DNA of 61,397 nt from an uncultured Christensenella sp. (lineage in GTDB: Bacteria; Bacillota; Clostridia; Christensenellales; UBA1242), in assembly GCA_905195085.1 (NCBI GenBank), contig CAJJUK010000003.1, forward strand, positions 1 through 61,397, written 5' to 3'. A program made the position numbers and the translations under genes. Every line of letters starts with the position of its first letter. Positions within the stretch are counted from its first letter, which is position 1. The notes under the pieces are model-generated. The model had not been told where the DNA came from. It made no database searches and was given only the letters and a program-made list of their open reading frames with translations. Below are positions 1 through 61,397 of this stretch, piece after piece.

Positions 1-34
1 TTTGCTTATTGCAAATATTATTTTAGGAGGACAC

Positions 35-3000
35 ATGAAAAAATTTGCTCTGGGAATTTTGAGTGTTTTTATGATTTTAGGAGGAGTTTTGCTTTCCGCA
101 TGTGAAAAGAAAGTTTCGCTTTCTGTTTCTACGGAAGAAGTTGTCATTTACACAAATGATGAACAGGCGGAAAACTATCAATCAAAGGTGATTGATGTTT
201 CTCTTGAAAATTCTTCCTCTGGAATTAATGTTGAAATCTTGAAGGGTGGAGACAGCATTAGACTTTCTCCTGTTACTGTCAAAAATTCAAGCAACTATTC
301 TTTCACAATCTATGCTGATAAGAGTGGTGAGGCAGAAGTCAAGGTTTCAGCAAAAGAAGACAGCAAACAGAGCAAAATTGTCAGTGTCCATGTTATGACC
401 GTTTTGGAAGAAATCAAAACTTTGCCTGAAGACAGTGTTGATGGAAGAACAAATCTTTTTGTGACAAAGGGTGTTAATAAAAAACTTAATGTTGATGATT
501 ATTTCAGTCTGGAACCAGTGACCGCAAATATTTGTGACATTATTTGGAGTTTTGAAGATTCTGAAGAAGAGAATTCTCAACAATTTGTTAAAGACGGAAT
601 TTTGTATGCAACCATTCAAGGTGATGTTTTGTATGTGAACGAAGATTTTGATATGTCATACATCAACTTGAGAGCATCATTTGCAAACAACACAAATGTT
701 TATAACACTGTCAGATTTGAAGTGTTGGAAAAGAGCACAATCAACAATTTGACCATTGATGGAGTTGCTTTGTATCAAAACAATTCTGTTGCGACAAATG
801 AGGCAACATTCAAACTGACGAGAAACAATTCCAATTTGTCAAGTGTTCAAGGTTCAATTGTTATAAACACACCTTACGAGATCAGTTTGTCACCAGTTGT
901 TTATGAAAAACTTGACAATGGTGATTTGCAAGCTTTGAGCAAATCAGAATATGAAAATTATTTGACTTTGGAAATCGACGCACCAGTTGTCGATGAAGCA
1001 ACAAATAAAATTACATACAATTTCACAATTGATGCATTGGATAAATCAGCGATAAACAGATTTGGAACATTCTATTTCTACTTCAAAATTGGCTATAAGG
1101 ACTATAACTTCGATTTGGTTTCTGATGGTTCGACTGTCATTTTGGATACTTTCTATTCTGCAACAAGAATTGAAGTTTCAAATGCAAATGGCGACATCTT
1201 GAACAATAATGTTATTGATGTCTTCTCAAATTATGCAACAGGCAACGGTTATCAAATTTCTACGACAGTTCTTCCAACTGAAGTGGCAATTGATAACAGC
1301 ATGTATTACATCTCTGTTGATTTAAATCAAGATGCTTTGAAAAATTTGGCACTTGACGAAAACAATCCTGTTTCTTCATTCATTAAGGTTTATTATCGTG
1401 GACAAGAATTGACATTCACACATGAAGCAGGTTCAAGTGTTTACACTTCTCCAACAATTTTGAACAATTCCGACATCTATGTTGCAAGTGGAAGTGAATT
1501 TGACATTTTGGAAGGAGTTGAATTTAGATTTATTTCTGTAAGCAATGCTGATGCAAGCACTTCGCTTACAATGAATTTCTATCGTATTTCCGAAGATGAA
1601 AATTTGACAATAACAGATGCCAACGACGAAGATATCCCTTCAACGACTTACATCTCTTCAAGTGTAAATGCAGCAAAAACGATGACTTTCAATGTTAAAA
1701 TCAAAGATTTGTCAACAATTTCTGGTTTGACTCTTAAGAGTGACGAAAATTCAAGATTTACGTTCTCTGACATTCAATATGTTTCTTCAAGTTTGGATCC
1801 TGACGAAGGTGTTTATGTCATTGTCAGATTTACGGTTTCTTTGAATGGTTACAATTTTGATTCATCAACCAATTTCTGGTTTGAACATGTGACAGGAAAA
1901 ACTTCTGCAAAATTTGGAATTCATGCTTTTGTTCCTTTGTCATCAGCATCAATTTCAAATGCGGATAAGGCATCGTCTGATGTTTACAAAGACGAGCAAA
2001 CTGTTCAAAATTTTGTTGAATTGGCAGGTTTGATTGATAGTGATGTCACAAGACAGTCTAGTTCTCTTTCAAAATTGATGCTTGAAGCGGGAACTAGCAT
2101 TCCTTTGAACACAAATTATCAAAATGCATCTTTGTCAGAAACAGCAATATCATACAAAATGCTTTCTTTTGACACATTGGTTGCAGCTGTTAAGGTTGTT
2201 GAAGGAATTATTGACGATAATGAGGCATTGGCTAGAGCGGAGGAATTGTTCAGTTCGAACGATTTGAACACTATTGCCTTGAATTATTACAGATATTTTG
2301 AAGACAACAATGGACTTTATTTCACAATCAATGAAAGCAGATTGAGTTTGACTGACAATGCTTTTAAAGGTTATGTTTGTGTTTTGTTTAGTGGCTATGA
2401 TGAGGAACACAATGAAATCGTGCTTGCAAGATTTTTCGCATTGGAAAGTTTCTATTCTGTTAGATATCTTTCTTCTGATGTTAAAACAGCATTGCTTTAC
2501 ACAACCGAAACATTAAGTCAAAGCGACATTGGGCTTTCAAGAGTTGATGTTACAGTTTCTATGCGTCCAGATGAAAAAGTTCCAACATATTCAAATGATC
2601 TTTCTTACTTCAATTTCACATCTGCATTAGATGATTTTGAAGGAACACAAGACGGAAATTATTTGAAAAACAGATATTATGAAATAAGCAACATTTCATT
2701 TGCTTCCTCTGGAAGATATTTCAAATTTAGAATCACGGCAAACTCAACAAATATGCAGACATCTGTGCGTGATATTTTGACCATTTCTTATATGGACGAA
2801 AATGGTTTTGAAAGAAAAACAGAAATTCAAATTGAAATCAGAAATGTTAAGAGAATTGAAAGCGTTCAATGGCTTAACCAAACTGAAGATAATGAAATTT
2901 ATTTGAATTTGACAACAACAGTAAGCAGTGAGAGAAGTTTCACAATTTCAACATCTGTTTCTCCAAGTGATGCAAATGACACAAGTTTGGCTTATGCATA

Positions 3001-6000
3001 TTTTGCATCTTATGGTTCAAGCAGTGACCTTTCAATCACAACTTCTTCTATTGGACAGACATTCAACCTTAACATCAACACAAGCAAGGGTGGTTATGGA
3101 AATTTGTATTTGCTTCCTAACGACATGATTAAGACTGTTGATGGTGTTGATCAAGTGTTGGTTTATAAATACAGCGAAGATGCTGAAGGGGAAATTGTTG
3201 AAACCGCAAAAACAATAAGATTATCAGAATTTGACAGTTATTATGATAAGTTGATTAATGAAAACGACGAATTTTCAACCTATTTCTACAACAACGATGG
3301 TGAAAAAATTTATTACAAAGATTTGATTGTTAAAATTGCCATTACTATCGCTGACGGTATGAGTGAGGGGACTGCTATTAGGGTTTACAACGAAGCAGAC
3401 CTTAAGAATATTGATACTGCAAAATATTACAGAATCATGAACAACATCACTTTGACAAACTGGGTAAGCTATAATGAATTTAGCGGTATGTTCTTTGGAA
3501 AAGATGACACAATCACATTAACTTTTGAAGGAAACAGCCAAAGTTTTGTTAACACATTGCTCGAAAAAGGTGTGATTAAAAATCTTATCTTTGCTGGAAA
3601 TGTGACAAGTGCTGGAACTGAATCTGCTGGTTTTGTTGCCAACACAAACTATGGAACAATTGATGGCGTTTCTGTTGATGTCTATTATGCTGACGGAGAA
3701 TATAAGAGCAGCACTTTGAATGCAACTGCTTCTTATGTTGGTGGAATTGCGGGATACAACTTTGGAACAATCAAAAACACATATTCCTATGGTGTGACAA
3801 TCAATGCAACAAATGGAATGTATGTCGGTGGAATTGCAGGAAACAACCAAAAAACAATTGAAAACTGTGGCGTTGAATTCTATAACTTTGTGACACAAAA
3901 CGGCAATTCGTCAGTGACAGCAAGCAACAAAATCACAACAACAGGTGCTGTTGGTGGCATTGTTGGTTTTGGTGGAGAAACAAGTGTTATTGAAAAATCT
4001 TATGCTTATGCATATTCTTTGATGGAAGCAGGAAGCTGTGCAATTAACAATGTCTTTGCAAACAGCACTGCAACAAAAGGTGCGTTCTTGGCTGCCTTTG
4101 AAGCTGGTGCTGTTGTCAATGAAAGTTTTGCATTTATGGGCAGTTTGAGAGCACCAGTTGAATCTAATACAAGTGCTCAAATGATTACTTTCAAAAATTC
4201 TTACATCACATATTACAACGGGACAACAAGCACTGCTGCAATTAACACAAGAATTTTTGTTAACGCAACTTTTGCATACACAAATCAAATTTATGATGGT
4301 GACACTGAACAAATTGGGGACTCTAATGTTTTGCAGACAACAGATATCCCTTCAGATTACAACAATCCAACTCAGGGCGAGAAATGGAGCAATTTGGTTG
4401 CAAGATTGAGTTCTGACATTTGGGAAACTGTTGATGTTGATGATGAAATCAACTTTGGATTTATGTATCTCAAAAACACAACTCAAAGTGCGGCTGTTGA
4501 TGTTGCAAATGTAAATATTGCAAACAATGTTTCACCTTTGAAGTCTTTGAGTGCTGGAAATGACAAGGGAATTTTGTTTGTCTACAGTCCAACTGTGACA
4601 ATTTCTGATCCTGCAGAACAATCTGCACTTACAAGTTATAACACAATTTCTGTCGCAGATTTGTTTGGTGTGACTGCAGAGCAAGCAAAGAGTTTGCTTA
4701 TCACAAGTGAAAGCAAAAACATTTCAATAAATTCAAACTCAATCAGAATTTTGTCTAAGAGTGTGACAGAGATTGAACTTAATGTTCACTCAAAAATGAA
4801 TTTCACTTCATATAAGACATTCAAATTTGTCATTTTGAATTATCTTCCAGAACTTTCAACAACGATTGATTCTGCTGAGCTTAAAGACAATCAAACCGTT
4901 TTGTTGCAGACTGGATTGAACAATTCAAGAACGATTATGTTCAACATGAACAACACAATCTATTTGAATGGAACGGGATATTCAACTGCGAAAGATACCT
5001 TTACTGTTGACTATAATTTGACAGGAAATACATACACAGATGATTCCGGAGAAGAAGCCGTTACAAAAGACTATGTGACTGTTTCTAAGAGCAACAACTC
5101 CTTGACACTTTTGGGAAATAAGAATCATGAAAATGGTGATGTCACAGAAGTTGAAGCATACATTGTCGTTGACGATGTTGCAAATGATAGTGATTATTCA
5201 AATGCAATAAAAACAAACAGAAGCAGAAATTTTGGTGTGTCAGTTTATAATGGAGCAACATCTTTGGTGATTAACAATGCAACAAATCTCATTGTTAAAC
5301 CTTCCCAATATGCTGTTTTCGATGTTTCTCTTGAAACCGACGCCGAAAATGACAACCTTGTGTTTGGTTTGCAGTATGGAGAAATTGAAATTCCAAATGA
5401 AATTTCATCAGATGATTATGCTGCAAAGTTTGTTGTTGACAGCAAATTGACACTTAATGTTTCTTGGACAAGAACGCCAACAGAAACTGGATTCTCATTT
5501 AGAGTTTGGGTAAGAATTGACGATGCCAACAAACATTTGATTGACCAAATTTATGATGATTTGACTCTTAAGGTTAATGCTGAGAGTCAATCTTCAAACA
5601 CAAATTATCTGAAAACTGTTGGACTTACTGTTATGACTCAAGAAATTGAGGATATCAGCATTTCAACTTATAATATTGAAAGCAGACAAATCAGAAACTC
5701 TGTTCTGTATTTGATTCCTGCAGATGAAATTACAAACACTTTGACACCTTCATCTGATGCAATCATAGCAGTTACGGTTGATCCTGCTTATGCTATGATG
5801 ACAAAGTTTAGATTGACATATTCTGTTTCGGGCGGAAGTGGAACAACAGGAACTGTAAACATTTCTAAACTTGCTTACAACTCAAGATATGGATATTATA
5901 TTAACTCAAATTCTACTTCACTTATCGAAAACGGAATTGAAGTCACTTTGACTGATGAGGATAGAACAGGAAATGGCGTGTTCTATTTCAGAGTTTATGT

Positions 6001-9000
6001 TTCAAGTGCTTTTGAAACATCAAGCTCTTTGCAGTTTACTTTGACATACTATAATGGAAATACACCTTTGATTTCAGGAACTCACAACCTTAGCATTGAT
6101 TATTTGCAAAGTGCAAACATCAAAGTTAACGGGGTTTCTACATATGTTCTTGCAAAGGGTGGCAGTGCGACTGTTACAGTGACAGTTGACAAAAATCAAG
6201 AACTTGAAGATTTATATTTGCAAAACAATGGTGCAAATATTAGTCTTTCTGCGTATACAATGGAAGAATTTGACACATACAAAGTTTACACGGCGACAAT
6301 TTCTGCGTATGTTGATGCAAAATTGACAGGAAATAAAGACAGCGGAATTTTCTATGTTTGCGCAACTGTAAAGAGAGTTGTGAACAACAATTCTGAAATC
6401 AAAGAGAGTCGTGCGACAATTTGTTTGGTTGATTTCTCTGTTGATGGAAACAACATCAAGGTTTCTTCAAGTGGAGGAACTTCAACATATAATGGACAGA
6501 CTTATGATGTGTTCTATTCATATATCAATGCGACAGACACATTGAGTTTTGATTATCCATTTGATCCTGAAACATATAATTATGACCAAAATGATGCCAG
6601 TGAGGTTGCAGCTGTTGAAAATATCATGGAAAAGAGAGCTCGCTTTGAACGTAGCAACACTTACAAAGATGAAGAAGTGGGGTATTACATCAACTATGAT
6701 TTGAATGAGCAAACTGGAGTATATGAAGAATTATCATTGAAATATCAACTTTGGTATGCAACAGACGAGAACAACTCCACTGCAATCTGCAATGGTTCTG
6801 GTATAGTTCAAAACGGAATTTTCAGAATTGATGAAGCAGAAGGTAAATATACGGACGGAACATCTTACAGTTATTTGACAGTTACAGGTCTTAGAACTGG
6901 AAGGCAGTTGATGAAACTTAGAACAACAATCACATATCAAGGAATTGAGATGTATTATGATTATTACTTCTTGATTGTTGTTGAAGTTTGGTCAGATGAA
7001 GACACTCCAACTCAAATCTTTACTGCCGATGAGTTCATTGATTATGCAACAAATTCTGAGCAAACAGACGATTACATCTTGATGAATGATATTGTTTTGA
7101 CAGACTACACTCCTCTTGACACAGATTTGATTGACAGTCTTGACGGAAATGGTTACACAATTCACATCAACAGTTTTGCTTATCCTGAAGGAAGTTCGCT
7201 GAATTTGGCGTTGTTTAATACTGTTACAGAAAACACCACTTTGAAAAATGTTAGAGTGAATATTTATAACGGTGGTCAGATTACTGTCAACATTTCACAA
7301 TACACAGACATTAACATTGCTGGTTTTGCAATTGAAAACAACGGTATCATTTACAACAGTGAAGTTTTGGCTTATTATGATGAAGAATATCAATCAAGTT
7401 CAATTTCTGGAGAAACAGGTTTGGTTGTTAGATACACAATGGGAACCAACACCGACCCTATTGAAATCACTTCAGGAATGGTTTCTTCTTTGGGAATTGA
7501 GAGTCTTGTTTCTGGCTTCGTGATAACAAATAATGCTTCAATCACAAACAGCAGAGTTGGCGGAGACAGTTTCAGACAAATCATTGATATTGCTGGAACT
7601 AATTATCTCAAGACACAAAGTTTGAATCTGTTTGTTTTGAGAGGACAAGGAGAAGTTTCTGGTTTCGTTAATGACAATGCTTCTTCTGGCTATATCAGTG
7701 CTTCATTCGCTGACAATATTCAAATTTATAACGATATGGCTTCAACAACATCATTGACTGCTGGTTTTGCTGTTTACAACCACAACAACATTCAAGGAAG
7801 CTATGTTGAAGGGAAGGGTGAAGAACTTTCAGATGATGGAAAGATTGTTATCTACAACAACTTGTCAAACATCACATCTATTGGTATTGTTGGTGGATTT
7901 GTTTATCAAAATGATGCTTTGATTAAAAATTCATATTCCAACATTGCCATTGAAAACAGTGAGTCAAAAGCATCGTTGGTTGCCGGATTTGTTTACATAA
8001 ACAGTGAAAGTGCGGAAGTTACTTTGTGTTATGCTGCTTGTGACATTACAAAGACAGATATCAGTCAAATGCAATTCTCCGGCGTTGATGATTATGCAAA
8101 CTCTTTGAATGCTGGAACAATCAGTTTCTCATATTTCTATAATGAATCACTTATTGATGACACAAATCAGAATAATGTGACATCAGGTGCATTGTCTGTC
8201 AGTGATGTCATGAATGAGGACACTTTCTATGGTTTCAGTTTTGCTTCAGAACCTGGAGCATATAATGGAATTTGGAGTGTTTCCAACACTGAAAAATTGA
8301 CACTTGTAAGTGCAAATCAAATTTCTTTCTCAAATCGTTATGCTGTGACAAATGGTTCTGTTACATCAATTTTCTACAACAGGTCAATAATTGATGCAGA
8401 TACAATGAGAAGTGTTGATTTGTCTTATGGAAGTGACAACAACCCAATCATTATCAGAAGTGCTTATGACTTTGCGATGGCAACTGGAAAAGCGGGCGCA
8501 ACAGAAATCTCTTCTTACAAAGAATATTACAGTGACACAGAAGTTTTCGGAAATTACAGAATTGTAAACAACATTGATATGTCTGAAATCGACCAAAATT
8601 CAGAAAATGACAACTCAATCAAGTTGCAGACAACCAAGAAAACATTCACTGGTCTTTTGGATGGAAATGGTTTCACAATTTCCAACATCAGTTTGGGTAG
8701 CAGTGAAGTGGCAGAAAACTTTGGTTTGTTTGCAAAACTTGACGGTGCTGTCATTATGAATTTGGATTTGATAGTTGATTCAATCCACAATTCAAGAGCA
8801 AATATTGTTGGAACTTTGGCTGGAACGGCAGTAGATTCAAGAATTATATCAATCAGTCTTTCTCCTGTAACGACACAGACAACTTCAAAGACATCAATTT
8901 TGGGAAACAATGTTGTTGGTGGTGTTGTCGGAATGTTGTTTGGCGAAAGCAAGATGAGCGACATTAATGTTGTGGATATTGATGTTTATTCTGCTTTCTA

Positions 9001-12000
9001 TTTGAGTGGCAAGGGAGTTAACTCTAACGAAGGCAATGTTGGCTCAACGCTTAGGGGTTATGCATCAAACGGAAATTCAATTTCAACTTATGTTTCGAGA
9101 ATTTCTTATGCAGGAGCAATTGCTGGTTATGTCGACATTTATGACTCTTTGAATGCTGAAACAGTTCTGTTCTCTTCTTCTTTGGCAGTTAGTGATTATG
9201 ACATTGTCACAGTTCATGTTTCAGACTCTGTCAATATCTATGGTGAGGTTGCTGGTGGACTTTTTGGATATGTTGGAAATTCAACAATGGTCTATGATGC
9301 AACACTTGAACTTGATGCGGATATGAGTTTGACAAAACCATCTTACATCATTTCAAAGAATCTTTTTGCTGGTGGTTTGATTGGCGAAAACTATGGTGGC
9401 TTGTTTGCAGTTTCTGCAAGTTATGCATCAGAGTTGCAATACACAATTGAAGAAACAGAAAATGGTTATTACAGTGGAAATACGGCTGCGGAGAGAGGTC
9501 AGCAGTCAATCTTCTCTTATACCCCAAGTGATGAAGGCTATGCTTCAAACATCAACAATCCGCTTTATATTGGTGGACTTGTTGGATACATGGGTGGTGG
9601 ATATATCTATATTGGATATAGCAAATTGAATGTAATTTCTCATTCAGCTTCCACACTGGCAGTTGGTGGAATTATTGGCTTGGCTGGATACAAGGACACA
9701 CAATATGACTTAACTTTCCTTGATCCTGTTCAAAAAGTCAATGTCTATCTTAATGATGTTTATGCTTCAGGAGATGTTTACATTGATTCAACCACTGGAA
9801 ATGGTTACAGTGCAGGCATCATTGGCGCACTTGAAAGAACTTCAGATGGACATATTTCAGTTGTTGCATTGAAAAATGTTTTGGCAGTTAACTACTACTC
9901 ATACAATGGTTCTAAATTGGTTGGAGACAGAACTGCAAGCACAGATGCTGAAAGTGGATACGTCAGTGATAGACATTTTATACTTGTTGGAAAAGTTGTT
10001 TCATCTGCTAATAATAATATAGATAATGATGACATTGTTTTTGGAACAAGTTTGTATTTGATTGATTCGGAAAACTATTATTTGGACATTTCAAAAGGTT
10101 ATGAGTATGGCACTCATCAATCCAACACTGTGGGTGGATATACTGCGGTCAAACTTAGTTCAAGCACCATTTCTCTCAATTTGAAACCTTATGGTTTTAA
10201 GACTTCTTGGGACGATGGAACAAGTGAAAAATGGTATAATGCTTTGGTTAATGTTGAGTCTATTGGTGATACATCAATGGGTTCGATGTCTAATGCTTAT
10301 GCCAAAATGTATAGTTATTTCCTTGCTAATGGTTGGAGTGATGAATATTGGGAACACACTGAAGAGAATCTCTTCCCACATATTCAACTTTTGCCAGTGC
10401 TTAATGTAATTTTCTGGGATCAATATAACACTGATGAAGTTTTGCAAGCAATGGAAAACAGCAGTGTGACGGTTATTTTGAGAGGAAAAGTTGATAAAGA
10501 TACCAATGAGTATATGGATATTGATTTGAGAAATGGATACAGAGATAGTAATGATAATGAGCACACCTTTGAAGCCATTTCAGGTTTCCATGGGACTTTG
10601 ATTTCATATTATGATTATGCAAACAGCAATACTGAAGGTATGGTTACAGAGGAGATTACTGAATCCGATGGAAAAGTTGTTGGTGGCTATGCAGGTTCAG
10701 GTACTAATGCTGCTGACAAAGTCGGAATCATCATCAACAAATCTTTCTTTGATGGATTGACAGATAATGCCACAGTTGAGGGGATCAATTTCTATCTCTG
10801 CGGAAACAGTGGTTCCACAATTGATTACACTTTAATTGATGGTGGGGCTGGTGATGCAATTTTAAGAGATGTAAAAATAACAGCAAATAATGACATTGTC
10901 ATTAGCACTGAAACAATGACAATTGGATCTGAGACCGCATATAGTGGTGGACTGATTGCTAGAGATGCTCACGGAACTTCATTTATTAACATCACAATCA
11001 ATCTTAGAAATGATGCAACCATAGAATTCTCTCATGTCGGAAATTATGATAAGGACTATGAGATTTATATGGGATTGTTGGCTGGATACATTGAACAGAC
11101 TTCTGCATTCAATCAAATTAATATTCAAGGAATTCAAATTGCACATGAAGGTGCAGATGACGAAGAATCCGTAAAATCAAATATTGATTTTGATGTAAAA
11201 GATTCTTCAGAATCAAGTGTTGGCGTAAGTTTGTATGCTGGTCTTTATGCTGGCAAGATTACAAAAGGAACAGGAAGAGCAAGAATATCTTTGGGACTTT
11301 CTAATGTTGGAAATGTAAATCTTAATTTTAATATAAAGGCAGATGGCACTAAGAAAGCTTACATTGGAGGGTTTGCTGGAGAGATTGAATCGGTAGATGC
11401 AGTTGAATTGATAAATAGTGACGAAAATTCTGGCTCAATCAATGCATTGGACATTAATCAATGTTCAAGTGTTGACAGCCTTTATGCTGGAGTTGCATTT
11501 GGGAATATTGTGAATTCTTATTTAACAATTTCCAATACAGGAACCAGTGCGGTTGCTTTGTCTGGTGGGGTATATCAAGTTGGAAATGTTACAAGCAAAC
11601 AAACATATATTGGAGGCATTGCTGGATCTGTTAATTCTTCAACTTCAATTCAAAGTTTTTCAATTGATTTCAGTGTTGGAAAGAAGAATGATCTCGCTAG
11701 TGTGGCAAATGATTATGTCGTTGACGAAGAAACAGGCGAGACTTTGTTTGATCAGAACTTGTATTCTTACAACAATCAAGAAAAAGATGAAGCTGGACTT
11801 ACTCCATTCATCATTGAAATAGAAAATAATAATGATGTAATTGATATAGGCAATATAGGTGGATTCTTTGGCTATGTCAGTGGTGCAACAATCACTGTGA
11901 CAGGAAGTTGCAACGTTTCTGGAAATATTGATGTTCAAATTGGTAAAGATGCAACAAAAGATCCAACTAAAGCTGATAAAGAAGTGTATTTAGGTGGAGT

Positions 12001-15000
12001 TATCGGTCAGACAACTGGAGCATTGATTGTTAATTCATCAATGGTTAATGAAATAAATATCTCTGTTAAAGAACCTGATTTGGCATCGGGAAATGCTCAT
12101 GCTTATATTGGTGGACTTGTTGGGAAAATGACAAATATTGTTGGAGATAATGCAAACTCAGTTTCATCTTCAGTTAACACTTCTCAAATATATTTGCAAT
12201 ATAACGGAACAGTTTTGGCTTCTGTTAAAGATTTAACCTTTGGTGGTGCAATAGGTTACATTGAAAGAGAAGATTATCTAAATCAAGACAAAGCTATCAC
12301 AATCTCTGGAGTTATCTATGGTGGTGCTGTCAAGATTTATGGACAAGAAAAAAATGATAAGACATATAACTTGCCAGAAAATGTCACAATAGGTGGTATT
12401 GTTGGTGAATATAACAACAAGATCTCTTTAGGTGATGACACTTTAAATTCTGTTAGATACTATACAATTTCGAATTGTTACACATATGGTGATGTGTTTG
12501 TTAATTATCTCCCTAACGGTGTAGAAAATGAAGGTTCAATATATAACTCCAGATTGGCAACTTACAATTTTGGTGGAATTGTTGGGGAAGGTTCATACAT
12601 AGCAGTAAGAAACTGTTATTCTCTTATGACGTCCTTCAATGATAGATTGGCAGAAGATGAGGAGGGTGGTTCTAAAATAAGTTCTAATACAAATGCCATT
12701 GTTGGGGCAAGCAGTTCAGTTGTTCAGTTCTCTGGAAATAAATATAATTCTTCTGTTTGCATGGCATATCAAGAAGAGTCTGGAAATCAAGATATTGCAT
12801 ATGGCAATGTAACAGACAATTATTATGGTTATACAACAATTTATGACACTCAACGCGAAGGAACTCCTGGTGAAGGCACTGATAATACAGAGTCTAATAG
12901 TTCAAATCTATATTCTAGTGAAAATATTTTGGTTGAATTCCAAAACAAAGGTATCGATTTCAATAATATTGTTGCTGGACATAAATTGAGTCCATATGAA
13001 TGGAGTCAAAGCAATGAAAATAATCAAATCAAAGTAAGTGATGATGACGACGAAGATTATTTTGTGACGATTGAAGGAAGTTTGCATAACATTACTTGGG
13101 TTGCAGTCACAGAAAATGTTTCAACATCAAGACCAATTGCTGACAATTTGAAAAATTATGCAATAATCGGAAATGGACACATCATCACCAGAACGGACGA
13201 TTCAAGTTATAATGATGATGATACAAGTTATAGTGATGGTTTTTATTTTGGTGGTTTGATTAATGAACTAGGCGAAAAATTTGATGCAAATAAAGCTCAA
13301 GAACAAAATCCTAATTTCAATGTAGTTGCTGGACTCATAATGAATTTGGAAATTTCTTCTGCTGATATTAAAGGTGATGGCAAAAATGTTACTACTTATG
13401 GTGGCGTTGCTGGAACAATGGATGGTAGTTCATTCATCTATGGTGTTGGAATTAAAGGAGAACTTTCTGTTGGTGGTGAAAACTCACAACTCCGTCTTGG
13501 TGGAATTGCTGGTCTCATGATAAATGGATCAATCAGTGAAAGCTATGTTGACGCTGACATAACTTACAGAGCTTCCGAAGGCGGGATCTTGTCTGGAGTT
13601 GCCAATATATCAGACCAAAACACAACAATCAAATCAACATATTCTTCTGGACTTTTGGAAACATATGTTGATGTGAACATTTATACATTTGCAAATAGTG
13701 TGAATAACAATTCAACAACTAGTGCTGATGTTATGGATTGCTATTCAATTTCTCAGATTAAGAAGAATAATGCCTTAGGTTCTGAGTTTGAACACAAATC
13801 TTCATTTATTAATGAATTTAATTCTGAAAGTGGAAGCGAAGGACTTAATGTTATTGGCAATGTAATAAGTGGAAGCAATGAAGTTTTGGATAATGAGTAT
13901 GGAACTTCATATGGAATGGATGAACTCTCAATTCCTTATTATGGATACAAAACAGGTGAAGGTGAAACAGAAACCATTGTTAATGGAATTTCACAGAATT
14001 CTTTGATTATTGGAAATAAAGATGAAACCTTATACACCTTACACACATGGTATTTTAATCGTTATGTGAACTATGGTTATGCTTCTCATGGTTTTGGTTA
14101 TTTGAAAAACACTACTACATATGAGTTGATAGAAACGACAACTGAGGAAGATCCAAATACTGTTATTGCTAGGGAATATAACCCTATTACTTATGATAAA
14201 ATCATCAGCGATGGTGATAATTATGGTGGCGAAAATAGCAATTGGTATCTGGGCGTTCTTAATCAAGGTAAATTTGATCAAATGTATGATACAGTGGAAT
14301 ACAATGTTGTAGATGGGGTAAACCAAAATACAAATTACGATAAGGACTATAAGTTTGTTTTAAGATATAGTTTTGTTGTATCGGAAGTGGGGAAAAATTT
14401 AGGAGATCCTGATAAGAATTTAGTTATTGATGGACAAAATGTTACTCTTGACTTATCAGGTTCATCAGCATCTGGACTTTTTGATACTTTTATTGGAGAA
14501 GTTAGAAATTTAAGAATTTCAAATGCAGATATTAAAACTCCAAATAGTGTAATATTTGGTCTTTTAGCTAATGTTTTTGAAGGTAAAATTGATAATGTTA
14601 GTGTAAATGGAAAAATTACTAACACATCATTAGCAAAATATATTGGCGGTGTTGTTGGTGTTCTGGAAGGAACAGCTTCCAATGTTGATGCAGTTGTAAA
14701 CATTACTACTACAAAAAATTCCGTTGTTGGTGGAGTAGTTGGATATTTGGCAAAAAGTGGAAGTGTTGAATTGGCTTCAAATAATGGACAAATTATTCAA
14801 ACTGTTGACAGTTCAAATATATTAAAAAAATATGATAGTGTTAATAATAAAGTTTTAGAAGATAAAGATACAGCATCAAACATAGCAGCTTCACCTTATA
14901 AATATATTCAATCCGAATTGAATGATAAACAGGAAGATAAAACTTATACTTCAGATTTGAATGGTATTGCTGGAGGAATTGTTGGGTATGCAGAAAGTGG

Positions 15001-18000
15001 AACAACAATTTCAAGCTCATATAATTCAAATGCAGTTTTAAGTCAATATACTATTTCTGATTCAAAAAATGTGGTTGCTGGAGGAATTGTTGGTTACACC
15101 GCTGGAGCAACTGATTCGACAGTAACTTTGGAAAGTAACTACAACACTGGTTTGGTTGGTGCAGGAAACACGAGCAGTACATTCTCAATGGCCGGAGGAA
15201 TTGTTGGCTATGGAGAATACACGACTGTTTCATCATGTGTGAATGACGGCCCAGTTCAAGCAATTGGGAAAGAAGCAGATGAAAAATATAAGATTGAAAA
15301 ATCTATTTCAAGTGGGTCTTTGACAGAAGATACCACAGACAATCCAAAAGCTTTGGTTTATAAAATAAAAATGATATATAATCCAGAATCAGGGTCTAAT
15401 AAATCTTATAGACAAGTTTTTGCATTCGGTATTGGATATTTGATGAATAACAGTACTATAGATGCAAATAGTGCATCAAGCACAAACAATATCAAAAACG
15501 ATGGAAGTCTTGGTAAGATAGAGTTAACAAAAGAATTGGTATTTAATAGATTGGAGATTTTGGACGGAAATGGGGACTCGATTTCGACTGCCTATGGAAC
15601 CTTTAATAAAGGCGGAGACTATAAAGCTTCTTTCAGTGCTGAGAATAAACTCTATATCAATGCCTATGATTCATATGGTTACGCTTCAAGAGTTTACATG
15701 AAAGATGTGATTACTAGAGGGTATTTTGGAAATGGCACGAGTGGATACGATAATGAAATAGCTTATTCAGCTAGAGATATGTACAACCAAAGCAATGAAG
15801 ATGATTATGTTTACTATTTTGGTGAGTATACTATCGGCAGTGATAATGTTAGCAGTAATGTTGGCAGAAGTTACAGTGGCCTAGGAATTGAATCAGAAAT
15901 GTTTTTAATGAATGCGTCGACTACATATTCTGACTTTGTTGATTTTGTAAGATATGATGAATTATTGAAAAATGATGCTATAGTTGATGGAAAAGACTAC
16001 ACAAATTTAGCTGACGAGGAGATTAAATTAAATAGTATAGTTTCTTGTGTTAATGGAAGTTTCTTTAAAGAAGATATTTCAAATGAAGAAATGTATAATG
16101 ACAATATAAAAACTAGAGTGGAAAATGAGATTCAAAATATCGGCAATAAAAAGACTAGCTCGGAAGAAATGAAACATTTTACCGTAAATGGTAAGGAAGC
16201 TGCTGTTGTATATAATTCTTCAAATATTAAAACTGTTTATGCACCATTTGGTAAAGAGTTTTCTGTTTATTATGATATTGAAGAATACGGAATTGATTAT
16301 AATTATCTTTCTAATGATAGCTTTAGTATTGAAAGTGTCATTGTTAATGGTAAGTCAGTAACTCCACAATTCACTACTGTAAACTATGAAAGAGTTTCTG
16401 AAGATGGAAGCGGAAATGCTGGAGATTTTGTAAAAGTAGATTTCGGAGTATATTTTGACCAAGCAATTTCTGGATCAATAACCTATAATATAAATTTTAG
16501 AACCGCCCAACATGAAATTGAATTAGGTAAAAATAATGTGACATATAGTGGTGGATATATAACAATCAAACTTGAAGACGATAATAATAGCAGTAAATTA
16601 ACTCAAAATAACATAAACGAAATAAATAAAAATGATGGCAAATATGTTATTAGTATATTAATTGGTGATGAAGATAAATCTAGTGCGTCGGGATTAACTT
16701 TTGATTATTATGATGATTGTGCTCATGTTAGATTTAGAGGCACACAAACTGAAGCAGACAATATGAATGGGAAGACATTGACACTTTCTGTTAGCGTTGT
16801 GATAAAAGATACTGATTTTGGAGATGGATATGTAACTACAACATCAACAGATGCAGAATTCTCAATTATTAACGACGGTGATACTGAAACTGCCAGATTT
16901 GTTGGGTATAGTGACAGTACAATTAATATGGCAAGCAATGCTTATACAACCATAATTACAACAAAAGATGGACTTAATTATGTTACTGGAATAAAAATTT
17001 CGTTAGCTCAAGTTCTGAATGATTATGGTTCTAGATCAAGATTTGCTCTTGGAGTTGAAAACATTTTTGATGTTCATTACGAAAACTCAGTGCTTAAAAT
17101 CAATAATGATATAGTTGATGGTTATAAATTTGAAATAGCATATGAAGGTGGTGTTCCATATTTATATGTTAGAAAAGCTGACACCAATCAAATTGAAGGT
17201 GAAGAGGTGCCAATTGATGAAAACTCTGATCAATTAAAAGATTATACAACTGAGTTGGAAAGTTTCTTTGAAAGCATTGCTAATTTACAAATTTATTATG
17301 ATAGAAACAATGATGAAATTTGGTATCGTTTAAGAGATCATTCTAATACCGAAACAAAAAATGTGTTTCAATTTAGTTATACATCTTCTGCTGTGGATAA
17401 TGGAGACTTTATTTATGACGAGGATACTGGACTTGGTCGTTATGAAGGAGATGATTTTAATAATGCAGGTGGAGATAATATTAGAACGATAAAAAATACT
17501 TATTTTGGAATGGACTTTGTTACTCAAGAAGTCACATACTCTTATCAAGTTACAAGTGGAGAAATTACTAATCTCGGAGAAAGTGTTGGTTATGAATTGC
17601 AATTGTTGATGTCTGATACACAAAAAGGAATTTTATTTGGAACATTGGATCAAAACGAAAGTTTGGAAATTACTAGGGATATGATTCTTTCAAATGATGA
17701 CTCTTTGAAGATTAACAAAATTTCCATTAAAGCTTATAGCACTTCAAGATATTTAAATGATGATGTTAATGGAAATATAGTTTCATATTCAATTGTAAAT
17801 GGACAATTAGCAGGTTCTATTTCTTATAATAACTATACTTACACAATTTCATCAGGAGAAGAAATGTGTCCAATTTGTGATAAAGAATGCTCTTATATCT
17901 TAACGGCAGGAACATTTCAAGATGATTGGACAACATATTATTATGAATATAAAATTTATAACTGCGGAACAATAAGTGTTGGTTACCAAATTGAAAATGG

Positions 18001-20119
18001 TGGAACTAGAGGACCTTCTATTAATACAGATAAATGGGAAAATTCTCGTAAATTTGTAACAAATTTAGAAAATATGTTGTCTGACTCTCCAATTATGTAT
18101 GTTTATGAATTGGTAGAGATAGATGATAATGGAGAGACTGTTAGAAATTGGGAAGAAAATGAATATAGAGATACAACAGGGCTTGATTTGACAGTATTTT
18201 CAGAATTTACACCAAGTGGAGCGAGTCTTGGAACAAGTTTTGAGACAATATATGCAAATTTAGTTGTTTCAGATTTTAACGAAAATGAATTGTATTTTGC
18301 ACGAAACCCAGTGAGTGATGGCGGAAAGATTGAATCAATTAGATTCAAATATGAATATGAAGAAACAACCATAATTGAAACCGACAAGAAAATTAATTTA
18401 TATTCTACACAAAAAAGTAGCATTTCTATTAATAACGACTATATGGAGAGTGGTTCTTTTGAATATCGTGCTGAAGATAGCGACAAGTGGACAAAATCTG
18501 ACAGTGCAAAAATTGAAGCGACTACATATGAAGGTAAGACGTATTTCTATAGATATAGCGTTAATAGATCTCAAAGTCAAAATATAACAATTGAATCCGA
18601 ATCAGATACCCAATCTTTTGATTATATTATTTTTGCAGATGATATTAGTTTAGGTAAAGTAACTTTTGATGAAAATTCAAAAACAATCATTGGAAATAAT
18701 TATAATCTGACGTATATAAATAATGGTAAAAATGGAACGCTAATCTCACTTTATAGCACTAATAGCAGAGATATAAAAGATTTGAACGTGATAGGTATTA
18801 TTTCTGGCTCTTCAGCTTCAGGAGGGAAATTATCCTTATTAAGTAACTCTAATGATGCTAATATCGAAAATGTGAAATTCTATGGAAATGTGAGAAATAT
18901 TAATGTTTTGGCAAGTGAGTTTAGTTCCGTAGTGGGAACGAACTCATCTAATGTTAAAATTTTGAAAGTCGAGAGTTATCTTTCTGTAACAAGTTTGGAT
19001 GCTATGAGTTTGGATACTGAAAGTCAAAAGAATGTTTCAACAACTTTAAAAGATAAGGTTATTGTCAAAGAGTTTGGAGTTGATAAAGTAATAACAAATT
19101 CAGAAACAAATTCCGAGGAAAATTTTGCCTATAATTCACATAACATTCTTATTGCAGGAAATGGCGGGAACGGAACAGATGGAGAAAATGGAGAAGATGT
19201 AGGTGAAGCTGGCGAAATTGGTGAAAATGGTGGAAATGGTGGTTCGGTTGAAATTCAATCTGAAACATTTAAAGGCTATTATAAGCTCGGCATTAATGGT
19301 GTTGGTGGAAATGGCGGAAATGGTGCGAATGGAAAGTTTAATTCCGCAGATGTCAAGACCATTGGTGGAGGAGATGGCGGAGCAAAAGGATATGCGGGTT
19401 CTAATGGAACAGCAAAAGTTTTGGGCGAAAATAGCGACTCTATTAACGAAATAAAACAAAACGTAAGAGAAGAAGGAATAGATTCTTATGGTGGAAACGG
19501 TGGAATAGGCGGCTTTGGTAGAGTCAATATAAAAGAGCTTACAGGGTATGTGCCAATTTTGAATATTCCTATTTATGGATATTTTTACTGTCTATCCGCA
19601 AGTAGTGGATATAGCAATGCATCAGCACCTGTTTCTGGAGCTGCAGTAAGCAGAATAAGCAGTAGTTTCCAAAGTGATGGAGAATCTCGTTTAAAATGGA
19701 GCTCTTATAAATCGGAGAAAAGTTCAGATGGTGACGAAAACCATTTTGAAAGGAGTCAATCTTACGGAGTTATGACGGAACAAGATTTTATGAAAAATGC
19801 TAAATTGGACAATTTGTTCCCAAGTAATCAAGATAAAAATATTAATGAACAGAGACCTATTTTGGAATCTAACTATAATAGTGAGATTAAAGATGGAGAT
19901 TATGACTCTATAAAAACACCAACGACGGGATTGTTTGTAAGACCAAAAACAATTTATGTCGTTTCACAAACTTTTGAACAAAGACATGGTTTAGTTTTTG
20001 GAAGTTGGGGATTGGTCGGCTGGAGAGATTTCCGTGATGGATATAGAACAGCTTGGATGAGTGGCGAAGGTGTTAATTCAAGTGCAGATTGCGTTTGTAC
20101 AGGAGCCGAATATAAATAA
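35..20119 (+). CDS. giant surface lipoprotein (6,694 aa) with multiple GLUG-like beta-helix repeat modules
   Basis: Uninterrupted 20.1-kb ORF. AGGAGG at 25-30, then ATG at 35. N-terminus MKKFALGILSVFMILGGVLLSAC is a signal peptide plus lipobox (Cys codon 101-103). More than 30 GG(I/V)(A/V)G-type turns by eye, grouped in modules starting near nt 3368, 7007, 8441, 10396, 13060, 14345 and 18600. No C-terminal TM helix or LPXTG. Confidence 0.85.
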   Translation: MKKFALGILSVFMILGGVLLSACEKKVSLSVSTEEVVIYTNDEQAENYQSKVIDVSLENSSSGINVEILKGGDSIRLSPVTVKNSSNYSFTIYADKSGEAEVKVSAKEDSKQSKIVSVHVMTVLEEIKTLPEDSVDGRTNLFVTKGVNKKLNVDDYFSLEPVTANICDIIWSFEDSEEENSQQFVKDGILYATIQGDVLYVNEDFDMSYINLRASFANNTNVYNTVRFEVLEKSTINNLTIDGVALYQNNSVATNEATFKLTRNNSNLSSVQGSIVINTPYEISLSPVVYEKLDNGDLQALSKSEYENYLTLEIDAPVVDEATNKITYNFTIDALDKSAINRFGTFYFYFKIGYKDYNFDLVSDGSTVILDTFYSATRIEVSNANGDILNNNVIDVFSNYATGNGYQISTTVLPTEVAIDNSMYYISVDLNQDALKNLALDENNPVSSFIKVYYRGQELTFTHEAGSSVYTSPTILNNSDIYVASGSEFDILEGVEFRFISVSNADASTSLTMNFYRISEDENLTITDANDEDIPSTTYISSSVNAAKTMTFNVKIKDLSTISGLTLKSDENSRFTFSDIQYVSSSLDPDEGVYVIVRFTVSLNGYNFDSSTNFWFEHVTGKTSAKFGIHAFVPLSSASISNADKASSDVYKDEQTVQNFVELAGLIDSDVTRQSSSLSKLMLEAGTSIPLNTNYQNASLSETAISYKMLSFDTLVAAVKVVEGIIDDNEALARAEELFSSNDLNTIALNYYRYFEDNNGLYFTINESRLSLTDNAFKGYVCVLFSGYDEEHNEIVLARFFALESFYSVRYLSSDVKTALLYTTETLSQSDIGLSRVDVTVSMRPDEKVPTYSNDLSYFNFTSALDDFEGTQDGNYLKNRYYEISNISFASSGRYFKFRITANSTNMQTSVRDILTISYMDENGFERKTEIQIEIRNVKRIESVQWLNQTEDNEIYLNLTTTVSSERSFTISTSVSPSDANDTSLAYAYFASYGSSSDLSITTSSIGQTFNLNINTSKGGYGNLYLLPNDMIKTVDGVDQVLVYKYSEDAEGEIVETAKTIRLSEFDSYYDKLINENDEFSTYFYNNDGEKIYYKDLIVKIAITIADGMSEGTAIRVYNEADLKNIDTAKYYRIMNNITLTNWVSYNEFSGMFFGKDDTITLTFEGNSQSFVNTLLEKGVIKNLIFAGNVTSAGTESAGFVANTNYGTIDGVSVDVYYADGEYKSSTLNATASYVGGIAGYNFGTIKNTYSYGVTINATNGMYVGGIAGNNQKTIENCGVEFYNFVTQNGNSSVTASNKITTTGAVGGIVGFGGETSVIEKSYAYAYSLMEAGSCAINNVFANSTATKGAFLAAFEAGAVVNESFAFMGSLRAPVESNTSAQMITFKNSYITYYNGTTSTAAINTRIFVNATFAYTNQIYDGDTEQIGDSNVLQTTDIPSDYNNPTQGEKWSNLVARLSSDIWETVDVDDEINFGFMYLKNTTQSAAVDVANVNIANNVSPLKSLSAGNDKGILFVYSPTVTISDPAEQSALTSYNTISVADLFGVTAEQAKSLLITSESKNISINSNSIRILSKSVTEIELNVHSKMNFTSYKTFKFVILNYLPELSTTIDSAELKDNQTVLLQTGLNNSRTIMFNMNNTIYLNGTGYSTAKDTFTVDYNLTGNTYTDDSGEEAVTKDYVTVSKSNNSLTLLGNKNHENGDVTEVEAYIVVDDVANDSDYSNAIKTNRSRNFGVSVYNGATSLVINNATNLIVKPSQYAVFDVSLETDAENDNLVFGLQYGEIEIPNEISSDDYAAKFVVDSKLTLNVSWTRTPTETGFSFRVWVRIDDANKHLIDQIYDDLTLKVNAESQSSNTNYLKTVGLTVMTQEIEDISISTYNIESRQIRNSVLYLIPADEITNTLTPSSDAIIAVTVDPAYAMMTKFRLTYSVSGGSGTTGTVNISKLAYNSRYGYYINSNSTSLIENGIEVTLTDEDRTGNGVFYFRVYVSSAFETSSSLQFTLTYYNGNTPLISGTHNLSIDYLQSANIKVNGVSTYVLAKGGSATVTVTVDKNQELEDLYLQNNGANISLSAYTMEEFDTYKVYTATISAYVDAKLTGNKDSGIFYVCATVKRVVNNNSEIKESRATICLVDFSVDGNNIKVSSSGGTSTYNGQTYDVFYSYINATDTLSFDYPFDPETYNYDQNDASEVAAVENIMEKRARFERSNTYKDEEVGYYINYDLNEQTGVYEELSLKYQLWYATDENNSTAICNGSGIVQNGIFRIDEAEGKYTDGTSYSYLTVTGLRTGRQLMKLRTTITYQGIEMYYDYYFLIVVEVWSDEDTPTQIFTADEFIDYATNSEQTDDYILMNDIVLTDYTPLDTDLIDSLDGNGYTIHINSFAYPEGSSLNLALFNTVTENTTLKNVRVNIYNGGQITVNISQYTDINIAGFAIENNGIIYNSEVLAYYDEEYQSSSISGETGLVVRYTMGTNTDPIEITSGMVSSLGIESLVSGFVITNNASITNSRVGGDSFRQIIDIAGTNYLKTQSLNLFVLRGQGEVSGFVNDNASSGYISASFADNIQIYNDMASTTSLTAGFAVYNHNNIQGSYVEGKGEELSDDGKIVIYNNLSNITSIGIVGGFVYQNDALIKNSYSNIAIENSESKASLVAGFVYINSESAEVTLCYAACDITKTDISQMQFSGVDDYANSLNAGTISFSYFYNESLIDDTNQNNVTSGALSVSDVMNEDTFYGFSFASEPGAYNGIWSVSNTEKLTLVSANQISFSNRYAVTNGSVTSIFYNRSIIDADTMRSVDLSYGSDNNPIIIRSAYDFAMATGKAGATEISSYKEYYSDTEVFGNYRIVNNIDMSEIDQNSENDNSIKLQTTKKTFTGLLDGNGFTISNISLGSSEVAENFGLFAKLDGAVIMNLDLIVDSIHNSRANIVGTLAGTAVDSRIISISLSPVTTQTTSKTSILGNNVVGGVVGMLFGESKMSDINVVDIDVYSAFYLSGKGVNSNEGNVGSTLRGYASNGNSISTYVSRISYAGAIAGYVDIYDSLNAETVLFSSSLAVSDYDIVTVHVSDSVNIYGEVAGGLFGYVGNSTMVYDATLELDADMSLTKPSYIISKNLFAGGLIGENYGGLFAVSASYASELQYTIEETENGYYSGNTAAERGQQSIFSYTPSDEGYASNINNPLYIGGLVGYMGGGYIYIGYSKLNVISHSASTLAVGGIIGLAGYKDTQYDLTFLDPVQKVNVYLNDVYASGDVYIDSTTGNGYSAGIIGALERTSDGHISVVALKNVLAVNYYSYNGSKLVGDRTASTDAESGYVSDRHFILVGKVVSSANNNIDNDDIVFGTSLYLIDSENYYLDISKGYEYGTHQSNTVGGYTAVKLSSSTISLNLKPYGFKTSWDDGTSEKWYNALVNVESIGDTSMGSMSNAYAKMYSYFLANGWSDEYWEHTEENLFPHIQLLPVLNVIFWDQYNTDEVLQAMENSSVTVILRGKVDKDTNEYMDIDLRNGYRDSNDNEHTFEAISGFHGTLISYYDYANSNTEGMVTEEITESDGKVVGGYAGSGTNAADKVGIIINKSFFDGLTDNATVEGINFYLCGNSGSTIDYTLIDGGAGDAILRDVKITANNDIVISTETMTIGSETAYSGGLIARDAHGTSFINITINLRNDATIEFSHVGNYDKDYEIYMGLLAGYIEQTSAFNQINIQGIQIAHEGADDEESVKSNIDFDVKDSSESSVGVSLYAGLYAGKITKGTGRARISLGLSNVGNVNLNFNIKADGTKKAYIGGFAGEIESVDAVELINSDENSGSINALDINQCSSVDSLYAGVAFGNIVNSYLTISNTGTSAVALSGGVYQVGNVTSKQTYIGGIAGSVNSSTSIQSFSIDFSVGKKNDLASVANDYVVDEETGETLFDQNLYSYNNQEKDEAGLTPFIIEIENNNDVIDIGNIGGFFGYVSGATITVTGSCNVSGNIDVQIGKDATKDPTKADKEVYLGGVIGQTTGALIVNSSMVNEINISVKEPDLASGNAHAYIGGLVGKMTNIVGDNANSVSSSVNTSQIYLQYNGTVLASVKDLTFGGAIGYIEREDYLNQDKAITISGVIYGGAVKIYGQEKNDKTYNLPENVTIGGIVGEYNNKISLGDDTLNSVRYYTISNCYTYGDVFVNYLPNGVENEGSIYNSRLATYNFGGIVGEGSYIAVRNCYSLMTSFNDRLAEDEEGGSKISSNTNAIVGASSSVVQFSGNKYNSSVCMAYQEESGNQDIAYGNVTDNYYGYTTIYDTQREGTPGEGTDNTESNSSNLYSSENILVEFQNKGIDFNNIVAGHKLSPYEWSQSNENNQIKVSDDDDEDYFVTIEGSLHNITWVAVTENVSTSRPIADNLKNYAIIGNGHIITRTDDSSYNDDDTSYSDGFYFGGLINELGEKFDANKAQEQNPNFNVVAGLIMNLEISSADIKGDGKNVTTYGGVAGTMDGSSFIYGVGIKGELSVGGENSQLRLGGIAGLMINGSISESYVDADITYRASEGGILSGVANISDQNTTIKSTYSSGLLETYVDVNIYTFANSVNNNSTTSADVMDCYSISQIKKNNALGSEFEHKSSFINEFNSESGSEGLNVIGNVISGSNEVLDNEYGTSYGMDELSIPYYGYKTGEGETETIVNGISQNSLIIGNKDETLYTLHTWYFNRYVNYGYASHGFGYLKNTTTYELIETTTEEDPNTVIAREYNPITYDKIISDGDNYGGENSNWYLGVLNQGKFDQMYDTVEYNVVDGVNQNTNYDKDYKFVLRYSFVVSEVGKNLGDPDKNLVIDGQNVTLDLSGSSASGLFDTFIGEVRNLRISNADIKTPNSVIFGLLANVFEGKIDNVSVNGKITNTSLAKYIGGVVGVLEGTASNVDAVVNITTTKNSVVGGVVGYLAKSGSVELASNNGQIIQTVDSSNILKKYDSVNNKVLEDKDTASNIAASPYKYIQSELNDKQEDKTYTSDLNGIAGGIVGYAESGTTISSSYNSNAVLSQYTISDSKNVVAGGIVGYTAGATDSTVTLESNYNTGLVGAGNTSSTFSMAGGIVGYGEYTTVSSCVNDGPVQAIGKEADEKYKIEKSISSGSLTEDTTDNPKALVYKIKMIYNPESGSNKSYRQVFAFGIGYLMNNSTIDANSASSTNNIKNDGSLGKIELTKELVFNRLEILDGNGDSISTAYGTFNKGGDYKASFSAENKLYINAYDSYGYASRVYMKDVITRGYFGNGTSGYDNEIAYSARDMYNQSNEDDYVYYFGEYTIGSDNVSSNVGRSYSGLGIESEMFLMNASTTYSDFVDFVRYDELLKNDAIVDGKDYTNLADEEIKLNSIVSCVNGSFFKEDISNEEMYNDNIKTRVENEIQNIGNKKTSSEEMKHFTVNGKEAAVVYNSSNIKTVYAPFGKEFSVYYDIEEYGIDYNYLSNDSFSIESVIVNGKSVTPQFTTVNYERVSEDGSGNAGDFVKVDFGVYFDQAISGSITYNINFRTAQHEIELGKNNVTYSGGYITIKLEDDNNSSKLTQNNINEINKNDGKYVISILIGDEDKSSASGLTFDYYDDCAHVRFRGTQTEADNMNGKTLTLSVSVVIKDTDFGDGYVTTTSTDAEFSIINDGDTETARFVGYSDSTINMASNAYTTIITTKDGLNYVTGIKISLAQVLNDYGSRSRFALGVENIFDVHYENSVLKINNDIVDGYKFEIAYEGGVPYLYVRKADTNQIEGEEVPIDENSDQLKDYTTELESFFESIANLQIYYDRNNDEIWYRLRDHSNTETKNVFQFSYTSSAVDNGDFIYDEDTGLGRYEGDDFNNAGGDNIRTIKNTYFGMDFVTQEVTYSYQVTSGEITNLGESVGYELQLLMSDTQKGILFGTLDQNESLEITRDMILSNDDSLKINKISIKAYSTSRYLNDDVNGNIVSYSIVNGQLAGSISYNNYTYTISSGEEMCPICDKECSYILTAGTFQDDWTTYYYEYKIYNCGTISVGYQIENGGTRGPSINTDKWENSRKFVTNLENMLSDSPIMYVYELVEIDDNGETVRNWEENEYRDTTGLDLTVFSEFTPSGASLGTSFETIYANLVVSDFNENELYFARNPVSDGGKIESIRFKYEYEETTIIETDKKINLYSTQKSSISINNDYMESGSFEYRAEDSDKWTKSDSAKIEATTYEGKTYFYRYSVNRSQSQNITIESESDTQSFDYIIFADDISLGKVTFDENSKTIIGNNYNLTYINNGKNGTLISLYSTNSRDIKDLNVIGIISGSSASGGKLSLLSNSNDANIENVKFYGNVRNINVLASEFSSVVGTNSSNVKILKVESYLSVTSLDAMSLDTESQKNVSTTLKDKVIVKEFGVDKVITNSETNSEENFAYNSHNILIAGNGGNGTDGENGEDVGEAGEIGENGGNGGSVEIQSETFKGYYKLGINGVGGNGGNGANGKFNSADVKTIGGGDGGAKGYAGSNGTAKVLGENSDSINEIKQNVREEGIDSYGGNGGIGGFGRVNIKELTGYVPILNIPIYGYFYCLSASSGYSNASAPVSGAAVSRISSSFQSDGESRLKWSSYKSEKSSDGDENHFERSQSYGVMTEQDFMKNAKLDNLFPSNQDKNINEQRPILESNYNSEIKDGDYDSIKTPTTGLFVRPKTIYVVSQTFEQRHGLVFGSWGLVGWRDFRDGYRTAWMSGEGVNSSADCVCTGAEYK
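19154..19520 (+). repeat. Gly/Asn-rich GGxGG tract inside the giant CDS
   Basis: Translation IAGNGGNGTDGENGEDVGEAGEIGENGGNGGSVEI...GINGVGGNGGNGANGKF...GGGDGGAKGYAGSNG...YGGNGGIGGFG. Low-complexity GGNGG repeats distinct from the GG(I/V)AG modules upstream. Confidence 0.7.
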
Positions 20120-20135
20120 AAATTAGGAGACTTTT

Positions 20136-20876
20136 ATGAAGAAAAATGATGGGAAATTGCACGAGGGGCATCGTGTGAGATTGCTGGATTTGGCCCTGAA
20201 TGCAGGGGTTGACAATATGAGTGATATTCAAGTCGTTGAGTTTTTCTTGACTTATATCTTCCCTCGTGGAGATGTCAACCCTCTCGCTCATCGTCTTTTG
20301 GAAGAATACGAAACCTTTGCTCAAATTGTTGATGCTGACGTCAATGATCTTATGAGAATTGATGGAATCAATGAACGTGCTGCCAAGAAAATCAGTATGT
20401 TTGGCGAGTTGTTCTATTACTACACTTCTGCAAAAATGGGCAGGAAATATGTTGTTAAAAACATCGGCGACATTATTGATGTTATTGAAGACCATTTACG
20501 TTTTCGTACCGCCGAAAATATGCTCATTCTTGCCATCAGTGCTGGAAACATTATCACGCACAAACGACGAATTAATATGCACAATTCAAGCATGGTCGGA
20601 ATTCCTGTTTTGGAATTGACCAAGTTTATGGCAACTTCAAAACCTGTTTCTCTTGTGGTTGCTCACTGTCATCCATATGGAAAAGCAGTGCCTTCTGAAG
20701 AAGACAAAGAGGGCTTTGACATCATTAATAATCTTTGCACAACTTGTGGAGTTAATTTCATTGATTCATACATAGTTGGAGAAGAGGGTGTTTACAGCAT
20801 GAAAGCCAACCAAATAGTTAGGCATTATTATGACATTGAGCAACTTAAAGAGGCATTTAGCTCGGTTGCTAAATAA
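20136..20876 (+). CDS. radC: RadC-family protein (HhH N-domain + JAB/MPN domain), paralog 1
   Basis: 246 aa. N-terminal RadC-type region HEGHRVRLL...FPRGDVNPLAHRLL...IDGINERAAKKI. C-terminal JAB motif AHCHPYG...PSEED. AGGAG at 20125-20129. Starts 16 nt after the giant gene stop. Confidence 0.8.
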   Translation: MKKNDGKLHEGHRVRLLDLALNAGVDNMSDIQVVEFFLTYIFPRGDVNPLAHRLLEEYETFAQIVDADVNDLMRIDGINERAAKKISMFGELFYYYTSAKMGRKYVVKNIGDIIDVIEDHLRFRTAENMLILAISAGNIITHKRRINMHNSSMVGIPVLELTKFMATSKPVSLVVAHCHPYGKAVPSEEDKEGFDIINNLCTTCGVNFIDSYIVGEEGVYSMKANQIVRHYYDIEQLKEAFSSVAK

Positions 20877-20880
20877 AATT

Positions 20881-20906
20881 AAAACTCAGCGAAAGCTGAG
20901 TTTTTT
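20881..20906. terminator. bidirectional intrinsic terminator between convergent genes
   Basis: AAAACTCAGC-GAAA-GCTGAGTTTT hairpin flanked by an A-run and a T-run. Lies between the radC stop (20876) and the stop of the minus-strand gene (20922). Confidence 0.7.
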
Positions 20907-20921
20907 GTTTGAAAACATTTT

Positions 20922-21344
20922 TTAGAAAAGTTTTAAAAGGAAATAGCAGATTATTATGCCTAAGGTTGTTCCAATCAGGGCAGATAGAAAACTGAGAAGT
21001 ATGGTTGCTATATTTAATTTCTTTTCTTTTGCTTTTTCTTTTTTGATGTATTTGGGTTTGTCATTTTCCAGCACTTCAAATCCATATGGGAGAACTGCCA
21101 GGCAATACACATCGTCGTCATCATATTTGATTGAAATAAAGTCTTGGCGCTCAAGGTGTGTCAAGATGTGTTTGACTGCTTCGCTATCCATTCTGAAATG
21201 TCGCGGAAGAGACATTATTATGTCCGAAACTTCGATAATTTTATAGTTTCCATCGCTACATTCATTTGCGAGAATTTTCAGAACAAGTTTCGATTTTGTG
21301 TCTATCATAATCTTAGTTTTTCTTTTTATTATGTTCTTATACAT
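20922..21344 (-). CDS. small membrane-anchored protein with winged-helix-like N-domain and C-terminal TM helix
   Basis: 140-aa ORF. An alternative start MIDTK at 21308 is possible; no strong SD at either start. The pattern LKILANEC...YKIIEVSDIIMSL...VKHILTHLERQDFISIKY looks wHTH-like. The C-terminal hydrophobic helix IATILLSFLSALIGTTLGIIICYFLL follows a Lys-rich linker. Confidence 0.55.
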   Translation of the reverse strand: MYKNIIKRKTKIMIDTKSKLVLKILANECSDGNYKIIEVSDIIMSLPRHFRMDSEAVKHILTHLERQDFISIKYDDDDVYCLAVLPYGFEVLENDKPKYIKKEKAKEKKLNIATILLSFLSALIGTTLGIIICYFLLKLF

Positions 21345-21401
21345 CTTTTGATTTTCGCATAAATTGAGCCAATTTTGGAAAAATTAAAGAAAAAGGCTGT
21401 T

Positions 21402-21758
21402 ATGACAAAAAAAGAAAAAATGGTTATGTCATATTTATGTTCAAAGTGTCAACAGAAAAGGACATATCTTATTTCTCCGCAAGAAATTACGCAGGCCTTA
21501 TCAAAAAGGTATGTTCTTTCGGTGGAGGAAATTGACGAGATCATGGTGGAACTTTCGAATGAAAATTATATTGATTTTGTGGTTTCTGATAGCAAAAAAG
21601 GTTATTTTTATTGTGTAAACTTGAAGAAAAGTGGGCAGACATTTAATACAGATACCAGAAAAAACAGAAGAACTTTTGGACTTTTAGTCCTTCGCAGTAT
21701 GTTTTTGGCAACGGTAAGCTTCGTTTTTGGTATGATTTTGAAAGCGATATTTAAATAA
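21402..21758 (+). CDS. small membrane-anchored winged-helix-like protein (paralog of 20922-21344)
   Basis: The ORF opens at TTG 21375. The ATG at 21402 has a weak AAAGG SD. Same architecture as its divergent neighbour: MSYLCSKC...YLISPQEITQAL...IDEIMVELSNENYIDFVV, a basic linker, then the C-terminal TM helix FGLLVLRSMFLATVSFVFGMIL. Confidence 0.55.
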   Translation: MTKKEKMVMSYLCSKCQQKRTYLISPQEITQALSKRYVLSVEEIDEIMVELSNENYIDFVVSDSKKGYFYCVNLKKSGQTFNTDTRKNRRTFGLLVLRSMFLATVSFVFGMILKAIFK

Positions 21759-21832
21759 ATTTGAGAAATGTTGATACAGAGTGACAAAATTTCTGTTTTG
21801 ATGCCTAAATTGTATAGTTTTTTGCCAAAATG

Positions 21833-21841
21833 TGTTAAAAT
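21833..21841 (+). promoter_or_regulatory. extended -10 promoter (TGTTAAAAT) for uvrB; predicts a leaderless mRNA
   Basis: TGT+TAAAAT ends at 21841, and the A of the uvrB ATG is at 21848 (7 nt downstream). No SD in the intervening ACAAGT. Confidence 0.45.
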
Positions 21842-21847
21842 ACAAGT

Positions 21848-23818
21848 ATGGAAGAAAAGTTTGAGTTAAAATCTAAATATAAGCCGGCGGGTGACCAGCC
21901 TGAAGCGATTGATAAACTTGTTGAAGGAATTGAAGATGGTTTGAAAGACCAAGTTTTGCTTGGGGTAACGGGTTCTGGGAAAACCTTTACTATGGCAAAC
22001 ATCATTCAAAAAGTGCAAAAACCTACTCTTGTTATTGCACATAATAAAACTTTGGCCGCTCAGCTTTGCAATGAATTTCGTGAATTTTTTCCAAACAATC
22101 GTGTGGAATATTTTGTTTCATATTATGATTATTATCAACCAGAAGCCTACATTGTTTCAACTGACACATACATCGAAAAAGATATGAGTGTCAATGAAGA
22201 CATTGATAAACTTCGCTCGTCTGCAACATCTTCACTTCTTGAGCGTCGAGACACCATTGTTGTGGCTTCTGTTTCTTGCATCTATGGTTTGGGAAGCCCT
22301 GAAGAATATCACAATTTGCACATCTCATTAAGAGAGGGTGAAGAATATGACAGGGACGATTTGATTAATCATTTGATTGCAATTCAATATACAAGAAATG
22401 ACGTTGATTTTAAGAGAACAACTTTCAGGGTAAAGGGAGATGTTGTTGACATTTTCCCTGCAAACCAAAGTGAAATGGCAATTCGTGTCAGATTTTTTGG
22501 TGACGAAATCGAAAAGATTTTTGAGTTTGATCCCGTCAGTGGAAATTTGCTTAACGAAGTGAGTTATGTGGCAATTTATCCTGCAACACATTATGCTGTA
22601 GGGAGCAACACATTGAAAAACGCCATTGCGGAGATTGAGCAGGACAGAGAAAAGGCAATCAAAAAATTTGAAGCAGAAAACAAACCATTGGAAGCGGAAA
22701 GAATTGGACAGCGTGTGGCCTATGACCTTGAAATGATGAAAGAGGTTGGCTATTGCAGTGGCATTGAAAATTATTCAAGATATTTTGACGGCAGAAAACC
22801 AGGAGAGCCACCTTTCACGCTTATTGATTATTTTCCAAAAGATTTCTTGACTATTATTGATGAAAGTCATATGACACTGCCTCAAATACGTGCAATGTAC
22901 AATGGTGACAGGGCAAGGAAAAATTCATTAGTCGAATATGGATTTCGTTTGGAAGCGGCCAGAGACAACAGACCTTTGAAATTTGATGAGTTTGAAAAGA
23001 GACTTAAGCAGACAATTTATGTTTCTGCAACGCCTGGACCTTACGAACTTGAAAAAGCAGAACAAGTTGTTGAGCAAGTTATCAGACCGACTGGGCTTCT
23101 TGACCCTAAAATTGAACTCAAACCAATCAAAAACCAAATTGAAGTTTTGATGGAAGAGTGCAGAAAGACAATTGAAAGAGGTGCGAGAATCCTTGTCACA
23201 ACGCTGACAAAAAAAATGGCAGAAAGTTTAACGACATATTTGGCGGACAGAGAGTTTAAGGTGAAATATTTGCACTCAGAAATCGACACTATGGAAAGAG
23301 TGGAAATTATCAATGGTTTGAGACAGGGAGAATTTGACATTTTGGTTGGAATCAACCTTTTGAGAGAAGGGCTTGATATGCCTGAAGTTGAACTTGTTTG
23401 CATTTTAGATGCGGACAAAGAGGGTTTTTTGCGTAGTGAAGGTGCTTTGATTCAAACAATTGGAAGGGCGGCAAGAAATGCAAATGGAAGGGTTATCATG
23501 TTTGCCGACACTGTCACAAAATCAATGAAAAATGCAATTGATGAAACAGAAAGACGTCGAAGTTTGCAAGAAGCTTACAATCAAAAGCATGGAATTGTGC
23601 CAAAAACAATTATTAAAGAAGTCAAGAACACCTTGGATATAAGCAAGAAGGTCAGTGAAAATTCAATCGCTAAAAAGGATATCCCAAAAGAAATTGACCG
23701 CTTGACATCTATGATGAAAATCGCATCTTCTCAACTGGATTTTGAAAGAGCAATCGAACTTAGAAACAAGATAAACAACCTTAAGAAACGATTGAATCGC
23801 AAGGATAAGATTGAATAA
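21848..23818 (+). CDS. uvrB: excinuclease ABC subunit B
   Basis: 656 aa. N-terminus [17 protein letters not shown], Walker [11 protein letters not shown], helicase motifs and the C-terminal UVR motif ([13 protein letters not shown]). Confidence 0.95.
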
Positions 23819-23842
23819 GAAAATTGTAAATAATTTTAAATG

Positions 23843-23879
23843 AAAATAACCAACAAAATATGGGTTATTTTCTTTTTTG
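23843..23879 (+). terminator. intrinsic terminator after uvrB
   Basis: AAAATAACC...GGTTATTTT hairpin (10-nt loop) followed by TCTTTTTTG. Confidence 0.55.
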
Positions 23880-23894
23880 TTATTTATTTTATAC

Positions 23895-23923
23895 TTGTTA
23901 AGTGTGTGATTTTGTGGTATAAT
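23895..23923 (+). promoter_or_regulatory. sigma-70-type promoter for uvrA
   Basis: TTGTTA, a 17-nt spacer, then TGG+TATAAT (extended -10). About 30 nt upstream of the uvrA start. Confidence 0.55.
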
Positions 23924-23952
23924 AATATGAAATTATTTTGAATGGAGTAAAA

Positions 23953-26772
23953 ATGAAAAATTCTATCATAATTAAAGGTGCAAAAGAAAACAATCTTAAA
24001 AATGTCAGTCTTGAACTGCCAAGAGACAAATTCATTGTCTTTACTGGTGTCAGTGGTTCGGGCAAATCATCATTGGCTTTTGGAACTATTTTTGCTGAAG
24101 GACAAAGACGCTATATTGAAAGTTTGTCTTCTTATGCTCGTCAATTTTTGGGAGCGGCTCAAAAGCCAGACGTGGAAGTTATTGAAGGGCTTTCTCCTGC
24201 AATTTCAATTGATCAAAAAACAACAAACAGAAACCCTCGTTCGACGGTTGGAACTGTGACAGAGATTTATGATTATTTGCGTTTGCTTTTTGCTCGTGTT
24301 GGAACTCCATATTGTCCACATTGCAACAGAGAAGTTAAACAGCAAACAGTTGACCAAATTGTTGACACTATCAAAGAACTTGGAGAAGGTGCAAAAATCA
24401 CTGTGCTTGCTCCAGTTATCCGTGGTCAAAAAGGTAGACATGAAAAACTTTTGGAATCTCTCAAAAGAAGTGGCTATGTCCGTGTTGAAGTAGACGGAAA
24501 TGTTTTCACATTAGATGAAACGATTTCCCTTGACAAAAACATCAAACATAACATCAATGTTGTTATCGACAGAATAACTTTGAAAGAAGGAAAAGACACA
24601 AGACTTGCAGGTAGTTTGGAAACCGCATTGAAATTGGCCGATGGTTTGGTTGTTGTTGCGACTGACGACAAAAGAGAATTATATTCAACCAACTATGCCT
24701 GTCCAGAATGTGGTTGGACTTTGGAAGAAATCACACCAAGATTGTTCTCATTCAATGCTCCATACGGAGCCTGCCCAAATTGTACGGGACTTGGTTACAC
24801 ACTTGACATTGATGAAGGTATTGTGCTTAAAAATTCAAATTTGTCCATCAATCAAGGTGCATTTAATTTGACTGGCTGGAGAATGGAAGAAGGTTCCATG
24901 GCAAAGGCATATTTTGTTGCATTGTCGAAGGCATTTGACATAGATTTGGACAAACCTGTCAATGAACTTTCGAAGGATAAAATAAAAATTTTGCTTTACG
25001 GCTCAGGCAGTGAAAAGATTGATGTTGAAGTTGACAATGAACACGGAAAGAGAATGATTTCTGTGGTCTTTGAAGGGATTGTCAACAATCTCAGAAGAAG
25101 ATATAAAGAAACAACAAGTGAATATGTCAAATTTGAAATTGGAAGATTTATGAGAGAGCAAACTTGCAGTGTCTGTCATGGCAAACGTTTGAATGAATCT
25201 GCTCTTTCTGTGAAAATAAACAGAAAGGACATTGACGACTATTGCAGTCAAAGTGTCAGAAATTTGATTCCAATTTTTGAAAATTTGAATTTAAATAAGG
25301 TCAAAACACAAATTGCTGAACCTATTTTGAAAGAAATTTTGGCCAGACTTAACTTCTTGCAAGATGTTGGACTTTCTTATTTGACATTAAATCGTTCTGC
25401 AGAAAGTTTGTCAGGTGGCGAAGCACAAAGAATCAGGTTGGCAACTCAAATTGGAAGCGGACTTGTTGGTGTTTTGTATATTTTGGATGAACCTTCAATT
25501 GGTCTTCATCAAAGAGATAATGAAAAACTTCTCAACACGCTCAAAAAATTGAAGGATCTCGGAAACACTTTGATTGTTGTTGAACATGATGAGGACACCA
25601 TCAGGGCGGCAGATTATTTGGTTGATGTTGGCCCTTATGCAGGTGTGCATGGTGGAGAGATTGTTGCTTGCGGGACTGTGGAACAAGTTTTGAAGAACAA
25701 AAATTCAATCACTGCAAAATTTTTGAGAGGTGATGAAAAAATTGAGATTCCGGCGACAAGAAGAAAACCAAAGGACTTTTTGACAATTGTTGGGGCAAGA
25801 GAAAACAATCTCAAAAACATTGATGTGAAAATTCCAACTGGAATTTTGACTGTTGTCACAGGTGTTTCTGGAAGCGGAAAGTCAAGTTTGGTTAATGGAA
25901 TTTTGTTCCCTTATCTTTCAAATCTTTTGAACAACAGCAAACTTGAACTTGGAAAATTTAAAGAAATCAAGAATGTCGAAGTCTTGGACAAGGTTATCAA
26001 CATTGACCAAGCACCAATTGGAAGAACTCCAAGAAGCAACCCTGCAACTTACACTGGTGTGTTTACTGCAATCAGAGATTTGTTTGCAGCAACACCAGAT
26101 GCAAAAGCCCGTGGATTTAATTCTGGAAGATTCAGTTTCAACATCAAAGGAGGAAGATGTGAGGCTTGTGAAGGGGCTGGTGTGAAAGAAATTGAGATGT
26201 ATTTCTTGCCTGACATCACTGTTCCTTGTGAAGTTTGCCATGGGAAGAGATACAATCGTGAAACCCTTGAAGTGAAATACAAAGGTAAAACAATCAGCGA
26301 TGTGCTTGACATGACAGTTGAAGAGGCTTTGAAATTTTTTGAAAACATTCCTTCAATTAAAAACAAAATTCAAGCACTTTATGATGTTGGTCTTTCTTAC
26401 ATCAAACTTGGTCAACCTGCGACCACTTTGTCAGGTGGCGAGGCACAAAGAGTTAAACTTGCAACAGAACTTTCAAGAAAGGACACCGGAAAGACGATGT
26501 ATATTTTGGATGAGCCAACAACTGGACTTCATATGTATGATGTGAAGAAGTTGATTGCCATTCTTGAACGTTTGATTGGAAACGGAAATTCTGTTGTTGT
26601 CATTGAGCACAATCTTGATGTCATTAAGTGTGCTGATTACATCATCGACATTGGACCGGAAGGTGGAGATGAGGGAGGAACGATTGTTGCGACTGGAACT
26701 CCTGAAGAAATTGCTGAGTGCGAAAGAAGTTGGACAGGAAAATTCTTAAAGAAAATTTTGGAAAATAAATAG
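23953..26772 (+). CDS. uvrA: excinuclease ABC subunit A
   Basis: Conserved start MKNSIIIKGAKENNLKNV preceded by GGAG (the ORF opens earlier at TTG 23938). Two ABC modules (GVSGSGKSSLAF; GVSGSGKSSLVN), LSGGEAQR signature twice, zinc-finger Cys pairs (CPHC, CPEC...CPNC, CEAC...CEVC). Confidence 0.95.
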   Translation: MKNSIIIKGAKENNLKNVSLELPRDKFIVFTGVSGSGKSSLAFGTIFAEGQRRYIESLSSYARQFLGAAQKPDVEVIEGLSPAISIDQKTTNRNPRSTVGTVTEIYDYLRLLFARVGTPYCPHCNREVKQQTVDQIVDTIKELGEGAKITVLAPVIRGQKGRHEKLLESLKRSGYVRVEVDGNVFTLDETISLDKNIKHNINVVIDRITLKEGKDTRLAGSLETALKLADGLVVVATDDKRELYSTNYACPECGWTLEEITPRLFSFNAPYGACPNCTGLGYTLDIDEGIVLKNSNLSINQGAFNLTGWRMEEGSMAKAYFVALSKAFDIDLDKPVNELSKDKIKILLYGSGSEKIDVEVDNEHGKRMISVVFEGIVNNLRRRYKETTSEYVKFEIGRFMREQTCSVCHGKRLNESALSVKINRKDIDDYCSQSVRNLIPIFENLNLNKVKTQIAEPILKEILARLNFLQDVGLSYLTLNRSAESLSGGEAQRIRLATQIGSGLVGVLYILDEPSIGLHQRDNEKLLNTLKKLKDLGNTLIVVEHDEDTIRAADYLVDVGPYAGVHGGEIVACGTVEQVLKNKNSITAKFLRGDEKIEIPATRRKPKDFLTIVGARENNLKNIDVKIPTGILTVVTGVSGSGKSSLVNGILFPYLSNLLNNSKLELGKFKEIKNVEVLDKVINIDQAPIGRTPRSNPATYTGVFTAIRDLFAATPDAKARGFNSGRFSFNIKGGRCEACEGAGVKEIEMYFLPDITVPCEVCHGKRYNRETLEVKYKGKTISDVLDMTVEEALKFFENIPSIKNKIQALYDVGLSYIKLGQPATTLSGGEAQRVKLATELSRKDTGKTMYILDEPTTGLHMYDVKKLIAILERLIGNGNSVVVIEHNLDVIKCADYIIDIGPEGGDEGGTIVATGTPEEIAECERSWTGKFLKKILENK

Positions 26773-26802
26773 GGGCTTAAAAAATGTTTTTTCAAGAGAA
26801 TC

Positions 26803-26834
26803 AATCATGCAGTGATTTTGCATGATTTTTCTTT
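26803..26834 (+). terminator. intrinsic terminator after uvrA
   Basis: AATCATGC-(9 nt)-GCATGATT followed by a T-rich run. Confidence 0.5.
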
Positions 26835-26855
26835 GTTTTGGCTGTCATAAGAAAA

Positions 26856-26885
26856 TTGACAATTGATAATGAAATGTTGTAAAAT
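26856..26885 (+). promoter_or_regulatory. sigma-70-type promoter for the MBL hydrolase gene; near-leaderless
   Basis: TTGACA, an 18-nt spacer, then TAAAAT ending at 26885. ATG at 26895, no SD in between. Confidence 0.45.
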
Positions 26886-26894
26886 ATATGCACA

Positions 26895-27680
26895 ATGAGA
26901 GTGATTAATTTGTCATCAGGAAGTGACGGAAATTTGACATATGTTGAAACTGACAACGCCCGAATTTTGGTCGATGATGGTCTTTCATGCAAAGAAACTC
27001 AAAACCGCCTTTCAATGATTGGAATTGACGGGAATCAGATTGATGGAATTGTTATCACTCACGAACACGTTGACCACATCAAAGGGGTTGATGTTTTCAG
27101 CAGAAAGTTCAACATTCCTGTTTATGCTCATGACGAAGTTTGGGCGGGGCTCTATGACAAACTGCAAAAAGTTCCTGACAAAAATAAAAAGATTTTCACT
27201 GACACTTTTGCTGTCAAAGATTTGGTTATCTCTCCGATTGAAGTTCCACATGATGTCAAGTGTTTTGGTTTTTCAATTTCTGAGGATAACAAAAAAATCA
27301 GCATTCTGACTGACCTTGGGCACACAGATGAAAGAATATTGAAAGGTGTTCAGGGAAGTCAACTTATCTATTTGGAAGCAAATCACGACATCAATATGCT
27401 CAAAAATTGCGCGAAGTATCCTCTGACTTTGAAAATGCGTATTGCCGGAAAGAATGGTCACTTGTCAAATGATGCGTCGGCCGATTTTATTGAAAAACTT
27501 GTCACGACCGGGACAAGACAAATTGTTCTGTCTCATTTAAGCAAGGAAAACAACACGCCAGAGTTGGCATTCAATTACATATCTTCCAAATTGGCAGACA
27601 AGGGACTGATTGAAGGAGAAACTTTCAAAATTGATGTGGCATTGACAAGACCGACAACTTTGTTTAAATTGAAAAAATAA
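26895..27680 (+). CDS. MBL-fold metallo-hydrolase (YycJ/WalJ-like)
   Basis: 261 aa. N-terminus MRVINLSSGSDGNLTYVE, HxHxDH motif ITHEHVDHIKG, C-terminal LSHLSKENN typical of YycJ-like proteins. Confidence 0.8.
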   Translation: MRVINLSSGSDGNLTYVETDNARILVDDGLSCKETQNRLSMIGIDGNQIDGIVITHEHVDHIKGVDVFSRKFNIPVYAHDEVWAGLYDKLQKVPDKNKKIFTDTFAVKDLVISPIEVPHDVKCFGFSISEDNKKISILTDLGHTDERILKGVQGSQLIYLEANHDINMLKNCAKYPLTLKMRIAGKNGHLSNDASADFIEKLVTTGTRQIVLSHLSKENNTPELAFNYISSKLADKGLIEGETFKIDVALTRPTTLFKLKK

Positions 27681-27688
27681 AAATGAAA

Positions 27689-27720
27689 AAGGCATGAGAT
27701 GTGTTCATGCCTTATTTTAT
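27689..27720. terminator. bidirectional intrinsic terminator (MBL gene / radC paralog 2)
   Basis: AAGGCATGA-GATGTGT-TCATGCCTT hairpin followed by ATTTTATT. The hairpin overlaps the stop of the convergent minus-strand gene. Confidence 0.65.
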
Positions 27721-28452
27721 TGATGATGTATCCAGAAAATCTATCATGTTTTCTTCGTCAAAATTTTCTATGAAACCATCGTTACGTTCGCTGTAAATTC
27801 CGTCTTCTCCAACAATGAAACTGTCCAGAAGTTTGCAATCAACATTTTGCAAGAGTTGTTCAATGTATTTGACCGCTTGATGGTCGTCCTTAGATGGCTC
27901 TGCTGTTCCGTGTGGGTGGTTGTGCGCAACTGCAAGATATGTCGCTTTGGTTGAAGAGATGTAGTTATATAAATCCATTGGTTGAATTCCAACTTGTCTA
28001 ACTTTGTTTAGGTCATAACTGCGTTTTTGGAGAAGTTTGAAACTGTGATCTATGGCAAAGATATAAAGGTTTTCTGTTTCTTCAAATCTCAAAAGACCAC
28101 TTAAGAATCTGTAAAACTCGCGATTGTTCTTCAAACTTATTCTCTTTTTCATTCTAACAAAAGGATAATATGTGAAGAAACCACGTATCATCTTGATTCT
28201 TTTTGCACTACGGTCGTTGATGCCGTCAATTTTTATTAGTTCATTATAGTCCGCATCAACAATATTTGCGAAATTTCCAAAACGATTCAGGAGTGTGTGA
28301 GCAAGTGGGTTGACATCACCACGAGGAAAAACATATGTCAAGAAGTATTCAACCGCTTGAACTTCACTGACATTTTCCAGTCCAACATTGTAAACAAGAT
28401 TTAACAATCTTTCACGATGTCCTTCGTGTGATATTTTTTCTTTCTTTTTCAT
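27712..28452 (-). CDS. radC: RadC-family protein (HhH N-domain + JAB/MPN domain), paralog 2
   Basis: 246 aa, the same length as paralog 1. HEGHRERLL...FPRGDVNPLAHTLL...IDGINDRSAKRI and canonical JAB motif AHNHPHGTAEPSKDD. Starts 6 nt after the fba stop, so it is probably co-transcribed. Confidence 0.8.
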   Translation of the reverse strand: MKKKEKISHEGHRERLLNLVYNVGLENVSEVQAVEYFLTYVFPRGDVNPLAHTLLNRFGNFANIVDADYNELIKIDGINDRSAKRIKMIRGFFTYYPFVRMKKRISLKNNREFYRFLSGLLRFEETENLYIFAIDHSFKLLQKRSYDLNKVRQVGIQPMDLYNYISSTKATYLAVAHNHPHGTAEPSKDDHQAVKYIEQLLQNVDCKLLDSFIVGEDGIYSERNDGFIENFDEENMIDFLDTSSIK

Positions 28453-28458
28453 TTTAGA

Positions 28459-29382
28459 TTATATTCTGTTGCTGTTTTTGAAAACCTTTTTGTTCTTTTC
28501 TGCAACCATGTTTGCGATTTCTTCAATTGCCAAAGTGTTTGGTTTTCTAATATCAAAATTTTTTGGATTTTCTTTCAGGTGTTTTCTTAAAGTTGCCATG
28601 TAAGCCAGGCGAATGTCTGTGTCGCAGTTGATTTTGTAGATGTGATGTTTTGAGGCAGCCGTTGCCAAGAATCTTTCTGGAATTCCAACTGCACCAGTCA
28701 TATCTCCACCATATTCATTTATTGTTTCGACATATTTTTGTGGCACGCTTGATGCTCCATGCAAAACAAGTGGGGTGTTTGGAATTTCTTTCTCAATTTG
28801 CTTCAAGATGTCAAAACGCAACTTTTGTTCGCCTTTGAATTTGTAAGCGCCGTGGCTTGTGCCTATGGCAACAGCCAAAGTGTCGCAACCTGTTTTTTCA
28901 ACAAATTCTTTTGCACTTTTTGGGTCGGTGTAGATGTTCTTTTCTGCACTTACTGTGTCTTCAACTCCGGCCAAGACTCCAAGTTCTGCTTCAACAAACA
29001 CACCTTTTTTATGAGCATAACTGACCACTTTTTTTGTTAATTTGATGTTGTCTTCAAAGGATAAAGCACTTCCATCAATCATAACACTATCAAACCCCAA
29101 ATCAACAGCTTTTTTGCAGACCTCATAACTTTTTCCGTGGTCAAGATGCAAAAAGATTGGAAGTTTGTATGTCTTTTTTGCACTGTCAAACAAGGATTTT
29201 ACAAAGTTTTCTCCCATATATGACAATGCGCCTTCACTGACTGACACTAATGCTGGAGATTGGCTTTTTTTGCAACCTTCACATATTGCCTTCAGTGTTT
29301 CCATATTAATGAAATTGTATGCACCAAGACAATAGCCATTTTTGTTGCAATCTTTGAAATAATATTTTAATGTTTTCATCAA
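28459..29382 (-). CDS. fba: class II fructose-1,6-bisphosphate aldolase
   Basis: 307 aa. Motifs FLHLDHG, AIGTSHGAYKF, LVLHGASSVP, KINCDTD. AAGAGG SD 8 nt before the ATG. Confidence 0.9.
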   Translation of the reverse strand: MMKTLKYYFKDCNKNGYCLGAYNFINMETLKAICEGCKKSQSPALVSVSEGALSYMGENFVKSLFDSAKKTYKLPIFLHLDHGKSYEVCKKAVDLGFDSVMIDGSALSFEDNIKLTKKVVSYAHKKGVFVEAELGVLAGVEDTVSAEKNIYTDPKSAKEFVEKTGCDTLAVAIGTSHGAYKFKGEQKLRFDILKQIEKEIPNTPLVLHGASSVPQKYVETINEYGGDMTGAVGIPERFLATAASKHHIYKINCDTDIRLAYMATLRKHLKENPKNFDIRKPNTLAIEEIANMVAEKNKKVFKNSNRI

Positions 29383-29471
29383 TAATACCTCTTTTTCTAC
29401 ATTATTTTAACACATTTTGCAATTTTAACAAACATATTAATGAAATATGATAAATATTTTGTGAGGTGACT

Positions 29472-30140
29472 ATGAAAAAGAAAATTGTGCTTATGTTGAT
29501 GCTGGTCTGTGTAGGTTTGACTTGTTTTGCCTGCGGGAAAACGACGGTAAATCATGTCAAAGATAATATGTCAGAACTTTCAAAGGTCTATTATTTTGGA
29601 GAAACAGACGGATTTTATTGCTCGTTGTCTTCTGGACAAAGGGAGAAGGACTATCTTTTGAATGGAAAAAGTGGAGAGAGTGTTGATTTTGCTCTCTTAA
29701 GTTTGAATTTGACAAATCCTATTTCTTCAAAAGTGATTAAGGCGACAATCTCAATTGATGGACAGGCAAGCGAAGTGGAACTTGAAATCAATTCTTTGAA
29801 CAGTGCTTATTTAGTAGATTTGGAAAAAGAACTTTCTGGCAATGAACAAATTTCTGTTGTTTACGAAGGGATAACCTTGAATCTTGAATGTCTTTCTTCG
29901 AACTTTGTCGTGGATTACAACAAGGCGCTTGAAATTGCAAGCATTGAGATGGAAGACAAGATAACCGCAAAAAAGACATATGCGGGACTTAATGCTGAAT
30001 GTTATTTGAGAGTTTTGGACAAGAAAGCGAACAACTTTGATGGTGTTTTCTGGTGTTTTACTGTTTTGAATGTGGACAATGAAAATTATTCAATCATAAT
30101 TTCAACAGAAGATGGTTCGGTTCTTGCAAAATCTGAATAA
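29472..30140 (+). CDS. small lipoprotein, function unknown
   Basis: GAGGTG SD, then ATG 29472. MKKKIVLMLMLVCVGLTCFACG is a signal peptide with a lipobox-like Cys. The C-terminal part loosely resembles a PepSY-type fold (weak). Confidence 0.65.
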   Translation: MKKKIVLMLMLVCVGLTCFACGKTTVNHVKDNMSELSKVYYFGETDGFYCSLSSGQREKDYLLNGKSGESVDFALLSLNLTNPISSKVIKATISIDGQASEVELEINSLNSAYLVDLEKELSGNEQISVVYEGITLNLECLSSNFVVDYNKALEIASIEMEDKITAKKTYAGLNAECYLRVLDKKANNFDGVFWCFTVLNVDNENYSIIISTEDGSVLAKSE

Positions 30141-30155
30141 ATCAATAAAAATGAG

Positions 30156-30186
30156 AAATAAAGGCTCTTTTGTCTTTATTTTTTTG
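30156..30186 (+). terminator. weak AT-rich intrinsic terminator after the lipoprotein gene
   Basis: AAATAAAGGC-(6 nt)-GTCTTTATTT followed by TTTTT. Confidence 0.4.
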
Positions 30187-30197
30187 TTGTATAGATT

Positions 30198-30225
30198 TTG
30201 AATTTGTTCAAAATGTTGGTATAAT
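30198..30225 (+). promoter_or_regulatory. sigma-70-type promoter for hflX; predicts a leaderless mRNA
   Basis: TTGAAT, a 16-nt spacer, then TGG+TATAAT ending at 30225. The A of the hflX ATG is at 30232 (7 nt downstream). No SD. Confidence 0.5.
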
Positions 30226-30231
30226 CATCTT

Positions 30232-31317
30232 ATGAGTAAGAAAATGCATCAAATTCAAGAAGAAGAAATTGAAAAAGCAATAATTTTTTGTCCAATTGAA
30301 AACGACAAAGAAAAAGAATATCAATTTGCTGAAATAAGCAGATTGTGTTTTTCTGCGGGAATGGAAGTTGTCAAGATTTTCAGTCAGAAAATTGACGCTT
30401 TCAACAGAAGAACAATCATGGGGAGTGGCAAACTTGAAGAAATTAAAGAATTTTTAAGACAGAATCCTTGTGATTGTTTGGTCGTAGATTTTCAGTTGAC
30501 GGGTTCGCAACTTAGAAACATTTCTGACGAACTCGGAATCAAAGTTTTGGACAGAATTTTGCTCATTATAGACATCTTTGCCTTGAATGCTAAGTCAAGT
30601 GAAGGAAAAATTGAAGTCAAACTTGCACAAAACAAATACCTTTTGACAAGACTTTCTTCCTTGCAGGGAAGTCAGGGCAGATTTGGCGGAAAGGGTGCTG
30701 GTATGCGTGGACCTGGGGAAACCAAACTTGAACTTGACAGAAGAAAACTTGAAAAAGAAATTGTGACCTTGGAAAACGAAATTGAGAAGATTAAAAACAG
30801 TAGAAAACAGAACAAAATTTTGAGAGAGAAGAATGGTATCAAAAGTGTTGTTTTGGGTGGTTACACAAATGCTGGAAAAAGTTCTATTTTCAATTTGTTG
30901 ACAAAAGAAAACATTTATGCTGATGACAAATTGTTTGCAACACTGGATACAACAAGTCGAAGACTGTTTCTTGATGATGGCAAGTTTTGTTTGCTGACTG
31001 ACACTGTTGGATTCATAAGCAAATTGCCACATGAACTTGTTGAAAGTTTTTCTGCAACTTTGGAAGAAGTCAAAAATGCTGATTTGATTTTGCACGTTGT
31101 TGATGTCGCAGATGAGTTTTATAAGAAGAACATTGAAATTACAAACAAAATTTTGGACGATATTGGAGCAACCGACAACAGAGTGGTTATTTTGAACAAA
31201 AGTGATTTGTTGAAGAAACCAATCGAGATTGAAAAAAATCAAATTTTGTTTTCTGTCAAGAAAAAAGACAACGTTGAAAAATTGAAAAAATGTATAAAAA
31301 ATTGTTTGGGGCTTTAA
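30232..31317 (+). CDS. hflX: GTPase HflX
   Basis: 361 aa. HflX N-domain (LVVDFQLTGSQLRNISDELGIKVLDR), Gly-rich GGKGAGMRGPGETKLE, G1 GYTNAGKSSIFN, G3 DTVGF, G4 NKSD. Confidence 0.9.
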   Translation: MSKKMHQIQEEEIEKAIIFCPIENDKEKEYQFAEISRLCFSAGMEVVKIFSQKIDAFNRRTIMGSGKLEEIKEFLRQNPCDCLVVDFQLTGSQLRNISDELGIKVLDRILLIIDIFALNAKSSEGKIEVKLAQNKYLLTRLSSLQGSQGRFGGKGAGMRGPGETKLELDRRKLEKEIVTLENEIEKIKNSRKQNKILREKNGIKSVVLGGYTNAGKSSIFNLLTKENIYADDKLFATLDTTSRRLFLDDGKFCLLTDTVGFISKLPHELVESFSATLEEVKNADLILHVVDVADEFYKKNIEITNKILDDIGATDNRVVILNKSDLLKKPIEIEKNQILFSVKKKDNVEKLKKCIKNCLGL

Positions 31318-31347
31318 AAAAAACTGCAATTTATGCAGTTTTTTTAT
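31318..31347. terminator. bidirectional intrinsic terminator (hflX / DUF1858 gene)
   Basis: AAAAAAACTGCA-ATTTA-TGCAGTTTTTTT, with an A-run on one side and a T-run on the other, between convergent genes. Confidence 0.6.
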
Positions 31348-31361
31348 TTTATTATTTTTTG

Positions 31362-31568
31362 TTATTTGACATTTTCATTGAGTTTTTTAAGCAAAAATTC
31401 AGTGTCAACGCCATGAACGGCACTTGCTTCTTCAATTGTTTCCATCTGGCTTACTGGGCAAGATACACAATGCATGCCAAAGCCAAGGAATATTTCTGCC
31501 AAGTTTTCGTCAATTGAAAGAACTTCGCCAATTGTCATATCTTTTGTGATTGTTTTTTTCTTTTTCAT
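31362..31568 (-). CDS. DUF1858 / hybrid-cluster-protein-associated redox disulfide domain protein
   Basis: 68 aa from MKKKKTITKDMTIGEVL, with AGGAG SD upstream on the minus strand. Motif FGMHCVSCPVSQMETIEEA is typical of this family. The longer ORF extending to 31739 lacks support. Confidence 0.7.
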   Translation of the reverse strand: MKKKKTITKDMTIGEVLSIDENLAEIFLGFGMHCVSCPVSQMETIEEASAVHGVDTEFLLKKLNENVK

Positions 31569-31757
31569 ATTTTTCTCATCTCCTAATGCAAATATTTTAT
31601 CATAGTTCTTTGCAAAAGTCAAAATGTTTGTTGATGCTTTGGTTTTGAAATTATATGATTTTGAAGGTTGTTGTTGAAAATCAGAGAATATTGAGATTTT
31701 TGGGAATGTTTTTCTATTCTTGAAAATGCTTGCATACATAAATATAAGGAGTTTGTT

Positions 31758-32423
31758 GTGGATAATATTTCTAAAATTGTTTTATCGCAAACCAGTGGAG
31801 AGATTGTGGGCTATATTTTGGATATCGCAATAGATTTTCAAGAGTTTGTGATTAAGGGTTATTATGTTGTTGACGAAGAAACGGAAAGTGAATTGTTCTT
31901 GAAAAAAGAAGATGTTGTTGCTTCGAGTGATTTTGTGATTATTATTGAAGATGTGTCTAAACTTGAATTTTCTTCAAATCGTCCAAAATCTTTGATAGGG
32001 AGATTTGTTTTTGATGATAGAGGAGTGTTTTTGGGCAAGATTGTCAGTTCGAAGTTCCACAAAAACAAGTTGGAGAAAATTTTGACTGACAAGTGCGAAA
32101 TTTTGACTCGTCATATCAAAAATGTTGGAAATGATGTTGTTATGGTTGAATTTAAGAAGAAAAGGAAAACTCAAACAAAGAAAGGGTTTCCAAAACTTCA
32201 AGGAGATGGTTTGGTGCAAATTCAATCTTCTCAAAGTTTGACTATGCCAGAGAAAGTGACATTGTCTTCAAGTTTTTATGTCGGCAAAGTTGTTGGAGAA
32301 GACATCTTTGGATACAACAACGAGAGAATAATTTCCAAGGGGGAGACTATTTCAAAGAATGTTGTTGCGAAGGCTAAAAAACATAACCGATTAAACCAAT
32401 TGTTTTTTGCAATTAAAAGATAA
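31758..32423 (+). CDS. PRC-barrel-like domain protein (two repeats), function unknown
   Basis: 221 aa. AAGGAG SD, then GTG start. GEIVGYILDIAIDF...IKGYYVV resembles the YlmC/YmxH-type PRC barrel. A second similar segment follows (GRFVFDDRGVFLGKIVS). Confidence 0.5.
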   Translation: MDNISKIVLSQTSGEIVGYILDIAIDFQEFVIKGYYVVDEETESELFLKKEDVVASSDFVIIIEDVSKLEFSSNRPKSLIGRFVFDDRGVFLGKIVSSKFHKNKLEKILTDKCEILTRHIKNVGNDVVMVEFKKKRKTQTKKGFPKLQGDGLVQIQSSQSLTMPEKVTLSSSFYVGKVVGEDIFGYNNERIISKGETISKNVVAKAKKHNRLNQLFFAIKR

Positions 32424-32468
32424 AAAATAAAAAAAAGTTTAAAATTGCGAAAAATTTACGAAAAATTC

Positions 32469-32509
32469 AAAAAAATGCATTAAAAATTGATTTTTTTGCA
32501 TTTTTTTTG
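32469..32509 (+). terminator. intrinsic terminator after the PRC-barrel gene
   Basis: Near-palindrome AAAAAAATGCATTAAAAA-TTGA-TTTTTTTGCATTTTTTTT. Confidence 0.55.
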
Positions 32510-32843
32510 TTAATTTTGTTGGTTTTTGCCATAGATTTAATTGTGTTTAATTGTACGATGATTGTTGTTTTTATTTTATTTTTTTAAATAAAAAACTTGT
32601 CAGCAGAAATTTTTAAAATAATTTTGGGTGTATTTTTTTGGAAATATATTTTATATATTGTCATTTTTTTATTTATTTTATTTGTATTTTTGAAGTCATT
32701 TGTAGTATCATAATAACAAGTAAAAGAAGCAGATTGATTTGGCTTATGAACTGACGATGTTTGATTGTGGATTTGGAAAACAATTTCCGCTTATACGGAA
32801 AATTTGCTTCTTGTTTAACGAAATCTAAAACAAGAGGGGAAGT

Positions 32844-35546
32844 ATGGTTAGAGTTATTCCTAGAAAGACAAAAGTTAAATCAGAATTTGTCAGAGGTGTC
32901 ACAGGGCTTGATATTTTGTTGGGCTTGATTTTTGCTGTGATTGCCATTATTTTGTTTATGGCAAACTTTGAATTACATATCTGGATTGGTGTTGCTTGGT
33001 GCATTATCGCTGTTTCAATGTTCTTCAAATTCACTGATGACACTCGTTTTTATAACACGTTGGTCTTTTTGCTTCGCTATTCCGTTCAGAAGAAAAAATT
33101 CTCAAAGGGTGACGGCGAAAAGAAAAAATCTGACATTCATGAAATGATTGCATACGAAAGCATCTATCAAGACAGATTTATTAACTTTGGACAATATTAT
33201 GCACAAGTTATTGAAGTGCAACCAATGTTCTTCACTTTGCTTACTGAATATTATCAAGACAATGTCATTGAGAGTTTTGCAAATGCTCTTCGAAGACTTA
33301 ATGGTGATCAAACTTGTTCAATCATCAAAATCAGCAAGCCAATGATTTTGGACAGATATATCTACAACGAAAACCATAAGTATGATGTTTTGTATGATAT
33401 GCAATATGATGGACAAATTTCTCAGGCAGAAATTGACGCTCGTGCTCCTATTTTTGAAGAAAGAGTTTCTTTGTATGAATTTATGAACAGACAGTCCAAA
33501 ATTTTCAAAGACCATTTCTATTTGATTGTTTATGACAAAGATATGGAAATTTTGGAAAACACCACTTCTGGTATGATCAATGCGATGGCTTCATCTTTGA
33601 ACCCTATCACTGCAAAAAGATTGGAAGGAACTGATTTGGTTGTCTTTTTGAAGGCAAACCTTGGAAAAAACTTTGATGAAAGAGATTTGGAAGTTATTCC
33701 AATTTCAGAATACATAAACTGGGCAACTCCTGACAAGATCAAATTCAACATTGCGCGTTACTTCCTTGACGACCAATGCTATCGTTGTTACAACTTGATT
33801 GACTATCCTTTGCAGGTTGGAAACGCATGGGGTGCACAATTTTTCCTTTTGGACAGAACTAAGGTTGTTATGAAATTCTCTCCAATTCCAAAACTTGACT
33901 CAGAAAAACAAATTGACCGTGCAATCATGGAAATGGAAGCAAAACTTTATAAAGTTGGAAGAAGCTCCGCTCAAATCGAACTTCAGACTCACCTTGAAAC
34001 TTTGAGAGATTTGCTTGTTAGTTTGAAAAACAACAACCAACAACTTTTCAATGTCAACACATACATTGTTGCTGAAGATGCTGCAAAGAAAGATGTCAGA
34101 GCGATGCTTAAGCAACAGGGCTTCAAATATTCCGAACTTTTCTCAAGACAAATTGATGGATTTATTTCTTCTAATATTTCAAAAAGAGATTCTTTCAAGA
34201 GCACTATGAGAGGTATTCCAACTTCGACACTCGCAGCAACTTTCCCATTTATTTCAAATGCTTTGCAAGACCCTAATGGAATTTACATCGGGGACAACGA
34301 ATATCCAGTTTTTGTTGACTTCTTCAAGAGAGACAGAGAAAGAGTTAACTCAAACATGATGGTTATTGGAAAATCTGGTTCTGGTAAGAGTTATGCAACA
34401 AAAACATTGTTGACAAACCTTGCTGCTGACAACTGTAAGATTTTCATTCTTGACCCGGAAAACGAATATCAAGACTTGACAAGAAACCTTGGCGGTAAGT
34501 TTATCGATGTTGGTTCTTCCATTCATGGTATCATCAATCCTTTCCACGTTATTGCTTCTTTGGAGGCGTCTGAGGACGAGGAAGAAGACGAAGATGAAGA
34601 AGAATATGATGCTTTTGGAAGAAAAATTGAGAAGAAAAAAGTTGTTACAAAGAAAGTTGATGACTCTTTCTCTCAACACTTGCAGTTCTTGGAACAATTC
34701 TTCAGAGTTATTTTGGAAGGAATCAACGCTGATGCGTTTGAAGTTTTGAACTCTCTTATCATTGATATGTATAAGGAGTTTGGCATTGACTACAGAACAA
34801 ACCTTGCAAGGCTTAAACCGGAAGATTATCCAACTTTTGACGCTCTCTATGATTTGATTTTGAGAAGAATCAAAACGGCAAAGGATGAATTCTCTTTGAG
34901 AAATTTGATGACGGTTGAAACTTACATCAAAAAGTTCGCAACAGGTGGAAGAAACAGCTCTTTGTGGAATGGTCCAACATCTATTGAAACAAACGAAAAC
35001 TTCGTTACATTCAACTTCCAGTCCCTTGTTGCTGGAAACAACCCAACTGTTACAAACGCTCAAATGCTTTTGGTATTTAGATATTTGAACAACGAAATCA
35101 TTAACAACAAGGATTTCAACAAAAAGTATCGTAAGAACAGAAAGATTATTGTTGCGGTTGATGAGGCGCACATCTTCATTAACCCAAAATATCCTATCGC
35201 TTTGGACTTCATGGCTCAAATGGCTAAGCGTATCAGAAAGTACGGCGGTATGCAAATCATCATTACTCAGAACATTTCCGACTTCGTTGGAACTGAAGAA
35301 ATCAGGCGTCAATCAACTGCGGTTATTAACGCGTGTCAATATTCTCTTATCTTCTCGCTTGCTCCGGCAGATATCAACGACCTTGTTCAGTTGTATGAAA
35401 AATCTGGTGGTATCAATGAAGAAGAACAGAACTCAATCGTTACTGCGGGCGTTGGTCAAGCATTCTTGATCACAAGCCCTTCTGCAAGAACGACGGTGCA
35501 GATTATTGCACAAGATTATGTGAAACAACTGTTTGAAGGAAAATAG
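32844..35546 (+). CDS. VirB4/TrsE-family conjugation-type ATPase with fused VirB3-like N-terminal membrane domain
   Basis: 900 aa. Two N-terminal TM helices (LDILLGLIFAVIAIILFMANF; IWIGVAWCIIAVSMFF). Walker A MVIGKSGSGKSY (~34367-34390), DPENEY, Walker B IIVAVDEAHIF (~35145-35178), RKYGGMQIIITQN. SD AGAGGGGA before the ATG. Confidence 0.8.
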   Translation: MVRVIPRKTKVKSEFVRGVTGLDILLGLIFAVIAIILFMANFELHIWIGVAWCIIAVSMFFKFTDDTRFYNTLVFLLRYSVQKKKFSKGDGEKKKSDIHEMIAYESIYQDRFINFGQYYAQVIEVQPMFFTLLTEYYQDNVIESFANALRRLNGDQTCSIIKISKPMILDRYIYNENHKYDVLYDMQYDGQISQAEIDARAPIFEERVSLYEFMNRQSKIFKDHFYLIVYDKDMEILENTTSGMINAMASSLNPITAKRLEGTDLVVFLKANLGKNFDERDLEVIPISEYINWATPDKIKFNIARYFLDDQCYRCYNLIDYPLQVGNAWGAQFFLLDRTKVVMKFSPIPKLDSEKQIDRAIMEMEAKLYKVGRSSAQIELQTHLETLRDLLVSLKNNNQQLFNVNTYIVAEDAAKKDVRAMLKQQGFKYSELFSRQIDGFISSNISKRDSFKSTMRGIPTSTLAATFPFISNALQDPNGIYIGDNEYPVFVDFFKRDRERVNSNMMVIGKSGSGKSYATKTLLTNLAADNCKIFILDPENEYQDLTRNLGGKFIDVGSSIHGIINPFHVIASLEASEDEEEDEDEEEYDAFGRKIEKKKVVTKKVDDSFSQHLQFLEQFFRVILEGINADAFEVLNSLIIDMYKEFGIDYRTNLARLKPEDYPTFDALYDLILRRIKTAKDEFSLRNLMTVETYIKKFATGGRNSSLWNGPTSIETNENFVTFNFQSLVAGNNPTVTNAQMLLVFRYLNNEIINNKDFNKKYRKNRKIIVAVDEAHIFINPKYPIALDFMAQMAKRIRKYGGMQIIITQNISDFVGTEEIRRQSTAVINACQYSLIFSLAPADINDLVQLYEKSGGINEEEQNSIVTAGVGQAFLITSPSARTTVQIIAQDYVKQLFEGK

Positions 35547-35596
35547 TTTATTGTTTGATATCATAAGTTGTTTACATTCAAATTAAAAGGAAGTCT

Positions 35597-38500
35597 ATGA
35601 CAAAAGTTTTTAAGAACATTTTAATAAGCATTTGTGGAATGTTTGCATTTTTGTTTGCAGGTTTCTTTTTTGTTGGCTGTTCGGTGGATTACAGCAAAAT
35701 TTCTCTTGTCTCTGACAAGCAATCAATTGAATTGGAGGTTGGTGAAAGTGTTGATTTGACCTTCACAATTGAAAACTATCAAAGTGGTTTCAGCAACAAA
35801 ATTCAGGTTAATCCTCGTGCTGATGGGCAAACTGCAGTTTTCAGTGTTTCTGATCCAGTTTACATAAGCAATAATGAAATCAAAGTGACTGTCACTGGTG
35901 TTGCTGGAGGACATGGAGAGCTTTCTGTCAGCACTTTGGAGGCAGGAAAAGAGTGTGTTGTTGACGTCTATGTTGAACAATGGTCTTCTTCTATGGAGTT
36001 TGACAACAGCGTTTTGTATGTTTCAAACAAAACAGATTTTGTTCCAAGTTCTGACTTGTTTATTTTTGACAGCAACACAACACACAAAGAGTTGACTTAT
36101 TATTATTTGCAACCTAGAAGTGACATCAATTTCAATACATACACTTTGACAGACTTGGATTTGGAAGAAGGCTTGGCAAGTTTCTTTGATGGTGTCAACT
36201 ATGCAGAGGCGACAATTCAACAATTTGACAAAGTTAGTTTGGTTAAAAATGAAACCAATTCTTTGATTTTGAGTTTGAATGGTGTCGAGAGTGAAATAGA
36301 TTTGCAGAGCGAGTTTTTGTTTATGGCAGTCTATGACCACTCTGTTGGCAATGAAGACTATGAAAACATTGTCTATGATGTTGCTTCAGTTTATGTTTTG
36401 CCAGATATAAACGCCACAATTACTGGTGGTTATATGGATATTAACACTGGGGCTGTTGATTTTCAACCGCTTGAAAGTGATGAAATTGTCATTGTTCCAA
36501 ACAACACTCACATGGTTCAATATGTCTTGAAAATCGAGATGGACAACTCCATTGCTGACTCTCCATTGAAGATGGCAAAAACCCAATCAAACAATTATGT
36601 TGACATTGATTTCTTTGATTTTGAAGCGGAAGATGATGAAGATAAAACTGTTTATTATTTGAAAATTTCCCAAAATTCTCAAACACAGGCAACAACAAAC
36701 TTGTCTTTTGACATTTTCTACGACATTGCTCAGGGAATTGATGATGAAAGTGTGAACATAAGAAAAGATTACACTGTTGACATTCAAATTGCACCAACTG
36801 GGCTGACGGTTAACGGAACTTCTGAACCGGACAGATTGATTTTGTATAACTATTATCGTTATCCAGAATTTGGTTGGAATGAACTTTTGATTGATGTCAT
36901 TTCTGGATATTCTTCATCTCCAAATTATGAAGGGGTTTACTTTACTTACGACAGCACATATCTTGATATTATTTACAACAACATGACAGTAAATTCTGGT
37001 GACGGCAGACTCTATACAGATTTGGATACACCGTTCTATATAAGAGGAAAGTTGGGAATCAATCAAATTTCAAATTTGGTTGTCACAGTTCACTTGAAAA
37101 GCAACATTTTGCAAGAAGGTGATGAACTGACAATTGATATCAATTGCAGTATCATTGCAGGTGCAACTTCTGTTTTGGTTGATGAGAATTATTCAAGCAA
37201 TTATTTCTATTTGGATTATAACGGTGGAAGCAAAAACTTTGACTTGCAAGTTTATGCAGACCATGCTTTTCAATATACAACATACACATTCTTAAGTGGT
37301 GTTGATGTGTTGGAAATTGATACAAATGATGAAAATCCATACACCGAAGTTGGTGACAAATTCTATCTCAATTTGTCTTTGACGCCAAGACTTACTGGAA
37401 TTGGTGTTTATCGTGTTTATCTTGACAATGGTATGCCAATTGATTTGACATTTAATGTCATAAGAACTCTTTCATCTGACACAACGAACATTCAACTTAC
37501 AAATGAGGGGAATGAAGCGGTTACGGAAGCATATTATAGTGTTGAAGATAACGCTGACTTTGACAATGCTTTGAACATTGAAATTTTGAATCCTTCCACA
37601 AAAACAGGGGTGACATTTGGCAATGTGGCTCAGTTTACAATTACAGCAAATGTCAACTCTGATGGAATCAAGTATGTTCCTAATGAAAGTGGTTTTGTTT
37701 CTGTTTCCAAAGTTAACAACACCTATAGAATCTCCACTCTCGACAATGGAATGACAAAAATTACATTCACTTTGACCGGTCTTGAGGTGGAAGACTTCAG
37801 AACAAAATCTAAGGAAATCAAACTTTATGTCAATGTGAGTTCTTATTCATTAGTTGACGAATTTTACATGAAAAATGGCGACAATTTTGCTTTGAACAAT
37901 GTTGTTTATTACGTGACAGGTAACGTTTCTGGAAGTTTGCAGGAAGAAGACGAAACAGCAACTTTGACACCTGTTGCAAATTACGCAAATTCAATGAATT
38001 TCTATCAATATTTCTTCGATGAAAAAGCGTTTGTTGACATTTTTGACGATGCTGTTGAGAGTAATGGTGACTACATTTACACCATCAATAATGACCAAAT
38101 CTACACAGAAATGGTTTATGAAAAATATAACAGAAAATTCATCTATTTCTATGCTCAGGTTGTTTATTCAAGCGATGGTAACAACACCTACACAACTGCA
38201 TCAACAGTGACGGAAGCTAAGGTTACCAAAACTTATGTTCTTGATGGACAAACGAAATCTGAAACAAAGACCATCATGCTTGTTTTGACAAACGGTTTGA
38301 TGTTCTTATCAAGTGATTTTGAATATGTTGACAGAAACGAGATTGGAGATGTTGTTGCAACTTATACTGTTGAATTCTCAAACATCTATTCAATTGACAC
38401 TTATGGAACTTTCGACATGGATTCCTTTACATATAGAAACAATATGCAGGCGGTTTACAATCTTTCTTTAAGTGCAAATCTTAGACAGAGAAATTCAACA

Positions 38501-41500
38501 AAGAAATATGATTGTCAGATTGAGACAAGACTTTATCAATCTGTTGAAAGCATTTCTTTGGCAACAAGTTTGACTGAATTAAACTTCTCAAACAATACAT
38601 TGAATTACAGCATTGGGGTTTACACATATCCAACAACTTCAACCAATAAAAATGTTAGAGTGGAATTTGTGAGAACAAATGGAAACCCTTATGTTAACAT
38701 GGTTACTTGGAACATTGACACTTCTGAAAGTGCAAGCGGGGTTTATACGGTTAATCTTTCTTGTGAAGATTTCTTCAACGAAAACAAAGACAATATTGTG
38801 AACATTGAGGACTATTTGACTGGAAGAATTTATATCTATCCTGCTGAATGGGGAGATTCTTACACATCAATTGCAGCCAATTTGCAACCAATTGTCATCG
38901 ATGTGCAATATAGAAATGGTTCAAGAGCAAATCCTTATTTGCTTGAAACTGCAGAAGATGTGGTTGGAATCAATGCAAATGAAACAACTTTGAAAAGTCA
39001 CTACGAAATTTCCACTGTTATTGATATGTCAACTGTTAGAAATTTTACACCTATTGGAATTTTGAATGTTGATGGTCAAAACGTTCTTTATGGATTTAGT
39101 GGTTCAATTATTGGTTCAAACTCCCAGGCGGCGATAACAAATATTGTTGTCTCGGAAAATAACTTCTCTGCAACTGTCAGAAAAGAAACCATCAGTGGAA
39201 GTGTGGATATTCTCTACACAGGACTTATTGCTCAATTGAATGCACCTTATAGGGTTGATGCTGATGATCCAAATTCAGATTTGGTTACGCCAACAATAGA
39301 AAATGTTTCTTTCTCTGGTGAATTTGATTTGAATGTTTCTTCAAGGGCTTATGTTGGACTTTTGTCCGCTGTAAATAAAGGTGAGATGATAAATGTTGGT
39401 GTGAGAATTGGCGAGTCCTCAATCAACATGGTGCAAAGTCAAAGAGTGTTGTATTTTGGTGCTGTTGCCGGAGTGAATTATGGAAGCATAATTCAAGACT
39501 TTACAAAATATGACGGCACGGGATATAACTATAAAGTCTATAGCGATAAAGTGATTTATACAGATGAAAATGGAAACAACTACATCATTGATGATGCCGA
39601 TAACAAAATTTTTGTTGACAAAGATAAGTATGCCATTGACGAGAATGGAAACAGAATCAAATATGATGATGAGGGAAATGTTCTTTTAAGTAGCAGAGAT
39701 TACACTGGACAAAACAGCAAAAACTTGGCTTATTATGAAGGATTTGTCAATATTGCGACTGCCTCAACAAATGTCTATGCCGGTGGTATCGCAGGTGCTT
39801 CTTCTGGGGTTATTAAAAAGATTTCTTCTTCAAGTTTGAAACTTTATGGCTATGCTGCTTATTCGGCATACACAATGATTTCTGTCACTGGAACAAAGAA
39901 TTATAATGACTATGACAAGGTTTATGTTGGTGGTGCTGTCGGTGTTGCGACTTACAACACAGGAACAACGAGTTTGAATGAAATTTTGCTTGATACCGAT
40001 ATGCCTATGACTGGAAATACCATATCCAATTTGCTTGTTGGTGGAGAGATTGACACATCTGAAACCGTGAATTATATTGATGCTGTTGGTGGAATTGTTG
40101 GTTACGCTGACACATTGAAGGTTGCAACAATTGATGTATTGAACAACACTTCAAGAGTCTTCCTCAGAGCAAATGAATATGTTGGTGGAATTGCTGGTTA
40201 TGACACTTATGCTGTTGATTACAGCGTTTACACAAATTTTGGCACAGGAAATGTTATTGAAGCGGTTGATGATGGAAGAAACAACTTCTATGCATCATCA
40301 ATAATCAAATTCAAGAGATTGGACAATTTGCCAGATGATACAGAACTTTCAAAAACCACTTTCTATGCTGTTGGAAACTCAACAAGAAACTCAAGAAGTT
40401 ATGCAACCTATTCGTTTAAGGCATATTCATATTTGAAGAGAGATTTTACAGAAGTTGAAAGCACTGATGTTGTTGTGGACAATTCTGTTTCTGTTGCAAA
40501 TTATTATGGCGATTACATCATTCTCAATGTTGCTTCAGACGGAATTCATATCACTCAATCATACAGGTTTGAATTCAAAGAAGTTGACTTGGCTTTGGAC
40601 GAGAGTGAATACGCTATGACACCAAGTGGTGGTGCAACTGCTGATGTTGGCGTTTACTTTATGTATTACTTCTCAGTTCAAGGAAAACTTAACGAAGAAG
40701 GCAATGCAAGTGCCCAAGATGAAATTGAAGATTTGAACTTTATCAATCCAAATTCAAACTTTTATCCTTTCTCATTGGGAAGTCAAGATGTCAACATCAC
40801 ATCTTCAAATTCAAACATATTATCAGTTGATGTCAATGGAAATTTGACTGTTAAAGGAACGGGACTTGCGACAATCACTTTGACAAGCATTTTGAATGTT
40901 GTTCAATCAAGAGTAATCTACATTTACATTGTCAACTATTTTGATAAAGATGTTTCTTCTTCAATCTTCTATACCAGTGGAAATATCAACGGTGTTAACA
41001 TCACTGATGGAAGCAATTTGAACATTTATGGAAATTCAAATACCAATGTTCATGTCGTTCCAACATACAATTTGAATGACGGTGTGACATATAATGGTGA
41101 CAAATTTACAATCACTACTGGCGGAGTGTTGACATACAAAAATGTAAGTTATAACCTTTCTAAAAACACTCAAATTGAAGTGCCTTCTGCACAAAAAACA
41201 GAATATGTGAAAACTTCTGACACAGCGATTGTTGATGGAAAAGAATATTTCACATATGATGCAGAAACAAATTCTTATGTGCTCGTAACAAATCCTGATG
41301 TCAGTGACATTGATTCTTATTACGAACAACCATATTTCTCTTCAGTGCAAATCAACAAACAAACAATTGTTTTCTTCAAGGATAAATCAAAAACTGCAAA
41401 TGAGGGAGATGTTGACACTTACAGTTTGACGCCAATGCTCAAGGTTGTCATTCAAATTGGAACAGAAAAGTATGAATTCTATTATGCACTTGACAAATCT

Positions 41501-44500
41501 ACCATCAATTTGAATGTCACATACAAAGAATCTGCAACTTCAATAAGAACAAATTCAAAATATCACTCAATGCAGACAAACAACACGTTCAAGGACACTG
41601 TGACGGTTGTTTCTACAAACAAGAATGAACTTGTTTTCTATCAAATTTTTGATAAGAATGGAAGTTTGGTTCAAAACAGATTGCCAGAGAATTTAACTCA
41701 ATTTGACACTGCAGAAAATCGTGAAGACGCTTGGCTTGCTTACATGAACACAATCACTCAATCTGATTTGTTCAATTTGAGATTTTCAAGAACAGGTGAG
41801 AATGTCTTTGAATTCAGTTGTCAAATCAATGCAAGTGGAGACAAGTTCTTAAATAGATTTGAAAATGATATTTATGGGGAATACACCGTTCATCTCTATT
41901 GCAGTGAACTTGAAAATGGTGTGACATATTCTTTCAAGATTTTGCTCGACGAAGCTGAAATCAACTATGTAAGTGTTAATAACTATTCAAACTTCAATGA
42001 TATTTCTGTTGCAGATGAAATTGTTGTTCCTTCTCAAAGAGGAATTTTGGAGATTTCACTTGACCCAGTTGAAGCGGTCTTTGATGAATTCTCTATAACA
42101 AACAATGCAGCAAATTATCTTGAGGGAGCGAGTGAAGCAACCTTCACATTTGCTTATGAAAAAATCAATGCTGATGCAAGCAAAGAATATGTTTTGGCAC
42201 AGACATTTGGAAGGTACACAAACGGAACTTTCAGTTTTACATATCAAGAAATGATTGACCTTTTCAATTCTTTGAATGAAAGTTTTGAAGATAATGGTGA
42301 AAATTCATCTGTAAGTTACACAGGCAAAATTTATATTTCATATTACATGCCTTCAAACAATGTTGATGATGGTGTTGATGTTGGATTTGACGTTTCTGTG
42401 ACTTATGGAAATGAAGGTCAATATTCAATGCCTTCAACAATCATGCTTAAAACAAAACTTGGAAGTTATGCAAAATTGACATTTGCAGACAAAGAAGATT
42501 TTGGTGGGGTTTATTATGTTGCTCGTGGACTTTCTTACAATTTGAATTTGGATTATTATGGATTCAGTGAAGACCAAATCTCTATCACTTCAACCAATGA
42601 CTTTATTGCAAATGTTTCCAAAGTCAATGGTCAATATGTTTTGAGTGTTACATCTGAAAGCATCAATTACAACAATGATGTTGGTTATAAAATTGAAATC
42701 AATACAGTTGCAACAAAAACCGTTGACAATGTCACTGTAACAACGACCGACACGCTGACAATTTATGTCATGGAATATGTTTTGAATTATGTCTATGTCG
42801 ATGGAGTCTATGAAGACATTGTCAAGGGAATGGAAAATGGTGTGATTTCAACAGCCATTGGAAACCCTTATACATTGGAATTTGCCATCAGAGAGTTTAT
42901 GGAATATGATGACTCTAATGCTGTTGTAAACAGAGAAGTTGAAGATTTTGTGGCAGACATGACGCAGAATATCAAATGGACTGTTTACCTGAACGGAGAA
43001 GCAACAGAACTTGCTGAAGGCAAGGCAATCAGAACAGATTATTACTCAATAAATTCTTTTGTGGTTACACCGCTGAGAATTTATGAGTCAGAAAGTGACA
43101 TCTATCATTTCTCTGCAAGTGCAAACTACACAATGAGAAATGGTTTGTATGCTTACAGTGCAATTTCGACAAATTCCAATCCAATTTATACAGTGTTCTC
43201 GTTTGATGTTCATCAACAAAGCACAGAAGACAGCCCAATCCCTATTGAAACATATGAAGAATTTTTGGATATGCAAGATGGCGAATGGTACATCTTGTTG
43301 AATGACATAACTTTGCCAGGCAGTGAATATGCTTCAGCAAATGGATTGGAGCAATTCTCTCCAATCACTGCAAACATTGCTGGACTTGACGGAAATGGAT
43401 ATTATCTCCGTATGGCGGGGACATATTCTTATGACACTCTTTCTGATTTTGGTGTGTTCTCATCAATTGCCGAAGACTCTATCTTGCAAAATGTCACAAT
43501 CATGATGACAAGTGATGTTGTGATAAGAATGAATGTAAGCACATTTAATGTTGGACTGCTTGCAGCAACAAACAACGGAATTATCACAAACTGCCATATT
43601 GGAAGTTCAACTGGAAGTGAAAGTTTGTCAGTAGTTTGTGCAACAACAGCTCAAACTTCATATGTTGCAGGACTTGTTGCAAACAATACGGGATACATCA
43701 CAAATTCTCGTTCTAAAATTAACATTTTCTGTAATGTTAACTTGGCAGGCTTTGTTGGACAAAATTCGGGTATTATTGCAAGTTCATATTACTTGGGCGC
43801 CTCACTTAAAAATGAAACAAACACCACAAGTGAATTTACTGCCGGTTTTGCCGTTTCAAACAGTGGTGAAATCCACACATCTTATGTCAGTGGACAGGCG
43901 ACAAGCAACATGATGTTCTATTACGGAGAAGATAATTCAATTCAATCAAGTTACAATATTTCCGGTTTTGTTTATACAAACAGCGGAAGCGTTGAAGATT
44001 GTTATTCCAACATCACGCTTAGACAAAGTGGTGCGTTTGCTTCGGGTTTTGTTTATGAAAACTCTGGAAATGTTGAAAGATGTTTCTCTACAAGCGTTTT
44101 GGAAAGTGAACAGACTTCAAACTATGGCTTTGCAAGATATAATGATGACGAAAGTGGAATTATCAAAGATTGTTATTATCTATCTCAAGAAAATGTGAGA
44201 ATAAATAATGAATTAACAGTTGACATCAATGTAAGCATTGGAGAGATTACTCTGAATGAAAACACTGATATCACACCTTTGACCATTGCCGAGTTTGGAG
44301 AGGGCGGACTTGAAAAATTCTTCTCATCATATGTTGTTGCTGAGGGCAGGGAAATCAGTTCTGTTTGGTTCTTTAATGATGATGCTGGCAATTTGGCAAA
44401 CTTCAATGGTTCTGTCTTTAACATTGGAAGATTGGAGTTGGTTGCTCCAAACATTGTGGCTTTCTCTCAAAGAGAACTTGAAAGAATTGAAACTATTGTT

Positions 44501-46258
44501 GATGATGTGACTGGGGCAACTTCTGCAAAATATATATACACATACACATCAAACAGCAATCCTCTTGGAAGTGTTTATAATCCGATCTTGATAAGCAGTG
44601 CAGAAAATATGGAAAATTACATCTTGCAAGAGAATAATGCTGCAAATTACAACTATTCTTATTATAGAATTATTTCTAACATCGACTATTCAGAATATCT
44701 TTATAATAGCAAACTTTACAAAACAAAGTTTATGGGGTATTTGGAAGGAAACTTCATGACAATTTCTGGAATGTCTTTGGTTTCTAGTGAGGCAATGACC
44801 TCCGCAGGTATGTTTGCAGAACTTGGAAGTTCAACAATTCTTGACGCGGTTGGAACAATTATGAACTTCAACATCAATCCACAAGCTGTTTCATTCTCTA
44901 ACACTGATGTTGTTGGTGCAGTGGTTGGTAAGGTTGATAGCGGAAACATCTACAATGTCAACTTGACTCGCTCAACTTCAGAGCAAATTGTCGTTGTTGG
45001 CAAGAACATTGTTGGTGGTGCAGTCGGTCTTGCAATTGGACGCTACAACATTCAGAATCTTTATTCACAATATAGTGCAAAAGCAAGATATCAATCATCT
45101 TCAAATGATTTCAATTCAGGTTTGTTGGAATATTCGTCTTATTCATTTGCAGGTTCTTTGATTGGTGTTGCAAGCGGAACAGGTTCGATCTATGATTGTG
45201 AAACAGATGCTGTGGTTTCTGTTTTGGGTGACAAGGCAGGGCTTGTGTTTGGTCTTATCGATGAAAATGTGAACGTTTCAAAAATTCTTGTTGAAATGCA
45301 AAGTGGAATGCTTGTCAATGCCTATTCTTATGGTGGATTGGTTGTTGGCGAGTCAAAGGGAACTGTTGATGATGTGAAGGTTGTTGGAATGCTTGAATCA
45401 TTTACAAACTTTATGAAAACACCTAATATGCCTACTGCTTTGGGTGGTTATGCTGGGCTTGTCAGTGGTGGAAACATTTCAAACATTGAGATGTCACAAT
45501 CAATCACCATAAGCAATGAAAGTGCAAGCACAGGAGTTGAATATCTCGGTGGAATTGTAGGTCTTGTTACAGGGGCTTCTGAATTTGATAATGTGACAGT
45601 GAATGCAAATCTTACTGGTTTCACTTATGTGGGTGGTGTTGTTGGTTATATTAACGCTCCTTCAAACACAATCTATTTCACAGATGTCAACGTCAATGCA
45701 AATATGTATGTTTACGGACATAGGTTAACTGAAGTTGGTATGGGTGGACTTGTTGGAAATGTTGGTTCAAACTCAATCATAAATCTTTCTTCAAGTTTGG
45801 ATGAAAGTGCAAGTGTGGGAGAAGAAGAAAAATATAAAACAAACAACTTTATCATTTCTGCAAATTCGATAGTTTATCTTTATGGTACAGGTATTGATGT
45901 ATTTGTTGGTGGTATTGTTGGTGCGAACAAGAGTTCAATTTCTCACTCTGTATCAAATTGTTACATATCTTTAACTGGCGAAAATAAAGCACTTGATATG
46001 TCTCAATCTTTGGCAAATTTAAAATTAACGGCGAAAGTCTTGCCAGATGAGAATGAGATTCCAAGGTTAACCATTGGAACAAAAGAGAATGGAATTGGAG
46101 AAACTTTGCAAACAATTTATGCAACTTCACTTAGTTCAAATAATGTCAAATATTATTGTGATATTAGTTTTGAGACTACGGACCCAACTTTAAAAGCGGG
46201 CTCTTATTTGAGACTTAATTTGTATGGTGATCCTACACTCACTTCAAGTTCAATATAA
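35597..46258 (+). CDS. giant surface lipoprotein (3,553 aa) with GLUG-like beta-helix repeat modules; paralog of 35-20119
   Basis: Uninterrupted 10.7-kb ORF. AAAGGAAG SD. MTKVFKNILISICGMFAFLFAGFFFVGCS is a signal peptide plus lipobox. Modules with GG(I/V)(A/V)G turns start near nt 38930, 43232 and 44579. Only 50 nt separate it from the VirB4-like gene, with no terminator between them. Confidence 0.85.
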   Translation: MTKVFKNILISICGMFAFLFAGFFFVGCSVDYSKISLVSDKQSIELEVGESVDLTFTIENYQSGFSNKIQVNPRADGQTAVFSVSDPVYISNNEIKVTVTGVAGGHGELSVSTLEAGKECVVDVYVEQWSSSMEFDNSVLYVSNKTDFVPSSDLFIFDSNTTHKELTYYYLQPRSDINFNTYTLTDLDLEEGLASFFDGVNYAEATIQQFDKVSLVKNETNSLILSLNGVESEIDLQSEFLFMAVYDHSVGNEDYENIVYDVASVYVLPDINATITGGYMDINTGAVDFQPLESDEIVIVPNNTHMVQYVLKIEMDNSIADSPLKMAKTQSNNYVDIDFFDFEAEDDEDKTVYYLKISQNSQTQATTNLSFDIFYDIAQGIDDESVNIRKDYTVDIQIAPTGLTVNGTSEPDRLILYNYYRYPEFGWNELLIDVISGYSSSPNYEGVYFTYDSTYLDIIYNNMTVNSGDGRLYTDLDTPFYIRGKLGINQISNLVVTVHLKSNILQEGDELTIDINCSIIAGATSVLVDENYSSNYFYLDYNGGSKNFDLQVYADHAFQYTTYTFLSGVDVLEIDTNDENPYTEVGDKFYLNLSLTPRLTGIGVYRVYLDNGMPIDLTFNVIRTLSSDTTNIQLTNEGNEAVTEAYYSVEDNADFDNALNIEILNPSTKTGVTFGNVAQFTITANVNSDGIKYVPNESGFVSVSKVNNTYRISTLDNGMTKITFTLTGLEVEDFRTKSKEIKLYVNVSSYSLVDEFYMKNGDNFALNNVVYYVTGNVSGSLQEEDETATLTPVANYANSMNFYQYFFDEKAFVDIFDDAVESNGDYIYTINNDQIYTEMVYEKYNRKFIYFYAQVVYSSDGNNTYTTASTVTEAKVTKTYVLDGQTKSETKTIMLVLTNGLMFLSSDFEYVDRNEIGDVVATYTVEFSNIYSIDTYGTFDMDSFTYRNNMQAVYNLSLSANLRQRNSTKKYDCQIETRLYQSVESISLATSLTELNFSNNTLNYSIGVYTYPTTSTNKNVRVEFVRTNGNPYVNMVTWNIDTSESASGVYTVNLSCEDFFNENKDNIVNIEDYLTGRIYIYPAEWGDSYTSIAANLQPIVIDVQYRNGSRANPYLLETAEDVVGINANETTLKSHYEISTVIDMSTVRNFTPIGILNVDGQNVLYGFSGSIIGSNSQAAITNIVVSENNFSATVRKETISGSVDILYTGLIAQLNAPYRVDADDPNSDLVTPTIENVSFSGEFDLNVSSRAYVGLLSAVNKGEMINVGVRIGESSINMVQSQRVLYFGAVAGVNYGSIIQDFTKYDGTGYNYKVYSDKVIYTDENGNNYIIDDADNKIFVDKDKYAIDENGNRIKYDDEGNVLLSSRDYTGQNSKNLAYYEGFVNIATASTNVYAGGIAGASSGVIKKISSSSLKLYGYAAYSAYTMISVTGTKNYNDYDKVYVGGAVGVATYNTGTTSLNEILLDTDMPMTGNTISNLLVGGEIDTSETVNYIDAVGGIVGYADTLKVATIDVLNNTSRVFLRANEYVGGIAGYDTYAVDYSVYTNFGTGNVIEAVDDGRNNFYASSIIKFKRLDNLPDDTELSKTTFYAVGNSTRNSRSYATYSFKAYSYLKRDFTEVESTDVVVDNSVSVANYYGDYIILNVASDGIHITQSYRFEFKEVDLALDESEYAMTPSGGATADVGVYFMYYFSVQGKLNEEGNASAQDEIEDLNFINPNSNFYPFSLGSQDVNITSSNSNILSVDVNGNLTVKGTGLATITLTSILNVVQSRVIYIYIVNYFDKDVSSSIFYTSGNINGVNITDGSNLNIYGNSNTNVHVVPTYNLNDGVTYNGDKFTITTGGVLTYKNVSYNLSKNTQIEVPSAQKTEYVKTSDTAIVDGKEYFTYDAETNSYVLVTNPDVSDIDSYYEQPYFSSVQINKQTIVFFKDKSKTANEGDVDTYSLTPMLKVVIQIGTEKYEFYYALDKSTINLNVTYKESATSIRTNSKYHSMQTNNTFKDTVTVVSTNKNELVFYQIFDKNGSLVQNRLPENLTQFDTAENREDAWLAYMNTITQSDLFNLRFSRTGENVFEFSCQINASGDKFLNRFENDIYGEYTVHLYCSELENGVTYSFKILLDEAEINYVSVNNYSNFNDISVADEIVVPSQRGILEISLDPVEAVFDEFSITNNAANYLEGASEATFTFAYEKINADASKEYVLAQTFGRYTNGTFSFTYQEMIDLFNSLNESFEDNGENSSVSYTGKIYISYYMPSNNVDDGVDVGFDVSVTYGNEGQYSMPSTIMLKTKLGSYAKLTFADKEDFGGVYYVARGLSYNLNLDYYGFSEDQISITSTNDFIANVSKVNGQYVLSVTSESINYNNDVGYKIEINTVATKTVDNVTVTTTDTLTIYVMEYVLNYVYVDGVYEDIVKGMENGVISTAIGNPYTLEFAIREFMEYDDSNAVVNREVEDFVADMTQNIKWTVYLNGEATELAEGKAIRTDYYSINSFVVTPLRIYESESDIYHFSASANYTMRNGLYAYSAISTNSNPIYTVFSFDVHQQSTEDSPIPIETYEEFLDMQDGEWYILLNDITLPGSEYASANGLEQFSPITANIAGLDGNGYYLRMAGTYSYDTLSDFGVFSSIAEDSILQNVTIMMTSDVVIRMNVSTFNVGLLAATNNGIITNCHIGSSTGSESLSVVCATTAQTSYVAGLVANNTGYITNSRSKINIFCNVNLAGFVGQNSGIIASSYYLGASLKNETNTTSEFTAGFAVSNSGEIHTSYVSGQATSNMMFYYGEDNSIQSSYNISGFVYTNSGSVEDCYSNITLRQSGAFASGFVYENSGNVERCFSTSVLESEQTSNYGFARYNDDESGIIKDCYYLSQENVRINNELTVDINVSIGEITLNENTDITPLTIAEFGEGGLEKFFSSYVVAEGREISSVWFFNDDAGNLANFNGSVFNIGRLELVAPNIVAFSQRELERIETIVDDVTGATSAKYIYTYTSNSNPLGSVYNPILISSAENMENYILQENNAANYNYSYYRIISNIDYSEYLYNSKLYKTKFMGYLEGNFMTISGMSLVSSEAMTSAGMFAELGSSTILDAVGTIMNFNINPQAVSFSNTDVVGAVVGKVDSGNIYNVNLTRSTSEQIVVVGKNIVGGAVGLAIGRYNIQNLYSQYSAKARYQSSSNDFNSGLLEYSSYSFAGSLIGVASGTGSIYDCETDAVVSVLGDKAGLVFGLIDENVNVSKILVEMQSGMLVNAYSYGGLVVGESKGTVDDVKVVGMLESFTNFMKTPNMPTALGGYAGLVSGGNISNIEMSQSITISNESASTGVEYLGGIVGLVTGASEFDNVTVNANLTGFTYVGGVVGYINAPSNTIYFTDVNVNANMYVYGHRLTEVGMGGLVGNVGSNSIINLSSSLDESASVGEEEKYKTNNFIISANSIVYLYGTGIDVFVGGIVGANKSSISHSVSNCYISLTGENKALDMSQSLANLKLTAKVLPDENEIPRLTIGTKENGIGETLQTIYATSLSSNNVKYYCDISFETTDPTLKAGSYLRLNLYGDPTLTSSSI

Positions 46259-46260
46259 AA

Positions 46261-46286
46261 GAGGAGGCGGTTTTGCTTCCTTTTTT
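46261..46286 (+). terminator. intrinsic terminator after the 3,553-aa gene
   Basis: GGAGGC-GGTTTT-GCTTCC hairpin (one G-U pair) followed by TTTTTT. Confidence 0.55.
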
Positions 46287-46305
46287 ATTCAATCAAACTC
46301 GTGCA

Positions 46306-46334
46306 TTGACAAAATAAGTTCTTTTATGTATAAT
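46306..46334 (+). promoter_or_regulatory. consensus sigma-70-type promoter for the ankyrin gene
   Basis: TTGACA, a 17-nt spacer, then TATAAT. Confidence 0.65.
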
Positions 46335-46364
46335 TGTTAAGAAGATTAGTTGGAGGTAATTATA

Positions 46365-47015
46365 ATGGTTAAAGATGAACTTAATTTAAAACTGTTTAGG
46401 GCTATACAAGACAGAGATTTGGAAGCGGCACAAGAAGCCATTGATTTGGGAGCAAATGTTAATAGTTCTGCTGTTGCAAATGGTTTTTTGATTGGTCCAA
46501 ATGCAGAGGGTATGACATTCATGAGAGAAGAAGATGCATTGGAAAATGGTGGCTTTGTTGAGCATTATAAGATTAAAAGACCATTTTTGATCCAAGCAAT
46601 AGAACAACAAGATTTGAGAATGATTAATCTGTTGTTGGCAAATGGTGCAAATACTGATTGTGAAGAAGTCAAAACTTATGTTGATGGTCCAAGAATGGGG
46701 CAAGAAGAAAAAATGACATTGAAATCTGCATTGGAAAGCAAAGGTTTGGCGATCAAAAAATCTTTAATAAGTGGCGAACAACATGTTACACTTTCTAAAC
46801 AATTTGTTAAATCTGCAAAGGTGGTTCTTAAGAATAGGAAAATGGAAGGAAATGTTCAATCTGATGAAATATCAAAAAGTTCTCCTTCAGCGGTCGAATT
46901 GTTGCTTGAACCTTTCACTGAAAGCAAAAATCCAATTAGGGATCTTAAGAAATCAATAAAAAGACAGGCAAAAATAGATGATCAAAAACGCGAAATTCGA
47001 CAAAGAGATTTATAA
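46365..47015 (+). CDS. ankyrin-repeat protein with basic C-terminal tail
   Basis: GGAGG SD at 46352-46356, then ATG 46365 (the ORF opens at TTG 46350). ANK-like units LFRAIQDRDLEAAQEAIDLGANVN and LIQAIEQQDLRMINLLLANGANTD. No signal peptide. Lys/Arg-rich C-terminus. Confidence 0.7.
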   Translation: MVKDELNLKLFRAIQDRDLEAAQEAIDLGANVNSSAVANGFLIGPNAEGMTFMREEDALENGGFVEHYKIKRPFLIQAIEQQDLRMINLLLANGANTDCEEVKTYVDGPRMGQEEKMTLKSALESKGLAIKKSLISGEQHVTLSKQFVKSAKVVLKNRKMEGNVQSDEISKSSPSAVELLLEPFTESKNPIRDLKKSIKRQAKIDDQKREIRQRDL

Positions 47016-47117
47016 TTTTTATACAAAATAAATTTTTTGTTGAATTCGTTTGATTAATTTTAATTTTTTATGGTATAATTCTCGTAGAAAATTATTTAAA
47101 AAAGTTTTGAAAAACTA

Positions 47118-47146
47118 TTGACTTTCTGATGCCAAATTGTTATAAT
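47118..47146 (+). promoter_or_regulatory. consensus sigma-70-type promoter for rpoBC
   Basis: TTGACT, a 17-nt spacer, then TATAAT. Gives a ~110-nt leader. Confidence 0.6.
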
Positions 47147-47202
47147 TAATTGGTTAGTTGGCGCAATGTTGAAAAATTTTTACCATTTTTAACTTAAAAA
47201 TT

Positions 47203-47245
47203 AGGGAATAAGGAGGTTTCTATGCCCCCATATTCCTTTTTTTAA
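47203..47245 (+). promoter_or_regulatory. rpoB leader hairpin + T-run enclosing a 7-codon mini-ORF (MPPYSFF)
   Basis: GGGAATA (47204-47210) pairs with TATTCC(T) (47231-47237). Inside the hairpin, SD GGAGG (47212-47216) can pair with CCCCC (47225-29). T7 run at 47237-47243. AAGGAGG lies 5 nt before ATG 47222; stop TAA at 47243-45. Confidence 0.4.
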
Positions 47246-47264
47246 ATTTTTTGAGGAGTGTATT

Positions 47265-50200
47265 ATGTCTGATATCATGAAAAAACAAAAATTCGGTAAA
47301 ACGGAAAGATATACCTTTGCTCAACTCAAAGACTATATCGATATTCCACCTCTTCTTGAAATCCAAAGAAACTCATATAAAGATTTCATTGAAAACGGCA
47401 TCAAGGAAGTTCTTGATGAATTTTCTCCTGTCGTTGATTATTCTGGAAAAGCAAAACTCTATTTCCTTGATGTTGTGATGGACAAAGAGCCAAAATATTC
47501 AAAGAAAGAGTGCAAGAGAAGAAGTGCAACTTATTCTATTCCACTCAATGTCAAGACTCGTTTTGTTGTTGAAGAGACTGGTCAGGCAGTTGAAGATGTT
47601 GTTTTCTTGGGTGATATTCCTTATATGACCGAAGATTGTTCTTTCATCTTCAATGGCGTTGAAAGAGTTGTTGTTAATCAAATTATCAAATCTCCAAACT
47701 ACTATCTTTTGAGAGATAAGACAAGAGACAACACCACTCTCCACGGACAGATTATTCCTAAGCGTGGTATGTACATTGAATTTGAACAGGGGGCAAATGA
47801 AGTTCTCAAAGTTGTTCTTGACAGAAAACACAAAATCACACTTGGACTTTTTCTTAAGTGCTTTGGATACACCGCTGATGAAATTTCAAAATTGTTTGGT
47901 GGCCACAGACTTATCAAAAATGTTCTTGAAAAAGAAACACAAAACACTCAAGAAGAAGCCCTTTTGGAATTTGCTAGAAAGACAAGACCTGCTGATGTTC
48001 CATCTGCTGAAACAACAAGAAGTTATTTGAACCTTTGGTTCTTCTCAGAACAATGGTACAACCTTTCAAGAGTTGGAAGATATAACCTTAACAAGAAATT
48101 CTCTATTGAAAGAAGAGTTTTGGGACATATCTTGGCAGAAGATGTCATCTCTCCAGATGGCGAAATCATTGCTAAGGCTGGACAAGAAGCAACTCCAGAA
48201 ATTGCTCACAAAATCAAAGCTAGTGGCGTGAATGAAGTTTGGATTCAACTTCCAGACAAAAAATATTTGATGAGAGGAAACAACAGAGTTAAACTTTCTG
48301 ATGTTTTCCCTTGTGATGAAAAATCTCTCGGAATTTTGGAAGAAGTTTACTATCCAGTTCTTGCTGAAATTTTGAAAGAAAACAAAACAAAAGAAAAAAG
48401 AATGCAAGCAATCAAAGAACATGCTAAGGATTTGATGATCACAACTCTCACCATGGACGACATCTTGGCAGCAATAAGCATGTATCTCGATGTTTTGGAA
48501 GATATTGCAAAGACAGACAAGATTGAACACTTGTCAAATAAGAGAATTGCAACAGTTGGTGAACTTTTCTATGACCACTTCCGTAGTGGTGTGACAAAAC
48601 TTGTTGCAAACATCAGAGAAACTTTGCAAGGAAAGGAACTTTCTGAAGTTACTCCAAGACAAATTGTCAACCCTAAAGCAATCAACAGAGCGCTTAGAGA
48701 TTTCGTTGCATCTTCTCAGCTTTCTCAACTTATGGATCAAGTTAACCCACTTTCTGGAATCACACAAAAACGTCGTGTTTCCGCTGTTGGTCCTGGAGGT
48801 ATCAAGAAGGAAAGAGCTGATGCTGAAGTTCGTGATATTCACTACACAAACTATGGTAGAATTTGTCCTATTGAAACTCCTGAAGGTCAGGCCATCGGTC
48901 TTGTTAACACTTTGACAAGTTATGCAAAGGTTAACGAATATGGTTTCCTTGAAACTCCATATAGAAGAGTTGACAAAGAAACAGGAAAGGTTTCTGACAA
49001 ATGTGAATACTTCATGGCTGACATTGAAGACACTGCTTACATCGCACAAGCAACCGAACCACTTGATGAAGAAGGAAGATTCATCAACAAGAGAGTTGTT
49101 TGCCGTCACAAAGATTACGCAATCGAAGTGCCTGCAAGACAAGTTGATTTTGTTGATGCTTCTCCAAGACAATTCATTTCTGTTGCTACATCACTTATTC
49201 CTTTCGTTAACTCAAACGAAGCGAACAGAGCGTTGATGGGTGCAAACATGCAACGTCAGGCAGTGCCTCTTCTTAGACCAGAAGCTCCAATCGTTGGAAC
49301 TGGTATGGAAGCAATTGTTGCTCATGATTGTGGATATACTCAACTTGCAAGAGAAGACGGTGAAGTTGTTTATGTCAGTGCTGACGAAGTTCGTGTTAAG
49401 AATGTTAAAGGCGACATCGACATCTACAACTTGATTAAATTTGACAAAACTAATGACGAAACCTGCTTCAACCAAAAACCTTGCGTCGTTAAAGGTGAAA
49501 AAGTTAAGAAAGGTGAAGTTATTATTGATGGATATTCAACTGATAACGGAGAACTTGCTCTTGGTAAGAACGTTCTTGTTGGATACATGAACTGGGAAGG
49601 TTACAACTACGAAGACGCTATCCTTATCAATGAAAGATTGGTTAAAGAAGATGTCTTTACTTCAATCTGTTTGAAAGTTGAAGAATTGAAATGTAGAACA
49701 ACAAAACTTGGTGATGAACAAATCACAAGAGATATTCCAAATCTTGGTGAAGATGCTCTCAAGAACCTTGACGAAAATGGTATCATCAGAATTGGTGCTG
49801 AGGTTAGAGCGGGAGATATCTTGGTTGGAAAAGTTACTCCTAAGGGTGAAACTGAACTCTCTCCTGAAGAAAGATTGCTTCGTGCTATCTTTGGTGAAAA
49901 GGCTAGAGAAGTTAGAGACACATCACTTCGTGTTCAACATGGTAAGGGCGGTGTTGTCGTTGATGTTCAAGTGTTCAGCAGAAAGAACAAAGACGAACTT
50001 GAACCAGGAGTTAATGAACTTGTTAAAGTCTTTATCGCTCAGAAGAGAAAACTCTCTGTCGGCGACAAGATGAGTGGACGTTACGGAAACAAAGGTTGTA
50101 TCTCAATCGTTATGCCAGAAGCTGATATGCCATTCATGGCTAATGGTCGTCCTCTTGACATCGTTCTCAACCCACTTGGCGTTCCTTCTCGTATGAACTT

Positions 50201-50969
50201 GGGACAAGTTTTGGAAGTTCACTTGGGTCTTGTTGCTGGCTCTCTTGGTTGGAAGGTTGCAACTCCTGACTTTGATGGTGCTGATGCAGAAAAGATTCAA
50301 CAACTTTTGGTTGAGAACAACTTCCCTGCTGATGGCAAAGTTCAACTTTACGACGGCAGAACAGGGGAACCTTTTGAAAACAAAACCACTATTGGTATGA
50401 AATATATGCTTAAACTTAACCACATGGTTGACAGCAAGATTCACGCTCGTTCAATTGGACCATACTCTCTCATCACTCAACAACCACTCGGCGGTAAAGC
50501 ACTCTTTGGTGGCCAGAGATTTGGTGAAATGGAAGTTTGGGCTTTGGAAGCTTATGGTGCTTCTCACGTTCTTCAAGAAATGCTTACTGTTAAGTCCGAT
50601 GACGTTGTCGGAAGAGTTAAAACTTTTGAAGCTATTGTCAAAGGTCAACCTATTGCTGAACCTGGAATTCCAGAAAGCTTCAAAGTTTTGGTTAAGGAAT
50701 TGCAAGCTCTTGCACTTGATGTCAAGATTTTGACAGAAAATGATGAAGAGATTGAACTTCCAGAACTCTCTCAAGACGAACAAGACAAGGTTGGACTTGA
50801 CGCAGATGTTGAGAAAGATTTGAAGAATGTCACAATTGACATTGATGATATGATTTCTGACACTGACGAAAAGACAGAAGTTCAAAAAGAAATTGAAGAA
50901 GAAACAGCAATGCCTTCAAGTCTTGAAGATATTGATCTCTTCGATGATTTTGGAGATTTTGACGAATAG
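47265..50969 (+). CDS. rpoB: DNA-directed RNA polymerase subunit beta
   Basis: 1,234 aa with conserved RpoB blocks throughout (e.g. [13 protein letters not shown]). GAGGAG SD. Acidic C-terminal extension. Confidence 0.97.
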
Positions 50970-51064
50970 TTCTGGGGAACCAAACTTTATGAGTTTTTGA
51001 ATGTGAAAACATTTGAAAAATAAGTGAGCATATGTTCACATGAAAAAATTAAGGGGAATTTGAT

Positions 51065-54000
51065 ATGTTTGAACTTAATAACTTTGAAAAAATTAAAATA
51101 GGAATTGCTTCACCTGAAAAAATCAGAGAATGGTCTCATGGCGAAGTAACAAAACCTGAAACTATCAATTACAGAACTCAGAAACCTGAAAAGGACGGTC
51201 TTTTCTGCGAAAAGATTTTTGGACCTAAGAAGGACTGGGAGTGTCACTGCGGTAAATATAAGAGAATTCGTTACCGTGGCGTTGTCTGTGACAAATGTGG
51301 GGTTGAAGTTACAAGATCAAAAGTTCGTCGTGAAAGAATGGGACACATTGAACTTGCTGCTCCTTGCACTCATCTTTGGTATTTCAGATCTATTCCTTCA
51401 AGAATTGGAACTCTCCTTGACTTGACTCCAAAAACTTTGGAACAAGTAGTTTATTATATCAACTACATCGTTACAGACCCTAAAAACACAGATTTGGAAT
51501 ATAAACAAATCTTGAATGATAAGGAATATCGTGACGCTATTGAAAAATATGGCTATGGCAGTTTTGATGCTGGTATGGGCGCTGAGGCAATCAAGAAATT
51601 ACTTGGCGACATTGACCTTGAAAAAGAAAGTGCTGCTTTGAAAGAAGAAATCAAAACATCAAAAGGACAAAGAAAGGTTAAGGCTGCAAAGAAACTTGAT
51701 GTTGTTGAATCTTTCAGAAAGAGTGGAAACAATCCAACTTGGATGGTTCTTGATGTTATTCCTGTTCTTCCACCAGATTTGCGTCCTATGGTTCCATTGG
51801 ACGGTGGTAGATACGCAACAAGTGACTTGAACGATTTGTATCGTCGTGTTATCAACAGAAATAACCGTTTGAAAAAGTTGATGGAACTTGGAGCTCCTGA
51901 TGTCATCATCAGAAATGAAAAGAGAATGCTTCAAGAAGCCGTTGACAACTTGATTGACAATGGTAAACGTGGAAAACCTGTTCAAGGCAGTAAGCAAAGA
52001 GATTTAAAATCACTTACTGCTATGCTCGGCGGTAAACAAGGTAGATTCAGACAAAACCTTCTTGGTAAGCGTGTTGACTATTCTGGTCGTTCAGTTATCG
52101 TTGTTGGTCCTGAACTTAAGATGTATCAATGCGGTCTTCCAAAAGAAATGGCTCTTGAACTTTTCAAACCTTTCATCATCAACAGACTTATTGATATGAA
52201 TCAATCAAACAACATCAAGAGTGCTAAACGTATGATTGAAAGAGAAAAGCCTATTGTTTGGGACGTTTTGGCTGATGTTATCAAAGATCACCCAGTTCTT
52301 TTGAACCGTGCCCCAACTCTTCACAGACTTTCAGTTCAAGCATTTGAACCAGTTCTCGTTGAAGGAAAGGCAATTAAACTTCACCCATCTGTGTGTGCCG
52401 CATTCAACGCTGACTTCGATGGTGACCAAATGCCTGTTCACATTCCTCTTTCTATCGATGCAAGAACAGAAGCAAGAACTTTGATGCTCGCTTCCAACAA
52501 CATTTTGAAACTTGCTGATGGTGAACCTATCGTTACTCCTGCTCAGGACGTTGTTCTTGGTTGTTATTACTTGACTTTGGTTAAGCCAGGTGCAAAGGGA
52601 GAGGGGTCTATCTTCGCTTCTAAGAACGAAGTTATCTATGCATACCAAACAAAGAATTTGGATTTGCAAGCAGAAATCACTGTCAGACTTTCAAAAGAGG
52701 TTGACGGAAAGACATATACAAAGAGAGTTACAACTACTGTTGGTAGAATTTTGTTCAACAACATCATTCCACAAAACTTGGGATATGTTGACAGAAGCAA
52801 TCCAGAAAATGTTTGCGATCTTGAAATCAACAAACCTGTTAAGAAGAAAGATTTGGGCAAACTTGTTGCTGATTGTTATGACAAATTTGGAACAACAGAA
52901 TGTTCTAAACTTGTTGATAGACTTAAAGATATTGGTTATAAATATTCAACTTTGGCTTCTATCTCTGTTAATATTTATGACATTCAAGAACCAAAAGAAA
53001 AAGCTGAAATCTTGAAAGAAGCTGAAGCAAAAGTTCTTGAAAATGAAAAATTGCTTCGTCGTGGTCTTATCACTCTTGACGAAAAGATCAATGAAAACGT
53101 TGCAATTTGGAACGAAGCTGTTAACGAAGTTCAAAATGCTGTTGTTAAAGACATGGATACATTCAATCCATTCAACTTGATGGTTGGTTCTGGTGCTCGT
53201 GGTAACGCCGTTCAGTTGAACCAAGACTGCGGTATGATTGGTATTAAAGCCACAGCTTCCGGTGTTAAGAACGACACACCTATCAAATCTTCATTCAAAC
53301 AAGGTTTGACACCAATTGAATACTTCATCAACTCTCGTGGTTCGAGAAAAGGTTTGTCAGATACCGCTCTTAAAACAGCTGACTCTGGTTATTTGACAAG
53401 AAGACTTGTTGATATTGCTCAAGATGTTGTCATCACAACAGAAGACTGCTTTGCTGATGTTGGTGAAAAAGTTAAGGGTGTTATGGTTTCTGACCTTGTT
53501 AAAGACGGTTTTGTTCAAGAAACTTTGGAAGAAAGAATCTATGGAAGAGTTGCAGTTGATGACATCGTTGACCCTAAGACTAAGGAAGTTATCGTTCCTG
53601 CAAACACTATGATTTCCAAAGAACAAGCTGCAAGAGTGACAAAGGCTGGAATCAAAGAAGTTCAAATTCGTTCTCTTATCACTTGCCGTTGCAAACATGG
53701 CGTTTGTGCAAAATGTTACGGAAGAAACCTTGCTGGCAAGGATATGGTTACATTGGGTGAAGCAGTTGGTATTATTGCTGCTCAATCAATCGGTGAACCT
53801 GGTACACAGCTTACTATGAGAACATTCCACACCGGTGGTGCTGCGGTTGCTGCCGATATTACTCAAGGTCTTCCTAGAGTTGAAGAAATCTTTGAAGCAA
53901 GAAGACCTAAGGGTGAATGTTTGCTTTCAGAAGTTTCTGGAAAAGTTCACATCAAAGAAGATGCTAAGAACTATTTGATCACAATTGTGACAGGCGAAGG

Positions 54001-54598
54001 CGACATTGATTATGAAGTTAGAAAACCTGCTGTTCTCAAAGTTAAGAATGGTGAAACTGTTGAACCAGGAACTCAACTTACTGCAGGTGCAATCAACCCA
54101 ACAGATTTGCTTGTGACAAAAGGTCTTAAAGGACTTCAACAATATTTGCTTTCTGAAGTTATCTCTGTTTATCGTGGTCAAGATGTTAAGGTTAATGACA
54201 AACACATCGAAATCATCATCAGACAAATGCTTAAGAAAGTTAAGATTGAAGATTCTGGAGACACAAACCTTCTTTCTGGTGAAATTGTTGACATTTCTCG
54301 TTGTGACGAAGAAAATGAAAGAGTTTTGAAAGCTGGTGGAAAACCTGCTATTGCCAGAAGAATTCTTTTGGGTATCACAAAAGCTTCTCTTTCTACTGAA
54401 TCATTCCTTTCTGCTTCATCATTCCAGGAAACATCAAGAGTTTTGACTGATGCTGCAATCAAAGGCAAGGTTGACAATCTTATGGGTATCAAGGAAAATG
54501 TTATCATTGGAAAACTTATTCCTGCTGGTACTGGACTTAAGAAATATAGAACAGTTGTTCCTGTTAAAGTTGAAACAGAAGAAACAAATGTTGGTTAA
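51065..54598 (+). CDS. rpoC: DNA-directed RNA polymerase subunit beta'
   Basis: 1,177 aa. Zinc-binding CHCGKY...CDKCGVEV, catalytic NADFDGDQM, conserved RpoC blocks. Confidence 0.97.
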
Positions 54599-54605
54599 TA
54601 TTAAA

Positions 54606-54636
54606 AGGGCTTCCAATTTGGAAGTCTTTTTTTTGT
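54606..54636 (+). terminator. intrinsic terminator after rpoC
   Basis: AAAGGGCTTCC-AATTT-GGAAGTCTTT hairpin followed by a T-run. Confidence 0.7.
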
Positions 54637-54739
54637 TTAAAGATAAAAAATTTTCTTAAAATAAACAAAAAACTTTATTTTTGCATATTGAATTCGCATT
54701 TTTTTCGTGATATAATCAACTTAATTAAGGGGATATGCT

Positions 54740-55738
54740 ATGGAAGAAAAAAAGTTTGAGTTTAAGGGTGTTGATTATGACAAAAAAGAAAACGAAGAAT
54801 TGCTTTATGAATTTTTGAAACTGTATTCTTATTATATTTCTGATCGTTCATATGTTTATAAGACCACCAGAAAGGCGATGAAGGAAAAATTCGACAAAAT
54901 TAAGGATAATGTTGTCGATTTGGCCAAAAGAGGTTCTTTGAAAGCTTTGTCATTTTATCTCAATCAAGAGGAAAAAATTGATTGGGACGAGGAACTTGTG
55001 GAAATCGCAAAAAAAATAGAGAGCAGAGAAGGACTTAAATCTCCTGAAGAATGGGAGGTTGTTGCTGGACTTCATGTTTATGATAGGGTTTACATCATTA
55101 TTGATGATGAAGTTGACACAATCAAAAAACTTAATAGTGCGATGGCATATGAATGGGTGCGTTTCAACGAACTTGAAAATGAATATGACCATGGCAGATA
55201 TTATGACAGTATGAAAGATTATTATCAATTACACAGATACTCCAGAGAGGAATTCCAAGATTTGGTTGGTGCAAGTCGAAGAAAATGTAATTGGCTTTAT
55301 CAATGTTTGAAAACAGGCACATATGCTGATGCAATCAAACATGCTCAATTAGGTTTTTATGGTCGATATATGAAAGACAGAGATGTCAAGGCGTTGTGGC
55401 AATTTTTGGAACTTAAAAAATCTCCTTATGATTTCTATTTTGAAACCGATGAATTGAAGAAATTGACAGGGGAAAATTATTATTTAGGTGATTATCACTT
55501 CTTTGCCATTCTGAAAAAGGAAGCTCGCAAAAAGTTTTTTGATAAAGTTTTACACAAAAATAAAAATGGAGAAAGTATTGTGGACGGTTTTGCTTTTGCT
55601 CGTTCCATGAACTTGCTTGGAGAATCAAGTGGATTTGTGGGTGTTGGAAAGTATGACAAGAAAATCGACCAGGGATATGTGGAAATTGCAGAAAGAGAAA
55701 AAACTTATGGTGGAAGAGAAGTAATTTTGGGAAATTAA
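54740..55738 (+). CDS. hypothetical cytoplasmic protein (332 aa), no recognisable motif
   Basis: Clean ORF with AAGGGGA SD and an upstream TGATATAAT extended -10 (~54703-54711). No TM helix or signal peptide. I recognise no family. Confidence 0.6.
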   Translation: MEEKKFEFKGVDYDKKENEELLYEFLKLYSYYISDRSYVYKTTRKAMKEKFDKIKDNVVDLAKRGSLKALSFYLNQEEKIDWDEELVEIAKKIESREGLKSPEEWEVVAGLHVYDRVYIIIDDEVDTIKKLNSAMAYEWVRFNELENEYDHGRYYDSMKDYYQLHRYSREEFQDLVGASRRKCNWLYQCLKTGTYADAIKHAQLGFYGRYMKDRDVKALWQFLELKKSPYDFYFETDELKKLTGENYYLGDYHFFAILKKEARKKFFDKVLHKNKNGESIVDGFAFARSMNLLGESSGFVGVGKYDKKIDQGYVEIAEREKTYGGREVILGN

Positions 55739-55747
55739 AAATTTTTA

Positions 55748-55776
55748 TTGACAAATGCAATTTTTTCTATTAAAAT
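55748..55776 (+). promoter_or_regulatory. consensus sigma-70-type promoter for the Asn-leader / aspS-gatCAB transcript
   Basis: TTGACA, a 17-nt spacer, then TAAAAT. Confidence 0.6.
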
Positions 55777-55804
55777 GATAATATAATTTTTAAAGGAGCA
55801 GATT

Positions 55805-55891
55805 ATGTTTAGTTTTGTTACTGTTAACAACAATAATAATAACAATAATAACACATTAAACTTAATGGGTTCCTTTTGCGTTGTTGATTAA
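55805..55891 (+). CDS. 28-codon Asn-rich leader peptide (MFSFVTVNNNNNNNNNTLNLMGSFCVVD)
   Basis: AAAGGAG (55792-55798) lies 6 nt before the ATG. Nine consecutive Asn codons at 55826-55852 and a tenth at 55859-61. TAA at 55889-91. Placed between a consensus promoter and an intrinsic terminator. Confidence 0.6.
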   Translation: MFSFVTVNNNNNNNNNTLNLMGSFCVVD

Positions 55892-55916
55892 CAGTTGACA
55901 GAAAAAAGTTGATTGG

Positions 55917-55946
55917 CGGAGTAGGAGAGAACCTACTCCGTTTTTT
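55917..55946 (+). terminator. intrinsic terminator (attenuator) between the leader ORF and aspS
   Basis: CGGAGTAGG-AGAGAA-CCTACTCCG, a perfect 9-bp stem, followed by TTTTTT. About 160 nt upstream of aspS. Confidence 0.75.
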
Positions 55947-56104
55947 GTTATAATTTTTGTCTTTAAAGGAGAAATGTCATGAAATTTTCGAGATATAAAA
56001 TTAACGCCCTGTTGGGCGAGATGAGTTTGATTTAGAAATTTATAAAAAACAATATAATCATTTTAAATATTTATGAAAATTTGATAAAATAAAAAGGAGT
56101 TAAT

Positions 56105-57403
56105 ATGAAAACTGAAATTAAAGATATTGAAGTCGGTGTTGAATGTGAAATATCTGGTTGGATTGAAAAATTCAGAGAACAAAAAACCATGTTATTTCTT
56201 GTCCTGAGAGATAGAAGTGGGCAAATTCAAGTCACCATTGAAAAGGCTAAAATGCCGGAACTCTCCAAAACTTTGGCTGGTCTTATGAGAGACAGCGTTA
56301 TCAGAGTTAGGGGAACTGCTGTGAAAGCAGATTTTGTTAAACTTGGCGGAATTGAATTTTTGCCAAAAGAGGTCACGGTCGAAAGTGTTGCTCAAAACAT
56401 GCCTATCGACAGTGAAAGCGCTCCAGAATTGAAGCTGGATTATCGCTGGATTGACCTTCGTGATGAGAAAAAAAGATTGGTGTTTGAAATCAGAACATTT
56501 GTTGAACATGTGATGAGAGAATATTTTGTTGAACATGGTTTCATTGAAATTCACACACCAAAAATTTCCTCTCAATGTAGTGAGGGTGGTGCGGAAGTTT
56601 TTGCAGTTGATTATTATGGACAAAAAGCATATCTCACACAAAGTCCACAATTCTACAAGCAAATGGCAATTGCATCTGGTTTTGAAAAAGTTTTTGAAAT
56701 TGGACCTTATTATCGTGCAGAGAAATCTTATACTGCTCGTCACACCGCTGAAAGCACTTGCGTCGATTTTGAAATTGCTGATGTCAAATCTCATCATGAA
56801 ATTATGGATTTTGAAGAAGATTGGATTTTGTATGTTTTGCAAAGAGTCAAGGACAAATATGGCAGTTTGATTAAATCTGTTTTTGACACGGAAATCAAGC
56901 TTCCTACTGACAGAATTCCAAGAATCAAACTTTGTGATGTATTCAAAATTTTTAAAGAAGTTTATGGAATTGATGTACCTGAAGCAAAACAACTTGACCT
57001 TGATCCTGAGGCTGAAAAGTTGATATGTGAATATGCAAGAGATTATCTTGGAAGCGAACTTGTTTTCATCACAGACTATCCTGCAGAGGCTCGCGCATTC
57101 TATTCAAAAAGATATGACGATGACTCATTGGATTGTATGTCCTTGGATCTTCTCTATCGTGGTTGGGAAATGAACAGTGGAGCAGTCAGAGAACATAGAT
57201 ATGAAGTTTTGAAAAAGCAAATTGCAGAAAAAGGCATTGATCCTGACAAAATGGCTGGGTATTTGGAATTCTTTAAATATGGTTGTCCTCCTCATGGTGG
57301 AATTGGTCTTGGAATTGACAGATTTATTGCCAGACTTCTTGATTTGCCAAGCATTAAAGATTCTATTTTTGTATTCCGTGGACCAAGCCGATTGGTTCCT
57401 TAA
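56105..57403 (+). CDS. aspS: archaeal/eukaryal-type aspartyl-tRNA synthetase (probably non-discriminating)
   Basis: 432 aa class IIb synthetase. OB-fold N-domain, motif 2 FEIGPYYRAEKSYTARH, motif 3 GGIGLGIDRFIARLL, C-terminus FVFRGPSRLVP like archaeal-type AspRS. Directly followed by gatCAB. Confidence 0.8.
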   Translation: MKTEIKDIEVGVECEISGWIEKFREQKTMLFLVLRDRSGQIQVTIEKAKMPELSKTLAGLMRDSVIRVRGTAVKADFVKLGGIEFLPKEVTVESVAQNMPIDSESAPELKLDYRWIDLRDEKKRLVFEIRTFVEHVMREYFVEHGFIEIHTPKISSQCSEGGAEVFAVDYYGQKAYLTQSPQFYKQMAIASGFEKVFEIGPYYRAEKSYTARHTAESTCVDFEIADVKSHHEIMDFEEDWILYVLQRVKDKYGSLIKSVFDTEIKLPTDRIPRIKLCDVFKIFKEVYGIDVPEAKQLDLDPEAEKLICEYARDYLGSELVFITDYPAEARAFYSKRYDDDSLDCMSLDLLYRGWEMNSGAVREHRYEVLKKQIAEKGIDPDKMAGYLEFFKYGCPPHGGIGLGIDRFIARLLDLPSIKDSIFVFRGPSRLVP

Positions 57404-57415
57404 AGGAGAAAAGGT

Positions 57416-57688
57416 ATGGAAAAAATTGAACATTTGGAATATTTAAGTAAACTTAAATTCTCTGATGAAGAGAAATCAAGTTTTGAAAAAGATTTTGACA
57501 GCATTGTCGCTTTTGTTGATGAAATTAAGCAATTGGAATTGCCTGACGATTTGGAAAAAGATAATCCAATTCCTTTGTCACAACTGAGAAGTGACGAGCC
57601 AAAAGACAGCATGAGTCAACAGGAGGTGCTTATGAATGCACCAAAACAAAAGGACGGATGTTATGTAACTCCGCTGGTGGTGGAATGA
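57416..57688 (+). CDS. gatC: Asp/Glu-tRNA amidotransferase subunit C
   Basis: 90 aa. LSKLKFSDEEKSSFEKDFDSIVAFVDEI is typical GatC. GGAG SD. Stop TGA overlaps the gatA start (ATGA). Confidence 0.9.
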   Translation: MEKIEHLEYLSKLKFSDEEKSSFEKDFDSIVAFVDEIKQLELPDDLEKDNPIPLSQLRSDEPKDSMSQQEVLMNAPKQKDGCYVTPLVVE

Positions 57689-59106
57689 TGGATTATTCAA
57701 AATTTTCGCTTTTGGAACTTCGTGATGGCATCGCTTCTGGAAAAATGTCCAGTGAAGAGATTGTTAGATTTTTCATTAAACAATGTGAAGATAAAAAAGA
57801 GTTGAATGCCATGATTGAAATCTTTTATGATTCAATTGACAAAGCAAAAGAAATTGATGCAAAGGTTTCAAAGAAAGAAAAGTTGGGAGCTTTGGCCGGA
57901 GTTCCTGTTGCAATCAAAGACAACATTTTGTATAAGGGTAAAAAAATGAGTTGCGCAAGCAAGTTTTTGGAAGATTTTGTTGCGCCTTATTCTGCTACTA
58001 TCGTTGAAAAACTTCTTGCCGAAGATGCAATTATCATTGGTCGAACCAATATGGACGAATTTGCAATGGGTGGAAGCTGTGAAAATTCTATCTATGGTGC
58101 TTGCCATAATGCTGTCGATTTTGACTATGTTGCGGGGGGCAGCAGTGGCGGAAGTGCTGTTGCTGTTGCGAGTGGAATGGTGCCTTGCGCAATTGGAACG
58201 GACACAGGTGGTTCAATCAGGCAACCTGCATCTTTCAATGGCGTGGTTGGTGTCAAGCCTACATATGGCACTGTTTCGCGTTATGGAATTGTTGCTTTTG
58301 CAAGTTCTCTTGACCAAGCATCACCAATTGCAAAAACGGTTGAAGATTGTGAATTTGTCATGAAAATTTTGGCTGGAAAAGACGAGCACGATGGAACAAG
58401 CATAGTTAATGATTTTGGAAGCAAGAAAGAGAAATACACGATTGGAATTTGCAAACAAATTATTGATGTTTTCAAAACAAAACCGGGTTATGAAAAATTT
58501 GCTGATGCCATAGACAAAATTAAAGATGTTTTTGATGTTGTTGAAGTGGAAGTTCCACATATTTCAAATTCACTAGCTTGTTACTACATTCTTGCACCAG
58601 CAGAGGCCACCTCAAACCTTGCGCGCTTTGATGGGGTCAAATATTCAAAACGTAGCGAAAAGGCTAAGGACCTTGAAAGTGTCTATGTTGAAAGCAGAAG
58701 TGAAGGCTTTGGCAAGGAAGTTAAAAGAAGAATTATGCTTGGAAACTTTGTGCTCTCAAGTGGTTACTTTGATGCTTATTACAACAAAGCAAAGAAAGTG
58801 CAAAGGTTGATCAGAAAAGAATTCAAATCTGCATTTGAAAAATGTGATTGCATCATTTTGCCTACAACTTCAGGAACGGCATTCAAAATTGGAGAAAAAC
58901 TTGGTGACCCAGTGTCGATGTATATGGAAGATTTGTTCACAGTTCCAGCAAACATCGCAGGCATTCCTGCGGTTTCTGTTTCTTATGCTAAGGGGGAGAA
59001 TGGTTTGCCTTTGGGAATGCAGTTCTTCGCCGATGAAAAATGTGAAAACAAAATGTTTGACATCGCAAAACAGTTTCAAAAGACTTTGGGAGGTGAACTG
59101 AGATGA
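57685..59106 (+). CDS. gatA: Asp/Glu-tRNA amidotransferase subunit A
   Basis: Amidase signature GGSSGGSAVAVA...GTDTGGSIRQPA. ATG 57685 overlaps the gatC stop (the ORF opens earlier at 57658). Confidence 0.92.
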   Translation: MMDYSKFSLLELRDGIASGKMSSEEIVRFFIKQCEDKKELNAMIEIFYDSIDKAKEIDAKVSKKEKLGALAGVPVAIKDNILYKGKKMSCASKFLEDFVAPYSATIVEKLLAEDAIIIGRTNMDEFAMGGSCENSIYGACHNAVDFDYVAGGSSGGSAVAVASGMVPCAIGTDTGGSIRQPASFNGVVGVKPTYGTVSRYGIVAFASSLDQASPIAKTVEDCEFVMKILAGKDEHDGTSIVNDFGSKKEKYTIGICKQIIDVFKTKPGYEKFADAIDKIKDVFDVVEVEVPHISNSLACYYILAPAEATSNLARFDGVKYSKRSEKAKDLESVYVESRSEGFGKEVKRRIMLGNFVLSSGYFDAYYNKAKKVQRLIRKEFKSAFEKCDCIILPTTSGTAFKIGEKLGDPVSMYMEDLFTVPANIAGIPAVSVSYAKGENGLPLGMQFFADEKCENKMFDIAKQFQKTLGGELR

Positions 59107-60524
59107 GTTATTTAGATGGCTATGATGTTGTTATTGGTCTTGAAATTCATGCTGAATTAAATACCAAAACCAAAGTTTTTTGCAGTTGCAAAAACCAATT
59201 TGGAGATGAACCTAACACAAACACTTGCCCAGTTTGCACAGGTATGCCAGGAGCATTGCCAATCTTAAACAGACACGCAGTCGAACTTGCAATCAAATCA
59301 GGATTATCGTTTGGTTGTTCAATTTCTCCATATTCCGTTTTTGAAAGAAAAAATTATTTCTATCCAGACTTGAGCAAGGCATATCAAATAAGTCAGCTTG
59401 TTTATCCATTATGCGTTGGTGGAGAAATTGTTCTTGACAGCGGAAAGACAATCAGGTTGAACAGAATTCACTTGGAAGAAGATGCAGGAAAATTGACGCA
59501 TATAAGCAAAGCAGTTGGAACATTGGTGGATTACAACCGTGGTGGAACACCTCTTATCGAAATGGTTACCGAACCGGACATCTCTTCTGCTGATGAAGCG
59601 GTTGAATTTTTGAAAAAAGTGCGCGAAGCCCTTGTGTTTGAAGGTATTGCAAACTGCAAAATGGAAGAAGGGGGAATGCGTTGTGACGTCAATTTGTCCT
59701 TGAAGCCTAAAGGTTCAAAAGAATATGGAACAAGAACGGAGATGAAAAACCTCAACTCTTTCAAAAGTGTGCAGAGAGCCATTGAATATGAGGCAAAAAG
59801 ACAAGCAGAAATTTTATCAACTGGTGGTGTGATTGTTCAAGAAACAAGAAAATGGGACGATGACAAAGGAAAAAGTTCTGCAATGAGAACAAAGGAACAG
59901 GCACAGGACTATCGTTATTTTCCAGATCCAGATCTTTTGCCTTTGGAGATTTCCAAAGAAGATGTTGAAGCAATTGCAAAAGAAATGGTCATGCTTCCTG
60001 CAGATAGAAGAAAGATGTATGTTGAAAAATTTGGGTTGCCAGAATATGATGCTCAAATTTTGACTTCAACGAAATATATTTCTGACTATTTTGAAAAGTG
60101 CGTTTCGTTTTTTGATGTACCTAAAAAAATAAGCAACTGGATTATGGTCGATCTTTTGAAACTTGTCAAAGAACAAGATGAAATTGTCTTTCCAATTGAT
60201 GAATATAAATTGACCACAATAATCAAAATGGTGGAAGAAAAAACGATAAACAAAACAGTTGGGTTGCAACTTTTGGATAAGGTTATTGAAACAGGAAAAG
60301 AACCTATGACTCTTGCAAAAGAAATGAATTTGCTTGTCACAATCACAGATGAACAAATTGTTCAACTGCTCGAAAAATTGAAAGCGGAGAACGAAAAAGT
60401 GGTACAAGACTTCAAAAAATCCCCAGAAAAAGTGATGGGATTCATTGTTGGTTATGTTATGAAAAACACAGGTGGGAAGGCAAATTCAAACAGAGTCAAA
60501 GAACTTATTTCAGAAAAATTTTAA
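59103..60524 (+). CDS. gatB: Asp/Glu-tRNA amidotransferase subunit B
   Basis: 473 aa. VIGLEIHAELNTKTKVFC, CPVCTGMPGALP, C-terminal YqeY-like tail. The ATG overlaps the gatA stop (ATGA). Confidence 0.92.
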   Translation: MSYLDGYDVVIGLEIHAELNTKTKVFCSCKNQFGDEPNTNTCPVCTGMPGALPILNRHAVELAIKSGLSFGCSISPYSVFERKNYFYPDLSKAYQISQLVYPLCVGGEIVLDSGKTIRLNRIHLEEDAGKLTHISKAVGTLVDYNRGGTPLIEMVTEPDISSADEAVEFLKKVREALVFEGIANCKMEEGGMRCDVNLSLKPKGSKEYGTRTEMKNLNSFKSVQRAIEYEAKRQAEILSTGGVIVQETRKWDDDKGKSSAMRTKEQAQDYRYFPDPDLLPLEISKEDVEAIAKEMVMLPADRRKMYVEKFGLPEYDAQILTSTKYISDYFEKCVSFFDVPKKISNWIMVDLLKLVKEQDEIVFPIDEYKLTTIIKMVEEKTINKTVGLQLLDKVIETGKEPMTLAKEMNLLVTITDEQIVQLLEKLKAENEKVVQDFKKSPEKVMGFIVGYVMKNTGGKANSNRVKELISEKF

Positions 60525-60654
60525 CTAATGGATTTTATAAATTTGTTAGCAAAAAGCAAACAAAAAAATTCATGAAATGTAGAAGATATTCTTTAATTAA
60601 TTATAAATATGAAAGGACATGAAAATTTTAAAATATCATGGCTAAAAGGTTTAA

Positions 60655-60843
60655 TTGGTGTTTTGAAAATTTGACAATTTTGTAAAATTATGTTATATTA
60701 TAAATAATGATTTACAATATAAAACTACAAATAATAAAAAATTAAAAACATTAATCAATACATATCGCGGATTTCGTTTAGCCAATAAATTACCAAGTCA
60801 TGGCCAAAATACACATTCAAATGGCAAAACAGCTAAAAAATAA
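60655..60843 (+). pseudogene. rps13: ribosomal protein S13-like C-terminal fragment, organelle-like, with in-frame TGA
   Basis: Translation ...INNDLQYKTTNNKKLKTLINTYRGFRLANKLPSHGQNTHSNGKTAKK* aligns by eye with the S13 C-terminus (..EGDLRR....IKRL...G.YRG.RH..GLPVRGQRT.TNART.KG). No canonical start. TGA at 60664-66 is in frame. The N-terminal half of S13 is missing. Confidence 0.45.
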
Positions 60844-60882
60844 ATAAATAAATGAACTACAAAGATTTTCTGCCTGCTACTA

Positions 60883-60956
60883 TAAGTGTACGAGGAATTG
60901 AACCCCGACTCAATCGATTAAAAGTCGATAGCTTTATCCAATTAAGCTATACACTC
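60883..60956 (-). tRNA. tRNA-Lys (anticodon UUU)
   Basis: 74-nt cloverleaf on the minus strand. Acceptor GAGTGTA/TACACTT, D stem GCTT/AAGC, anticodon stem ATCGA/TCGAT with loop CTTTTAA, T arm CGGGG-TTCAATT-CCTCG. No encoded CCA. Confidence 0.8.
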
Positions 60957-60983
60957 ACATTAATTATTTTAAAATAATTATCT

Positions 60984-61069
60984 TGATTTCGAACAGATTC
61001 GAACTGTTGACGTGGAAAACCACTTTGGATTTACAGTCCAACGCTTTAGACCAACTGAGCTACGAAATC
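60984..61069 (-). tRNA. tRNA-Tyr (anticodon GUA), class II with long variable arm
   Basis: 86-nt cloverleaf on the minus strand. Acceptor GATTTCG/CGAAATC, anticodon stem TTGGA/TCCAA with loop CTGTAAA, variable arm GTGG-TTTT-CCAC, T arm AACAG-TTCGAAT-CTGTT. Confidence 0.8.
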
Positions 61070-61081
61070 TTATTTTTATAA

Positions 61082-61397
61082 ATTTAACAAAAAATTAGTA
61101 CTTATTAGCAATTTATATAAACATTAAGCCTATTAAAGTAATAGTCTCTTACTTTTTTTTGAGAAAATAAGAAAAAAAGCTTCATACTTATATTTATTCA
61201 GTATTTATCTTTCATTGATTTAGCTACTAAGCAATACAAATTGAGAATTTATAACTTATATACCATTGATCAATCTAATTCGGTCCTCTCGTACTAGAAT
61301 TATTCTTTTCTTCTTTTCTTTATTATATGGCAGATAGGGACAAAACTGTCTCACGACGTTTTAAACCCAGCTCACGTACCTCTTTAAATGGCGAACA
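61082..61397 (-). rRNA. rrl: 23S (LSU) rRNA, 3'-terminal ~315 nt, truncated by the window end; extremely AT-rich
   Basis: The reverse complement reads TGTTCGCCATTTAAAGAGGTACGTGAGCTGGGTTTAAAACGTCGTGAGACAGTTTTGTCCCTATCTGCC...TAGTACGAGAGGACCG (sarcin-ricin loop)...GTACTAAT. This matches the universally conserved 3' domain of 23S. The variable helices are almost pure A/T. The 3' end coordinate is approximate. Confidence 0.85.

Follow-up and report, generated by a model that had tools for sequence, protein, structure and literature searches.

A probable asparagine-codon attenuator in the leader of the aspS-gatCAB operon of uncultured Clostridia

Results

An asparagine-codon leader precedes aspS-gatCAB

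The aspS-gatCAB operon in the window (the whole 61,397-nt stretch of DNA analysed here) is preceded by a leader which, judged from its sequence and that of its relatives, probably acts as a ribosome-mediated (leader-peptide) transcription attenuator reading the supply of Asn-tRNA(Asn). This interpretation was proposed in an initial annotation of the same DNA and is supported here by the conservation of the leader, by its equivalence to T-boxes with an AAC specifier in sister lineages, and by the complementarity of the leader to its own terminator. The promoter, Shine-Dalgarno sequence (SD), first leader ORF (uORF1), nine plus one Asn codons and terminator that had been described were all recovered (Table 1), with the tenth Asn codon at 55859-55861. 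The terminator hairpin itself occupies 55917-55940 and its T6 tract 55941-55946, while a terminator scan places the element at 55915-55942 with an energy of -14.8 kcal/mol. The run in uORF1 is the sole run of at least four Asn codons in the six frames of the 61-kb window, and in 463 kb of related loci all 14 runs of at least five Asn codons are aspS leaders.

Table 1. Features of the leader and operon, in coordinates of the window
Feature	Position	Strand	Evidence or remark
Sigma-70-type promoter of leader and operon, TTGACA-17-TAAAAT	55748-55776	+	11/12; top match in 54500-57500
Shine-Dalgarno of uORF1, AAAGGAG	55792-55798	+	6 nt 5' of ATG 55805; complementary to region 2 (GGUUCCUUU)
Leader ORF uORF1, MFSFVTVNNNNNNNNNTLNLMGSFCVVD-stop	55805-55891	+	28 codons; translated sequence
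Region 1 segment	55821-55833	+	complementary to 55881-55894
Asn-codon run (putative sensing run), nine consecutive, mixed AAC/AAU	55826-55852	+	belongs to region 1
Small A/U hairpin, CAUUAA-AC-UUAAUG	55854-55867	+	between Asn run and region 2; constrained folds
Region 2, GGGUUCCUUUUGCGUUGUUGAUUAACAG	55867-55894	+	putative antiterminator 5' strand; alternative partners Asn run and SD
Region 3, AAAGUUGAUUGG plus terminator 5' arm and loop	55905-55931	+	putative antiterminator 3' strand
Intrinsic terminator (3:4), CGGAGTAGG-AGAGAA-CCTACTCCG plus T6	55917-55946	+	9-bp stem, 6-nt loop
uORF2, MKFSRYKINALLGEMSLI-stop (55979-56035), with SD AAAGGAG (55965-55971)	55965-56035	+	between terminator and aspS
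Asn codon AAC (56003-56005) abutting hairpin CGCCC-UGUU-GGGCG (56005-56018)	56003-56018	+	sequence, conservation
aspS, archaeal-type non-discriminating AspRS (aspartate--tRNA(Asn) ligase), 432 aa	56105-57403	+	Pfam PF00152, PF01336; NCBIfam NF003483
gatC (57416-57688), gatA (57658-59106), gatB (59103-60524)	57416-60524	+	Pfam GatC, Amidase, GatB_N, GatB_Yqey

The identity of the downstream genes also stood up to scrutiny. The AspRS of the window scores 435.8 bits against NCBIfam NF003483 (cutoff 353), as expected of the archaeal-type enzyme that had been named, and the GatC, Amidase and GatB domains found by Pfam identify gatC, gatA and gatB, which lie 3' of aspS and are adjacent or overlapping. 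The gene order aspS-gatCAB is constant at every Asn-uORF locus with sufficient downstream DNA; the genes 5' of the leader vary among loci, so that aspS-gatCAB is the constant neighbour.

The layout is conserved and its sequences are not

We compared 24 loci, namely the window and 23 further ones, which represent about 19 lineages and whose AspRS identity ranges from 98% down to 47%. As predicted by the proposal in the initial annotation, a promoter, an SD, an Asn-run uORF and a terminator precede aspS-gatCAB in all 24, and the layout was found in every close relative with upstream DNA and in several loci at ~50% AspRS identity. The near-consensus promoter (10-12 of 12 positions, 17-nt spacer) lies 22-46 nt 5' of the uORF in nearly all lineages. 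At every locus the run shares the frame of an ATG preceded by an SD and consists of 6-9 Asn codons or of Asn and Asp codons mixed (e.g., NNNDNNNDN), the mixed runs holding codons for both tRNAs that ND-AspRS charges. Conservation of the uORF1 peptide is limited to this Asn/Asp run, with flanking residues varying freely. The terminator follows 20-53 nt past the uORF stop (24/24 loci), and its stem has 14 different sequences among 19 lineages, always with a U-tract next to it.

The part of the leader 3' of the run is conserved in another way. GGGTTC and TTT of region 2 are invariant in alignment A1, and GGGUUCC is conserved both within the uORF and, in other lineages, beyond its stop codon. Since the conserved 'MGSF' thus lies past the uORF stop codon in several lineages, we take it to be an RNA element (region 2) and not a peptide. 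The distance from the end of the Asn run to GGGTT is 14-26 nt across lineages (14 nt in the window), and relative to the first base of the stop codon GGGTT lies between 25 nt upstream and 17 nt downstream; with such spacing a ribosome stalled on the run would leave region 2 free, and a ribosome at the stop would cover it. Between the run and region 2 of the window lies a small A/U hairpin whose counterpart in lineage L002 is CAUUAU-UU-AUAAUG, with both sides changed, and which is possibly a spacer or pause element. The whole pattern fits an attenuator, because the peptide is free outside the run, GGGUUCC is kept in or out of the ORF, and the stems vary but the U-tract is constant.

The leaders also differ in what separates the terminator from aspS. 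In one set of lineages (group 2) no more than 20-52 nt separate the end of the terminator from aspS, which leaves no room for another promoter. In the other (group 1, including the window) this gap is 124-248 nt and contains promoter-like matches of 8-10/12 (9-10/12 in the window) that are neither conserved nor unusual for AT-rich DNA; because of these matches in the long gap, some terminator-independent transcription is possible at group-1 loci. One sub-lineage carries the Asn leader 5' of a non-orthologous, bacterial-type AspRS (NF001750, 739.9 bits) with GatCAB still next, the leader having been kept through the replacement of AspRS by a different type.

A metagenome scan with a narrow pattern, running from five Asn codons to GGGTTCCTTT, returned 27 stretches, among them five real leaders, each 5' of aspS. 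We rejected the other 22 of the 27 as chance matches in repeat-rich, probably eukaryotic, DNA. With this narrow pattern no Asn leader was found in the metagenome scan before any gene other than aspS.

Asn T-boxes take the place of the leader in sister lineages

The initial annotation had stated that there is no T-box here, and we agree: neither a T-box (RF00230) nor any other Rfam family matches the window at gathering score, no T-box appears even at E<=10, and at that threshold the leader segment 55600-56250 retrieves from Rfam 15 only non-specific sRNA and miRNA models far below their gathering scores. Likewise, an Rfam scan of 20 related leader loci found no T-box, no His, Trp, Leu or Thr leader and no other family, while the same scan detects T-boxes of 119-149 bits in sister loci. 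A T-box or a known leader family was therefore rejected for the window on the basis of these scans.

All 11 aspS loci with the T-box motif GAAAGAACAC (L020, L025-L032, L051 and L072) have the specifier AAC (Asn), and gat genes are next in 10 of them, the sequence of the eleventh ending too early to tell; T-boxes of stand-alone aspS genes carry the specifier GAC. Clades with the uORF and clades with the T-box interleave on the AspRS tree. Sister lineages with either an Asn T-box or an Asn-codon leader on one operon thus offer a clean natural experiment, with two unrelated RNA elements, both presumed sensors of one charged tRNA, replacing each other.

Region 2 is complementary to the terminator of its own lineage

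With MAFFT and RNAalifold the hairpins came out misaligned, in full leaders as well as in terminator segments, and no consensus structure emerged. For this reason structures were compared by per-lineage folding, by duplex energies set against natural controls and by a permutation test.

The pairings drawn by eye in the initial annotation proved feasible, at -28.1 kcal/mol for 2:3 and -11.7 kcal/mol for 1:2 in the window. The 2:3 duplex is exceptional: no terminator among 136 generic ones equals it in pairing with region 2 (their mean is -9.6 kcal/mol). Over the lineages the duplex with the own terminator averages -19.4 kcal/mol, against about -8 to -10 for generic terminators of the same genomes. 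In 10 of 19 lineages not one of the 136 equals the own terminator, and in 18 of 19 at most a fraction of 0.074 does so. When region 2 was paired with the terminators of other lineages in the permutation test, the matched pairs were better in 20000 of 20000 cases. Groups 1 (GGGUUCCUUUU with GGAACC loops) and 2 (GGGUUUUUAUUG with CAAUAAAAACCC loops) differ in region 2 and loop together. Antiterminator complementarity follows each lineage's own terminator. If the leader of the window is folded up to but without the terminator 3' arm, region 2 takes up 13 nt of the 5' arm and loop in a pairing of -18.1 kcal/mol, an energy reached by 0 of 200 shuffles.

The 1:2 pairing is less general. In the window only 0.7% of random windows match it, while across the set just 12 of 19 lineages have a 1:2 pairing that exceeds random windows (fraction <=0.05), and the pairing is weak in L002, L003, L098, L005, L012, L095 and L104. 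The minimum free energy (MFE) fold of the free leader departs from the drawing by eye, as it gives GGUUCCUUU of region 2 another partner, uORF1's own SD, AAAGGAGC. This SD:region 2 duplex has -10 to -14 kcal/mol in group-1 lineages, better than random windows in most, and it corrects the earlier description of the leader.

Equilibrium folding under ribosome masks is ambiguous

Masking the leader as the initial annotation had suggested gave a terminator probability of 0.845 under the stalled-ribosome mask, versus 0.999 with the ribosome at the stop, and did not reveal a robust switch. With all mRNA occupied up to the stalled ribosome, the terminator probability in the window falls from 0.97 to 0.00-0.01; a ribosome at the stop gives 0.98. 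When only a single 30-nt footprint is masked and the SD is left free, the terminator stays at 0.84-0.96. It persists under such masks because AAAGGAGC pairs with GGUUCCUUU. In energy, the antiterminator state hardly differs from the terminator state (-27.1 vs -27.2 kcal/mol). For transcripts of the window that lack the 3' arm, the probability that the 5' arm pairs with upstream sequence is 0.73 with the stalled ribosome vs 0.12 with the ribosome at the stop, a contrast that is present in only 10 of 19 lineages. Equilibrium mask folding is thus model-dependent and ambiguous. From this we conclude that, as far as such models go, either the kinetics of folding or a queue of ribosomes is needed for the switch to work.

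A second leader ORF has an Asn codon next to an invariant hairpin

Between the terminator and aspS lies a second short ORF, uORF2, which is absent from the initial annotation. A uORF2 led by a strong SD and holding an Asn codon in frame is present in 18 of 18 group-1 loci (13 lineages), with a variable number of codons (5-13) before the Asn; group-2 leaders have no uORF2, only uORF1 and the terminator. The GCCC..GGGC hairpin that the Asn codon abuts is unique in the window, and in 463 kb all 11 occurrences of AAY-GCCC..GGGC are in aspS leaders. The fifth pair of the hairpin uses the wobble base of the codon and is C-G, U-A or U.G, never C/A. We looked in the leaders for a conserved pairing of the hairpin region with the aspS SD and for a conserved second terminator, and 3' of the T-boxes of sister lineages for an element like uORF2; none of these was found.

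Discussion

How the leader may work

Based on these findings, we propose that transcription would start at the promoter of the leader and that uORF1 would be translated as the leader emerges. With ample Asn-tRNA(Asn), the ribosome would cross the nine Asn codons to the stop and cover or pass region 2 (GGGUUCC...), the terminator would form, and most transcripts would stop before aspS. With scarce Asn-tRNA(Asn), the ribosome would stall in the Asn run and leave region 2 free to pair with the segment just 5' of the terminator and with the 5' arm and loop of the terminator itself. With the terminator prevented in this way, RNA polymerase would enter aspS-gatCAB, which encodes the enzymes of Asn-tRNA(Asn) synthesis by transamidation. 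In an untranslated leader, the SD and the Asn run would hold region 2 and the terminator would form, so that the default would be off. Read-through under a shortage of Asn-tRNA(Asn) and the kinetic order of folding are what we infer from the conserved parts.

We further suggest, tentatively and as a somewhat doubtful extension, that the leader is a two-stage sensor in which the Asn-run attenuator is followed by a checkpoint at uORF2 for read-through transcripts, based on a single codon and assisted by the hairpin. This second stage would be a single 'hungry' Asn codon (Asp in some lineages) set directly against the invariant GCCC/GGGC hairpin, and what becomes of the aspS-gatCAB mRNA would depend on whether a ribosome pauses at this codon or passes it. 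This might work by masking or exposing an RNase site guided by the hairpin, through a stalled ribosome that stabilises the 5' end, or by blocking a protein that binds the hairpin.

Alternative explanations

Conceivably, though with low probability, the main output of the leader is translation or mRNA stability, exerted through the SD/anti-SD-like pairing and through uORF2 with its hairpin, and the terminator only insulates the operon or ends a small leader transcript. Region 2 is indeed anti-SD-like and pairs with the SD of uORF1, uORF2, its Asn codon and the invariant hairpin are conserved past the terminator in 13 lineages, and the terminator is kept in many masked equilibrium folds. Yet group 2 does without uORF2 and still has uORF1 and a terminator, which lies 20-52 nt from aspS, a search of the leaders showed no conserved pairing with the aspS SD, and the lineage-specific complementarity of region 2 to the terminator 5' arm would be purposeless unless it competes with the terminator. 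We also consider it unlikely that the leader depends on translation while reading something other than the charging of tRNA(Asn), such as poly-Asn arrest (alone or with a small molecule, e.g., free asparagine) or an NAY run that reports the queuosine state of tRNA or the general elongation rate. Asn has two codons and one tRNA, so effects of the codon and of the amino acid are inseparable by sequence alone. Both Asn and Asp tRNAs carry Q34, and the runs of some leaders contain codons for both amino acids, as a queuosine reading would have it. An arrest peptide, however, would not be expected to vary in run length and composition (6-9 Asn, or Asp interspersed) with free flanks, and a signal independent of charging sits poorly with sister operons that use a tRNA(Asn)-specific T-box, a direct charging sensor, and with regulated genes that are exactly those charging tRNA(Asn).

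The remaining alternatives deny uORF1 a role in regulating the operon. Its own strong promoter, SD and terminator, together with the promoter-like matches of 9-10/12 before aspS in the window, would suit an independent gene for a small peptide (a RiPP precursor, bacteriocin or signalling peptide) beside a separately promoted aspS-gatCAB. We regard this as very improbable, given a peptide that is unconserved beyond the Asn run and leaves 'MGSF' outside the ORF in several lineages, the absence of linked modification or export genes, upstream neighbours that vary while aspS-gatCAB is constant, group-2 leaders with no room for a second promoter, and a terminator loop complementary to region 2. As for a chance low-complexity AAT/AAC repeat beside an ordinary terminator in AT-rich DNA, the base composition of the window (35% G+C) lends itself to such repeats, but the idea is refuted by the uniqueness of the run in 61 kb, by the leader position of 14 of 14 runs in 463 kb and by the reading frame being kept everywhere. 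The preferred reading is still that of an attenuator responding to Asn-tRNA(Asn).

Relation to known systems

In Clostridia, T-boxes usually do such regulation. The ND-AspRS/GatCAB operon of Clostridium acetobutylicum is under T-box control (Saad et al. 2012, J Biol Chem 287:20382, as cited in PMC4206432), and the leader described here shares with that Asn T-box, and with the AAC-specifier T-boxes of the sister lineages, the type of operon, the inferred signal (charging of tRNA(Asn)) and the output (read-through of an intrinsic terminator). The means differ, as the T-box is a riboswitch of ~220 nt that binds the tRNA directly, whereas here a translated leader of ~90 nt would rely on ribosome stalling. 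A similar exchange is described for Firmicutes, where His-codon leader attenuators replace His T-boxes or HisR (PMC9413887). Those leaders resemble ours in phylum, in the lineage-specific swap of T-box and leader on one operon and in resting on comparative genomics only, but they serve histidine biosynthesis operons, have 3-5 His codons and are unrelated in sequence.

With the classical attenuators of E. coli and Salmonella (trp, his, leu, thr, ilv and pheA), the leader has in common a promoter, an SD-led ORF with regulatory codons, an intrinsic terminator, overlapping alternative pairings (2:3 and 3:4, with a putative 1:2), and a predicted stalled-ribosome footprint that ends just 5' of region 2. 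Unlike them, it has Asn codons, a target outside free-amino-acid biosynthesis, no homology to Rfam leader families, a region 2 that also pairs with the leader SD, a second uORF past the terminator in one clade, and a host in Bacillota, class Clostridia. In E. coli pheST, a Phe-rich leader peptide controls phenylalanyl-tRNA synthetase by attenuation. There, too, attenuation acts on an aminoacyl-tRNA synthetase operon and the product sensed is the charged tRNA made by the regulated enzyme. Here, however, the route would be indirect, ND-AspRS making Asp-tRNA(Asn) and GatCAB amidating it, so that the end product of two enzymes would be sensed; the two leaders also differ in amino acid, phylum and RNA family. 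Leaders with several uORFs are found at Salmonella mgtCBR (mgtM/mgtP) and mgtA (mgtL), where stem-loops are exchanged and, in mgtA, Rho takes part. The leader resembles these in having more than one short ORF, each with codons that are proposed as sensors of one charged tRNA or metabolite, and differs in that the uORF2 hairpin has no identified alternative partner.

The initial annotation knew of no Asn leader-peptide attenuator for this pathway, and our literature search likewise found no prior report of one; the main text of Weinberg et al. 2017 makes no mention of aspS. The best reading of the sequences is that the mechanism is a known one, leader-peptide attenuation, and that its specificity for Asn and its ND-AspRS/GatCAB target are new.

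Implications

The leader is compact (~200 nt) and appears to represent an uncatalogued cis-regulatory family that is useful for annotating uncultured gut Clostridia, and it might be put to use as an Asn-tRNA-responsive part. In uORF2 and its invariant hairpin there is a tangible pointer to what may be a new kind of single-codon sensor. If the two-stage reading is true, the leader would contain a hairpin-assisted, single-codon sensor of charged tRNA of an undescribed kind, stacked on the first leader-peptide attenuator known for indirect (transamidation) tRNA charging. With the attenuator that we propose, asparagine and the pathway of tRNA-dependent amidation would join the short list of processes under leader-peptide attenuation.

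The leader and its operon

We consider it likely that the aspS-gatCAB operon of the window is governed by a leader-peptide attenuator that reads Asn codons. All leader elements listed in the initial annotation are present in the sequence, and the downstream genes are those that it named: AspRS, followed by GatC, GatA and GatB. The AspRS, an archaeal-type enzyme of 432 aa, scores 435.8 bits with the NCBIfam equivalog NF003483 (aspartate--tRNA(Asn) ligase), whose cutoff is 353. In the 61-kb window (35% G+C), taken in all six frames, the Asn run of the leader ORF (uORF1) is the sole run of at least four Asn codons, a uniqueness that rules out a composition artefact as its source.

Features of the leader and its surroundings (window coordinates unless stated otherwise)
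Feature	Position	Remarks
Giant ORF, 6705 aa	2-20119 (+)	Runs off window start
Giant ORF, 3553 aa	35597-46258 (+)	
332-aa ORF	54740-55738 (+)	Ends 10 nt before -35 hexamer of leader promoter
Promoter TTGACA-17-TAAAAT	55748-55776	Score 11/12, best promoter-like match in 54500-57500
SD AAAGGAG of uORF1	55792-55798	6 nt 5' of ATG 55805
SD segment AAAGGAGC	55792-55799	Pairs with GGUUCCUUU
uORF1 MFSFVTVNNNNNNNNNTLNLMGSFCVVD, stop	55805-55891	28 codons
Asn run of uORF1	55826-55852	Nine consecutive Asn codons; tenth at 55859-55861
A/U hairpin CAUUAA-AC-UUAAUG	55854-55867	Adjoins 5' side of region 2
Region 2 segment GGUUCCUUU	55868-55877	
Terminator hairpin, 9-bp, GC-rich	55917-55940	T6 directly 3'
Extended -10-like TGTTATAAT	55944-55955	Continues terminator U-tract
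SD of uORF2	55965-55971	
uORF2 MKFSRYKINALLGEMSLI, stop	55979-56035	
Asn codon and hairpin of uORF2	56003-56018	Hairpin 56005-56018
tRNA-Lys(UUU), tRNA-Tyr(GUA), 3' end of 23S rRNA gene	60882-61397 (-)	Just past gatB
Asn T-boxes of L020, L025-L032, L051, L072	120-270 nt upstream of aspS	

The 332-aa ORF directly upstream is without a match in Pfam or NCBIfam, and since no terminator lies between it and the leader, transcription could read through from upstream. Past gatB, the tRNA and 23S rRNA genes lie on the opposite strand, so that the operon is convergent with an rRNA/tRNA cluster; both giant ORFs share the strand of rpoC and the aspS operon. The extended -10-like sequence is conserved only in L001, the closest relative, and is therefore probably due to chance.

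Occurrence in related genomes

A protein scan with AspRS, taking one genome per species, gave 80 loci. All of them belong to MAGs of uncultured gut Bacillota, among which the nearest bear the label Clostridia and one is assigned to Candidatus Caccovivens. Wherever upstream DNA is available for a close relative (L001-L003, L005-L013; 69-98% AspRS identity), aspS is preceded by a short ORF that has an SD and an unbroken run of 4-9 Asn codons, at least six except in L013. Seven loci at 47-51% identity (L015-L019, L021, L045) also have an Asn-run uORF in this position, several with mixed Asn/Asp runs such as MFTLVNNNDNNNDNTI, and a DNA-pattern scan of metagenome contigs yielded five further leaders. 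Across six frames of 463 kb of related loci, 14/14 runs of at least five Asn codons are aspS leaders.

Conservation of an Asn-rich uORF plus terminator, which the initial annotation had put forward as a check on its proposal, was found: an intrinsic terminator lies 20-53 nt past the uORF stop in 24/24 loci, always followed by a U-tract. Across 19 lineages the stems have 14 different 5'-arm sequences, each stem position showing three to five types of base pair, and conservation of the leader peptide is confined to the Asn/Asp run. In nearly all lineages the uORF has a promoter before it that scores 10-12/12 and has a spacer of 17 nt, and in each Asn-uORF locus whose downstream DNA extends far enough, gatC, gatA and gatB directly follow aspS.

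In L095, L104 and L106, all three from the metagenome scan, the same two-uORF leader precedes a 577-aa bacterial-type AspRS (NF001750, 739.9 bits; 29% identity to the window enzyme), and GatCAB again follows in L095 (AspRS from ~3211 in the oriented copy), the only one of the three whose downstream DNA reaches far enough. What the leader tracks is therefore the function of aspS-gatCAB rather than one aspS gene; it looks as if either aspS was replaced by a non-orthologous gene while the leader stayed in place, or the leader was transferred. In a Bacilli MAG (L073), an archaeal-type aspS lies directly after a gene whose C-terminus resembles, by eye, that of a class II AsnRS (...GFGLGFERLV...YPRTP; locus ~2050-2490); gatA and gatB matches lie downstream, and this locus is without a leader.

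Alternative pairings in the leader RNA

The 'MGSF' motif is an RNA element, UGGGUUCCUUUU (region 2), and not a peptide: it lies inside uORF1 in the window lineage, whereas in L005-L008 and L098 it directly follows the stop codon. It begins 14-26 nt after the last codon of the run, just past the 3' boundary of a ribosome halted at that codon, and together with its 3' continuation it is complementary to region 3, comprising the pre-terminator sequence and the 5' arm and loop of the terminator. The loops are GGAACC-like in group 1 leaders, matching GGGUUCCUUUU, and CAAUAAAAACCC-like in group 2 leaders, matching GGGUUUUUAUUG.

With its own terminator, the region 2:region 3 duplex averages -19.4 kcal/mol, against about -8 to -10 kcal/mol for region 2 with 136 generic terminators, taken by the same procedure from the window and the loci. 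None of these was as good as the lineage's own terminator in 10/19 lineages, and the fraction that was did not exceed 0.074 in 18/19. Matched pairs surpassed lineage-permuted pairs in 20000/20000 permutations, and cross-group combinations were weak (-8.2 and -11.8). The pairing that the initial annotation had drawn by eye between these regions is feasible, reaching -28.1 kcal/mol in the window. Its second pairing, of region 1 (the Asn run and 5' flank) with region 2, is feasible in the window too (-11.7 kcal/mol, equalled by 0.7% of random windows) but was better than random same-locus windows, for the 3' part of region 2, in only 12/19 lineages.

In group 1 only, region 2 resembles an anti-SD and forms a helix of -10 to -14 kcal/mol with the SD of uORF1. 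In the window, the free leader has this helix in its MFE fold (z = -5.1 versus shuffles), where it encloses the entire leader ORF; its effect would be either to stop leader translation once the decision has been made or to keep the leader off by default. The small A/U hairpin beside region 2 has counterparts in other lineages, is altered on both sides in L002, and may act as a spacer or cause pausing.

Proposed attenuation mechanism

In this mechanism, a ribosome stalled on the Asn codons would free region 2 to capture the terminator 5' arm, while a ribosome at the stop codon would cover or have passed region 2 and the terminator would form; in an untranslated leader, region 2 would be held by the SD and region 1. 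In silico folding gives this only partial support. In a model in which the leader is covered as far as the stalled ribosome, the window terminator probability is 0.01 and 0.00 with the A site in the middle and last Asn codon, respectively, against 0.97 in free RNA and 0.98 with the ribosome at the stop. A single 30-nt footprint that leaves the SD free keeps it at 0.84-0.96. The masking comparison suggested in the initial annotation gave 0.845 for the stalled ribosome and 0.999 at the stop. Antiterminator and terminator states are nearly isoenergetic in the window. In transcripts cut before the 3' arm, the window 5' arm is paired upstream at 0.73 (stalled) versus 0.12 (at stop), a contrast present in only 10/19 lineages. 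As these tests gave no consistent switch, we infer that the terminator decision must be kinetic; a second ribosome on the SD, queued or initiating, is probably also needed.

A second leader ORF

A further ORF preceded by a strong SD (uORF2) lies between the terminator and aspS in 18/18 group-1 loci. These represent 13 lineages, among them the ones whose AspRS is bacterial-type, and the position of uORF2 is shared among the window, L001-L013, L095, L096, L098, L104 and L106. Its N-terminal 5-13 codons vary in sequence and length, and an in-frame Asn codon always adjoins the 5' side of an invariant GCCC-N4-6-GGGC hairpin. The fifth pair, between the codon wobble base and the base after GGGC, is C-G, U-A or U.G, never C/A. 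There are three in-frame copies of the Asn-hairpin motif in L012, and a second hairpin copy preceded by GAC (Asp) in L005, L006 and L096; GAU stands beside the Asn codon in L013 and L012. The window has no second copy of the hairpin sequence, and the motif is confined to aspS leaders in 463 kb of relatives and absent from group-2 and T-box leaders. No U-tract follows the hairpin, and a search for a conserved pairing partner at the aspS SD found none. We regard uORF2 as a probable second translation-linked checkpoint.

T-boxes and known attenuators

Among the 80 loci, aspS with gatCAB is preceded by either an Asn uORF or a T-box. The T-box matches score 119-149 bits, and in 11/11 the specifier loop is GAAAGAACAC, giving the specifier AAC (Asn), which overlaps a GAA (Glu) triplet. 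This overlap may resemble the two-codon 'NT-box' reportedly present in C. acetobutylicum. T-boxes before stand-alone aspS (L022, L056) have the specifier GAC (Asp), and one MAG combines such an Asp-T-box aspS (L022) with a separate Asn-leader aspS-gatCAB (L016/L017). In a neighbour-joining AspRS tree, the group-2 uORF clade, the AAC-T-box clade and L016/L017 are adjacent. T-box control of ND-AspRS/GatCAB has been published for C. acetobutylicum (Saad et al. 2012, as cited in PMC4206432), and the his operons of Firmicutes offer an earlier case in which a T-box and a leader-peptide attenuator replace each other on the same operon (PMC9413887).

The window leader itself is not a T-box, as the initial annotation held: Rfam 15 returns no match even at E<=10. 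Nor is the Asn leader homologous to any curated RNA family of Rfam 15 (window and 20 related leader loci). Full-text literature searches turned up neither an attenuator with an Asn-codon leader nor any control of aspS-gatCAB by a leader peptide, which does not prove that none has been described. The leader would work like the trp, his and pheST attenuators and has the sequence-testable features of that class, apart from the region 1:region 2 pairing (12/19 lineages) and the in silico switch (model-dependent). We classify the SD:region 2 pairing and the second uORF as features beyond the known class, and the amino-acid specificity and the target, an indirect tRNA-charging pathway, as what is new in it.
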